Shown piece after piece: positions 1-64,000 of a DNA stretch of 64,000 bases. The DNA lies in NCBI GenBank assembly GCA_951406725.2, contig OX597817.1, positions 123,876,001 through 123,940,000 on the forward strand, in the 5' to 3' direction. Every line of letters starts with the position of its first letter. Within the stretch, counting starts at the first letter, position 1. The DNA is from Octopus vulgaris (Eukaryota). Under the pieces are notes generated by a model. That model had not been told where the DNA came from. It searched no databases and was given only the letters and a program-made list of their open reading frames with translations. The position numbers were made by a program, and so were the translations under genes.

Positions 1-148
1 CTACAAGCTGTAGAGCTGAGGAAAGAAAGGTACCCTATTTGAAGACCAGCTTTACACAAGTTTGATAATGCTATTCAAAGATTGCATAGTGTATAAGACA
101 AGCATCATGAATGATTCTCTCTCTGACTACTTCATGCCATGTGAGAAC

Positions 149-415
149 CAAATAAATAATAAATAAATGCGCTCTTTTAAAGCCTAGCCAGGCTCATGGG
201 CCCGGTTTCCCAGTTTCAATGGCATATGTGTTCCCCAGCTGGACAGGACACCAGTCCATCACAGTGTTACTCATTTTTGCCAGCTGAGTGAACTGGAGCA
301 ACATGAAATGAAGTGTTTTGCTCAAGAACACAATGCGTTGCTCGGTCCAGGAATCGAAACCACAATTTTACGATCATGATGCTGACATCCTAACCATTAA
401 ACCATGCGCTTCCAT
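149..415 (-). mobile_element. tRNA-derived SINE (family C, CORE/V-like middle)
   Basis: Minus strand reads tRNA-like head (TAATGGTTAGG...GGTTTCGATTCC), TTGTGTTCTTGAGCAAAACACTT middle and (TTTA)n tail; TGAGAACCA direct repeat at 140-148 and 416-424 is a TSD; related to 28280-28620 and 40365-40660. Confidence 0.8.
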
Positions 416-879
416 GAGAACCAGAAACACTGTGGTGAAAAACTCTTGCACAATAATGGGCTATATGGAACCTCATACATTCAAATTACTCATCCTGTTG
501 TTGCTATATCTCTGCCTTTCTATCCATAGTTAATATACAATTAAAATAACGAATTTTAGAAATATGTTTGTTTTTGGAGGAAATCAGATTTCTAGTATCC
601 TCTCCAAAACACCGTAATAATTAGCATGTTATATCCTTTAATTCTCACCTGTGAAGAAGATCATTTCATACTAAATCCAACACAACAGATTCTGTTTAGT
701 TTTGCTTGTGATTTATTCATTTTCTTAAATATTATATTATATTCATAAGACAGTTTGGAAGGTAAAGTCCAGGCAATATAAAGTCTCAAAAATTAAAATT
801 ACAGGAGATTATTTGGAAGTGTTTATTTATATACAGTGTCACTTTTTATGTATATATTTCTATCAATAATAAAAAAAAG

Positions 880-1052
880 CAATGACAACAACAATGACGG
901 TGATGAAGATGATGATGACGATCGTGATGATGATCATCATCATGACAATAACGACGACGATGATGATGATGATGATGATGAACATGGTGGCATTGGTGGT
1001 GGTGGTGGTGGTAACTGATTATGATGATGATGACGACGACAACGATGATAAC
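880..1052. repeat. compound (GAT/GAC)n-(GGT)n microsatellite
   Basis: Direct reading; explains the poly-D/G/H/M ORFs. Confidence 0.9.
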
Positions 1053-1331
1053 AATTTTTGTTGGCTTGATATTCTCAGTAGTCTTTTGCAATATTAATTC
1101 TTGTATGAAAACTTCCATAAAATATGCTATATTTAAGTCACAAATTATGTTATTCTGTTTCTCTAGTAAAAGATTAAAAGTTTCAAATTACATATAATTG
1201 CAGATAATTATGATTTTGATAACATTTTATAGCAATTTTGTCACTACTAGCTTTATATTCAGCATTGTAATTACTTTAAACTTTTTCTTCTTTTCCTCTT
1301 AATCTTTTTTGAGCGAATTTTTTAACTAACT

Positions 1332-1362
1332 TTATTATTATCATTACATTATTATTATTATA

Positions 1363-1412
<50 letters not shown>

Positions 1413-1462
1413 CATCATTATTATTATTATTATTATTATTATCATTATTATCATTATTATTA

Positions 1463-1523
<61 letters not shown>

Positions 1524-1550
1524 CATCATTATCATCATCATCATCATAAT
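1332..1550. repeat. (ATT/ATC)n microsatellite
   Basis: Direct reading. Confidence 0.95.
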
Positions 1551-2408
1551 TCCAAGTTCAATTTGTCAAGTTTTATTCTATTTATACTTGTTAGTAAGAT
1601 AAGCATTTCCTTGAAACTTGTGTTTTTGTTTATATAATTCGTTTTTTTTTTTTTGTTTTGTTTTTCTAATATGCAATTTTTCCTTTATTTTGTTGATTTA
1701 TTTATTTATTTATGTGTGTGATGTATTTTTGTTTCATTTTGTTTGTTTGTTTGTTTGTTTTTCTTCTTTCTTTTTTAATAAAGAAACTTAGTATCTCCCA
1801 ATCTCGTTTCAAGGAATATTGATTTACAAATTAATATCATAAGTGACCTTTTATAGCACAAAATAGCTTTTATTCTAATTTCTGGTGCTCATTTTATTCT
1901 CTACAACATTTCAATGGATGAGGCTAGTCAGAATAAATCAGCATCATTATGTTTCTTTTTTTTCTTCTGTTTTTCTTTTTTTTTTCTTCCTTTTTTTCCT
2001 TCTTTTTTTCTTTTTTTTTTAACTTCTCTCTCCTCTTCAATCTTTTTTTCCTTCTTTGATTATAGTCTTGATCATTATCTTCAAATAGAGAGAATTTACA
2101 AGAATTTTTGTTGCTGCTGCTGCTGCCGCTATTACTACTGTTACTACTGCTGCTACTGCTTTTACTACTTCTGCTGCTACTGCTTCTGCTGCCATGGCTA
2201 CTGCCGCTGCTGCTTTTGCTACTATTGCTACTCCTGTTATTGCATTTCTTTCTAGTATTATTGTAAGTTTGCTATTTCCACAGGAATTCTTTGTCTTTGT
2301 CCCCTTTCCAAAAATTATGATGTTCAGAGTTCATTCTTATCACTACTGATACCCTAAGAGCTTTATTATTTTTTTAAATTCTCAACTGGTTCTACTTTTA
2401 GATCTGGA

Positions 2409-2772
2409 CACCTTTCCAAACTCCATCTGTCTAACACCCATGGACATGTTTACAAAGTCAGAAAACAGCACAACTCCCATGAATTTTGGAAACATTTTTT
2501 CACGTTAAGAGTTGCTGAAGCATGGAACAAACTGCCGGCATCAGTTGTTAGTTGTCAGAGCACTGCATCCTTCAAAATTTCCATGCCTCCTGAAATTCGC
2601 CAACACTACACCTGATTTTCTCCCCTCCATACACACGCAAGCATGTATCTGACTCATGCACTGTTCACTTTCCAGACATTTCGACATTACTGCATATACT
2701 TTATATGCACTTTTGACAAGTTGTGGTGCACCTGAGCACTGTATACAAAAATTTCATTATTATTATTATTAT
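2409..2772 (+). mobile_element. 3' end of CR1-group LINE (ORF2 C-terminus, 3' UTR, (ATT)n tail)
   Basis: 2409-2615 translates HLSKLHLSNTHGHVYKVRKQHNSHEFWKHFFTLRVAEAWNKLPASVVSCQSTASFK...*, matching the CR1 C-terminal pattern TRGH..K...FF..RV...WN.LP..VV......FK; ends in (ATT)n. Confidence 0.85.
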
Positions 2773-3105
2773 AAGTATAAAGAATTTTTCCTTGCAATCT
2801 TGGGTATCTCAGATTCTCACTGCATGGCACCATTTTAAGATATTCCTAAGTCTATCTAAGCCTTCTGGATGAAACTGGGTAAACAGAATAAATGGGAAAG
2901 GTAACCAGATGGATCATATATTTCTTTTACCATCAAATTATTTCAGTCATCAGACTGCAGCCATGCTGAAGCATCACCTTGAAGACTTTTAGTCAAATAA
3001 ATTTACTTCAGCTCTATATTTAAGAGATAAGGAATTATGTACATTATTTACTTTATTTACATTATTTACATTTGACAGATATTTGTCCTCGTCTTGTTTG
3101 TTGTT

Positions 3106-3151
3106 AACACAATGTTTCGGCTGATATACCCTCCAGCCTTCATCAGGTGTC
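3106..3151 (-). ncRNA. minimal type I hammerhead ribozyme motif
   Basis: GACAC-CTGATGA-A-GGCTG(GAGGGTATAT)CAGCC-GAAA-CATT-GTGTT: stem I GACAC/GTGTT, stem II GGCTG/CAGCC, canonical core, vestigial stem III. Confidence 0.7.
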
Positions 3152-3198
3152 TTCGGGAAATTTCAAACTTGGGTTCTCATTCCTAAGGTATTTTTCAA

Positions 3199-3287
<89 letters not shown>

Positions 3288-3467
3288 TCACTGCCTGTAA
3301 TCAAACTCAGAATCTTGGGATTAGTAGCCTGCGCTCTTAACCACTATGCTATATGCCTGTGTGCGTAGTAGTTAAGAGCACGGGCTATTAACCCCAACAT
3401 TCTGAGTTCGATTCTAGGCAGTGACCTGAATAATAGTAGTAGTAGTAATAATAATAATAATAATAAT

Positions 3468-3528
<61 letters not shown>

Positions 3529-3575
3529 TCGAAAAATACCTTTGGAATGAGAACTCAGGTTCGAAATTTCCCCAA

Positions 3576-3621
3576 GACACCTGATGAAGGCTGGAGGGTA
3601 TATCAGCCGAAACTTTGTATT
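3576..3621 (+). ncRNA. minimal type I hammerhead ribozyme motif (decayed second copy)
   Basis: GACAC-CTGATGA-A-GGCTG...CAGCC-GAAA-CTTT-GTATT; same core and stem II, one stem I mismatch. Confidence 0.62.
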
Positions 3622-3744
3622 AACAACAAACAAGATGAGGACAAATATCTGTCTATTGTAAATAATGTAAATAATGTACTAAGCATTTTGTCAGTTTTGC
3701 TAATGGTTCTGCCAGTTTGCCACATTTTCTAGACCTAATACTAA

Positions 3745-4150
3745 TAATCCTTTCAACTAAAGGCAGAAAGCCTGAAATTTTGGGGAAGTGAACCAGTTGA
3801 TTATATTGACCCCACTGTTTCACTGGAACCCAAAAGGATGAAAGTCAAAGACGACTCTAGCAGAATTTGAACTCAGAATGTAAAGACAGACGAAATGCTG
3901 CTAAGCATTTTGCCTGGCCTGCTAAAAGTTCTGCTAGCTTACTGCTTTAATAATAATAATAATCCTTTCTACTAAAGGCACAAGGCCTGCAATTTTGTGG
4001 GTGGGAACTAGTTGATTACATCGAGCCCAGTGTTTGACTGGATCTTAATCTATTGACTCCAAAAGGATGAAAGGTAAAGTCAACCCCAGCTGAATTTGAA
4101 CTCAGAACATAAAGATGGACAAAATGCCATTAAACATTTTGCCTAGCATA
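3745..4150 (-). mobile_element. two tandem copies of SINE family A
   Basis: Two repeats of AGGATGAAAG.CAAAG.CGAC...GAATTTGAACTCAGAA...AAGCATTTTGCC, the reverse complement of the family A body. Confidence 0.8.
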
Positions 4151-4154
4151 TTCT

Positions 4155-4540
4155 ATTACTTGTTTCAGTCATTTGAATCTGGCTATGCTGGAGCACTGCC
4201 TTTAGTCGAGTAAATCTACTCCTGAATTTATTTTTTGTAAGCCTAGTACTTATTCTATCATTCTCTTTTGCTGAACGGCTAAGTTGCGGGGACGTAAACA
4301 CACCAGCATCGGTTGTCAAGCGATGTTAGGGGGACAAACGCAGACACACGAACATAAGCACACACACACACACACATATATACGATGGGCTTCTTTCAGT
4401 TTTCGTCTACCAAATCTTCTCACAAGGCTCTGGTCGGCCCAAGGCTACAGTAGAAGACACTTGCCTAAAGTGCCACACAGTGGAACTGAACCCGGAACCA
4501 TGTGGTTTGTAAGCAAGCTACTTACCACACAGCCACTCCT
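4155..4540 (-). mobile_element. tRNA-derived SINE family B (internal CA/TA microsatellite)
   Basis: Head GGAGTGGCTGTGTGGTAAGTAGCTTGC...GGGTTCAGTTCCAC, internal (TG)n, tail GTGCTCCAGCAT...ACTGAAACAAGTAA; near-identical to 53330-53742. Confidence 0.88.
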
Positions 4541-5119
4541 AATGATTCTGCCAGCTCACCATATTAGACTTTATGGTAATAATAAAACAGTACTAGAGCT
4601 GCCCTATAATGGATGATGAATCCAGTGACATCGAGATGTGTGAGTAAATGCAAACTTAATGTTCTCAGAAAATGAATTCCATCAATATTTTAGTACATTC
4701 GTTGAGAGATGACAGTTATAGCGAACATTTTAGTACAGTTGTTGAAAAATGACAGTTTGAGTAAACCTGTCAACTGTAAATTTCTGGACGTCACACATAG
4801 TTTGACTTTCAGTTCACACCGACACTTCCACATATTTGGGAGTCAGTTGATTCACATTAACTTGAAATCATATCCCTTACTGTGTGATACCAAAAACCCA
4901 CACCTAGAAATACATCAATAACTTATTGCTAAGTGAGAATTCATTAAGCAAGGTCATAGCTTGAGACAATCTAGCATATAAATTATTTCACTACTGCAAT
5001 GGAAAGGGCTAGTAATTACTTTACAATACCCATAGATATTACCCCCAAAAAAACCTGTAAAGAAAAACCTATAGCATGGATTTTGAGCATGGTGTAGTTG
5101 GATGTCATTTATCTTTTAA

Positions 5120-5309
5120 TTTTTACTTGTTTCAATTATTAGTCTGTGACCATACTGGAGCTGTACCTTGAAAAAGTTGTGGTCGACTGAATCAATCCCG
5201 GTACTTTTTTAAAACCTGGTACTTATTCTATCAATCTCTTTTGACAGGTTGCTAAGTTACAAGGATGTACACAACACTGGTTGTGAAGTTATGGTTGGGA
5301 AAAACACGT

Positions 5310-5354
<45 letters not shown>

Positions 5355-5500
5355 CAATGAGCTTCTTTCAGTTTCCATCTACTAAATCCACTCACAAGGT
5401 TTTGACTGGCTCAAGATTATAGTAGAAAACACTTGGCCCAAGGTACCACATAGCAGGACTGAACTCACAACCATGTGATTAAGCTTCTCACCACACAGCC
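5120..5500 (-). mobile_element. SINE family B, diverged
   Basis: Colinear with 4155-4540 including internal (CA)n. Confidence 0.8.
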
Positions 5501-5609
5501 AGTTGGTTTTTTATAAATAAACAAGTTTTGACTAAGTCATCACAAATTCTGTTGACAGAGCTACAGTAATCATTGTTTGATCATCATCATTATCATCAAA
5601 GATCATTAT

Positions 5610-6120
5610 ATATATATATATAAGTGTGTGTGTGTGTGTATAAATGTATGTATATATGTGTATGTGTGCCATTGTGTCTGTGTTTGTCCTCCAATCACTG
5701 CTTGACAACTGGTGCTGGTGTGTTTGTGTACCTGTACTTAGCAGTTTGGCAAAAGAGACTGACAGAATAAGTATTTGGCTTAAGAAATAAAACCTGAGGT
5801 TGATTTGTTTGACTAAAACCTATCAAAGAGGTGCTCCAGCATGGCTGCAGTCAAATGACTGAAATACTTTAAAAAATGAAAGAATAAAAGAATGTCTATG
5901 TATGTGTGTCTCAGTGTCTGTGTTTGTCCCTGACAACATTTGACAACCGGTGTTGGTGTATTTACATCCTTATAACTTAGCAGTTTCATATAAAGAGACC
6001 AATACAATAAGTAAGGGCTTAACAAAATATAAATACTGTGGTCAATTCATTCAAATAAAAATTCCTCAATGTGGTGCCCCATCATGGTTCTAGTCTAATG
6101 ACTAAAACAAGTAAAAGATG
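5610..6120 (+). mobile_element. two tandem 3' halves of SINE family B
   Basis: Two repeats of TGTGTTTGTCC...TGACAAC.GGTG.TGGTGT...ACT.AAA.A tail. Confidence 0.75.
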
Positions 6121-6625
6121 AAAGAAAAGAAGAAGAAAAAGATAAAATATATCATAGAGCCCAGATAAAGAAACATCCTGAAGTATAGATATAGGAAAAT
6201 AATACTTTGTTTCTATTAAATCAGGAAGAAGCTTGGATAAAGTGAGTCTTCTGTTATTCCAATATAAATGCTGAATAAAAGATCTATTTCTTACATAGTC
6301 TTCACCATAAACCTTTGAATAGAATTTTGAATGATACAACAGCTTATGCATTCCTTTATTTATTTGAGGGACACAAACACAATATTTTACTCTCAGACCA
6401 CATTTAGAAACTGCATCAATTAAATAGTTAACCTTTAGCACTGCATTTTCTCTAGAATTATTTCCCCTACTACTACCCAGTTACTACAAGGGAGAAAACT
6501 CATATGGTGACATGATGCACCTACAGTGTGCTAAAGGTCAATGCTAGATAAAGCAAATAACATGAAGATACAGAAGAAATTTTATTCCATTAATGTTTTA
6601 CATATCAACTTCTCCATTTCTATCT

Positions 6626-6850
6626 TAACTATTTAGCATTTAAACCGACCTTATCCAGCCTAAATAATCTACCTGTTTCATCTTCAAACTGACCAGTTCT
6701 GACCTCTCAAACTTACCCTATAATATCATTCTAAAAATAAACAATCATATCATAGAAATTTGAAAGCTACATGGTAATAATGTATAACAAACTCAAATCA
6801 ATGTAAGTAAATAAACATTACATTAGACAGAGAAATCTGAATGTTAGAAA
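6626..6850. mobile_element. decayed TTAA-type MITE
   Basis: Starts TTAACTATTTAGCATTTAAA and ends TCTGAATGTTAGAA (imperfect inverted ends); size similar to 38107-38324 and 52568-52788. Confidence 0.4.
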
Positions 6851-7249
6851 AAAATCAAAGCTTCTCATTTATTAAGATTTTAAATAGTTTTTCTAATATA
6901 AGAGAAAGAAGGGGAGGAGGAAACAGCTGGTTATATCAATCCCAGTAAATGACTAGTAATTTATTTTATCAAACCCAGAAGATTTAAAGTCAAAGTTTGC
7001 CAAGGTAAAATTTAAAGCCAGAATGTTAAAAGATGGAATGAAATACTGCATTTATTTTCTCTGAAGCTTTATCAATTCTGCCAAGCCACTACTCATGGGA
7101 GTCCAAAACTTAGCTGACAAATTTTGTTGAAATAAACATCAGACAAATTGACTTACAACAAAGTAATATGTCAACCATAAAATAGGAGAATAGTTGCATT
7201 ATTCTATGGCTTTTATCACTTAAGCAGTCTCACATAAAGCAAATATATA

Positions 7250-7480
7250 TATTTCTTTATCACCCACAAGGGGCTAAACATAGAGGGAACAAACAAGGAC
7301 AGACAAAGGGATTAAGTCGATTATATCGACTCCAGTGCGTAACTGGTACTTTATTTATCGACCCCGAAAGGATAAAAGGCAAAGTCAACCTTGGCAGAAT
7401 TTGAACTCAGAACGTAACGACAGATGAAATACCACTAAGCATTTCGTCCGGCATGCTAACGTGTCTGCCAGCTCGCCGCT
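7250..7480 (-). mobile_element. tRNA-derived SINE family A, full length
   Basis: Minus strand: GCGGCGAGCTGGCAGA head, GAGTTCAAATTC B-box, GCCTTT.ATCCTTTCGGGGTCGATAAATAAAGTACC conserved middle (resembles Meta/MESC-type SINE domain), AGCCCCTTGTGGG..ATAAAGAAATA tail. Confidence 0.9.
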
Positions 7481-8506
7481 GATATAAAGCAAACATGTAT
7501 ATAGTTACCTGTATATTTACTTAAACAAAGTCATTTGATCTGCTTGAGATAGTAGCCATATGACTTTCAACTCACACTCTACCATAAAAAGAAAATGGAA
7601 GGGCACATTGCATAATGTACTTGTGGGATCCTTGCACAAAGTAAAAAGCAAAATGAAGGGTTCCTGGTCAGAATGCCTTTGATTATAGGTTTGCTCAATG
7701 ATAGGGAAGATTTTGATCATAAAACCTGCTTGATCAGCTAGTACCAGGGGCTAAACAACTACAACAGCAGCACATTACACACACTGACACGCACATACAC
7801 ACATACACACACATCTGTACATAAATTCATACACAAAATGTACGCAACATAAACGAATGGTTCCATATAATGTCATGATGCTCATGTTATATTTATGCTT
7901 GCCAAACAATTATATTAAATAGATCAGCAAAACTTTTCTAAATTCTACTTGTTCTTATTTTCCAATTCTCTTCTATGATCATTTCAAATAGTAAAGTAAT
8001 ATAATGAGTTGTCTGGAAATTGTTTCTCAGATTAAACACCTGAGGTTATATAGAATTGGGTTGTAGCAGAATTAGTCATAAATCTTCATGAAATATCACT
8101 CCCATGAACAGAAACATAAATTTATAAATATAACCAAATTAAAAGATAATAGACATTTTTTCTTCTAATCATCAAACATTCTTACTTTGAAATTTAATTG
8201 GTTCTATGATTGTTTGAACCTCTGAGTCTTAATGAGAAATAGCATATATAAATGCATACAGGTGTGTTTATGCATGTATAGATGTATTTATGTATGTATG
8301 TGTGTCTATATAATATATTATACGTGTGCATGTGCAAACATGAACATGCACACATATTTATTTACAATGTATATACACACATGTTATGTGCAATGTTCCA
8401 TATAATACATTACGTGCCAGCTGCATGGAAATATATATGTTAAAACATTGATGATTATATTTATGATGTTAGATATAAATTCACATATTCCATTTATTTT
8501 TAACAA

Positions 8507-8627
8507 TCATTACTATTAAGGCCAGATCATATGATATAATTTTGTAAGCAAATTTCCTTGAATTTATCATTACTATTAAGTCTTGATCATATGACAGGAT
8601 TCTGTAAGCAAACTTCTTTGAATTTAT
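8507..8627. repeat. 60-bp tandem duplication (2 diverged units)
   Basis: ATCATTACTATTAAG...GATCATATGA...TGTAAGCAAA.TTC.TTGAATTT repeated with period 60. Confidence 0.85.
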
Positions 8628-8821
8628 GATACAGGTATGCTTCAGTCTATTGTTTGGATTATTTTGCAGAATTATAGGCCTATAATTTTAAAAGCGTGTG
8701 AAAACTATGAATTTGAAAGAATTTACCAAGAAAGTTAATCATTTAGATATAGTGGGGAGGAAAAAGGGAGCATGCATACAATTTCATAGTAGTGTAGTTT
8801 TCATGAAACATTGTCTCGTAT

Positions 8822-9053
8822 TATTTCTTTATTGCCCACAAGGGACTAAACACAGAGGGGACAAACAAGGACAGACAAAGGGATTAAGTCAGTTACATCA
8901 ACTCCAGTACGTAACTGGTACTTAATTTATCGACCCCAAAAGAATGGAAGGCAAAGTCGACCTCAGCGGAATTTAAACTCAAAACGTAACAGCAGACGAA
9001 ATACCGCTAAGCAATTCGCCCAGTGTGCCAACGGTTCTGCCAGCTCGCCACCT
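8822..9053 (-). mobile_element. SINE family A, full length
   Basis: Colinear with 7250-7480. Confidence 0.9.
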
Positions 9054-9309
9054 TCTCATATATATTTATAGATGTTTATGATTATGTAAATAGAGCTATA
9101 AGCCTTCACTCTATATTGACTATAAAAATAGTCTAATATTAGGGCATATAAGTCCTTGTAATGAAACAAATGGGTACACATATAAATGCCCATTTTTTAC
9201 ATTACAGTTTTCATATACCCCAGTATTGGACTATTTTCTATAATCAACATATGGTGAAGGCTTAAAATTCTATTTGCAAATCTACAGTTGCTAGAATTTG
9301 CACACCTTT

Positions 9310-9507
9310 TATCCTTTATTTGTTTCATTCATTTGACTGTGGCCATGCTGGGGTACTGCCTTGAACGGTTTTGGTCAAAGAAATTGACCCAAAGATTTAT
9401 TATCTTTTGAAGCCTAGTACTTATTATTTTGCTTAACTGTTGCTGAACAGTAGTGAAGTGGTGATGGGTGGACAAACACAGACACAACGACACACACACA
9501 AATATAC

Positions 9508-9546
<39 letters not shown>
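9310..9546 (-). mobile_element. SINE family B 3' half plus (AG)n
   Basis: CATTTGACTGTGGCCATGCTGG...GGACAAACACAGACAC followed by (AG)n. Confidence 0.7.
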
Positions 9547-10018
9547 AGGGTGTAATTGTAAGAGGACAAGCAAATTAGGCAAGCTGATATGCAAAAAATA
9601 TTAAATACACTTCTGATACAGTTAGTTCTCTACAAAATAATTCCATCTTTAATCTTCTTTCTGTCAGCACCTCAAATGTAATATCTTCCTATGAAGACAG
9701 AGGCTGGTATTATCCGATGATGGAATCAATTTACAGTCATTATTTGGGACCACCAAGTCTCCAAAAACAGCTCTTGGACTCATAAATCTCATATTCAACC
9801 CCTTTAATTCTTGATACCATTTCTATTCCGTGCAAGTCAGACCTTTCTGTAAGTAAACATATGTGCATTTTTGTATTAACTGTATTTAATATTTTTTGTA
9901 TATCAACTCATCTAACTTGCTTGTCCTTACATATACTCCTCTACCTGCTCAAGTTTAAACCCCATGAGCACTATGAAGTGTATTCTATATGGAGAATAAT
10001 TGTCTTGTATCTATGAAT

Positions 10019-11567
<1,549 letters not shown>

Positions 11568-11579
11568 ACACACACACAC

Positions 11580-11870
11580 AAACTGTGGCCATGCTGGACC
11601 ACTGCCTTGAAGAATTTTAGCCACATTCTATTGGTTCCTTTTTTGCCAAACTGCTAAGTTATAAGGATGTTAACACATCAGTACCAGTTGTCAAAGACAA
11701 ATACACACAACTAGGTTCTTTCAGCTTCCCTTCCCTCTACCAAATCAACTCACAAAGCTTTGCCTGGCCCAAGACTGCAGTAGAACACACTTATCCAAAA
11801 TGTCATATGGTAAGGTTGAACCTAGAATCATGTGGTTGAAGGAAACTTCTTATCCAACAGCCACACCTAA
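11580..11870 (-). mobile_element. SINE family B, diverged
   Basis: ACTGTGGCCATGCTGG...CTACCAAATCAACTCACAAAGCTT...CAACAGCCACACC. Confidence 0.72.
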
Positions 11871-12159
11871 TATTATTTTAATAGAAACTAGTATAAAAAA
11901 AAATATTTCAACCAATCAGTCAATGCAAAAATTAAGGAATGTAATAAAGAATTATTACAGCCTGTAGTACCTTTCTTTAGAGTTTGATATCTTCAAGTAT
12001 GTGTGTGTCAAATAGTAGGGGTCAAAGTATATATTTGTGATTGTTGTTGCTTAGTACCAAGTCAATTCTGATCAGACAAACCAATTATCAAAGACATTTT
12101 AACTGTGGCCATTCCACCTTTTTACCCAAATGTCCTTTTTTGTATGCATCACAATATCC

Positions 12160-12370
12160 TCTTCTACTCTAGGCACAATGCCCAAAGTTTTTGGGGAGTG
12201 GGCCAGTCGATTAGATCAACCCCTGTACTCAACTGGTGCTTAATTTATTGACCCTGAAAGGATGAAAGGCAAAGTTGACCTTGGCAGAATTTGAACTCAG
12301 AACATAAAGACAGACAAAATACTGCTAAGCATTTTGCCTGGTGTGCTAACGTTTCTGCCAGCTTGCCACT
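12160..12370 (-). mobile_element. SINE family A (variant tail)
   Basis: Family A head and middle; tail GCATTGTGCCTAGAGTAGAAG. Confidence 0.85.
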
Positions 12371-12473
12371 GTCTTTTCTGTTCTACACTGCCGATGATTC
12401 TGCTTATAATCAGCTTTCTCTCTGTTTATTTGTGATCCATAATTCACGTACATTAATATTACTCATCCAGTGA

Positions 12474-12690
12474 TAAGGCAGTGAGCTGGCAGGGTTGTTA
12501 GAAGACCAGGCAAAATATTTAGTGGCATTTCATCTGTCGTTATCTTCTGAGTTCAAATTCGGATGAGGTCAACATTACCTTTCATTCTTTCAGGGTCTAT
12601 AAAATAAGTACCAGACGAGTACTGGGGTTGATGTAAGTGACTTATCCCCACCGCTGAAATTGCTGACCTTGTGCCAAAGTTTGAAACCAG
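12474..12690 (+). mobile_element. SINE family A (variant tail), inverted relative to 12160-12370
   Basis: AAGGCAGTGAGCTGGCAG...TTCTGAGTTCAAATTC...CCTTTCATTCTTTCAGGGTC...CCTTGTGCCAAAGTTTGAAACC. Confidence 0.85.
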
Positions 12691-13478
12691 TATTATTTAT
12701 CCAGTGGAGCCTACATGTTTCTTTTTTTTTTTAATTTATTTTTCAACCTTCTTCTATGCTCCACATTCAAAACCCATGTTTCACTACCATGTAGCCTTTT
12801 ACTTCAGGCACAGGCACAAAATTTTCCCTTCATTGAAAACAGATGTCTTTGTTACCAAGAGATAATCATATTCATATCACCTTTACCATGTTTAAGATGA
12901 TATGGCATGATTTGAGTAAAATTTGGCACCCAATTCTGTAAGCCTGAACAAGTGCATAGATGGTCTTTGCTTTCATAGAACTAGGTGTGAATGAGAAGCA
13001 AATTGGATAGTATGTCAATTGTCTTTCATAGGGGATATAATTATTCCTTGTTAGCTATTTTATGCCCCATATATTAAATATATGAACACTAATATAATTA
13101 CTGTCTTCTTAAATCAGTACAACCATATTGACATATTTGGTGCAAACTACATAGTTTGATTTTATTGAAGCACAATATAGCTTTGCTCATGTGTGAGTGT
13201 ATTTGTGTCATGTTTTGATTAGTCATCAAGATATATTTCAATATTTAGTTGTCCTGCTTTGTGCAAACATTTAAAAACTCTATATTATCTTGTCTTCCAA
13301 ATAAACATGAAACAAGCCAGCTGTATATGTTGGTTAACAGTTATCATTTATACTCTGTCTCTTCCCTGTTTATTTCTCTCTCCCCTCTCTTTCTCACATG
13401 AAAATGCTTGCTCAAGATAGCAAAGACTAAATGACAAGATTTCCTAAAAATTAGGATACTGTCTCTATTTAAAATATA

Positions 13479-14746
13479 TTAGGTGGTCAAGTATGAAGTT
13501 TGTAGAAAAGTGAAAAAGTTTGCTAATGTTTTATAAATACAGGAATAGATTTATTCATCAAAGTATGCACCCATATTGTCAATACATTTTTACCATTTCA
13601 GCAGTATCTTGTCCAACCTAGAACTGTATAAACCTGGCAATCTAGAATCAAAAAATCTTGGATGGCCTGTTTTACAGCATCGTAGGGATTAAATTTTTTT
13701 CCTATCAAAACGTTATGCAAATTCTGGAAGAAGTGGTAGTCAGTGGGGACAAGATCAGTTGAGTATGGTGAATGATAGAGAACTTCCAACTTCAAATCCT
13801 GTAGTTTTGTCAATGTCATTTTTGCAATGTGTGGTCTGGTGTTGACTTGCAATAAAACAGGAGTAGATCTGTTGACTAATCTAGGCTGATTTTTCTTTCT
13901 TTTTTTTTTGTAAGTTTCTGCATCATTTGTTGGCTGCAGTATACTTCGGCTGTGATTGATGAGCCAGGTTTAATGAAATCATAATGAATCACACCTGTGC
14001 CAGACCACCAAACACACCATCAGCTTCTTTTGATGAATTTTAATTTTTGGACTGTGTTTTGATGGCTCGTCTTTGTCCTACCATTGTGCCAAACGTTTTT
14101 GGTAGTTGTATTGGATCCATTTCTCATATGACAATTCGATTCAAAAATGATTCATTTTTGTGATGAGAAAGTAGCATAATGCAGGCGTCCAAACGTTGCT
14201 GTTTCTGATTTCCATTGACTTCATGTGGAACCCACTTATACAACTTTTCACTTTACCAATTTGAACTAAGTAAGTGAATATTGTTTGCTTGCTAACACCA
14301 AACAACAACAATAATTCACAGGCACTTCGAAATAGATTTGACTCGATGGTGGCTTTTAGTTCATCATTATCCACCTTTGTTTCTGGTCAACCGAGTAGCT
14401 CATTTGTGAGTTCAAAGTTACCAGCACGAAATTTTGCAAGCCAATTTGATACTGTCTGCTTTATAATAACATTAGAATGAAACACTCCATTAATGTTCTG
14501 AGCTAGCTGTGATGCTGTATTTCCAAGAAAGAACTCTTATTTCAAAACTGTTCACATTTCCGACTTATCCATAGCAAAACGATTTATAAATACTTTAAAA
14601 AGTGTAAAATTAATTAGAATAAAGAAATAGACGTGTCAGCTTTCTAACAAAAAATAAAGATTGTCAATATATAATAATGGCACAAAATGAGCAGCTCTCA
14701 AAGTTTGCCATATACCTGACTACAAATTTCACATTTGATGTCCGAA
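13479..14746 (-). mobile_element. full-length decayed mariner (DD34D) transposon
   Basis: Imperfect TIRs TTAGGTGGTCAAGTATGAAGTTTGTAG / TTCGGACATCAAATGTGAAATTTGTAG flanked by TA; 1268 bp. Confidence 0.9.
13551..14572 (-). pseudogene. mariner transposase pseudogene
   Basis: MDKSEM*TVLK*EF..., VDNDELKATIES...IGKVK, VNTRPHIA (DNARPH), HSPYSTDLVPTDYHFF (HPPYSPDLAP.D), ends GAYFDE*; many stops and frameshifts. Confidence 0.9.
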
Positions 14747-15349
14747 TAGTTAAGAATTAATTTTGAATGATTTACCTGTTACAAAATTTAAAGCTGATGC
14801 ACATGCATGCATGCATACATACATGCACACATACATACATACAAGTCTATACACTCTCTCTATATACCACCTTTTCTCAATCTCTGCCTACTATTAACTT
14901 TATCCATTTACAAATAGCTCAAGATAGTAAAATAGTAAACAAATATTCTTTTTGAAATCTAAGACGTTTTCTCCATTTAAAAATTAGGATTTATTGTAAA
15001 TGATTTGCCAGTACAACACTAAAGATTTTTTCATTCATTTTTTATGTGTTAATTACAAGAAACAAAAGAAAACACTGCAATTTCTGGGTTATCCTCAGCC
15101 AGAAGATCTGTTAAATTGCTTGTAACTAAATGAACTCTTCTAAAAGCTCTCAATGGTCAGGTAGTAGTTTTAAACTGGACAATGAATTGAGTCTGCCATG
15201 TAAGAGCATGTATTGTCTATCCGAAATGCTACAATACAGTTTCCATCTTTCTCTTTGTATCAATTTTTTTTTCACATTTTATAGGTCAACCTGAAATGAT
15301 GGTTGAAAACATTCAGATCAATGGTATGTTTGGATTGAACCTAGTAAGG

Positions 15350-15775
15350 TGCAGGCATGACTGCGTGGTAAGAAGCTTGCATCCCAACCACATAGTTCCA
15401 GATTCAATCCCACTGCATGGCACCTTGGGCAAGTATCTTCGACTAGAGTTTCAGGCCAACTAAAGCCCTGTGAGGAGATTTGGTAGATAGAAACTGAAAG
15501 AAGCTTGTCATATATAAATATATATGAGTATATACTTATGTGTATGTGTCTTTGTGCCTGTATTTGTTCCCTAACACCACCATCACTTGACAACCGATGT
15601 TGGTGTGTTTATGTCACTGTAACTTAATGGTTCAGCAAAAGAGACCAATAGAATAAGTACTAGGCTTACAAAAAATAAATCCTGGGTTCAATTTCTTTGA
15701 CTAAAAGTCCCTTTAAGGTGATGCTCGAGCATGGCCACAGTAAAATGATTGGAACAAGTAGAAGAATAAAAGAGT
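15350..15775 (+). mobile_element. SINE family B, full length
   Basis: GCAGGCATGACTGCGTGGTAAGAAGCTTGC head, CACCTTGGGCAAGT, internal TA/TG tract, family tail. Confidence 0.88.
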
Positions 15776-16604
15776 ACTGCAAAGGAAATTTCTTTGATTT
15801 ACAATGACAGAATATGTTAAAATTCTCTTTCTAGCTGGTGTGGATGTGATGTAAGTCGAATTGTATGGTATTAAAGTTATTGTCTATGTTGGTTTTGTGC
15901 GTTTGATCCTAGGATTTACCTATCCTTTTCATTTGAATTTTTTCACCTTTCATTATTTATGGATCTATTGCCAAGATATTACTATACTTCTTTGATAGTG
16001 CCATTATTCCTTTTACTTATTCTTATTTTCATTGACAATTGCAGGTTTTGCATCGTTGGCATTTTAAAACCATGTGGTATACTCAAGTATTTTCTTGCTT
16101 ACTGCATCTCCGATTCTGTAATATATAATGCATAACACCTGGAGCAATAGATTGATGCTATAGTCTGTGTCATTACTATTATTGTCATCAGTATCATCAT
16201 CTTTACTGTTATTATTATTATATAACAGACTGGTCAGATGTAAAATATGTAGCGTGTCAGTACACTTTGAACTTTATCGTTTAGATGACATTATAGCCAT
16301 GGGCATCCTGTTTTATTTTGGGCACTTTGCCCTAGGATTTTAGAACTAAGAGAAGCTAGTAGGAAACTGGTTGAAAGGAAATTTGGCTGGTCATCAGCAA
16401 GGTCAAATAACTCTATAGAAGTTCCTCATTGATTCATTTCTGATGTTGGCTTGTGATTGTGATACTGAGAATGAATGTACATGCATATCGATAGCTTTGT
16501 CAAGGAAGAATACTAGAAAGTTAACTGAACAAAGGAAAATAAAATGACATTTCATTATTAACTCAGAGAGAGAGAGAAATAGTGTTGTTAGTAAAAAAAA
16601 GAAC

Positions 16605-16691
<87 letters not shown>

Positions 16692-16707
16692 AAGAAGAAG
16701 AAGAAGA
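16605..16707. repeat. (AAT)n-(AAG)n microsatellite
   Basis: Direct reading. Confidence 0.95.
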
Positions 16708-17999
16708 GAAACACAGATGAAGGAAATGTTCAAAAAATGAAATATGGAAAGAATAAATTATATAGGAGATACAATAAATGCAAGAATGAACTAAAAATGA
16801 AAAGTGTCTAGATATGCATGAGTTAGTGTTTCAAACAAAAGAATTCTAAGTTACATTGCAACTAAACATCTGTCAAAGATTGAAATAATGATTGTATAAT
16901 GTCCAAAAGACTCTTCAATATACAATTTCCTTTAATAATGTATTTGACGCAAGGGTAAGGAATTAAAAGGAAAAGTAGAGCAGTGAACTATGGAAGCAAG
17001 CTGACAGAGTTGCTAGAATAACAGAGAGAATGTCTTGCAGATGGGAAGATTTGTGAGTGTTTGATGAGAAGGTTTCCTCTGCATTTTTCTGTTCTTTGCT
17101 GCTTGGGTTCAGATTTCACCTCTTATTACTGGTCTCCTTGTACCAGGACACAACATTGAAATCCTGACAAGTGAGGGAAAAGCTTCCAATGTCTGCTGAA
17201 TTTATACATTGATTGAAACAACATCTTGGTCATATCAATAAGTATGAATGCAAAACTGAGCAAACATCGTACAAGAAAGAATAAATACCATGATAGAAAA
17301 GCTAATTTTTTAAAGTAAGTGTAAGCATGGCTGAATGGTGAAGGAGTCTGCTTTGTAACCATGTGGTTTCAAGTTCAATCCCACAGCATAGTCTCTTAAG
17401 TATGATTCTTGTACGATATAATGTTAGGTTGACCAATGCCATACTAGGGAATTAAGTAAAAGAAAACTGCCTAGAAAGCCAATCGATGACGTAAGAGGCC
17501 AAAAAGCATATAAAGCTAAAAGCATATAAAGGTGAAACTCAGAGTACAAACATTTTAAAGCGATTCAGTCAAAATGTATTACAGAATGCCCTATCTTTTT
17601 TTATTGAGTCATGTAACTTATTGCTTCTTTGTGAACCAAGAAATTCATACACACACACACACACACTTGAAATGGTAAAAACCAAAGAATTCACTGATAT
17701 TTCAAAATTTCATTTTAAGTCCTACAGCTGTTTGCACAATTAAAATACAGACATTGGCATCTATATAATTATATAATTAATATAATGAAATACATAATTT
17801 AAATATGAACAAACTGTTTCATATACATGTGTATGTACGTGTGTGGGTGTGGGTGTTATACGTATATATATGCATATATATTTGTTTCTGTGTACATGTC
17901 TATGTATGTATATTTGTATATATGAGTATGTCTGTAATTGCATACATGTATCTAGCTATCTCTTTGTCTATTTATCTGTCTATCTCTTCCCATAAGACA

Positions 18000-18330
18000 C
18001 CTGTTGTTATGTCCTGTTAATTGTATTTGTATTTGTGTAACATTTCTCTGTTTTCTTTTTCCTGTACTTGTTTTTGTATACATTCGCTGATTTCTTCCAA
18101 GGAATCTAATGCTCTTAGCTTATTTTTTTCCTTAGGGCTGGCCAGATTGGAGCAATCTTGAGTATAACCAGCTGAAATTGTGAAGATAATCTGGAACTCG
18201 ATTGACGATAGAAAACTCTGAATGGTCTGTCCTTGTTTTCCTTGTAGTGTCTGTCTGAATATTTTGTTGTCCCTTTTTTGTTTCACCTAACTGTCTGGAT
18301 GTTTTGCGTTATTGTCCCATTTTTGTATTT
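18000..18330 (+). mobile_element. dispersed repeat of uncertain class (possible PLE-related terminus)
   Basis: Reverse-complement match to 57350-57670 (CCAAGGAATCTAATG...GGCTGGCCAGAT.GGAGCAATCT...GAAATTG.GA.GAT); both end in (TA)n. Confidence 0.6.
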
Positions 18331-18356
18331 ATATGTATATATATATATATATATGC

Positions 18357-18692
18357 ATATAATTTAGAGAAAATTCTGTTAAACAATTCAATAAAGAAAG
18401 ATTTTATTTACACCATATAGTAAACATATACTATATAAAAAAACCTTATTCTAAAAATCAATAAAGTACATTAAATAGTAAAGAGTAAATAGTATTGCAC
18501 TTTATTGATTTTTAGAATATGTTTTTTTTTATAGTATATGTTTTCTATATGGTGTGAATAACACCTTTCTTTATTGAATTGTTTAATAGAGAGGTTTTTC
18601 TCTAAATTATATACATATATTATATATTGTGAAATTTGATTTAAAATTGTTAAATTGAATTTTTCCCTGTAAATTTTGGAATTATATTCCCT
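18357..18692. mobile_element. fold-back fragment of the PLE terminus seen at 10122-10320
   Basis: 18357-18470 and 18496-18612 are inverted; right arm ends TTTTCCCTGTAAATTTTGGAATTATATTCCC, the reverse complement of 10123-10152. Confidence 0.8.
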
Positions 18693-18714
18693 ACTATTAT
18701 TATTATTATTATTA

Positions 18715-18778
<64 letters not shown>

Positions 18779-18781
18779 TAA

Positions 18782-18816
<35 letters not shown>

Positions 18817-18824
18817 GTAGTAGT

Positions 18825-18866
<42 letters not shown>

Positions 18867-18894
18867 AATAATAATAATAATATATATATATATA
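18693..18894. repeat. (ATT)n-(AAT)n-(TA)n microsatellite
   Basis: Direct reading. Confidence 0.93.
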
Positions 18895-20106
18895 TAGATA
18901 TGCAGGAAGTAAATAGATATAGTAAATAGAAATTTGTTATCTAAACATCTTAATATGTTTTCAGTGGTGTAGAATTTACAAGGTAATTATTCTTTTTCAT
19001 TCCAGGTGCCATTATATTAAATATTTGTGAAGAGTAAACATGCCACACACAAAAAATTCAGCAGAGCTGTCAGATTTCAAAGAGGTCATATTGCTGGGCA
19101 ATTTGAGACTGGTCTTAGCCAGTGGAAAATTGTCAAAAATCTTCAAATTCCTCTTGCTACAGTTAATAGAATTATAGTGCAATTCAAAAGACAAGGAAAA
19201 GAATCAAAAGAATCGACCTGGGCTCTTGGAAAGGAAGCTTCGCGGTTTGAAGAGGATTGTGGAAAACGAACCCCATTCAAAGGCTTCTGACATTGCAAAG
19301 CAGTTAGTAGTTAGTCCAAGAACGTGTGTTACATATCTGCATAAGCTTGGATATTATGGAAGAACTGCTAGAAGAAAACCTCTCCTTCAACCAATTAATA
19401 TCACGAAAATAAAGAAATGAGATGCCAGAAAAATCCAGTTCATTTTAGGATTGAGTGATTTTCTCAGATGAACCCAGATTTGCATAATTTTCAGACAGTT
19501 GACGTGTTTGGGTCTGGAGGCTTCCCAATCAAGAATTTGATTTGAAACGAATCCAACCAACTGTGAAACATGGCAGTATCTCTGTAATGGTATGGAGAGC
19601 TGTTACCAGCAATGGTCTGAAAAATACATCGAAATACTTAAGCAAGGACTACTTCCAATGTGTTCACGCGATAACATAACGAAAAATAAATTTTAATTCA
19701 TGGAAGATGGGACTCCATACCATACAGCAAAAAAAATTAACAATGGCTGACTGAAAATGGGATGAAAAAGCTTCGTTGGCCAAGTCAATCTCCTGACATG
19801 AACCCAATTGAAAATCTTTGGAGCATACTAAATAGAGCTATACGAAAAACTTGACAGAAACTTAAATCTAAAGATGAATTGTTTCTATTGTTGTGTGAAA
19901 AGTGGGCAGAAATTCCACAGGAGACAATCACAAAGCTCACCAGTTCAATGCCAAAAAGAGTTTCTGAAGTAAAAACTGCAAAAGGAATGTCAACTAAATA
20001 CTAAAGGAGGTAGTCCTACCTATCGATTGCATTTCAATTGTTCACTTTGTGTATTAAATAAAAGATTTTGAAAATTAAAGGTGTCTATTTACTTCCTGCA
20101 TGTCTG
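18895..20106 (+). mobile_element. decayed Tc1 (DD34E) transposon inserted in (TA)n
   Basis: TIRs TAGATATGCAGGAAGTAAATAGA / CAGACATGCAGGAAGTAAATAGA (reverse complement of right end); (TA)n on both sides. Confidence 0.92.
19040..20004 (+). pseudogene. Tc1 transposase pseudogene
   Basis: FQRGHIAG, GYYGRTARRKPLL, VIFSDEPRF, FMEDGTPYHT, WPSQSPDMNPIENLW, ends GMSTKY*; frameshifts and stops. Confidence 0.9.
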
Positions 20107-20139
20107 TATATATATATATATATATATTATATGTGTGTA

Positions 20140-20180
<41 letters not shown>

Positions 20181-20270
20181 GTGTGTGTGTATATATGTAT
20201 ATATATATGTATGTTTGTGTGTGTGTGTATATATATCTATATATATGTGTGTGAGAGAGATAGATATATA
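20107..20270. repeat. (TA)n/(TG)n microsatellite
   Basis: Direct reading. Confidence 0.9.
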
Positions 20271-20754
20271 GATAAATTTATAGTATACTTAATATCATCC
20301 ATTTTCCTGTTTCAACCAACATAATATTATAAATTTTGCATTTCTTTTTCCACACACACACACACTAACAAGCACATGCTTTGTCCCTATACTAAAGCAT
20401 CTACTCATCTTTCCTTATGTTTAATTATTCAAATATGCTTTGCAGCCCAAACTACCTCTTTCCCCTTTATGTATTTTCTCATTTATAATTTGTATATCAA
20501 CTGAACATTTACCACATATCTTTTTCTCTCATCTTTGTCTTCCTCTGTCTTCTCCACTGTTTCTACTCTATTTGGTTATACTAAACATGAACTGATATAC
20601 AAGCCAATATACCAGCTTGTCCATCTTCTATCTTCCAATTTCTCTCTCTCTCTCTCCTTTTTTGTTCATTTTCCATTCACTTCTCTGCTTCACTTTGATA
20701 GTGCCTCTTTTCTCATCTCTTTCTTTTGTTTCTTTCCCTTCAGTAAATACAAAT

Positions 20755-21030
20755 GTGTGTGTGTGTGCATAAATATCTGTCTGTATTTTTATGTATGCAC
20801 ACACTCATACACACACGTGTGTATAGATGCATCTGTGTTTTAAGTATTTGTAAGTTTAGATTTATATATTTGTAAGTGTATATATGTGTTGTGTGTGTGT
20901 ATGTGTGTGTGTGTGTGTATAAATATCTGTCTGTATTTATATATATGCACACACTCATACACACATCAGTGTATAGATGCATCTATGATTTTATACTTAT
21001 ATGTATGTTCTTACATATTTGTAAGAGTAT
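20755..21030. repeat. tandem duplication of a ~150-bp TG/TA-rich unit
   Basis: ATAAATATCTGTCTGTATTT...ATGCACACACTCATACACACA...GTGTATAGATGCATCT occurs at ~20769 and ~20919. Confidence 0.75.
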
Positions 21031-22236
21031 ATACATATTTGTGTGTGTGTATGCATATTTATGAATGCACTCATGTATAATGTGCACCCATAATTATGGT
21101 CAATTAAATCCTGGAAAAAATATCTCTCTGCACTATTCCCTCTAAGCTGTGCACATGTGCATACATTTTCCAACCAGTGCCTAAAATAATACTGTATGGA
21201 ATAATTATACTTATTATATATTCAGTGCGCTCATACTTTCATCATGAGTAAAAAAAATTGCACAACCTAATATTTTTGTACACCATGATTACTAAAGATT
21301 TAAGGAACTATTTATCACTTCCTGTATGCTATTCTCTGGTTTTCTTTAGTAACATAATATAAAGAAAGAGGTGTATTTAGTTAGACTTATTAGAATTACT
21401 GTCTAAGACACTGAAAAATTTTCTCATGTACAGAATCATACAAAATGCAGATTTGAAAGTAATCATTGAGCTTTACTAGATATAGTAAAGTCTATTCTGT
21501 AGAAACTGTAATGTAACTTAGTTCTTCTTGAAAAAAAAATTTGTATTATACATGAACTGAAATGGAATATCAGAATGCAAAGTGGTGGTCTTTTTTTCCT
21601 TTCCAGACACTGTATTGTGAAGTTCCTTAGGATCAAGACACTTGTGTATAATTTCATTGGATTAAACTTGGTCCCTAGTTTTTAAAACGGTTCCATTTTA
21701 TGAAACAAATTCCTAATGAGATGATGAGACAAAATTAATGAGTTCACCAATTACTGTGAGTGCTGGGATGCATGATGGGAACCAAGTCATGCCTCAAAAT
21801 GGTTATACAATGACAATCTCAAAAGGCATGTAAGGGGATAAACAATAATTTGTTTGTATAAGCACTGGTTGTTTGAGGAAACCAAATTTATTCTTAAACA
21901 TGCTTCATGAGCAAAGATCCAACAAAGAAAGGTAGCATAGGTTCATTATATGAAAGAAAATATATACAAACTGCAGAGAAGAAGGTAAGGTCCTTGTGTG
22001 TGTGTGTGTGTGTGGTACTACAGCCATATAGAAAATATACCAAACTTATAGTTAGCAGCTTTGGGTTTAGTTTCACTGCATATTTTTCTATATCAGGAGA
22101 TACTTTTCATTTTGCTGCTGATATTCTTGTGTGCTTCTCACCCCAATATATCTATATGAGATGCTGTCTTGAGATGAATACTGCAGTTGTGTTGTTTTCC
22201 ACACTTTATCCATGTTAAGTATGATTTACAGAATAC

Positions 22237-22275
<39 letters not shown>

Positions 22276-22295
22276 ATATGTATATATATATATAT

Positions 22296-22460
22296 ACAGG
22301 CATGGCTGCATGGTAAGAAGCTTGCTTCTCAACCACATGGTTCCAGGTTCAGTCCCACTGTGTGGCAACATGGGCAAGTGTCTTCTACTACCGCCTTTGG
22401 CCAACCAAAGCCCTATGAGTGGATTGGGTAGATGGAAACTGAAATAAGCCTGTCATATAT
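22296..22460 (+). mobile_element. SINE family B 5' half
   Basis: CAGGCATGGCTGCATGGTAAGAAGCTTGC...GGTTCAGTCCCACTG. Confidence 0.82.
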
Positions 22461-22839
22461 ATATATATATACACATACATACACACACATACACACATGA
22501 GTGTGTGTATGTATGTGTGCTCATGTGCTGTACCTGTGTGATTGTTTGTATGTACAATTTATTGAACAGGAACAAGTTGGATGATGTTTTTGCCAATTTC
22601 TCCTGTCAACAAATTGTCCAAGCACTTCATGGCTTCAAAGAAGCTATGCGGAATGAATGGTTCTTTACCTGAAAAACTGACAAGTGTTTGTATCAAGAAT
22701 GGGTTGTTAACTAATGCCTCAAATAACATATTCGTCCAACTGAAGCAAGCATAGAAAACCACAGAAGCAAGTTTTCTAAAAGTCTTGATATATTCTAATT
22801 GCTTAATATAAGCAGCACAGATTGTATCTTTCTTTTACC

Positions 22840-23262
22840 TTTTTCGTTTACTTCTTTCAGTCATTAAACTGTGGCCATGCTGTGGCAACCTGAAGAAATT
22901 TTAGTTGCATGAATCAACCCTAGTACTGTTTTCTTAAGCCTGGCACTTATTCTATTGGTCTCTTTTTCTGAACTGCTAAGTCTTGAGGATGTAGACACAT
23001 CAACACAGGTTATCAAGTTGTGATGGTGGGGGACACAGATACAAAGACGTATACACATATGCATGCACACATGAACACACACACCTAAATACACATGCAT
23101 GACAAGCTTCTTTCAGTTTCCATCTACCAAATCCATTTGCTAGGCTTTGGTTGTGCCAAGGCTATAGTAGAAGATACTTGCCTAAGGCACCATGCAGTGG
23201 GACTGAACTCAGAACAATGTGGTCAGGAAACAAGTACTTACTATGCAACTATGCCTGCACCT
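22840..23262 (-). mobile_element. SINE family B, full length
   Basis: Colinear with 4155-4540. Confidence 0.85.
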
Positions 23263-24539
23263 ATATGACTAAATTTTTAAATATATAATACCATTCTTGT
23301 TGATACTTTCTTCTCTTTGAGTACAGTTCAACATGTGTTTAGCCTTCTAACATAGCCCTCTCTTAATTCTCCCCAATTTTTTCTGCATCCTCTTTCTCTT
23401 TCTCATTCCCACTCTCTTTCCCCTCCCCTACATACAAGTACACAACTCCCTGTCTATTCATCCACTCATGCACATGCATGTGTTCAAGTGTATATGTATG
23501 TAAATATCTACATTTAGTAAGAATTCAGATTTTCGCAAATGCAGATATGAACTGCAAAAGCAGAAATTTGATCCACTGCATTAAATGCCAGAATTGCAAG
23601 GAACTATATATTAGTGAGATGAGGAATGCATCATCAGAATGCTCATGAGTCCACAGACAAAAAATCCAGAACACTAATGTTTACCAAATTCCATTGAGCA
23701 AAACACATAGAAACATGTGGTCAGAAAATGTTTCTAATTTTTCCTTCCCACAAACTACATGACACAAGTAAGGTTGGAAGAAAGATAAAACAAAAATGGT
23801 TTATTAAAATGTTCAAACCTGTTCTGAACGGAAATAACAATAATGATATAACAACCAGTTAATGATGTGGTTTAAAGAATATCTTTAACATATGAATATA
23901 AACAAATTACAGAAGGCTCATACCAATTGAAATAAAAACAAACAAAACCAACTAAGTTTACTCATAAAACCATTACATGTAAACCACATGCAGTTTGGTT
24001 AAAATAAAAGCAGGATTTATACCAGTGATATCAGTACACCTGGCAAACCATGATGTTTAAGCTGCATGTGGATTGGTCAAAACTGTATTTCCAAAATTTG
24101 GCTTGTTGAACCCTTCTAAGAGGTAAAAAAAGAAAGAAGTCAGTCATTTTACTACAGTTGTCAATAACTCAACTGTCAGTTAAATACATGTTGAAATCTG
24201 ATGATTACTACGAACGTATGAAAGTGCTAATTGAACTTTATGAACATTAAAAAATATTTTTGCAATGTTTAACACACTTAAACATTGTAAATAGATTTAT
24301 ATTTTTTAAAATACCATAATAAAAAATGTGTAAACTGGACCATATTTTAACTTTATTCAACCAATATATTATTCTATAAACATTTACACAAATTCAGAAT
24401 ATATATATATATATATATATACATACTACAGGCAAGAAAGTAATATTTCAAATGCAATATAGCTGTGAAAACAGAAGAAAGATTGTGTATTTTATGTATG
24501 TATGTATTTATATGTATATATCTTTTATTGTTTACATTA

Positions 24540-24860
24540 CAAGCTTTCAGTCATTGAACTGCAACTATGCTAGGACACCAGGGTTAGTTGAACAAATACA
24601 TCGCAGTACTTATTTTGTTTTAAGTCTAATTTTTATTCAAATGATCTGTTTTGCCAAATTGCTAAGTTACGAGAATGTAAAAAAACAAAAGAACATGAGT
24701 TGTCAAGTGGTTGGGGAGCATACACAAATGCATAGACTCTCACACACACACACACGTACACACACACACACACACACAGATATACATGTATTCAATAAGT
24801 TTCCACACAGTTTCCATTTACTAAATTCACTCCCAAAGCATCAATGAATCCAGGGATATA

Positions 24861-24894
<34 letters not shown>

Positions 24895-25275
24895 ATATTA
24901 GGGAATAAATCCAAACTTACAGGGAAAAATTAGATTTAGGATTAAATCCAATTTTATAGTATAAATATATAATATTATATTAAATTAGAGATAAAACCAC
25001 TATTAGGCAAATCAAACAGTGACAAACATAAGCCAATACATAAATATATATATATCTTATTGAATTGATAAAAGGTGTTTTTTTTCTAATTTATATATAT
25101 ATTATACTTTGTGAAATTTGATTTAGTATTTCTAAATTGAAATTTTCCCTGTAAGTTTGGAATAATATTCCCTCATATTATATATATATCACTTGCCAAA
25201 AGCTATCATGCTTTAGGATAGAACTCAAAGTCACATGGTTACAACATGAGAATCTTAACCACATATCATGCATAT
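24540..25275 (-). mobile_element. SINE family B interrupted by a PLE-terminus fold-back in (TA)n
   Basis: Family B tail and body 24540-24862 resume at 25189 (CACTTGCC...GAACTC...CACATGGTT). Confidence 0.7.
24897..25178. mobile_element. inverted pair of PLE termini
   Basis: Starts GGGAATAAATCCAAACTTACAGGGAAAA and ends TTTTCCCTGTAAGTTTGGAATAATATTCCC; same terminus as 10123. Confidence 0.8.
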
Positions 25276-25604
25276 GCCATTAGAAAACATTGCACACAGA
25301 TGAAGAGTCCTGCCCAAAATGTTAAGTATAAACTCTTTCTCTCAGTAAACCAATTCATTCCGCTTTTGAAATGCTTATACATGAATAAGTCAACCGTACT
25401 TATTAGAAGGTTATATCTCTGCAAGCATACATACATATAAGAAGCCATGTATGTGTGCACGTAGGCATGTGTATGTTTGCAAATGTAGGCATTCATGTCT
25501 TGTTGATTGCATTTGCTCTGGTGGTTCATAGTGGGCTGCAGCTGAATAGCGTGGACAGTGTGACGATACCACACAGAGTTTCACATAAAACTGAATGGAC
25601 ATTG

Positions 25605-25672
<68 letters not shown>

Positions 25673-26541
25673 TGCATTCACAACCCAATGCCCATTTTCT
25701 ACAATGGTTGATGGTGATGATGATAAGTATGATAAGGATGATGATAGTAATGAGGAAGGATAATGATAATGAGTATGGTGGTGGTGGTGGTGATGGTGGC
25801 AGCGGCAGCAGTGCAGTGATAATTTAAAAGGCAGATGATCACATCATTCTGCAACAATACACCACAAAGTAGTAGATGGATGTTGCAGAAAATGCCTATG
25901 TCTATAGAAGCAGATGCAATTAATGCCAATTGTTTATTTTGAATAGATTCCAATCATGAAGAGAACCAATCTTGGCCTAAACACATTTGGAAGATATCTA
26001 CAGCATTTTACTTGTGTTCCACTAATTAATATTTGCCAGGTAAATTAAATTATGTATCTTCATTCTGTGCATTGACTAAACTAACTAGAAAGTTTATCAC
26101 AAATGTGCAATTGGGAAGATATTGCTAAGAAAGGAATTGGGTGAGAAATATTATATCCTTTAAAATAACTTGATGTTTTAATTATCAATTTATTAGTTAA
26201 TATCTAAATCTAATTAATCTCATAAAACACCACATTCATTGCAAGATAATTGCCCTTGCTTTGCTGTAAAATTTGTTCAGACTAATAATGACCAATTTTA
26301 AAATCATTTGAATAATATATTGCTGTTTTTGTTATTGTTTATTTTGTTGTTTAAGTCAGAGAAGGAAAGAAAGCCTTTATGGCCCTTCTTCTGGTGGAGA
26401 AGAGGGCAGCTAGAAGTTCTCAAACTAGAGGCCAGACCTGAATACTTACAATTGAGTGGACTCTGCTCATGGCACTTCATAACTAGGTAGTTTTGTGAAT
26501 ATGGGTGATAGATTAAGTCTAACAGCCAAGAAACCAAGAAT

Positions 26542-26840
26542 TGTTCCTTCTTGAGCCACGCCTGGCTCATAGGGCCAGTTTTCCGGTTTCCTTGGTGAAT
26601 AGGTTCCCCACCTGGATAGGACACCAGTTCATCGCTGGTGAGCTGCAGGATGCAGGAGGAAAGAGTGAGAGAAAGTTGTGGTGAAAGAATCAGCAGAAGT
26701 TTGCCATTACCTTCTGCCGGAGCCACGTGGAGCTTTGGTGTTTCGCTCATAAACCCACACACATCTCCCGGTCTGAGATTTGAACCCGCAATCCCTCAAC
26801 TGTGAGTCCGCTGCTCTAACCACTAAGCCATGTCCCTCCA
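26542..26840 (-). mobile_element. tRNA-derived SINE family D with 15-bp TSD
   Basis: CAAGAAACCAAGAAT at 26527-26541 and 26841-26855; head TGGCTTAGTGGTTAGAGC...GGGTTCAAATC; related to 61102-61405. Confidence 0.9.
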
Positions 26841-27635
26841 CAAGAAACCAAGAATGCAAAGAGCTGAAACATGTACTGCAAGGTACTTCTTCCAATGTTC
26901 TTATATTTCCAGCAATCTGCTGCCCTGCGCTGGTACTTTATTTTATTGACCTTTAGAAAAGATAAAACGCAAAACAAACTCCAGTGAGATTTGAACACAC
27001 AGTGCAAAGAACCAGTAATAATATCACAACACATTTGTGTAACCCATTACCGAGCACCACTATGGTCAATTACATTCCAACTATATTTATCCCAACTTTT
27101 ATTCAATGCGAGTACAAAGTGAGAGAAATTTAGCTGATATTTTAGATCAGGCTACCTTACATAATCTTCTTGGTTCATTTTTGATGTCACTTTTGCTACT
27201 GTTTTTAATGATTTTGTTGTTTATATCCAGACTAGTTTCTTAAATGAGCAGACTATTTTATGTGTGATTAAACATAAAATATGTACATTAACACACATTG
27301 TGTGTGTGTGTGCGTGTGTGTGCATGTGTGTATATGTGTCTGTGTGAGCATGTACCTGCATGTGTGTATGTGTATTTATCTGTGGGTGTGTTTCTGTGTC
27401 CATCACTTTGTTTATATTTGTATTTATCAATCTAAGAATTAGTTTTTATTTGTGCAACATTCCTTTCTCTCCTGTAACTTAGTGGTTCTACAATTAGAGA
27501 TTGATAAAATAAATATGGGGTACAAATGATTATAACAAATAATGTTGATCTGACTTAGGGAAACTATGAATCTGGTGCCCCAGCGTGGATGTATTTCAAT
27601 GAGTGAAGTCAATAAAAGAATAAAAGAAATTAAAA

Positions 27636-27910
27636 TGGTTGTGGCTGGTGGTGGTAGAGGTGGCTGGTGGCGGTGGAGGTGGCTGGTGGTGGCAGAGGTG
27701 GCTGTTAGTGATGATGATGATGATGATGCTGACAACAAACGATGACACTGACGCTGATGACGACAATGATGCCAATGCCATTGCCACCACTGATACCACC
27801 ACCACCACCACCACCACCATCAATAGCGCCACTGCTGACTGCCACACCGCCACCATCAATGCCACTGCAAAACACCACTAACACTGCCACCAACAACAAC
27901 GATGATGCCA
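27636..27910. repeat. low-complexity (GGT)/(GAT)/(CAC) tract
   Basis: Direct reading. Confidence 0.85.
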
Positions 27911-28282
27911 GTGACAAAAACAGACAATGATTTAGTTGTAGCATATGTTGTTCTTGTTGCTTTGCCATGCTGGAGCATACATAAGATCAAAGACATTCCA
28001 GCTCTGATTAGCCTGGTCTCATATTTAAGGTTTCTCTAGCACCACATTATCTAAACATTTCTTCCTCTTTTTAAACACCTAGAATATCATTTCAGAAAGA
28101 GTTAACTGGTAATTCTTGCAGATCAAGTGAGTGAACAATTGCTTGTTATTGATTCATTGTTGTTGGCTGTTGTGAAGAAAGCAAGTTGAATTATTTTATA
28201 GAAATTTCTCATTGGCTTGGGTTTACAGACATACACAGTGTAATGAGAGAAATTGCCATTCTGAATATATGCCTTGTTATAG

Positions 28283-28620
28283 AAGGTGGATGACTCAGTG
28301 GCTGGAGTGTTAGGCTCACAATCATGAGGTAGTGAGTTCGATTCCCAGGTCAGGCTGTGTGCTTTGTGTTCTTGAGCAAGAAACGTTATTTCATATTGCT
28401 CCAGTTCACTCAGCTGTAGAAATGAGTTGCAATGTCACTAGTGCCAAGCTGTATCAGCTTTTGTCTTTCCCTTGGATAACGTCAGTAGTATAGAGAGGCA
28501 GGCTGGTACGCATGGGTGACTGCTGGTCTTCCATAAACAACCTTTCCTGGACTTGTGCCTTGCAGAGAAAATTTCTAGGTGCAATCCCAGGGTTATTCAT
28601 GACCAAATGGGGTCTTTACA
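28283..28620 (+). mobile_element. SINE family C
   Basis: TGACTCAGTGGCTGGAGTG...GAGTTCGATTCCC...GTGTTCTTGAGCAAG...CTCCAGTTCACTCAGCTGTAGAAATGAGT; colinear with 40365-40660. Confidence 0.85.
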
Positions 28621-29029
28621 TTTTTATAATACTCCGTCATTTTTCATCTGTTTGTAGTCAACAGAATTAGTACCACTGATACACCGAATTGGTTGGCTAA
28701 AATCTTTGGGCTATAACTGCAGAAGTAGACCTGCTATCCATTCTAAGAGTGTTTCTATTCTAAATGTGTTACTGAAAGCTTTGGTTTCATTTCATTTATG
28801 TTGGGCAAACCAACCTAGTACAGTGATTGAGAACTAATCTATAATATGCTTTTCAACAGTGACACATTGCACGTTTTTAGGTGACAGTTTGCAACCTTTG
28901 AAAAGAGATAATTTCCCAGTAATATCATGATATGAAATATGAGTAAAACTAAATTACACAAATTCATGTAAACGAGACTTTGATAACAGGATTGTTAAAG
29001 CAATTAAATTTTAATTATCATTTATCTCT

Positions 29030-29170
29030 TTTCTTTTACTTGTTTCAGTCAATTTTACTGTCGCCATGCTGGAGTCTAATGGTGGTGGACAAACACAGAC
29101 ACAAAGACACACAAACAAGCACACACACAAACAAACAAACACACAAACATACACTCACATCCATATATAT

Positions 29171-29218
<48 letters not shown>

Positions 29219-29400
29219 ATATGTATATATATATATATATATATACACACACTATGGTCTTCTTTCAGTTTCCTTCTGCCAAATCCACTCACAAGTCTTT
29301 GATCAGCCTGCAGCTATAGTAGAAGACACTTGCCCAAGATGCCACACAGTGGAACTGAACATGGAACCATGTGGTTGTGAAGGAAATTTCTTACAGAGCC
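29030..29400 (-). mobile_element. SINE family B (internal deletion)
   Basis: Family tail, expanded CA/TA tract, CACTTGCCCAAG...GAACCATGTGGTTG. Confidence 0.8.
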
Positions 29401-29436
29401 ATCATCATCATTGTGTTGTTATTATTCATATTATTT

Positions 29437-29652
29437 AAGGCAGCAAGCTGACAGAATCATTGGCATGCTGGGCAAAATGTTTAATTGTATTTTGCCGGTC
29501 ACTATGTTCTGAGTTCAAATTCCGCTGAGGTCGACTTTGTCTTTCATTCTTTCAGAATCAATAAATTAAGTACCAGTGATACACAGGGGTCACTGAAATT
29601 GACTAGTCTTCTACCGTCAAGTTTCAGGCTTTGTGCCTATAGTAGAAAGGAT
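29437..29652 (+). mobile_element. SINE family A
   Basis: AAGGCAGCAAGCTGACAGAATC...GAGTTCAAATTCCGCTGAGGTCGACTTTG. Confidence 0.82.
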
Positions 29653-30369
29653 TTTTATTCATATCATTATTGTCATCATCATCATCATTGATGTTGTTAT
29701 TATAATTGTCATCACCATAGTTATCATCGTCATGGTGGACAACATTGCTACCATCATCATTGCTTCATGGCCATCATCGTTGACACTGTCATTTTCATAT
29801 GCCTTATCATCATTATTGTCATCATTATCATTGTGGTCATCATCGTCATCATCCACTCCTTTTCCTTCTTTCTCTCTTCCTCCTCCTCCTCCTCCTCATC
29901 ATCATCATCATCACCGCTATAATTACTATCACTGTTGCAATTGTCATCATCAATGGTAGCTATATCATTATTGTATTCCCATCATCACCATTATAATCAA
30001 AATAATAGTTTTAGCATTCACTTTTTCCTAAAATAAGGTTTGGATAAGATGAGCCTTATTGAAGCAATATTCTATAACTGGATGGACTTGTTGGTGCCAA
30101 CCCTAACTTGTTTTCCAAGTAAGTTATTTTTATTCCAATGGCTTTCACAAGTCAAAACCAATGAAATTGACAAGCTATAAATGTTATATTTATAGAAAAT
30201 GTAAACATTACATTACTGTTGCACAAATGATGACAAAAAACAAACAAACATATCAACATAAATATCTATGCAATCACACACACATACACACATTTGCCTT
30301 TTGTTTTGAACTTGCTTGCTCTGAGAAATTATCCCACCTCTTCAATTATTTTATTTCATTTTCTTCTAA

Positions 30370-30790
30370 CATGGGTTCTCAGATGATTGTAGAGAACCAT
30401 ATATTTTCAAAGCATTTATTAACATTCCTTGGTGAAACTATTGGTGATCTTTCACTGATGGTGACTGGCCATCTATCTCTAATCTGATGTTTTTGGTGAT
30501 CCTTGTCTTTTATGTCTTACTCAAAGAATTCACAGCCAAAATGACAGAACTTCATTGCTTTTTATCCTTTGTGACAGTTTCAAACCCCTTTAGTTGGATG
30601 CTGTGATGTGCAAAATTTTCCTTCAAGACATCTTTGAACCTCTGTGGTGGTCTTCCATGATGCTTTCCTGGTGTCACTTCAGAATGAAAGTTATCCCCAG
30701 GAGTCATTTATTGTTCATCCTTTCAATATGATCATTTCGTTGTACCTGGTGCCTAAAGACTGTTGCCTTAATAGTTGTCTTTTATGCTTA
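30370..30790 (-). mobile_element. RTE-clade LINE C-terminal remnant
   Basis: HIERMNNK*LL then GKHHGRPPQRFKDVLKENFAHHSIQLKGFETVTKDKKQ*, matching GHV.RM...RLPK / G.R..GRP..RFKD.LK...WE..A.DR..W; decayed NHLRTH zinc-finger end. Confidence 0.68.
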
Positions 30791-30899
30791 CTTTGGGACA
30801 TGGATGTTGGATTATTTTTATTCCTAAATATTATTTAGAAGTGAAAAATATTTTGCTCGACGAAGCTGTTCAAGTTGCTTGATGTAGCATTTACAAATA

Positions 30900-31480
30900 A
30901 TCCATATCTTTCAAGCAAAAAGAAATTTATAGAAATCTACTGCTCAGTACATGGTCAGCTCAATGGTAGTTTCATATCAATGTACAATTTAACCAAAGCT
31001 TTTGAAAGCAAATACTGTGAAGCTCTATGGGAAGCACTTCAAATACTTTGCATTCCACTGAAATTCCTTGCTATCATTTGCTTCTATCATGACCACATAA
31101 AATATTTAGCGGTATCATGCAGACCAGCAAGGTGGCGAGCTGGCAGAATTGGTAGCACGCCAGGTGAAATGCTTAGCGGTACTTCGTCTGCTGCTATGTT
31201 CTCAGTTCAAATTCCGCTGAGGTCGACTTTGCCTTTCATCCTTTTGGGGTCGATAAATTAAGTACCAGTTACGCACTGGGGTCAATATAATTGACTTAAT
31301 CCATTTGTCTGTCCTTGTTTGTCCTCTCTGTGTTTAGCCCCCTGTGGGTAGTAAAGAAACAGGTATCATGCAGATCAGTATTACCATCACATGGCATAAA
31401 AACTGGTGTGAAGCAAAGAGCTATCCTTGCACCAACGTTCTTCTCACTATACTTCTGTGCTGTTCATATGATGACTGTAA
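30900..31480 (+). mobile_element. RTE-clade reverse transcriptase remnant interrupted by a SINE
   Basis: YNLTKAFES...EALWEALQILCIPLKFLAII and, after the SINE, IKTGVKQRAILAPTFFSLYF (DLTKAFD / GVKQGCVLAPTLF motifs). Confidence 0.78.
31128..31361 (+). mobile_element. SINE family A with ~17-bp TSD
   Basis: GGTATCATGCAGA(C/T)CAG at 31111-31127 and 31362-31378. Confidence 0.92.
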
Positions 31481-32087
31481 AGGAAAATTGGACTCCTTTA
31501 CATGTATGTATGTATGTATGTATGTATGTGTAATAGGCTTCTGTGTAGTTTCTATCTACCAGTTTCACACATAATGTTTAGTTCAGCCTAAAGCTATAAC
31601 AAGTGACACTTGCCCATGGTGCAATACAGTGAAATTGATCCATGTGTTTAAAAATCACCCCTACTAGTCCCACAGGCTATTTTGATAGTGGCTGTAATTC
31701 CAACCTGTGTAAGCATCAAGTGGTTCCTCTTTGGCTTTGCTTTTACTTGGAAGATTTGAGAAGAAACATGAAAATTTGTCTGACCAAATACTATTTTCCT
31801 CTTAAATAGATTATATAAAACTAAAAAGCTTTTTTCTATATTCATTCATGATATTAATATATTTTCACTGATATTGAACTACCTACATCATATTACAAGG
31901 AATTTATTTTTCTATCAACATCCAGTATTAAATGTAATAAAATTTGTTTCATCAAATTATATCCCACTCATACAAACTTAAGAAAAACACTACGGAGATA
32001 ATACTTCATAATATATTGAATAAATAACAACATTGATGTTTCATCCAATAATGATGATGATGATGATGATGATGATAATAATAATAA

Positions 32088-32280
32088 TCTTTTCTACTAT
32101 AGGCACAAGGCCTGAAATTTTGTGAAAAGAAACTAGTTGATTACATTAACCCCGGTGTTTAATTAGCATTTACTTCATCAACTCTGAAAGGATGAAAAGC
32201 AAAGTCAACTTCAGCTTAATTTATACTCAGAATGTAGCGGCAGATGAAATATCATTAAGCATTTCACCTGGCATGCTAAA
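32088..32280 (-). mobile_element. SINE family A, 5' truncated
   Basis: AGGCACAAGGCCTGAAATTTT...GGATGAAAAGCAAAGTCAAC. Confidence 0.75.
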
Positions 32281-32379
32281 ATAGTAATAATAATAAGAAG
32301 AAGAAGAAGAAGAAGAAGAAGAATAATGATAATGATGATGATGATGATGATGATGATGATATTAATAATAATAATTATG

Positions 32380-32442
<63 letters not shown>

Positions 32443-32461
32443 GTAATAATAATAATAATAT
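32281..32461. repeat. compound (AAG)(GAT)(AAT)n microsatellite
   Basis: Direct reading. Confidence 0.93.
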
Positions 32462-33347
32462 TTTTAGAACCATGATAAAACGATGGCAAGAAAAGCCCCT
32501 TCATGGTAAATACTGGATTAAACTAAATGCAAAAGAAATAGACAAAGAAAAATCCCAGCAATGGTTGAGAAGCTCAGGACTCAAAGCAGAGACAGAGGGA
32601 TTTTTAATTGCAGCACAAGACCAAAGCCTCCCCACCAGAAATTACCAAAAACATGTAATGAAAAGAAATATAACAAGTAACTGCAGAATATGTGGAGATG
32701 GACAAGAAACAATAAATCATATTATCTCTGGTTGCCCAGTCTTGGCTAAGAAGGAATATATCCACAGATATGACAGAGTTGGAACCTACATACACTGGAA
32801 GCTATGCCAACATTATGGAATAACAACAGAAAAAAGATGGTATAGGCACACACCAGAAAAAGTCACAGAAAACGAGAAAGCAACCATACTCTGGGATATG
32901 CTGATACACACAGATAGAGAAATTAAGGCCAACAGACCAGATATAGTTGTCAGAGATCAGGAAGAAAAAAATGCTTTCTAATTGATGTATCAATACCGGC
33001 AGATGACAACTTGTCTCTAAAAGAAATGGAGAAACTTTCAAAATACAAAGACCTGGAAATAGAGGTAACCAGAATGTGGAATCTAAAAACAGAAACAATT
33101 CCTATCATAGTAGGTGCATTAGGCATGATAAAAAAATATTCAGACAAATACATAACAAAAACACCAGGACATACAAAGACATATAACATACAGAAAATTG
33201 CACTACTAAGCACTGCACACATCCTACGCAGAACACTTTCCATACAATAACCATCAGAGCATCACAACAAATCACAGCACATACCCAAGGCACACAGAGC
33301 TGCGCTCAGTAGTGAAGTGAAAGCACGCTATAAAAATAAAACTACTG
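32462..33347 (+). mobile_element. 5'-truncated R4/Dong-clade non-LTR retrotransposon in a (TAA)n array
   Basis: KPLHG, ETEGFLIAAQDQ, CRICG-x4-TINHIISGC (CCHC), NRPDIVV...IDVSIP...EKLSKYKDL...PIIVGALG (restriction-like endonuclease); (AAT)n on both flanks. Confidence 0.9.
32472..33250 (+). pseudogene. zinc knuckle plus PD-(D/E)xK endonuclease region of R4/Dong ORF
   Basis: ORFs 32472-32981 and 33011-33250 join through one frameshift in the A-run near 32970. Confidence 0.88.
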
Positions 33348-33444
33348 AATAATAATAATAATAATAATGGTAATGATGATAATGATAATAATAATAATGG
33401 TAATGATGATAATGATAATAATAATAATGGTAATGATGATAATG

Positions 33445-33532
<88 letters not shown>

Positions 33533-33569
33533 TAATAATAATAATCATAATCATAATAATAATAATAAC

Positions 33570-33605
<36 letters not shown>

Positions 33606-33616
33606 TTTAATAATAA
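33348..33616. repeat. (AAT)n microsatellite with 30-bp higher-order repeats
   Basis: ATGGTAATGATGATAATGATAATAATAATA repeated three times. Confidence 0.93.
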
Positions 33617-33805
33617 TGGTTTCAAATTTTTTGGTATAATGCCAGTAAGTTTGGGAGACGAGGCAAGCTGGTTGCTTTATCCCCAGTGCTGAACTGGTAC
33701 TTATTTTATCAATCTCAAAAGAATGATAGGCAAAGTGGACCTCGGGGGAATTTGAACTCACATCATAAAGAAGTACAAAGTGCTGCTAAATATTTCGCCC
33801 AGCCC
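33617..33805 (-). mobile_element. SINE family A, diverged
   Basis: AACTGGTACTTATTTTATC...GGCAAAGTGGACCTCGG...GAATTTGAACTCA. Confidence 0.72.
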
Positions 33806-35149
33806 CAAAATAAGCGAATTATGAAAAAGAAAATGTAACTGCATCCTTGCTCATTCTATTGTTTTTCCTTTTTCTCACTTTCAATTGCATGGTACCTCAA
33901 CTGTTAGCATCTTTGAATGCAAAACTTTGTTGTTCCTTCATGTCTCTTGTTGAGGCTTAGGTGCAGCTCATTAGTTAAAGCAGAGTCGGAATGCTGGAAT
34001 TGAAAAGAGAAACAAAAATAGATGTTTTGAAAATATTAAAAAGTAACGCACAGAAATATCTTTTATTCTTTTAGTCATGATGGATGTTAGTGCTTTTGTT
34101 TCTTCATAAGCACTGGGTGGGATGAAGATACCCTCAAACCAGAGCGAATTCTGCTAAAGGCACACAAAGTGCCAGGTGGTGGTTTTTGACCAGGTGATGA
34201 ATTAAATTTACTACTCATATAGACCATGGTGAGATATGAACTTGGAGGATGAGGTGCCAGAACAAGAAGACCGAAGCATCTGAAATAACATCATTATAGT
34301 TTCTGCAATCACCCACCTCAGCAGGATTTGAACTCAGAGCACACACAATAAGAACAAATATTTCAGTATTTGACAGTTACCTTATTTTACCAACCCCAGT
34401 ATGATGAAAGGCCAAGTTGATCTCACACAGAGATGCTTTCAGTTGAGCAGTTAAAATATGATATAAAAATAAGACATAACAATACAAATAGCACTAGATT
34501 TAAGCATAAATTAAACTGGTTATAGCTTAGAGATTTATATATGTTTCCAGTTTTTTAGAAGAAACTTCTGGCATAATTTTTAATGAAGATCCTCCAAGAA
34601 TTCTATAGCTCAGGGGCTTAGTAAGGTTAAATCCAGAATTGCATACAAATAACATTCTGCATCAACCAAAAGACAATGCTGAGCATATGCTTATGGTAGA
34701 GATACCTCTACCAAACCTTAACATTTTTAAAATATGGAAATGATACAATGAATTCCTAAAAGCGTGTCCAGAAACAATACCTGGAAAAAAATGTAAGACT
34801 GTTATGATTGGAATATCTTTGATCAGGGATGATTTGAGATTAAACAATAAAAAATATGTTGTTCCACTGGAATATACATGCACAGTTAATTGCAAAGTAG
34901 AAGCATGGAACTATTGAAAATGATAATAATGATTCCTAACATTTGCACAAGACAACAAATACTCAGTAAAGAGTCAATTCAATTTACTACTGAAGTTGAT
35001 TGATACTTTATCAAATCATGAAAGACAAAGCTGATCTCAATGAAATATAAATTGATGACAATAACAGTAATACATATAGTGAATTAGAAATCAAACTTTT
35101 ATAAATGGAATTACTGTCCTATAATGTAAGTTCCTGGATCTGAAGAAAA

Positions 35150-35485
35150 ATGTGTGGCTGTGTAGTAAAAAGTTTACTTTCCAACCACATGGTTCTGGGT
35201 TCAGTCCCACTGCATGGCATCTTCAGCAAATCTTCTGTTACAGCCTTTGGATGGCCAAAGTCTTGTGAGTTGGTTTGGTGGCCTGTTGCATATATATGTG
35301 TGTGAGTGTGTGTGTCATTGTGTTTGCACCCTCTCCCTAGATAAGTGGTATTGGTTTCGTTATGTCCCTGTAACTTAGCAGTTTGGCAAAGGAGATTCAC
35401 AGAATAAGTCCCAGGCTCAAAAATAAGTAGTGATCGATTCTAGGTAATGCCTCAGCATAGCCACAGTCAAATGACTGAAACAAGG
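35150..35485 (+). mobile_element. SINE family B
   Basis: GTGTGGCTGTGTAGTAAAAAG...GGGTTCAGTCCCACTGC...CACAGTCAAATGACTGAAACAAG. Confidence 0.8.
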
Positions 35486-36510
35486 ATTATATAAAAGATA
35501 AATATAAATTACAGTGAATTAGCTTTCACACTAAATATTAGAGTGAAAAATCTAATATTTTGAACAAATAGTCCCTATTCAGAGAACAGACTACTACAAA
35601 GGGTAATCCCAAGGCAATTTCTGTGCCTATGGTATTAGTCTCTGAATACTTTCTCACTGAAGAAGGACAATCTGTTGGAAATACTTTTCATATTAAATCA
35701 CTTCACTGTATTATTTCTTTTCCATGAACTTAAATGCATTATATTCAATTTTGAAATTGCAAATCCTGTAGCCAAGACATCATAAAGGATTATTAGCCAA
35801 GGACATAATGTTCAATTTTCCTTAGTGTAAATGGGGACGTTATCCTGTTATAGAATGCTGTTCTCATTAGATGATTGATGAATCTAATTTCTTTCCAGGT
35901 TTTAATAATCCTTGAAAGCATGCTGAATACTGAATGCATACGTGACTCAAAAATATTATTTACATCAATCTTTTAGAGTACATTAAGAGCCTTGATCACT
36001 GTTCATGTTACTGAGTGTATAATATGAAGACAAGAAAATTAACTCAGAAATATCTCTTACATCAATCTCAAAGAGGAAAAGAGTTTGGACTCTTTTATAC
36101 TGTTATGAGACTGATACAAGGTCAAGATTGTTAATGAAATTGAGGAAGAAAATTAATGAAATTCTTGTAGTTGTCGTTTAGTACTAAGTTGGCACTGATC
36201 TTGCAAACTGATAATTATAGGCATTCTAGCTGTAATGTTCCTAGCTTCTGTAATTTTAGAAAGACTAAGTTGCTATTTCTTGAAGAACCTGTGACCACAT
36301 AGAAACTTCCTCAAGTTAGCATTAATACTGATTTTATTGTGGTTTTTAACCCCTTAATAACCGTTCTCACACAGAATTATAATCCTATGTGTTTCAGCTT
36401 TTTGTATATTTAGCTTTATATTCTATAAATGTCCTTCCTTCCTTTATGATAGTAGAAAATGATTTAAGTGAAATTTGGTTGCTACTTCAGCAGAATTCTG
36501 CTTTGCACAC

Positions 36511-36948
36511 AGCATATAACCCCTCATTATTTTTTTATTCTTTCAAATTTTCAGAAAATATTTGTGAATTTGTGTTATACACACAGGAATTCATACAACT
36601 ATGCAAAAAAATTTTTTTAACTTTTCAAAATTTAAGTTTTTTGAATTTTTGAATTTTTTTCAAATCAGTTTAAAATACGTACAGTTCAAATTTTTGGCTT
36701 AAATTCCAGACATAGACTATTAAATGTCTTTATGGGGAAAAGATAAATATCAATATGTCTGAGTGACAAAAACACTGTATGAGGTGGTCAAGAGATGTGC
36801 TAAAGATAACAGCTAAATACCCCTTAAGTCACAAAAATTGTTTTCTTTGGTTTTGCATAATGGTATGATTTCTCCTGTGTAGAACACAAATGCACAGAAA
36901 TTTTCTGAAAATTCCGAAACTTAAAAAATTTATAAAGGGTTATATGCA
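36511..36948. mobile_element. MITE-like element with ~100-bp imperfect terminal inverted repeats
   Basis: GCATATAACCC...AATTTTCAGAAAAT...TTTGTGTT.TACAC...TATGCAAAA (36512-36608) is inverted at 36851-36947. Confidence 0.7.
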
Positions 36949-36999
36949 GGATTCTGCCACTATTTATGACCTAGGGGCAAACTGTAATTGCAACAATTT

Positions 37000-37872
37000 T
37001 ACAGGATGTTCAGACTAACTTTGACAATGATTCATGTTCCTTCTTTTTCAGGAACAACTTGATGTCTTGATGAACAGTCAAAAGCACTGAAAAACATAAA
37101 GATTAAAGTTAAGAGAAAAGGTTAGCTGGCATGGAGTACTGGAAACCATCTGAATATAGGAAAAGAGTTAACTGTATCATGATGATTTGCACTGGGTGTC
37201 AAAATGCTGACATCATGACTATTGTTCAATGCTTTTGTGAACACTAAAGGCTGTATGATGTGATATGGATATCATGAAAACCAAGTTCTTTAAACTGTGA
37301 TGGTTGTTGGGTGTGTCTCCTGTGATTGAGATGTCATAGCACTCCACATCTTTAGGTTCAATTCAGACAGCTATGTAAAACTGTTGGAGACTGTGTCAAT
37401 CCCTGACTAGAGATAGTTGTTGCTGGAAGGTCATATGTATGGAAGCAGGGTTCGGCTCCTTGTCATACCTCTAGAAATAGTCAAAAGTGGTTATCAGAGA
37501 ATTCCTATGAATTCACCAGACCCAATTTCTGGTCTTCCGATTCCACTGATTGTAATCTCATAAATTACTGTGTGTGTGATATGGTTTAGAAAAACACCAA
37601 CTATTTTACCAGTAACACCAAGGCTGAGCTGGTGGCCAAAGTCAAAGAGGTCTTCAAAGACCTTCTCAAGAGCACAGTGAGGAACTCATGCACCAGGTTC
37701 TGAAACTGTCTTTCGGGGGAAGCTGTGGGTGGTTACTTTGAGTCAAATGTTATGACCCATTCATAATTTAGTTAATAGTTTTTGATTCCTTTATATACTT
37801 TTATTTTTTGGATAGCATGTCGTGTTTTTTCCCCTTTATTTTAAACCATCAAATCTTGCCAAGAACCCTGTA
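37000..37872 (+). mobile_element. internally deleted maT/DD37D-like Tc1-mariner transposon
   Basis: MKTKF..TVMVVGCVS, NSDSYVKLLETV, GRSYVWKQGSAPCHTSRNSQKWLSEN, FWSSDSTDCNLINYCV (WPPNSPDxNPxDY), ends GGYFE; weak TIRs TACAGG...TTTGA. Confidence 0.8.
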
Positions 37873-38106
37873 ATACTTATTTCATTGTAATAATTAAGGA
37901 ACATGGAGTAGCATAAACTGTAGATATGATGATGTTGGGTCATCTGACAGTTAAAAATTTGCACCCAATTATTTTATCAGCTGTCCATTAAACTAATATC
38001 TAAGTAGAGTAAATGTGTTTCTAGAATTATGTTATGTTCATAACATAATTAATTGACAAAATCAGCAGGGGAAAAAAATGAGGATTTCAATACTGGCATG
38101 CTTTAA

Positions 38107-38324
38107 CCCTTTTCTTACCATATTTCTCTTGAAGTGCACTAACTTCGCTTACATCCATTTTAAAAATTATATATAATTTACAAAAATAACTGTCGTTATT
38201 AAACTGGTGTTTGGAACATAAATTAACCTGAAATTTTGATGGAAGGTAATAATTTCGATCACTTCAAAATAGAGTTTCTTTCAGAAAACTTGAGGTGGCG
38301 TCAGACAGGTTGGTATTAAAAGAG
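38107..38324. mobile_element. piggyBac-type (TTAA) MITE
   Basis: TTAA-CCCTTTTCTTACCA...TGGTATTAAAAGAG-TTAA; reverse-complement similarity to 52568-52788. Confidence 0.75.
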
Positions 38325-38632
38325 TTAATCACATATCTAATCAATCAGGGCTGGCCCAGATCTAAGCCTTGCCAATTATATATCTGTCAGAGACATAGCA
38401 AACCAACAAGGGAGTAACATGATAGGAACTATCCACGAACTGATTGATAGTTTTGCACTCCACCACAGACTCAGAAAGCTGCAAGGTTCCATGAGTAATT
38501 GGCAATAAATATTGATTTCTAATAATCGCATACTTCCACGAATTTTGTATAAAATTTAATCCAGTTCTTTGACAGGTACTTTATTTAGCCCCCAAAAGGA
38601 TGAAAGGCTAAAACTGAATGTAGCAGAATATT

Positions 38633-38636
<4 letters not shown>

Positions 38637-38700
<64 letters not shown>

Positions 38701-38725
38701 ACGTGTGTGTGTGTGTGTGTGCGTG
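38637..38725. repeat. (TG)n microsatellite
   Basis: Direct reading. Confidence 0.95.
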
Positions 38726-39409
38726 CATACATAAATTGCCTGAAGTGTTGTATAGATTTTATATATTAAAAAAATGAAGGTAGTCAGGATCGGGATAAAA
38801 ACTTCATTTACCAATTTTGTCCCTTTCAAAGATTCCTCATGAATCCTCTTCAGGGATTCATACGTGTGTGTGAGTGTGTGTATATATGTGTGTGTGTGTG
38901 TGCATGTGTGTGAATGTGTGTGAGTGAGTGTGTGCATGTGTGTACACATATATGAATGTATGCATTTATAGCATTGGGTTGTTAGGACGTGTGAAGATCA
39001 GCTCCTGGAAAAAATATCTCAAGCCTCCAATAGATCAAAGCAACCAGAAGTGGTCTCTAGTTTAAATATATCATATATTATTACCAGTATACTATATCTA
39101 AGAAGAATATTTCAAATTCAATCAACCTATATGCAGTTATAAGGGAAATTTCCTGACATCAAAATATCAAATCTTGTTCAACACATGTTTTCAGCAAATA
39201 ACAGATGGATGGTGTGTCAATCCCCTACAGCTGTTTCCAGTGAGTCCCTCCCCCATCATCTCATGTTAGACTTACTGTCTCTCTCTCTCTCTCTCTCTCT
39301 TATAGTTTTTCCAACCTTAAAGACAGCGTATAAAAAGATGTTAAACTGGTTGACCTTACCCTTTGAACTTGACACCCAAATCTCTTGTTGAATAAAAAAA
39401 TCTCTTGTT

Positions 39410-39563
39410 GAAGAAGAAGAAGAAGAAGAAGAAGAAGAAGAAGAAGAAGAAGAAGAAGAAGAAGAAGAAGAAGAAGAAGAAGAAGAAGAAGAAGAAGAAG
39501 AAGAAGAAGAAGAAGAAGAAGAAGAAGAAGAAGAAGAAGAAGAAGAAGAAGAAGAAGAAGAAG

Positions 39564-39593
<30 letters not shown>
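39410..39593. repeat. pure (GAA)n, about 61 units
   Basis: Direct reading; source of the poly-K/poly-S ORFs. Confidence 0.97.
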
Positions 39594-39594
<1 letters not shown>

Positions 39595-40364
39595 CATGTA
39601 CACATTAACATTTCTGTCAATTCTTAGTTTAGCCCAGTCCAAGAAGGTGGAAGAACTGGCAGAATAATGAGAGCATCAGACAAATATGTGAAATGATGTT
39701 ACTTTTTTTTTTCTGGCCCTTTTTTGAGTTCAGATTTATATAAAACCAAATTTGCTTCTGGCTTTGATGAAACAAAATACCAGTCAAGGACTGAGTTTGA
39801 TTTAATTGACTGCCTCCTTACCTTAAGTTTCTGGTCTTATTAGTACATTATTCCTTTATTGTTTGTTTATTTGTTTGATTCCTGCCCTAGGCTTGGATAT
39901 GGTTGTGGGATAACATATTAGAGACGTCAACTATTTCAATAAAATATTTTTAAGTCAATACCAAGAACGAAATACTTAATATTTAATTTTAGAAAAAAAC
40001 CCAAAACAAACAAATCCCTGAAGTTAATTACTCAGAGACACAATCTACATGGAAATATATATAAAGAAAAAACAGTACTTAAGTAAATATAAACTTCTTG
40101 AAAGTAACCAGCAAATGGTCAGAGTAGCAGCAGCATCATTCAAAATGTCTTGCAGTATTTATTCTACCTTCTTGCATTCTAAGTTCAATGCTTACCAAGG
40201 TCAACTTTACCTTTCATCCTGAAGGTAGTGAAGTGGTGAAATTATTAGAATGTTGAACTTAAGGCCTAGCAATACTAGTTCTGGACTCTTGTATTTTGAG
40301 TTCAAATGCTGCTGTAACCTGCTTTGTCATTAGATTTAAATCTTTCCCTGGAACAATAAAAAGA

Positions 40365-40660
40365 GTAAAGACCCCTTGAAAATTACCCTCCAAAGCACAA
40401 GTCTGGACAAGGTTGGTTATGGAAGACCAGCACCCACCCATGCATACCAGCCTCCCCTCTCCACACTACTGATGAGAAAGGCAAAAGCCAATATAGCTTG
40501 GCACCAATGATGCTGGAAGTCATTTCTACAGCTGAGTGAACTGGAGCAATGAGAAATACAGTGTCTTGCTCAAGAACACAGCACACAGCCCGGTCCAGGA
40601 ATTGAACTCACTACCTCATGAATGATAGCCCGATGCTCTAACCACTGAGCTATCACCCCT
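40365..40660 (-). mobile_element. SINE family C
   Basis: Head TAGCTCAGTGGTTAGAGC...GAGTTCAATTCC; colinear with 28283-28620. Confidence 0.85.
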
Positions 40661-41444
40661 GGTTCTAAGGTGACTGTAGTAGACTCCACTCTATTGCAAG
40701 TGTTTGAACCAGGTTTCTAGTAGGGGATACATTTCTTCCACCCTCCTACAAGTCTCAGAGTTTTTATAATCAGTCATCATCTTCATCATCACTGTAATGT
40801 CCACTTCTCCATGCTCATATTGGTTAATATGGAATACCTGTAGCCATATGCTTTTCCAGTCACCAACTCTAACACTGGTATTGTCATAATTTATAGTTAG
40901 TCACAAGTTCGAATCCAGTCGAAACTGACTATACTTTGCAGCATATTTAACTTTATCCCACCCAAGACCAGCCGCCACCCATCCCATAGATCTCTTAAAT
41001 AAGAATCTATAATGTACTTGGGTTGATTCAATGAACTATGTTTCTGAAACATCTGATTCTAGCCTAGTTGCAAAGTAAGGAATCAATGACATTTATATAA
41101 TCAATAATCTCGCCATTGTTTAATATTCATACATATTCAGTAAAAGAGGAGAAATTCACTTGTAATTTAGTAAATGAAACTTTCAAATGCAGAATTAATG
41201 CACTATACTCCTATTTCATTAAATTCTTATTGAAATTAAGAAGCAGAAATCTTAGTTAACATGAAAGAATTATAAAGCATGGACATAATATTTACTGAGT
41301 GTAAATTGAGACATTATCAATCTGTAGCCATCATTTTAATTGACAAAGTTCTCAGAAGTTGAAGGAAGAATCTCCTTTTCCAGGTTTAACAATAATAATA
41401 ATAATAATAACAACAACAACAACAACAACAATAATAATAATAAA

Positions 41445-41883
41445 ATATTCTGCTCAGTACCACAGATTGCTTGTCAGATTTGTTTGACCATAACCAGTTG
41501 AACATGTCCCTTAGTGGCAGACGATATGTGCATCTCTGATCATGAGCAGAAGTAGTGGTGGAGCATCACAGCCTTATGTGTCGAGAGGAATTCTTTAGGG
41601 GTTTGAATAATTCCCTTCTGGAAACATAGGTGTTTCATTCAATATACTTAAACAACCTTTATTCAATGACCATTTGTGCAGGATGAGCTACTTGACCTGA
41701 AAAAAATTCTAACTGGTCCTCACCAACAAGGTCATGTGCTGTTTATCTTGATATGAGATCACTGTATGATTGTGCTGCATATGCCTGTTGTACCCTTATC
41801 ACATGGGTAGTCATGATGGGTATATTGAACTTTGTATATTTTACCCCAGTGTCACTTTGATGACATGCACTGCTCTCTCACTC
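41445..41883 (+). mobile_element. repeat fragment between (AAT)n arrays, probable 3' UTR of a microsatellite-associated retroelement
   Basis: Higher-GC non-coding segment bounded by (AAT/AAC)n on the left and running directly into (AAT)n on the right, the same layout as 32462-33347. Confidence 0.45.
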
Positions 41884-41933
<50 letters not shown>

Positions 41934-41995
41934 TAATTATAATAATAATAATCATAATTATAATAATAATAATCATAATTATAATAATAATAATC

Positions 41996-42041
<46 letters not shown>

Positions 42042-42082
42042 TGATGATGATAATAATGATAATGATGATAATAATAATGATG

Positions 42083-42140
<58 letters not shown>

Positions 42141-42159
42141 TAATAATAATAATAAAAAG

Positions 42160-42191
<32 letters not shown>

Positions 42192-42310
42192 GAAGAAGAA
42201 GAAGTAGAAGAAGAAGAAGAAGAAGAAGAAGAAGAAGAAGAAGAAGAAGAAGAAGAAGAAGAAGAAGAAGAAGAAGAAGAAGAAGAAGAAGAAGAAGAAG
42301 AAGAAGAAGA
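41884..42310. repeat. (AAT)n-(AAG)n compound microsatellite
   Basis: Direct reading. Confidence 0.96.
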
Positions 42311-42884
42311 ATTTCTTACTTAAGCACAAGGCTGTAATTTTAAGGTGCAGTGGTTAATTGATACCATTGACCCCAATACTTGACTGGTGCTGCCTCAGAT
42401 TTGTGTTGACTCAGAAAAGGTGGAAGGCTAATTTAACATTGGCAGAATTTTAAAACTCAGGAAAAAAACGTATCAGAACAAATACTACAACACATTTTTC
42501 CAACATTTTAACAATTCTGTCAGAAAAAAAAAAAATATTGCACTGATACAAGGTCCAAGGTCAGAAATTTTAGGAATGGAATTAGAAATTAAACTGTCAT
42601 CAATACACGAAAGGTAGTTTATTTTATTGACACTTGATGTGTGACAGGCAAAATTGACTCCAGCAACATTTGAATTCAGAATGGAAAGTGTCAGAACAAA
42701 CACATTATTATTTTGTTTAAAACTCTAATAATTCTGCCAGTCCACTTCCTTTTTTAATTGTCCACATTGTCCCATACATGCAATGCAAGATATATTAGAT
42801 AAAAGGGGTTACGAAACATGTTGCCAAGCACACACATGTATACATACATATGAACACATGCATACATACATATGTACATTATGT

Positions 42885-43305
42885 TATCGAGTATGGCCAT
42901 TGCACGAAGCTTAACTGTTACTGATGCTGTGATCGAATGTGACTTTTTAGCCCAGCTAAAGATCTACAATGTCTTGTACAAAATTGGCAACTAAAACCTT
43001 TACTAGTAATAGCCAGCTGTAGTTGTAACTGGGCTTCATGTACCTTTGCATGTCGTTTAAGTCCTCCTGCCGAATTACACTCTCTTCCACATGCCCAACA
43101 AATATGATTAGTATGGTGTGTTACACCACCACCAGTGGCCAGATTGTCACTCATCTGTCTCGTTTTATGACTACGAAGATGACTCATGAGTCCAGCTTTA
43201 CTGATGGAGGGTCTTGCACAGACATTGCATGTCAGAATCAAAGGAAGACCTTTCCCTTCTGGAAGTGTAGCAGCGATGCCCTTCCTGACATCCCTCCTTA
43301 CTTTC
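42885..43305 (-). mobile_element. 3' end of an RTE-type LINE with three C2H2-like zinc fingers
   Basis: CNVCARPSISKAGLMSHLRSH, CWACGRECNSAGGLKRHAKVH, CQFCTRHCRSLAGLKSHIRSQH*; CxxCxRxCxSxxGLxSHxRxH is the RTE/BovB C-terminal motif; no TGEKPY linkers; flanked by CA/TA tracts. Confidence 0.65.
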
Positions 43306-43404
43306 TCATATATATGTACACACACATACATATGCACATACATGCAGATTCACACATATATTCATGCATATATTGGGTGAAGAACAACAATGTAATGTAA
43401 TATA

Positions 43405-44065
43405 TTCTTTTCTAATCTAAGCACAAGGCCCGAAATTTTGGGTAAGGGGACCAGTACACAACTGGTACTTAATTTATTGACCATGAAAGGATGAAAGGCA
43501 AAGTTGACCATGGCGGAATTTGAACTCAGAACGTAAAGAGAGACAAAATACCGCTAAGCATTTCACCCCACATGCTAAAGTTTCTGCCAGATTGCCACCT
43601 TAACACAGATATAATAACCTTTACAACTCTAGGCACAAGGCCTGAAATGTTTGGAGAGGAGGCCAGTTGATTAGATCAACCACAGTATGCAACTGGTACT
43701 TAATTTATTGACCGCAAAAGGATGAAAGGCAAAGTTGACCTTGGTGGAATTTGAACTCAGAATATTAAGACAGATGAAGTACTGCTAAGCATTTCGCTCA
43801 GCAGGCTAAAGTTTCTACCAGCTGGCCACTTTTGTAATGCAATATATTAAAACAGATTAAGATGGTAAGCAGGTAGAATTGTTAGATTGCAGGACAAAAT
43901 GCTTAGTATTATTTTGTCCATCTGAGATGAAATGCTCAGAAGGCCAACTGTGCCTTTCATCCTTTCAAGATTGATAAAATAAGTACCAATTGAGGACTGG
44001 GGTCGACGTAATCAGTTTGTCTCCTACCCACAAAATTGCTGACCTTGTGCCAAAATTTGAAACAA
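43405..44065. mobile_element. cluster of three SINE family A copies (two minus in tandem, one plus)
   Basis: 43405-43600 and 43617-43830 minus; 43860-44065 plus, head-to-head with the second. Confidence 0.85.
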
Positions 44066-44339
44066 ATATATTAAAACAGGTAAAAAATTTAGTACAAAAA
44101 ACAAATAAGAGTGAAATACCCAGAGACAAGTGAGAAACAAATCTGTCATGACATCCTTCAACTCAGAACATATGTTCACACCAACTTCCATCTGCAAATT
44201 GAATCTTCTAGAAGTACCAACCTTTGGTCTTAGCAAATCTGGTAATAGTCCTAAATCCTCTGAATAGTTTCCTTTACCTGTCAGTATATCCACCCAGTGG
44301 TATTGTGGCAACAATACTAATTATGATTACCCGTTTCTA

Positions 44340-44830
44340 TCTGCCACTAATTTTATTTTTCATTTCTCTTTTCTCTTTTTAAGCAATATGTTCTGGCATG
44401 ATTTGGACAAACACATGTGTAGCATGAGAAGTTTTTTACCTGCACGAGTAATCTGACTGATCTCCTCTAACTGACCTAACACTGGGATAGACTTGTGGTG
44501 TTTGTGGATTATCAGTCCCTGGATCTATATGCAGATTCTGCCCATCAATATGTTGTAGCAGTTCACCTCCATCCTCATCAGCTGCCCAAAGTATGCACTT
44601 AAGAAAACAATGAGCTAAGGAAACCGTGTTAGCACTATTGTCTCTGACTGTGGATCTTGGGTTCCTCTTGCCTGAGTATTGTGGAACCACCAAGAGGTTA
44701 GATATGTAGTGCAAGAATGCTGATTGTTTCTCACCTCCTCCCCAGTCTTAAATGTTTCATATATTTCCTCCTTATTTAGGGAGCATACATCCTCCACTTC
44801 TTTTTTGAGGGCATATATAAACTCTGATTA
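44340..44830 (-). mobile_element. decayed gag-like / LINE ORF1 remnant with CCHC zinc knuckle
   Basis: 44424-44383 reads CYTCVCPNHARTYC (C-x2-C-x4-H-x4-C), preceded by frameshifted protein-like segments EFIYALKKEVEDVCSL... and LLVVPQYSGKR...TVR. Confidence 0.55.
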
Positions 44831-47164
44831 TGAAAAACAAAATAATGTCATTTTTCTCCTTGATTTTTCTTGGATAGATTTACTGGGAAATGAGGTACCT
44901 CTTCCATTCTGTTTTATTTTCCTTGGAGTATCAAGTATTTCCATTTGGTTCTTTTTCACTAGCAGAAGATGAGTTACTGCTCTGATTGATGCTTTTGTTT
45001 TTGCTATTTAAGTGTGTTATCACCAAATTTTCTTTTGGTTCTTAAATTGTGTTTGTCTGTGCTCTTTGTTTAAAGAGTTAATTTTTTCTGCCGTTTTCTT
45101 CTTTAATCTGTCTCTGTTCCTGTAAAATTTGTGGGTTTGTGTATTCATTGCCACCACCTGCTACAACTGAAGTTGCTATATTGAACCATTGATAAAGATA
45201 TAAAAACTTATGCTTGCAAAAATATACAGAGACAATAAAATGTCCAAAGATGAATCATCTTTTCCATTACCTAGGTGGGTATTTAAATATACCAAAGCAT
45301 TTTGTAGCATAATAAAAAAATAATAATAAAGCCAGAAAAATCTTTTTTTTTTTTCCTTCTATCAAGAAATCCTAGAAGAAATTACCTTCTAAGCAGATCT
45401 TTGCCAACATATATATCTGTGACATACAATGACAATAACAACAATAATAAATATTGTTGTATAAAAATCACTCTTTAGTAAGCAGAATTGATGCAATATA
45501 CTGCTCTTATGATTTTGAAATTAAGAATCATGAATCTAAGTCATCATAAAGGTTCATAAACCATGGATGTAATGCTTAACGTTGCTTAGAATATATTGCA
45601 GCATAATCATTTTAAAGAAAAATGGTTCTCAATAGTTGATTGATGAATCCAATTTCTTTGTAGTTTTAATAATCCTTCAAAAAGAGTGTTGAATACTGAA
45701 TGAAAACTTGACTCAGAAATATTATTTACATCAATCTTAGGGGAAAAATAAGAATTTAATCGTTTTCATGTTATCCTGGGAATAATATGAAGTCAAGAAA
45801 ATTAATGAAACCGGGCAAGTTTGATTTACTCTTCTCCTCTATATTTTCTAAATTTTGGTACCAAAGAATAATGGAATCTAGATGTTTTATGTTGCCAGGA
45901 ATTCTTGGACAAGAGAGAATATGAGAATTTTATAATATTCATGTTTTTTTTTTGTAATCATTAACAGTATATTGTAAATTCTTAATAGAGTAGATATTAA
46001 ATGAAATATTCATCTTTGGGGGTAGGGTGTCCTCCAGGAATATTAACTTCGAAGTTGATGTTCTTCTCAAACCACTGAAAGTTGACAGGCACAGGAAGAA
46101 AAACATATGTAAGGAAGATTGAAAAGCACTTTGAGAGGCATGTAGATATATCACAAGTGACAAAAGAAGGAGAAATGAGTGGGTTAGTAAAAAATGATAA
46201 AAAATTTGCAAATAACAATACCTGCAGATTCCTTTTTAAAATAGCAACATCAGGGAAAGAAAGGTAGAGAAAATTGGAAGGTCAATGAAGAAAGAAAGTA
46301 AGAGATTTTCTTCTAATATCTAATGATATAGAAGTGAATGTATGTTCCAAGTTGTAGGCCAAACTTTTGAGCTTCAAGACCTGAAATTTTGCACAGGAGC
46401 ACATATTTTCAAAGAGAAAGTATGTGATTTTTAAAAAGATTTGCTCATTATAACTGCAGAAAGGAAATCTACAAATATTGTATACCTGCAAGCAGTACAT
46501 TAGACACTGTGAAAGTTATAAATTAGTAAAATAATTTGCTTGGCTTAATCACGTAAATTAATGCAGTATTTAAAAAAAAAAAAAAAAAGAAATAGTTTTC
46601 TGACAAAAATAATTTGCAAGAGTAAAATTTTATTTTAGCTTCTTTTGCTTATTTTTGTGCCTGTTTTTTATTTAGTTCAACTTTAACCATTTTCTGGTTG
46701 GCTTGGATGTAACAATTCTGAGTAAGTTAATATTTCTAGATAAACTAAAGATTGTCGTCATCTTTTTAAAGTAGAAATTGCTGCAAATATTTAATAAATG
46801 TGATCGTGCATGTATATTACAAATAAAAATAGTATATTTGAAGTGAATCAGTATCAAAAGAACAAACTGTGGAGTAAACCTTCATGGCATGCTATTTGAA
46901 CAGCTGGCTGCAAATTCTTCATCATTTGACCTACGACCATGACTTCATGTGCTCATTCAACATGCTAGAAATAGCAGCTAACATTTTCTCAGTTAATGGT
47001 CTGCCATCTTAAAAACGGGAATAACACATTAGATGATAACTCAAATATGAGATAAAATTATCAGGTCTGAAATGCTTTTGATCATAGGATTGCTCTATCA
47101 AGATTGACTTGGGGCTAAGCAGTAACAGCAACAGTGACACTTGACTCCATGATTCATTGAGCAT

Positions 47165-47390
47165 GGGCGGTGAACTGGCAGAATCGTTAGCATGCCAGGC
47201 GAAATGCTTAGCAGTATTTCGTTTGCTGCTACGTTCTGAGTTCTAATTCCACTTTGCCTTTCATCCTTTTGGGGTCGATTAAATAAGTACCAGTTACGCA
47301 CTGGGGTTGATGTAATCGACTTAATTCATTTGTCTGTCCTTGTTTGTCCCCTCTATGTTTAGCCCCTTGTGGGCAATAAAGAAATAAGTA
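47165..47390 (+). mobile_element. SINE family A
   Basis: GGCGGTGAACTGGCAGAATCGTTAGC...GCCTTTCATCCTTTTGGGGTCGA...AGCCCCTTGTGGGCAATAAAGAAATA. Confidence 0.9.
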
Positions 47391-49568
47391 TTTCGTGAAG
47401 AAGATACAATCAAAATGAATGCATTTTTGTAAACAGTTTGTATACAAGCCACATGACCATTAATGATTTGCACTAAATATAAACTGGATTTCTGCAAAAT
47501 GCATTTATATTTTGTTTGCAAACATGAGAGTCTGCAAAGATTAAGAAGACTATAAGACTGGGTTGTTTTAATTTCATTTATTTTCAGTTTCTCTAAAAAT
47601 ATCTTACAATGTAGAAGAAGTGTGTTAATTAATGACACTTCTTCATATCAGAAACTTGAACATCTCTAAAACTGAATGACTATTCTGTAATCACACTGCT
47701 GAAGATAAAAGTCACTTGTTAACCATAAAAGAAAGAAATGGTAGCACATTACAACATTGCTTACGGTAATAGTATTATATTGAAGATACTGCTGGCATTA
47801 AGTAAAAGTAGAACATTTTATAAAGTAGATAATACTTAATATAGCAGACATCTCCAATTATGCTATCATGAATGGATAGTTTTGTGTCACTGAATATTTA
47901 AAGTATAATTCGGGGATAAACAAATGCCAGTCATTTTATGCAAAGGCCAACAAAAAAAAGAAGAGAAAAGAAAAGAAAAAAGCAACAGAAAAGAAAGACT
48001 GTAAACTGAAGCTTATATTACTACTTGTAAATCACTGTCAACTTTTCACCTTTTGCCAAGCAGTTCTTCAATAGATTCTCATGGTGGTCAAATAAACTTA
48101 TTGAATTAATTGCTGGAAAGAAAACTATAGAATTATTTATTTGGTAGTTTCAAACCCCCATTTCACTAGCAAGATAATGTTAAGTTGTATTGCAAAGATC
48201 CACCTGTATTCTCTCTGCCAACCACCACAAACTAAACACAATTTAAACATGTCTTTAACAATATTGAGTTAATGAAACTGCATCTAATTTATAACCAGGG
48301 TGTTGAAACACCTTAGAATAGCAGTTTCTTACCCTGAGGGTTGAAAATCTCAAAAGTTCTACAAAGGGGGATTTGTGTGCAGAATTCAAAATTTTACCCC
48401 ATAAACGAAGCACCCAGTTCATATAGTAAAGTGTTTGGCATTTGGAAGAGCATCCAGTCATAGAAACCATGCCAAAGCAGACACTATAGCCTAATGCAGT
48501 CTTTAGAGCTATTAGGTTCTGTCAAACTCTCCATGGAAATAGGGATGTTAAATGATGATAATGATAATGATGATGATGATGTGTAAAATGTATAAATTAT
48601 TTGGCTCACTAGGTTTGATCCTACTACATGGCATCTTAGATAAACATATTTACTATAATTTTAAGTCATCCATGATTTGTGAGTAAACTGGATAATGAGA
48701 GTCTATAAAATGGATTGTAATTCAAAGTTCCAACCTTTACACATTTATGTCACACTGATTCAACCTGAGAATTGCATTAAGGACCAACCACTTTGCATGC
48801 TAATTCAATGAGTAGGTTGTCCAGTTAATCGTATAGCTGGATGTTCATACATTGAAATTGACATGAGAGTCCATCATATATTATTCAGTTATATATATTC
48901 ATATATATGTATATATATATTTCATTTGAGAGATGAAACTGAGAAAATGAGTTTGTTGTTAGTTAATAAAATTGGCTTATTAAGTAGACTTACCTTTCAA
49001 ATGCCTAGGCCCTATGGGAAAATTCATCTAAATACAATGGTCTTTGGTGATGAAAAGGTTGAAAATTTACTTATACAGTATTGAACTAGTTTCAAGAGTA
49101 TTGCAAGGTGTCAAATTGAAATAATGCAACTGGCAAAAATGCCAAGAAGAATATTATATGTAATAAGCATTAAGAGATAGGGTGATAAAGTCACAGGAAC
49201 ATTGTAAAGCTATGTTTTATGCTATCATTCAATTTGGTAGATATAGCAGCTAAACCTTCCTCATATCAAACCCTGCCATCTAAAATAAAGGATGATGTAG
49301 TTGTAGCTATACAAGAACGAAAAAAAAATCAAGGATGAGATGATAGAAGCTGGAACATTTTTTGGTCTTAAGTTTGCTTGATCAGGGTTACCTGGGATTA
49401 ACTATGTGACACCAGAACCAGTGCAACGTATAAAGTACAGGTATTGGTGCAACATAAAAAGCACCAGTAGCACCAGCACAGTTGCTGGTGCCACATTAGA
49501 AGCACTGACGCTGGTGCCAGGTAAAAAGCATCCAGTAGATTCTGTAAAGAGGTTGGCACGAGGGACGG

Positions 49569-50035
49569 CATCATCATCATCATTTAGCGTCCGCTTTCCA
49601 TGCTAGCATGGGTTGGACGGTTCAACTGGGGTCTGGGAAGCCAGAAGTCTGCACCAGGTCCAGTCTGATCTGGCAATGTTTCTACGGCTGGATGCCCCTC
49701 CTAATGCCAACTACTCCATGAGTGTAGTGGTGCTTTTTACGTGCCACCGGCACAGTTGCCAGATGGGGCTGGTAAACGGCCACGGTCAGATGGTGCTTTT
49801 TACGTGCCACTGGCACGGGGACCAGGCAAGGCTGGCAACAGCCACGATCAGATGGTGCATTTTACGTGCCACTGGCACGGGGGCCAGGCGAGGCTAGCAA
49901 TAGCCACGATCAGATGGTGCTTTTTACGTGCCACCGGCACAGGGGACAGGCAAGGCTGGCAATGGACATGATCGGATGGTGCTTTTTACGTGCCACCAGC
50001 ATGGGGTCCAGGCGAGGCTGGCAACGGCCACGATT
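49569..50035 (-). mobile_element. dispersed repeat family E with (GAT)n tail and internal 62-bp tandem array
   Basis: Tail GCATGGAAAGCGGACGCTAAATGATGATGAT shared with 54020-54325, 54595-54815 and 59935-60130. Confidence 0.78.
49727..50035. repeat. GC-rich minisatellite, 5 units of ~62 bp
   Basis: GATGGTGCTTTTTACGTGCCAC.GGCAC.GGG.CCAGGC.AGGCTGGCAAC.GCCACGATC repeated. Confidence 0.92.
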
Positions 50036-50419
50036 CAAACTGTAGGAACCAACACAAAAACAGACTATGCTATTTGGTGATTTGCTAGCTCTAGTCAAGC
50101 CATCCAACTTAAAACAGCATTGAAAACAGACATTAAATGGTGATACTGACGATGATGATAACGACAACAATGATAATGATATATAGCTTTTTCAGCAATC
50201 AGTACATGTCACACTTTCCCAGACTTTCTGTATGTACTTTAACTATCAAGACCTACATACCATTTTTCACAACAGTTCATAAATTAACAATGAGATTTTC
50301 AAAATAGTGATTTTTCAAGTTCTAACAAATTATCTCTCTACGTTTTTCCTATTCTCTTGTTTACACTCATACATCTCCATTTAACTGTTTGTATGTATGT
50401 TTTATTCTTTCATTTTCTC

Positions 50420-50665
50420 TTTTATTTTTTTTTATTGTTTCAATCATTAAACTGTGGCCATACTGGGGCACCACCTTGAAGAATTTTTAGTTGAATGAAT
50501 CGATCCCAGTACTTATTTTTATTTCTAAAGCCTGGTACATATTCTATCAATCTCTTTTGCTGAATTGCTATGTACAGAGATGTAAACACACCAATACCAG
50601 TCGTCAAGCAGTGGTTTGGAGCAAACATAGACAGACACACTCACACACACACACATACACAAACA
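50420..50665 (-). mobile_element. SINE family B 3' half
   Basis: ACTGTGGCCATACTGG...CAGTACTTATT...GTAAACACACCAATACCAGTCGTCAAGC. Confidence 0.78.
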
Positions 50666-51027
50666 CTGTAGGTAAGATTTTAAACAGTTTTTTCTGGACA
50701 TAGGCAATATGCCCAGTAGTTTGAACCCATTTCAACTGATTGTTTCAATTAGTATTGCATGTGTGTTAGATGGTAACTTAAGATATATATGTATATTCAT
50801 ATATATTTATATATATAGCAATAATAAATCTTTGAGTGAGATGTAAACAGTAGCAGTGTGACATCATGAAGTATATTTGCCACCTAAATGTGGCTGACCC
50901 ATATGGGACAATGCTACTGTAATTTATAGCCCCAAGAAGACATCTCCTCCAACTGGCTAATGACACACTGTCTGTGCTTGATCAGTATTTGTGAAAGGAA
51001 GTCATCGTTCCCTAGCCTTATGAGATA

Positions 51028-51072
51028 CACACAGACCCAGGTTTCTGGATAGTAACCCGTCATCAGCGTGTG
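51028..51072 (-). ncRNA. type I hammerhead ribozyme motif with GUC cleavage site
   Basis: CACACG-CTGATGA-C GGGT(TACT)ATCC A-GAAA-C(CTGG)G-TC-TGTGTG; 6-bp stem I, canonical core, first stem II pair is C-A. Confidence 0.75.
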
Positions 51073-51221
51073 GCAATCACTGGCTAGGGATGAGAAGTGA
51101 TTTCAAATGCAAAATACTATATGCTTTTCCAGTGACAAATTGCCTCTGATCTCAGAAGGAGAATCAAGCAAGGCTAGAGATGGGAACAATGATTTCCCTT
51201 CGCAAATACTGATTTGTGATA

Positions 51222-51560
51222 ATGAAGAAGTTTGAAAATTCTTCAGTTTCGTTGTCATCAGACAGTGTAGCAAAATCAATTGGAGAATTTATCTATAACC
51301 CAGAAGAAGGTACTACTTTTTCTTCATAGTCTCAAAGATATGAAGAAATCTTCAAAGAAGAATGTAAAAACTGGAATGACGAGAAGAAGGTATGACTTCT
51401 TTAAAGGAAGTTATCTCCTGCCAAACACGAAAAATACTGTCACTATATTCTGCCAAAGAAACCAAGTGAAATTTATTTCGACGAAACAGTTAATTTGTTA
51501 TCGAGAATTTTCAGTGAAGGAAGTTCCCTGTTCAGTACTCATTGGCAATGTTTAAATTTA
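51222..51560 (+). mobile_element. Ty3/Gypsy gag remnant (K02A2.6-like type)
   Basis: IGEFIYNPEEGTTFSS*SQRYEEIFKEECKNWNDEKKV*LL*RKLSPAKHEKYCHYILPKKPSEIYFDETVNLLSRIFSEGSSLFSTHWQCLNL with three in-frame stops. Confidence 0.82.
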
Positions 51561-52279
51561 TTTACAAAAGAAATAAAAATTTCAAATTCCAGGCTGACAG
51601 TGTGAAAAGGCTGAGATTGTATAAAAATTCAAATTCCTAATTTTGAATTCTAGGCTGATATTGTGTGAAAAGGCCAATATTGTGTAATACTAGAAAAATA
51701 AGGTCTGGTTGTTCTTCGGTGCTACTGGTAAGGTGTAACTCTTTTTATGGGCACTACTGGTAACATGTAACCCAGTACAACCTGTTGTGTGTGCTGGGAC
51801 ATCGAGAAATTGGTGATAACTGGTAGAGGTTGTGTGCTCAGCAGCCAAAGTACCACCAGTAAAATACCTAGCATGTCTCGTGAAAAGACGGCAACTCAGC
51901 AGAAGTCATTGAAGAGTTTTGCTAGAGACTGGTAAGAGTCGGTGTGTTAGTTCCATGTTGAACTCACACTGAACATGTAAGCTGCTGTAATGGTAGTTGT
52001 TTGAATTAATGTGTGTTGGTCCCGTTGCTAGAATGTTGTAAGGGTTTAATTCCCTTGCTCACAATATATCAGATGCAACTGTGCAGTGTTAACCAGCTAG
52101 AGTAGATGTCTTCTTGGGGTTAAAAAATTGCACTAAAATCCGTTTGAATGAAAAAAAAAAGTACTAACAAGAGTGCAGTGTGCAAAATGAACAACTCTAC
52201 CTACAAGTTGGGTAATATAAAAGTGACAACGTAAAAATAAATAAAAATAATAATATTAACTTCCAACAGAAGTCAATCT

Positions 52280-52450
52280 TAAAAGGGGAGATGTGGCAAG
52301 AGTCATTGACACCCCTGGGTGATGGGAAGAATGGACTAGCCTAACTCTTATAAAGAGTTGTTACAGTGAGTGATTTGGTAGTCTTGCAAAGTATATCATG
52401 TGAACACATTGATTAAACCTCCACTACATAATTTATCTATACCAACTTGT
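52280..52450 (+). mobile_element. possible polypurine tract and start of an LTR
   Basis: TAAAAGGGGAGA immediately followed by TGT (52292), downstream of and on the same strand as the gag remnant; no second LTR found. Confidence 0.35.
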
Positions 52451-52567
52451 GGCAGGATATATAAAAAAGAAAAGGTGGAGGTAATGTAGGAGGAGTATGA
52501 CATGTGTTATACAATTGAGAAAGAAAGGAATTTTTATTCAAGGGAGTGAACTCAAGAAATAATTTAA

Positions 52568-52788
52568 CCCTTTCGATACCGACCCAGCTGAAACTGCCTC
52601 TGGCTCTATAGTACAAATGTCTTGTTTTCATAAGTTTTGAGTTAAAATCTTCTTCCAAACTTTAGTCACAGTTTATGTTCCTAACACCAGCTTAAGGATA
52701 ACTAAGTTATTTTACTAAATTCTTTCTTATATATAAATTAATTGAAAGAAACACAGAGCATCTCAAAATAAATACAGTAATGAAAGGG
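52568..52788. mobile_element. piggyBac-type (TTAA) MITE
   Basis: TTAA-CCCTTTCGATAC...GTAATGAAAGGG-TTAA; 221 bp. Confidence 0.88.
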
Positions 52789-53329
52789 TTAAAGGTAAAA
52801 TGACAAGGTGAAGTAGAAAGATCAGTAGACAAGAAGGTGAAAGGAAAGGTTAAGGAACCAGGTAAAGAAAGTAATCTATTCAATAATGAAGAAAGCTAGC
52901 TGTTAATTAGTTATGTGTATATAACCTTTACTAAAAATAGCAATTATGAAAATTTACAATACCTAGAAAATTCTTAAAAAGTCAAATTTCATATATTTTA
53001 ATCAAAGTATGGCCTTAAAATTTCTTTCAATACTGAAGATTTCTACTACATAATTTAATCAGATAACTATTTTTTATTCCCTATGGTAGAGTCAGCATTT
53101 TTAATCTTATTCCTTCAACATTTTGTCTTTCCTTGCTCACTCCATTTATATCCCATTTTTTGTACTCTGCTTTTTAGCAAAACTCTCTTTCACTGTCTTC
53201 CCAAATCTTTGTTCACCACCACTATTCCTATTATTCTTTTAATTTCTCTCAATCTTATCCTCATTCTTTTTTCAATGTCTTATACCTTTTACACTTTATC
53301 TCTTGTCTCTCTCTCTCTCTTATTCATTT

Positions 53330-53742
53330 ACTCTTTACTCTTTACTCTTTTACTTGTTTCAATCATTTGACTGCGGCCATGCTGGAGCACCGCCTTTAAT
53401 CGACCAACTCGACCCCGGGACTTATTCTTTTGTAAGCCCAGTACTTATTCTATTAGTCTCTTTTGCCGAACCGCTAAGTAACGGAGACATGAACACACCA
53501 GCATCGGTTGTCAAGCAATGCTAGGGGGACAAACACAGACACACAAACACACATGCATATATATATATATACATATATATGACAGGCTTCTTTCAGTTTC
53601 CATCTACCAAATCCACTCACAAGGCTTTGGTCAGCCCAAGGCTATATTAGAAGACACTTGCCCAAGGTGCCACGCAGTGGGACTGAACTCGGAACCATGT
53701 GGTTGGTAAACAAGCTACTTACCACACAGCCACTCCTGCGCC
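53330..53742 (-). mobile_element. SINE family B, full length and little diverged
   Basis: Head GGCGCAGGAGTGGCTGTGTGGTAAG, CpGs retained, (TAAAAGAG)n tail. Confidence 0.92.
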
Positions 53743-54019
53743 TATTTATTGAAAAATAAAATATATTTGCAGAGAAATATATATTTTTGCACATTTCACC
53801 AAATATAAGGTGTATATAATGCATATGAGAATATGATATTCAAAAGTAAAATATTTCATTTCATACACAAGTCACAGTTGCTTATAGTTTTCTACTTTTC
53901 ATTATCTGCTATTTGTATTAATTCTTTAAACTATTTTCCTTTATTATCCTTTATAATTATTATATATTTCCATCTTTTCCTCAAATCACATTTAGCTACA
54001 TTGGTCATTGTTTACAGAT

Positions 54020-54404
54020 CATCATCATCATCATCATCATTTAATGTCTGCTTTCCATGCTGGCATGGGTTGGACGATTTGACTGAGGACTGGCGAGCCA
54101 GATGGATGCACCAGGATCCAATCCGATCTGGCAGAGTTTCTACAGGTGGATGCCATTCCTAATGCCAACCACTCCAATAGTGTAGTGGGTGCTTTTACAT
54201 GCCACCAGCACGAGGGCCAGTCAAGTGTTTTTTATGTGCCACCTGCACAGGAACCAGTCCAGCGGCACTGGAAATGACCTCACTCAAGTATTGTTTTTCA
54301 CGTGCCACCGGCACAAGTACCGCAAAAGTTAGGTGATACATATTGTGAGTGTGTTTGTGCATGTGTGTGTATACATGTATGTGTGAGTGTATGTGTGGAT
54401 GGAT

Positions 54405-54435
<31 letters not shown>

Positions 54436-54450
54436 AATATATATATATAT

Positions 54451-54509
<59 letters not shown>

Positions 54510-54815
54510 GATATATATATATATATATGTATATATGTGTGTATATATATATACAGGTATATGTATATGGATAGATACATATAGAGAGTGACAGATTGCA
54601 CTGGTGTTAGTGCCATATAAAAAAACCCAGTACACTCTGTAATGTGGTTGGCATTAGGAAGGGTATCCAGCAGTAGAAAGCATGCCAAAACAGAAAATTG
54701 AACCTGGTGCACTTCAGCTTGCCTAGCTCCAGTGAAACCATTCAAGCCATGCGGGCAGAGAAGACAGATGCTAAATGAGGATAATGAAGATGATGATGAT
54801 GATGATGATGATGAT
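54020..54815. mobile_element. two inverted family E fragments around CA/TA/CAT microsatellites
   Basis: 54020-54325 minus and 54595-54815 plus, each ending outward in (GAT)n. Confidence 0.7.
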
Positions 54816-55052
54816 GCACATCACAACTGTTTTATAAAAACAAACATGACATATACGAGTAGGAAACTAACCAAAGGACACTGTGTCCACTAGTAATAAA
54901 AGAACAAATCGTGAATTGAATATAGACCTATATTTCGTCAAGAAAGAAGTGATATGTTAGCATGATTTGGGTATGTAGGGTACAACTTTTATCATAACAC
55001 AAAACCTGTAATGTATATATGATTTTTATATTTAATTGTTTTTATATATTAC

Positions 55053-55383
55053 AGAGATGTACTTGCATAGCAAGTGATTTGATCTGAGATCATGTGCTGG
55101 AACGAAAACAATTGCAGCGTGGAAGGTGTTTGTAAGCCATTTACGAAACACACAAAAGCCGTTTGATTTACTTCAACATTTAAGTTTAATTTGTCAAAAT
55201 ATTTTCGTCGCTATAAGACCGCGACCTGTTCACTGACAAAAATCCAGCAGAACAGGTCGCGATCTAATAGCGACGAAAAAAAAAATATTTTGACAAATTA
55301 AACTTAAATGTTGAAGTGAATCGAACGGCTTTTGTGTGTTTCTTAAATTGGCTTACAAACACCTTCCATGCTGCAATTGTTTT
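55053..55383. mobile_element. fold-back element with 19-bp flanking direct repeat, PLE-terminus-like
   Basis: Arms 55105-55231 and 55250-55383; AATTGTTTTTATATATTAC at 55034-55052 and 55375-55393. Confidence 0.82.
55190..55240 (-). ncRNA. hammerhead-topology motif with G3:C8 core variant
   Basis: TTTGTCA-GTGAACA-G-GTCGC(GGTCTTATA)GCGAC-GAAA-ATAT-TT-TGACAAA; 7-bp stem I, 5-bp stem II. Confidence 0.58.
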
Positions 55384-55392
55384 TATATATTA

Positions 55393-55830
55393 CGAGCAAA
55401 ATGCCACCCTGTCTAATGGACGGTACTGAGTTGTCATACATTTAAACCAAATTTTCTCAAAACAGTTTGTTTGACCATCCCATAGGCCTCCCCTTTGGGA
55501 AACATTGATTTAATCTAAACTGGAGACACCAGCAAAAGAAGAAATAAAGATAGACTTGTTTTCTATTCCAAAGAGAAACGATTTTATTCACACAAATATG
55601 CAACCGAAGAGTTTAAAGTACCAGTGATAATAAGGCTGTTGACTGGGAGAACACAACGGCTTTATCGATCGCATTCTCACCTGGAATCAATTTTTGTAAT
55701 TTTTCAAGACTTATAGACGCCCTGATACTGTCGGTATCTACATATCTAATTTGAGCGCAATCAGATGGAGGATGCCCGAGACCCTAGAAGACACACACAT
55801 AGAGAGACAGAATGGATTTTATATAATAGA
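55393..55830 (-). mobile_element. probable non-autonomous Helitron
   Basis: Minus strand starts TCTATTATATAA and ends with hairpin ACCGTC...GACAGGGT upstream of CTCG (decayed CTAG). Confidence 0.5.
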
Positions 55831-56364
55831 TTTCTAACATGTGTAATTTTAGGTTATCATAGACATTATTAGCCACTTAATGAAATTTACTATAAATATA
55901 ACTCTTGCTCATTTTAATTAAATTACTCTATAAGTTAGTTTGATATATATTTTCTTAAAATTTATATAATTTGTTTTAGACACTTCTTTTATGGAATCTT
56001 CTTTTGGATTTTAGTAATTTAAGAGTTCTTATATGCAAACAAGTTCATATAAATCTTATAGTATTTCTTTAGACAGTATGTATTCTAGTTTCTTTATATA
56101 AATATAATCTTATAAAAATATAATCTTATATAAATATAATCTTATAGTAGGTTTATATTCCTAAAGACATATATACTCATAACTATTTATTTTTTTAGAA
56201 ATTTGACACATGTAATCTTATATAGAAATTTAAACTTTGCACACATAAATTCATTCTAACTCTGAATAAATTGCCTAAGCCAATCCATTTTACTATCTGC
56301 CTGAATTACACTAAGGTATTATTTCTTTCTTGAACTAATACTATTCATTAACACTTATAATTTA

Positions 56365-56748
56365 CTAGCAGTATCGCCCAGTGTTGCTTGGGTTTGTTTT
56401 GACCCTTTAGAATTAGAATTTTTGAAAAGTAAAAATTTTGCATTATATAGCTTGCTATTCTCTTTAATTGAAGATTTTTCTGGTTGAAATACACCGAAAA
56501 ATGGCGACACAGCAGTAAAAAAATTGTAAAAAATAGGGATTTTCATAGGAAAAAAGCACCTTTTTGATGTAAATAATTTTTGGTGTTAAAATGATTTGAA
56601 TTTTTTCTTCTACGGAAGGAGGAGCAAGCCTTCTATCATACACTTAATTTTGGTCAACTTGCACCGCAGTGTCTCGGAGGAGATAGTGTTAGTTGAAGTC
56701 TACCAAACCTGCCATACACAGACAAATTCAGCTTTATATATAGAGAGA
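56365..56748 (-). mobile_element. non-autonomous Helitron
   Basis: Minus strand: A|TC 5' end, 3' hairpin CCCAAGCAACACTGGG 8 nt before CTAG|T, no TSD. Confidence 0.78.
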
Positions 56749-57261
56749 TTAATAATATTAATAAGGTGGTGAGCTTGTAGAATGATTAACATATCAAGTA
56801 AAAAGTTTAGCAGCATTTTGTCCATCTTTGCATTCTAAGTTCAAATTCTACTGGAGTTGATTTGCCTTTCATCGTTTTAGGGTCGATAAAATAATTTGGT
56901 TGATGTACGAATACTTTTTTCACCCCTAAATATTTATAATTGTATATAAATATCCTTAGTTACTATAATTTATTAGTTTCTTTTGCATATTCTTAGTTTA
57001 TGCATGTGTGTGGAATTATAGTATTGGTATATCCCATTTATTTTCATTAGATATTAAATAAATAAAGAATTTTGACATGTACGAATATTTATTTCCCCCC
57101 AATGTACATACCATAATGATATCCGTGGGGCAGCTGATGATGGAGGTATGTTGGATTGTTGATATGGCTGTGGAATAGAATTGTATCAAATCCTTTTGAT
57201 ATATATGCATATATACATATAGTTATGAATATACATACATACATATATATATATACATACA

Positions 57262-57306
<45 letters not shown>

Positions 57307-57349
57307 ATCAAAGGGGTACGGGTGCCACTATATATATATATATATATAT

Positions 57350-57670
57350 GTAAAAAAATACAAACTGGGACAAGAACGCAAAACATTTGGAAGACGATAC
57401 AAAAAACACGGATGGGACATTCGAAGCCTACAATCTTCAGTCAAGAACTGGATCATCCTCGCAATTTCGGCTGATTAATCTTGAGATTGCTCCGATCTGG
57501 CCAGCCTCAAAGGAAAATCTAAGCCAAGCACATTAGATTCCTTGGAAGAAAGCCTCCAATGTATACAAAACAAGGACGGAAAAAGGGACAATGTTACACG
57601 AATAAGAATACAAAAATATGTAAAAACAATGATGATAATAATAATAACAAAAACAGGACGTCACAGACAG
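57350..57670 (-). mobile_element. dispersed repeat matching 18000-18330
   Basis: Reverse-complement colinearity over ~300 bp; (TA)n flank. Confidence 0.65.
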
Positions 57671-57884
57671 GCGTACATACATACATTAATACTCTCTCAT
57701 ACACACACTCTTCTCATACACACACATACACTCTTATGTTGGAGCGAGGTCATTTAACCCTATTTTGCTCTTGCGTCTCACGCTTGATCTTTGACTTCTG
57801 GCCGAAATCAGATCGCCATGTTGATTCGCTAGCCTCTGCACGCATTTTTTTTCTCTCCTTCTCTCTGTGTTTTTTCTATGTGTA

Positions 57885-57922
57885 TCTTTCTGTTGAAGAG
57901 CGTAGGCTCGAAACGTTAAAGA
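57885..57922 (+). ncRNA. minimal hammerhead-like motif with U at core position 6
   Basis: TCTTT-CTGTTGA-A-GAGC(GTAG)GCTC-GAAA-CGTT-AAAGA; perfect stems I and II, palindromic AACGTT in place of stem III. Confidence 0.58.
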
Positions 57923-58726
57923 CTTGTTTTATTTATATTTCCTGAGCGCCATACTAATACAATTGTTTGTTTGTGTTTGTATTCCACCTGCCTTCGTCTT
58001 TTGTTTATTTCCATAAACCTGCCTTTCGTCTTTTGTCTATTTTCATACATACATATATATATGTATATGTAGCTGGCTGCCTCTGCGTTTCCCTCTACCA
58101 AATTCCACACATGAGGTAAAACTACAGAAGAAGACACTGGCCCAAGTTGCCATACAGTTGATTATCAAACCCACAGCCATGTGTTTGCAAAGGAAACATC
58201 TTAACACTGCGTCTAATAGTCTAGTAGCTTAACCTCATAGCCATTACACAATATTTTACCATTTATGCAGAATATTGCAATGCTTCTGCAGCTTATTCTT
58301 TTGTTTTTCCTTGTTATGTATTCTGTTTTACACTATCTTTGGCATGATTGATATGGAAATCCATCCTTGATCAGGAGATCTTGAATCAAATATTTTGCAG
58401 TCAGGATATATATCATGCTTATGCCAACTGCTCTGTAACTGCCCTATCATTTAAAGATAGTTATCAAGGAAAGATTCAGCGAGCTAAGCTTTCTGGTTGT
58501 TATCATTATTATTATTATTTTTGAGAATAGTCGTTTTTTTTTTTTTGAACAGTTAGAAATTTTGAGAGATAGAATTTGGCTACATAGTAATCAATGAGAG
58601 AAACATGAGAATGTCTTTAAAAAGCATAAAAAAAAAACAAAAAAACAAATGACATTGTTTTTATTTTTACTTTGAACTTGCATACATACGTGTGTGTGTG
58701 TGTGTATAAATATATATATAAGTATG

Positions 58727-58769
<43 letters not shown>

Positions 58770-58929
58770 GTACATATATATTTAGAGATAGAGAGAGAGT
58801 GTGAGTGCTATGTGAGCTAAATAGATAGACCTAAATGTGCACACACACATATATATATATATGTGCATATATGTGTAAACATATGCATATATATACATAA
58901 ACACATATTCGCACAAACATACAGATGTG

Positions 58930-58968
<39 letters not shown>

Positions 58969-59419
58969 TGCACACAAACACAAGCACAGCATGCAAAGAT
59001 ATATAGACATACACACAGACTCACATATAAAGTGAATCCTCCAATTTAATGGAGTAGTAAGAGAGGAGGTTGTATCTGCAAAATCAAAAGCCAGCTAGAA
59101 AGTTTTTTATTGTTTTTAATGTAAAAAGACTTTAATACAATATATTCTGCTGCACAATATAAAATTATTATTTTTAGGAAAGAATATATAAATTTTCCCC
59201 ATCCTTTTTGGCATTGCTATTAAAGAGAATTCTATTCATGAGTATAATAGTATTTCTTCAGTCTTTATTTAGTTTCTAAATGATGGAGTTGAAGTGGGGC
59301 CTCAGGTTCAGACACTTCTGAAATGTGAAGAAATGGAGGCATTTAGCTTAAAGAAAATGTCTAGCGTGTATGTCATCCAGCATTCTTTTTCTTAATTATA
59401 ATAATTCTGAGCTATCAAA

Positions 59420-61570
59420 AATCTTAATAGATAAACTTAGGGTCCAGATATGTCACTATATAACGAAGGGTGTTTATGAGATTCCTCAATTTAGACACTC
59501 TTGGTTGCACTTGCATAACTCTTTTTTCCTTGGTTGTTTCTTTTGCATTTCTCTACAAAACTTTATCTAAAATTTCTTCATGAGTGAGTAATTGATAACT
59601 AGAATCATTTTCATTGTTTTCAAGTCAATCTTTCTGCTGTTTCCAAGTTGCCAACATTCACAAAATTGTGCTGAAATTAGTTTATTTAAAATGCTTCAAA
59701 TACCAAATCAGTTTCAACTTCTTTCCACCGTTTGCCAAAGTCACAGCTGCTTCCCAGCAACTGCCAAGTTATATAAACTGCTGGCTTAATGTTGCAGTCT
59801 CATAGATTTTGAAGTATCCTGGATCCCTTGTATCTTCTGTTTCTTCTTCATCTCACAGCACATTTATCACCATCATCATCATCATCACTATCACCACCAT
59901 CACCACAACCAACAACACCACCACCACCACCACCATCGTCATTTGATTTCCATTTTCCTAACTGGCATAGGTAGGACAGTCTGACAGGAATTGGCAAATC
60001 AGAAGACTGCACCAAGCTTTGCTGTCTGCCTTCTACAGCTGGATACCCTTCTTAATGCCGACCACTTTATAGAGTGTATTGAGTACATTTTATGTAGCAT
60101 CAGCAGTAGTAATGCTACTAAGTAACTAGCAGTACAAGGCCCCTCAACTGGGGTGTGAGAGGTGTATTGAAGGGCAAAAAAATTGTCTTGCATTTGAAGA
60201 GAAACATGGCGACCTTAGGAGGAAAGAGAGATGAGAGAGAGAGAAGATAGTGAAGATGTAATGGGGAGAGAGCAGGAGCCATACACCTAAGTTACAGGGA
60301 GGTGTATATAGTGAAGTGGACCAAGGATTGGACTGGGTGAGTAGATGGGTGAATTCACAAGAATGGGAAAGAAGAGTGGGAGATGATGGTGAGAAATGTT
60401 ATGAACAGGCTCTGAGATTTTTACTAAAAGAATTCTTGTTACATTCTCTTATAACAGTTAATGCTTGAACTATTGGTTGAATAACTGAATATGTGCTAGC
60501 AGACAAAAAGCAAAATAGAGAGAGACGTTTAATTTTACTATCCCTAATAAATTTCTAGCATTATGGTGAGTAGAGGCATTTTTCAAGAAGTGAAAATGCC
60601 TATACATAAATCAGGAAAATCTTCAAAACATCTGCCCAGACATGCTTTTTATCAGTGACAAAATGGTTGCAGACCTTGTCAGAAGAAATCCTTGACAAGT
60701 AAATTATTTGTAATGTCTTCATTTCTTTGATTTTTAAGTACAATTGCTTTTGGATTGTGCAAAATCTTTGGCATTTGCATGTGATGTAGTAGAAATTTAC
60801 TCATTATTTAAAATGGAACCAGGATTCTATGTTCATGCCATAGACCCACTTAATTTCAGGATCATTGTAATAGATGTAAGCTGTTTTAATTGAAATAATG
60901 TAATAAAATAATATCTTAGCCTTAATAAGTCACCTACTCATTTTCAAAATGACTCAGATTTTGTTTACAATGTTATGTCCTTGTCTTAGATGACACAACT
61001 GCCCATCACTGGATAACTTCCTTTAGCATTAAGGGTTTCACATGCAAGTTTCATTTCTTATGCTCTCTATTCTACAACATAAAGCCACTTTCTAAAAACA
61101 CGATAAATAAAACGTCACCCTTTTCAAACCTAGCCAGGCTCATGGACCCGGTTTCCTGGTTTCTGTGATATATGTGTTCCCCACTGCTAAACTGGACGCC
61201 AGTCCATCGCAGCATTAAAAAAAGAAACAACAAAAAAGAGTGAGAGAAAGTTGGAGTGAAAGAGTACAACAGGGGTCGCCACCATGCCCTGCCGGAGCCT
61301 CGTGGAGCTTTAGGTGTTTTCGCTCAATAAACACATACAATCGTAACCATAATCTTTCGACCTCGAGTCCACTGCCCTAACCACTGGGCCATTGTGCCTC
61401 CACATTTTCTAAAAACACATTTGCAATTTACCCTTGATTGATAAATAGCAAATGCATTTTGGTTGTATTATTCTCTACATTTCACAAACATACACTACTA
61501 ATTTATCTATAAACTCTAATTTTCCTGTTATTTATATTTCAGCTCACATACATCCTTTGACACCTCTATC
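59420..61570 (-). mobile_element. highly decayed Tigger/pogo (Jerky-like) transposase, split by later insertions
   Basis: In order on minus: KLEFIDKL, SSDGQLCHLRQGHNIVNK, YYNDPE, LLE/NASTH (LLDNAPAH), FLSASTYSVIQPIVQ (FLPPNTTSLIQPMDQ), CWEAAVTLANGGKKL, NDSSYQLLS/HEEILDKV. Confidence 0.65.
61102..61405 (-). mobile_element. SINE family D with 13-bp TSD
   Basis: TTTCTAAAAACAC at 61089-61101 and 61406-61418; head GGAGGCACAATGGCCCAGTGGTTAGGGC. Confidence 0.88.
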
Positions 61571-61695
61571 ATTTCATAATACTTTAAAATTATAAAGATT
61601 GCAACATTTTTGGAAAATAGTGACAACTTGGATATAGCAGAGGCTGTCGGAAAATATGTCTATTTCATGCTACTAAGAACAAATGGGATATAAAA

Positions 61696-61783
61696 TGCTT
61701 ACTGTCTGATTCGAACCTCTACATATCTACATGCTTACTGTCTGATTCGAACCTCTACATATCTACATATCTACATATCTACA
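61696..61783. repeat. 36-bp tandem duplication followed by (ATATCTAC)n
   Basis: ATGCTTACTGTCTGATTCGAACCTCTACATATCTAC twice. Confidence 0.9.
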
Positions 61784-61789
61784 TTCATG

Positions 61790-61848
<59 letters not shown>

Positions 61849-61944
61849 CTACACATATACATGGACACACTTAGCCATGCTTGCAGATGCATGCAAACAC
61901 ATTTACTTACTCATTTATGTGTGGGCAAATTGTTATGCACATAC

Positions 61945-62167
61945 TCTTTTACTTGTTTCAGTCATTTGACTGTGGTCATGCTGGAGCACCACCTTAAGTC
62001 GAGCAAATCGACCCCAGGACTTATTCTTTGGAAGCTTAGTACTTATTTTATTGGTCTCTTTTGGTGAACCGCTAAGTTACAGGAATGTAAACTCACCAGC
62101 ATCGGTTATCAAGTGATATTGGGGGGACAAACACAGACATACAAACATACTCACACACACATACATA

Positions 62168-62224
<57 letters not shown>

Positions 62225-62352
62225 GATGGGCTTCTTTCAGTTTTCGTCTACCAAATCCACTCACAAGGCTTTGGTCAGCCTGAGGCTACAGTAGAAAACA
62301 CTCACCCAAAGTGCCATGCGGTGGGACTGAACCTACTTACCACACAGTCATG
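61945..62352 (-). mobile_element. SINE family B
   Basis: Colinear with 53330-53742, expanded (TA)n. Confidence 0.88.
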
Positions 62353-63154
62353 CTTTCAAAATATTCTGTACTTCCCTCGACTTTCATTTTCTTTAAACAT
62401 AACATTCACAACTCTTCTCTTTTGTATTAAACCCTCAGCATCAATTCAACAAAGAAGCTCCTACACAGTCACTCAGCATGCTAGAAATAGTATCTAAATC
62501 CTCTAACACAACCTACATTTGTTGACTATTGTTCTGTTCAATGATATCAACAATAGTATAAATGCCTATCTGTCCATGTTCCACGGCAGTCCCTTAATTC
62601 CATAATTCTGATTCCATAATTCTGATGTGTCCCTTTTCCCTCTCTTCTCTCTCATTTTTGGGAAGAATCTCTCTCTATTCACTCTCTTGCACACTCTCTA
62701 CTCTTTCTCTTTCTAATATCTCTTTCTCTCTCTATTTCTATTCTATCTCTCTTTCTACTCTCTCTGTACTATCCCTCACTCACTCTCTCTCTCTCTCTTT
62801 ACTCTTTCTCTTTCATACACATGATATTAGTCAGACAAATTCAAAGTGTTGCTCTCTTGAGGTTTACTGCATGTAAGAAGAATTTGCTCCATTTTGTCTT
62901 GCCAGACAAACACTTTTGAGGGATGAATAAACAGTAAAACTGTCTGAAGATTTTTTGTCTTGACCCCACCTCATCAATTAACAGGTTCAACTTCATGCAA
63001 ACAAAATTTACTTTCCCATATTGCCCAACCATGAAAAGGGCATTAGAAGGTATTGATCTTTATATCAATGCCTAAAAAACAAAATACATCTACAATCAAT
63101 TCATTCAATCAAAACCCTCTAAAAGTTGTTGAATCTTTCCTATAGTTAAGCAAT

Positions 63155-63305
63155 ATTTATTTCTTTATTGCCCACAGGGGAGCTAGACATCGAGGGGACA
63201 AACAAGGACAGACAAAGGGATTAAGTCAATTACATCGGCTCTAGTGCATAACTGGTAATTATTTAATCGACCCTGAAAGGATGAAAGACAAAGTCTTCCT
63301 CGGCC
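63155..63305 (-). mobile_element. SINE family A 3' half
   Basis: TATTTCTTTATTGCCCAC...GGACAAACAAGGACAGACAAAGGGATTAAGTC. Confidence 0.85.
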
Positions 63306-63576
63306 ACAGTAATGTACGTAAAACACGGGTTGTTCTTTATGATACCAGTGTAATCTGCAAGTCATTACTATGAGATGATGTTAAAGAGAGGCTTCTTTTC
63401 CACTGTGGAATTAGTGTGGTTATGGGTCTTCTGCATGGACACTCTTACAATACTTAGAGGCAAGGCTTGTTGGTGCCTACACCTGTCTGTGATGGGATGT
63501 TCTGAACATTTCCTGAATAAAGAATCTGACCATAAGCAGGAACTCGTTAATGATGCTTGACTATCGACACCCTAAA

Positions 63577-63627
<51 letters not shown>

Positions 63628-64000
63628 TATATATGGTTCAATTTTCTCACAAAACCCGTTATCAATTAGCTGTATAGCAAGTTGCCCTTCTTATCTTCAA
63701 ATTCTGTATAGGATTGTGACACATGGTGTGACTGTGTTGAGCAAACCTGAGCTTGCTCAACTCTATATATGTATGCAAGCTTATGTGTGTGTGTGTGCAC
63801 ACGATATGATATATTATCTGATAGCTTTCATGTAATATATGATAATATATTCAAACATCTGATAATTTAAGAGGCAACAGGCTCGGATTGTCAGCTAAAA
63901 GAGAATTGATACAAAACTCAGTGGACTGGTATTTTGGGGGTCATTCAGTTGAGATTTGTTGAATAATACTCTACTTTTATATATTGAGTTTTGTAATCTA

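What the first reader, a model, noticed from the sequence alone, without database searches (positions are those of the whole stretch)
3039..3679. 640-bp palindrome of a tRNA-headed SINE-like unit that ends in a hammerhead
Seen: two inverted ~315-bp units separated by 13 nt. Each reads outward as a tRNA-like head (A-box-like TAGTGGTTAAG, loop CTACTAA/CTATTAA, B-box GAGTTCGATTC), an (AAT)n or (AAT/AAC)n tract, a minimal hammerhead and an (AAATAATGT)n tail. The two copies imply an ancestral GAAACGTT with palindromic AACGTT. Established: Schistosoma Sm-alpha repeats combine a Pol III tRNA-like promoter with a hammerhead; minimal PLE hammerheads with palindromic stem III can cleave as dimers. Inference: a Pol III-driven SINE that borrows a Penelope-type 3' end rather than a LINE tail, inserted as an inverted dimer.
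Basis: partly seen in the sequence, partly recalled or inferred. Interest (0 to 1): 0.75.

Follow-up and report, generated by a model that had tools for sequence, protein, structure and literature searches.

The report
Penelope end repeat with tRNA promoter
This palindrome is two back-to-back end repeats of a common protein-coding Penelope-type jumping gene, not a separate SINE; the unusual part is that the repeat opens with a tRNA-like promoter motif right where copies most often begin, so its RNA is likely made by RNA polymerase III, the enzyme that normally makes tRNAs.

Summary
The palindrome is real but is not an independent SINE. Each arm is the pseudo-LTR (pLTR) of an autonomous Poseidon-type Penelope-like element (PLE): the head follows the stop codon of an 835-aa RT/GIY-YIG ORF, and the hammerhead and 'tail' are that ORF's first codons. 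Head-to-head pairs with one tailed arm (101 of 106) and target-site duplications (76 of 100) are standard PLE footprints. The unusual feature: the pLTR starts with a tRNA-derived A/B-box head. Of 71 copies reaching it, 56 end within -10..+10 of the tRNA +1, most often at -7/-6. The family's sense strand has no TTTT terminator in 2.6 kb (3.2 expected in the ORF, P about 0.02; 2 of 73 relatives also have none). Best reading: Pol III starts in the pLTR, and the PLE enzyme copies that RNA from two internal sites at both ends of a staggered cut, giving SINE-like solo pLTRs. Pol III use and cleavage are untested; RNA-seq was uninformative; both window hammerheads are mutated. This scan noted the same family before on other DNA (e1-8669850, e1-8663237). 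New variant of a known kind.

The parts
3009..3364 (-). Left arm: complete pLTR of the Penelope-like element, from the inferred RNA 5' end (-6) to the end of the tail
   Evidence: family comparison
3363..3679 (+). Right arm: inverted pLTR copy, 5'-truncated at head +10, without tail (3' end 3675-3679, uncertain because of the 9-nt repeats)
3359..3364 (-). 6-nt leader upstream of the tRNA-equivalent +1; part of a small hairpin at which many family copies begin or fold back; 3363-3364 is a 2-bp overlap joining the arms
   Evidence: sequence; family 5' ends
3286..3358 (-). tRNA-derived head, left arm (A box 3341-3351 intact; B box 3298-3306 mutated)
   Evidence: family head 50/76 identical to a genomic tRNA-Arg(TCT), z 8.1; not called by ARAGORN or Rfam
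3363..3426 (+). tRNA-derived head, right arm (+10 to +73; B box 3406-3414 intact; A box lacks its first two bases)
3200..3283 (-). (AAT)n tract between head and ORF start, left arm
3430..3527 (+). (AAT/AGT/AAC)n tract between head and ORF start, right arm
3009..3180 (-). First codons of the PLE ORF in the left arm (ATG 3180-3178; stop at codon 7 in this copy)
3547..3679 (+). First ~44 codons of the PLE ORF in the right arm (ATG 3547-3549)
3106..3151 (-). Minimal type I hammerhead, left arm; helix III palindrome mutated at 3113
   Evidence: architecture as in PMC4209133
3576..3621 (+). Minimal type I hammerhead, right arm; helix III palindrome mutated at 3614, stem I at 3619; family cut site would be after 3616
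3009..3039 (-). 31-nt PLE 'tail', present on the left arm only
2995..3007 (+). Possible degenerate target-site duplication with 3669-3680 (about 11 of 13 bases by eye); not established
   Evidence: one search found only a 6-nt exact match for this pair

Best explanation
The palindrome is a head-to-head pair of pseudo-LTRs of an autonomous Poseidon-type Penelope-like retrotransposon whose pLTR begins with a tRNA-derived head that likely acts as an RNA polymerase III promoter. SHOWN: the unit sits directly after the stop and again at the start of an 835-aa RT/GIY-YIG ORF; copies end at two fixed 3' sites about 30 nt apart; inverted pairs have one arm of each type and are usually flanked by 7-17-bp duplications; 5' ends pile up at the head start. 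INFERRED: Pol III starts about 6 nt upstream of the tRNA-equivalent +1 and meets no TTTT in the element. The PLE protein makes a staggered double-strand cut and primes cDNA at both DNA ends, one from each of two internal start sites in the ORF's first codons, as the anole Poseidon protein does in vitro. Each cDNA runs toward the RNA 5' end. The two cDNAs then join head to head by short overlaps, often after the cDNA end has folded back on the small GCCC-AC-GGGC hairpin. Priming in the 5' pLTR needs only about 350 nt of copying, so solo pLTRs outnumber ORF copies roughly 8:1 and look like a SINE. The hammerhead is the usual PLE motif; it is probably dead in this copy and probably not needed for insertion.
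For: pLTR identity: 27 of 30 ORF-selected loci run into the head. The tail runs into the ORF start in L130, L152 and the loci. The majority ORF is 835 aa, has RVT_1 hits and is 38% identical over 784 aa to an Anolis carolinensis 836-aa protein. Footprint: 120 head-to-head versus 2 tail-to-tail pairs in 215 loci; 101 of 106 classifiable pairs have exactly one tailed arm, p 1e-24. Duplications of 7 bp or more flank 76 of 100 pairs versus 19% shuffled. The same footprint is described for Pen2a (PMC3846280); two-strand cleavage and two internal RT starts are shown for PAc (PMC11167929). RNA start: 56 of 71 copies reaching +10 end in -10..+10, 5.6% per nt against 0.5 downstream and 0.4 upstream, p<1e-18. 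Agreement with the ORF-side sequence falls from 57-76% at -7..-1 to 19% at -8 in 42 copies. Three direct-orientation junctions land on the -6 G (L369, L372, L384). Pol III: consensus A box at +8 and B box at +53; head z 8.1 against tRNA-Arg. No T4+ in 2,636 nt, while T1-T3 runs are at expectation; synonymous shuffle P 0.0175. Single copies have 0.45 T4+/kb against a median of 4.0 in 73 relatives; a second PLE family in this genome has 5 in 2,367 nt.
Against: No direct evidence of Pol III transcription. RNA-seq reads of a related-label organism showed no pile-up of starts or ends and no strand bias. The strongest local hairpin of the region (-10.8 kcal/mol) spans -17..+13, so stalling or fold-back could add to the pile-up. 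The T4 deficit is modest: 2 of 73 relatives also have none, and L295 has 0 in 1,980 nt with no tRNA head; A-rich sense strands lower T runs anyway. The head's similarity score is partly driven by the A/B boxes themselves, only 6 tRNA amino-acid types were available for comparison, and Rfam gives no tRNA hit. The two arms of a pair share derived variants only weakly (0.37% versus 0.11% shuffled), so it is not shown that both come from one RNA molecule. Described PLE promoters look like Pol II (TATA/Inr, intron), and an uncapped Pol III RNA would be a poor mRNA (recalled). The window's own pair has no clean duplication.
Confidence: 0.6

Rival explanations
1. Ordinary Pol II-driven PLE. The tRNA-like head is a passenger captured once into the pLTR, and copies stop at it because the cDNA stalls or folds back on the local hairpin, or because a Pol II start happens to lie there.
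For: The hairpin at -17..+13 is the strongest in the scanned region. Fold-back extensions are common: A at -8 in 25 of 42 copies, plus 13 fully palindromic centres among 65. Palindromes at pLTR 5' ends and self-priming are described for other PLEs. No transcript starts were seen.
Against: A hairpin of similar strength in the anticodon arm (-9.1) loses only 0.8% of copies per nt. Ends peak on the far side of the hairpin (-7 and 0), and several copies start at the -6 G without fold-back. Both boxes are at consensus with tRNA spacing, and T runs vanish exactly at length 4.
Confidence: 0.25
2. One reading: an independent tRNA-derived SINE that took over a PLE 3' end and spreads from its own short master copies; ORF-linked heads are secondary.
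For: Hammerhead copies outnumber ORF-end copies 4,162 to 501 exact 30-mers; only 7 of 100 unbiased copies reach the ORF. Some short tandem units of pLTR plus 160-460 nt of ORF exist and two share one junction, so non-autonomous sources probably contribute.
Against: The head is fixed at one position in ORF-bearing copies (27 of 30), stands in front of the ORF start in others (L370, L377, L392), and is bridged to the ORF in contigs of two other organism labels (F and G). No separate SINE subfamily is visible: the only positions under 85% agreement in the 3' part are four CpG bases and one repeat position.
Confidence: 0.08
3. A long read-through transcript is cut at the tRNA-like head by RNase P, so the pile-up marks a processing site and not a transcription start.
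For: A second peak of 5' ends lies exactly at the tRNA +1 (9 copies at position 0).
Against: The main peak is upstream (13 copies at -7; direct junctions at -6), which RNase P would remove. The head does not fold as a cloverleaf well enough for Rfam or ARAGORN.
Confidence: 0.07

Closest known systems
Penelope/Poseidon PLEs: Poseidon_Ac of Anolis carolinensis (PMC11167929; parts 1-2 of 4 read) and Pen2a of Adineta vaga (PMC3846280; passages)
   Same: Single RT + C-terminal GIY-YIG ORF of about 835-842 aa; pLTR that includes the ORF's first codons; hammerhead overlapping the ORF start (PAc); 31-nt optional tail on one of two inverted pLTRs; 8-10-bp TSD (Pen2a); palindrome at the inverted junction.
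   Different: Here the pLTR opens with a tRNA-derived A/B-box head and an (AAT)n tract; the passages read describe TATA/Inr or intron-associated promoters. No A/B pair was found after the stop in 50 metagenome relatives.
[quoted passage not shown]
   Same: Short helix I, unpaired base before helix II, loopless palindromic helix III; dual motifs 100-700 bp apart on opposite strands are mentioned there.
   Different: Nothing in the ribozyme itself; activity untested here.
Sm-alpha / Sj-alpha SINE-like elements of schistosomes (seen through PMC6765202, PMC2770079, PMC8490949, passages; Ferbeyre 1998 not held)
   Same: tRNA-derived, apparently Pol III-transcribed repeat with a type I hammerhead.
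   Different: Those are non-coding, often tandem, and need the ribozyme to release monomers; no parent ORF is named in the passages read. Here the head belongs to a protein-coding element and copies are mostly single or inverted.
Animal non-LTR retrozymes (PMC7229834, passages; bioRxiv 10.64898/2026.07.22.740005, part 1 of 5 and passages)
   Same: Short hammerhead-bearing units related to PLE pLTRs.
   Different: Retrozymes are tandem arrays with circular RNAs; neither text contains 'pol III' or 'polymerase III'. Direct upstream partners were seen in 1 of 100 unbiased copies.
Cassandra, Helenus and Ajax TRIMs (PMC10886601; start of abstract, figure legend and reference list)
   Same: Small-RNA-derived sequence placed inside a terminal repeat of a retroelement.
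   Different: Those are non-autonomous LTR elements; this is an autonomous PLE.

Membership tests
EN+ PLE, Penelope/Poseidon type | Single ORF with PLE-type RT and C-terminal GIY-YIG-like domain | tested here: met
   835-aa majority ORF; RVT_1; 38% identity over 784 aa to the Anolis protein, through the endonuclease region. Pfam gave no GIY-YIG hit on the fragments, and no tree was built.
EN+ PLE, Penelope/Poseidon type | pLTR present after the stop and overlapping the ORF start | tested here: met
EN+ PLE, Penelope/Poseidon type | Inverted 5' copy with a 30-40-nt tail on one end only | tested here: met
   101 of 106 pairs
EN+ PLE, Penelope/Poseidon type | Minimal type I hammerhead in the pLTR | tested here: met
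   Core and stems by sequence; Rfam does not score it
EN+ PLE, Penelope/Poseidon type | Ribozyme self-cleavage | not testable with these tools
   No pile-up of 5' ends at the cut site: 4 of 106
tRNA-derived SINE | tRNA-related head with internal A and B boxes | tested here: met
   cloverleaf not recognised
tRNA-derived SINE | Non-autonomous family distinct from its partner retrotransposon | tested here: not met
   The whole unit is part of the autonomous element
tRNA-derived SINE | Copies begin at the Pol III start | tested here: met
   56 of 71; junctions at -6
tRNA-derived SINE | Transcription by RNA polymerase III | tested here: inconclusive
   Boxes and absence of T4 are indirect; RNA reads uninformative
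tRNA-derived SINE | LINE-like 3' tail with simple repeat at the 3' end | tested here: not met
   3' ends are two fixed sites inside the PLE ORF start
Non-LTR retrozyme | Tandem array with a hammerhead in each non-coding unit | tested here: not met
   Inverted pair here; direct upstream partner in 1 of 100 unbiased copies. A few short tandem units exist among ORF-junction loci.
Non-LTR retrozyme | Circular RNA intermediate | not testable with these tools
   Two junctions join ORF +232 to the hammerhead cut site (L367, L389); too few to judge

The most novel reading that the evidence does not exclude
The whole 2.9-kb protein-coding retrotransposon is a Pol III transcription unit. It captured a tRNA-derived promoter into its end repeat, purged every TTTT terminator from an 835-codon ORF, and the same RNA yields both full-length copies and tens of thousands of SINE-like solo repeats. 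It would be an autonomous retrotransposon carrying its own SINE, and a living model of how a SINE is born from its partner.
Probability: 0.3. Interest if true: 0.82.

Novelty: new variant of a known kind. Interest (0 to 1): 0.55.

Why it matters
The palindrome is a routine Penelope footprint. If the head is a working Pol III promoter, however, this is an autonomous retrotransposon with a SINE-type promoter built into its terminal repeat, which I did not find described. It offers a direct route from PLE to SINE and a possible origin for tRNA-plus-hammerhead repeats such as Sm-alpha. It also raises the question of how an uncapped RNA is translated. Separately, the family gives unusually clean statistics (one tailed arm in 101 of 106 pairs, duplications in 76 of 100) for the open question of how PLEs make inverted ends, in line with twin priming from the two RT start sites shown in vitro for PAc.

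Tried and rejected
Rfam (window, 10 loci, one 341-nt stretch, 20 relatives) and ARAGORN on the window: no tRNA or hammerhead call. Pfam on the 64-aa C-terminal peptide and on three other ORF fragments: no relevant hit. Run search: no RNA holder listed. Three raw RNA runs of organism B (about 6% of each read) and one contig set laid at 85% likeness: depth follows genomic copy structure, both strands equal, no start or end pile-up; uninformative about Pol III or cleavage. 'First-look candidate' counts near 2,400 look capped and were not used as copy numbers. The idea that the two hammerheads dimerise within the palindrome was rejected because they lie on opposite strands. The idea that the tailed arm is always the ORF-bearing or the head-starting arm was rejected: tail status is independent of 5' class. 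Hammerhead cleavage as the source of 5' ends was not supported: 4 of 106. Pure snap-back copying of a whole arm was rejected as the general origin of pairs, because arms differ in their 3' ends. One motif search for the tail-ORF junction printed nothing and was replaced by reading the sequence. Repbase, Dfam and SINEBase could not be searched, so the family may already be catalogued. No paper supplements were read; those of PMC4209133 and PMC8557442 list PLE families and could bear on novelty.

Full report
OBSERVATION. The window holds two inverted units, 3009-3364 (minus) and 3363-3679 (plus), with 89% mean column identity; the region folds as one long hairpin, z -30.8. Each arm reads outward as tRNA-like head, (AAT/AAC)n, and a hammerhead core. 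No other copy of head or 3' part lies in the window. The 13-nt 'spacer' is the left arm's own 5' end; the right arm starts at head +10, and the two share a 2-bp GC overlap. ARAGORN and Rfam report nothing here.

FAMILY. The own genome has 2.8 Gb in 227 contigs. It is probably an octopus, going by earlier scan notes and my recall of the neighbouring repeats; I did not test this. A 39-nt hammerhead core with GAAACGTT has 1,218 exact matches; a 30-mer of the hammerhead has 4,162. Ten of 81 copies not selected on that stretch carry the exact 30-mer, which gives roughly 34,000 hammerhead copies (my arithmetic; range about 19,000-68,000). Head and hammerhead part travel together in 29 of 30 head-selected loci.

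THE UNIT IS A pLTR. Two loci had the same peptide-coding sequence just upstream of the head. Of 30 loci picked by that sequence, 27 continue into the head and 28 into the hammerhead part; upstream lie RT and GIY-YIG-like fragments. Walking upstream reached copies in which hammerhead part and extension run directly into the ORF start (L130, L152). A majority of the ORF-bearing copies, computed in a script with median coverage 4 at the N-terminus and 30-50 further on, gives one open frame of 835 aa starting at an ATG inside the unit. Two fragments hit RVT_1. The protein is 38% identical over 784 aa to an 836-aa Anolis carolinensis protein, which I take to be Poseidon_Ac or a close copy (inference from size and host). 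So the hammerhead, the 9-nt repeats and the extension are the ORF's first codons, as in PAc and Pen2a. The exact-30-mer count for the ORF end is 501, about one eighth of the hammerhead count. Contigs of organism labels F and G bridge ORF and head, and all four runs laid cover every bin.

INSERTION FOOTPRINT. In 215 loci (selected by hammerhead, head or ORF; tRNA loci, six long refetches and three duplicates left out) there were 333 copies of the 3' part, 120 head-to-head pairs and 2 tail-to-tail cases. 3' ends fall in two groups about 30 nt apart. Of 106 pairs with both ends classifiable (14 were not), 101 have exactly one tailed arm, 3 have two and 2 have none; 53 mixed pairs were expected. 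Of 100 such pairs with enough flank, 76 show an exact direct repeat of 7 bp or more at the outer ends, up to 17 bp with a peak at 12, against 19% in shuffles. The window's pair is not among them. These features are described: inverted pLTRs, an optional 31-bp tail and 8-10-bp TSDs in Adineta (PMC3846280, passages) and in the review of PLE structure (PMC8557442, passages). PAc cleaves and extends both strands and starts at two internal sites that define the tail (PMC11167929, parts 1-2 of 4). Twin priming from those two sites is my inference; arms share derived variants only modestly (0.37% versus 0.11%, 0 of 2,000 shuffles).

THE HEAD. The family head has a consensus A box at +8 and B box at +53. 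Its best match among ten genomic tRNA sequences is tRNA-Arg(TCT), 50 of 76 columns, z 8.1. The cloverleaf is decayed and Rfam gives no hit even on a 341-nt stretch. In 100 copies taken in order along one contig, only 7 reach the ORF. Pooling both arms in hammerhead-selected loci (205 copies; 96 reach the head, 56 end in the 3' part, 53 in or near the microsatellite), 56 of the 71 that reach +10 end within -10..+10. That is 5.6% per nt against 0.5% downstream and 0.4% upstream; palindromic centres were scored as -7. Among 65 heads with an intact +1 region, 10 continue into the ORF-side UTR, 13 have palindromic centres and 42 neither. In those 42, agreement with the UTR drops from 57-76% at -7..-1 to 19% at -8, where 25 have the base expected from fold-back of the cDNA end. 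In loci picked by the tail-ORF junction, three direct junctions land on the -6 G, two of them after an untemplated AA. 5' pLTRs in front of the ORF start at -8, -2 and +3 in three loci, and only one of 30 is a tandem with an upstream ORF. A start on a purine 13 nt before the A box fits Pol III (recalled).

TERMINATORS. The majority sense strand has no run of four T in 2,636 nt, while runs of one, two and three T match expectation; synonymous shuffles give 3.2 +/- 1.4, P 0.0175. Single decayed copies have 29 in 63,955 nt (0.45/kb). Of 80 metagenome relatives, 73 had enough aligned length; their median is 4.0/kb, observed/expected 1.5, and 2 have none. One of these (L295) has no tRNA head and many T runs in its UTR, so a T4-free ORF can arise without Pol III. 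A second, C-rich PLE family of this genome has 5 in 2,367 nt. None of 50 relatives with sequence after the stop had an A/B-box pair, though some flanks were short. This evidence is suggestive, not decisive.

AGAINST. RNA reads showed no discrete starts. The strongest local hairpin overlaps the pile-up, although a similar hairpin in the anticodon arm loses only 0.8% per nt. 5' ends do not gather at the hammerhead cut site (4 of 106), in line with PAc, where cleavage is not needed for insertion. In the window both hammerheads have lost the G of AACGTT and each head has one damaged box, so this copy is probably inert.

LITERATURE. Eight searches returned no paper describing a tRNA-derived or Pol III promoter in the pLTR of an autonomous PLE. 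Sm-alpha is described as a tRNA-Gln-related SINE-like repeat with a hammerhead, apparently Pol III-transcribed (passages of secondary papers; the 1998 original is not held). The octopus SINE paper of Ohshima and Okada was seen only as a title in a reference list. Repeat databases and supplements were not seen. Earlier scan notes reached the same reading for this family on other DNA; one of them prompted the whole-element Pol III test. Notes on PLE-borne SINEs in other genomes exist. They are leads, not support.

VERDICT. pLTR pair of an autonomous Poseidon-type PLE: about 0.97. Defined RNA 5' end at the head: about 0.8. Pol III as the polymerase: about 0.6. Pol III reading the entire ORF: about 0.3. 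New variant of a known kind; interest 0.55.

Noticed in passing
L367, L369, L372, L389 (about 1745-1760 in element orientation): Four of 26 ORF-start fragments end at the same ORF position (+232, after CCGTT); two rejoin at the hammerhead cut site and two at the head's -6 G. Other ends cluster near +158-165 and +246-264. These may be further RT start sites, RNA 3' ends or short non-autonomous tandem units.
   Followed up: partly
L112, L123, L220 (one repeat); L120, L126, L238 (second); L122, L198 (third): Three unrelated repeat families with (AAT)n ends are fused to the pLTR's 3' part through the microsatellite. This could be insertion into their tails or template switching, and could be how the tRNA head was first captured.
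   Followed up: partly
3' UTR of ORF-bearing copies, head -14..+10: The autonomous element's own UTR ends in an imperfect palindrome with the head's first ten bases, which looks like a fossil of a fold-back junction.
   Followed up: partly
L035:25-393 and L256-L284: A second, C-rich PLE family with many long copies and a long overlapping upstream open frame.
   Followed up: partly
L023:2263 and L229:1825: A different hammerhead family with a short helix II and the same AACGTT palindrome.
   Followed up: no
L162: Cluster of seven tRNA-Cys-like genes in 3 kb, two with altered anticodons.
   Followed up: no
window 2934-3008, 3678-3943, 4003-4470: The insertion sits among decayed copies of other SINE-like repeats; left and right flanks belong to different repeats.
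   Followed up: no
L295:4920-5260: A Poseidon relative whose ORF lacks T4 runs while its UTR is a long T/C-rich tract ahead of a hammerhead.
   Followed up: partly
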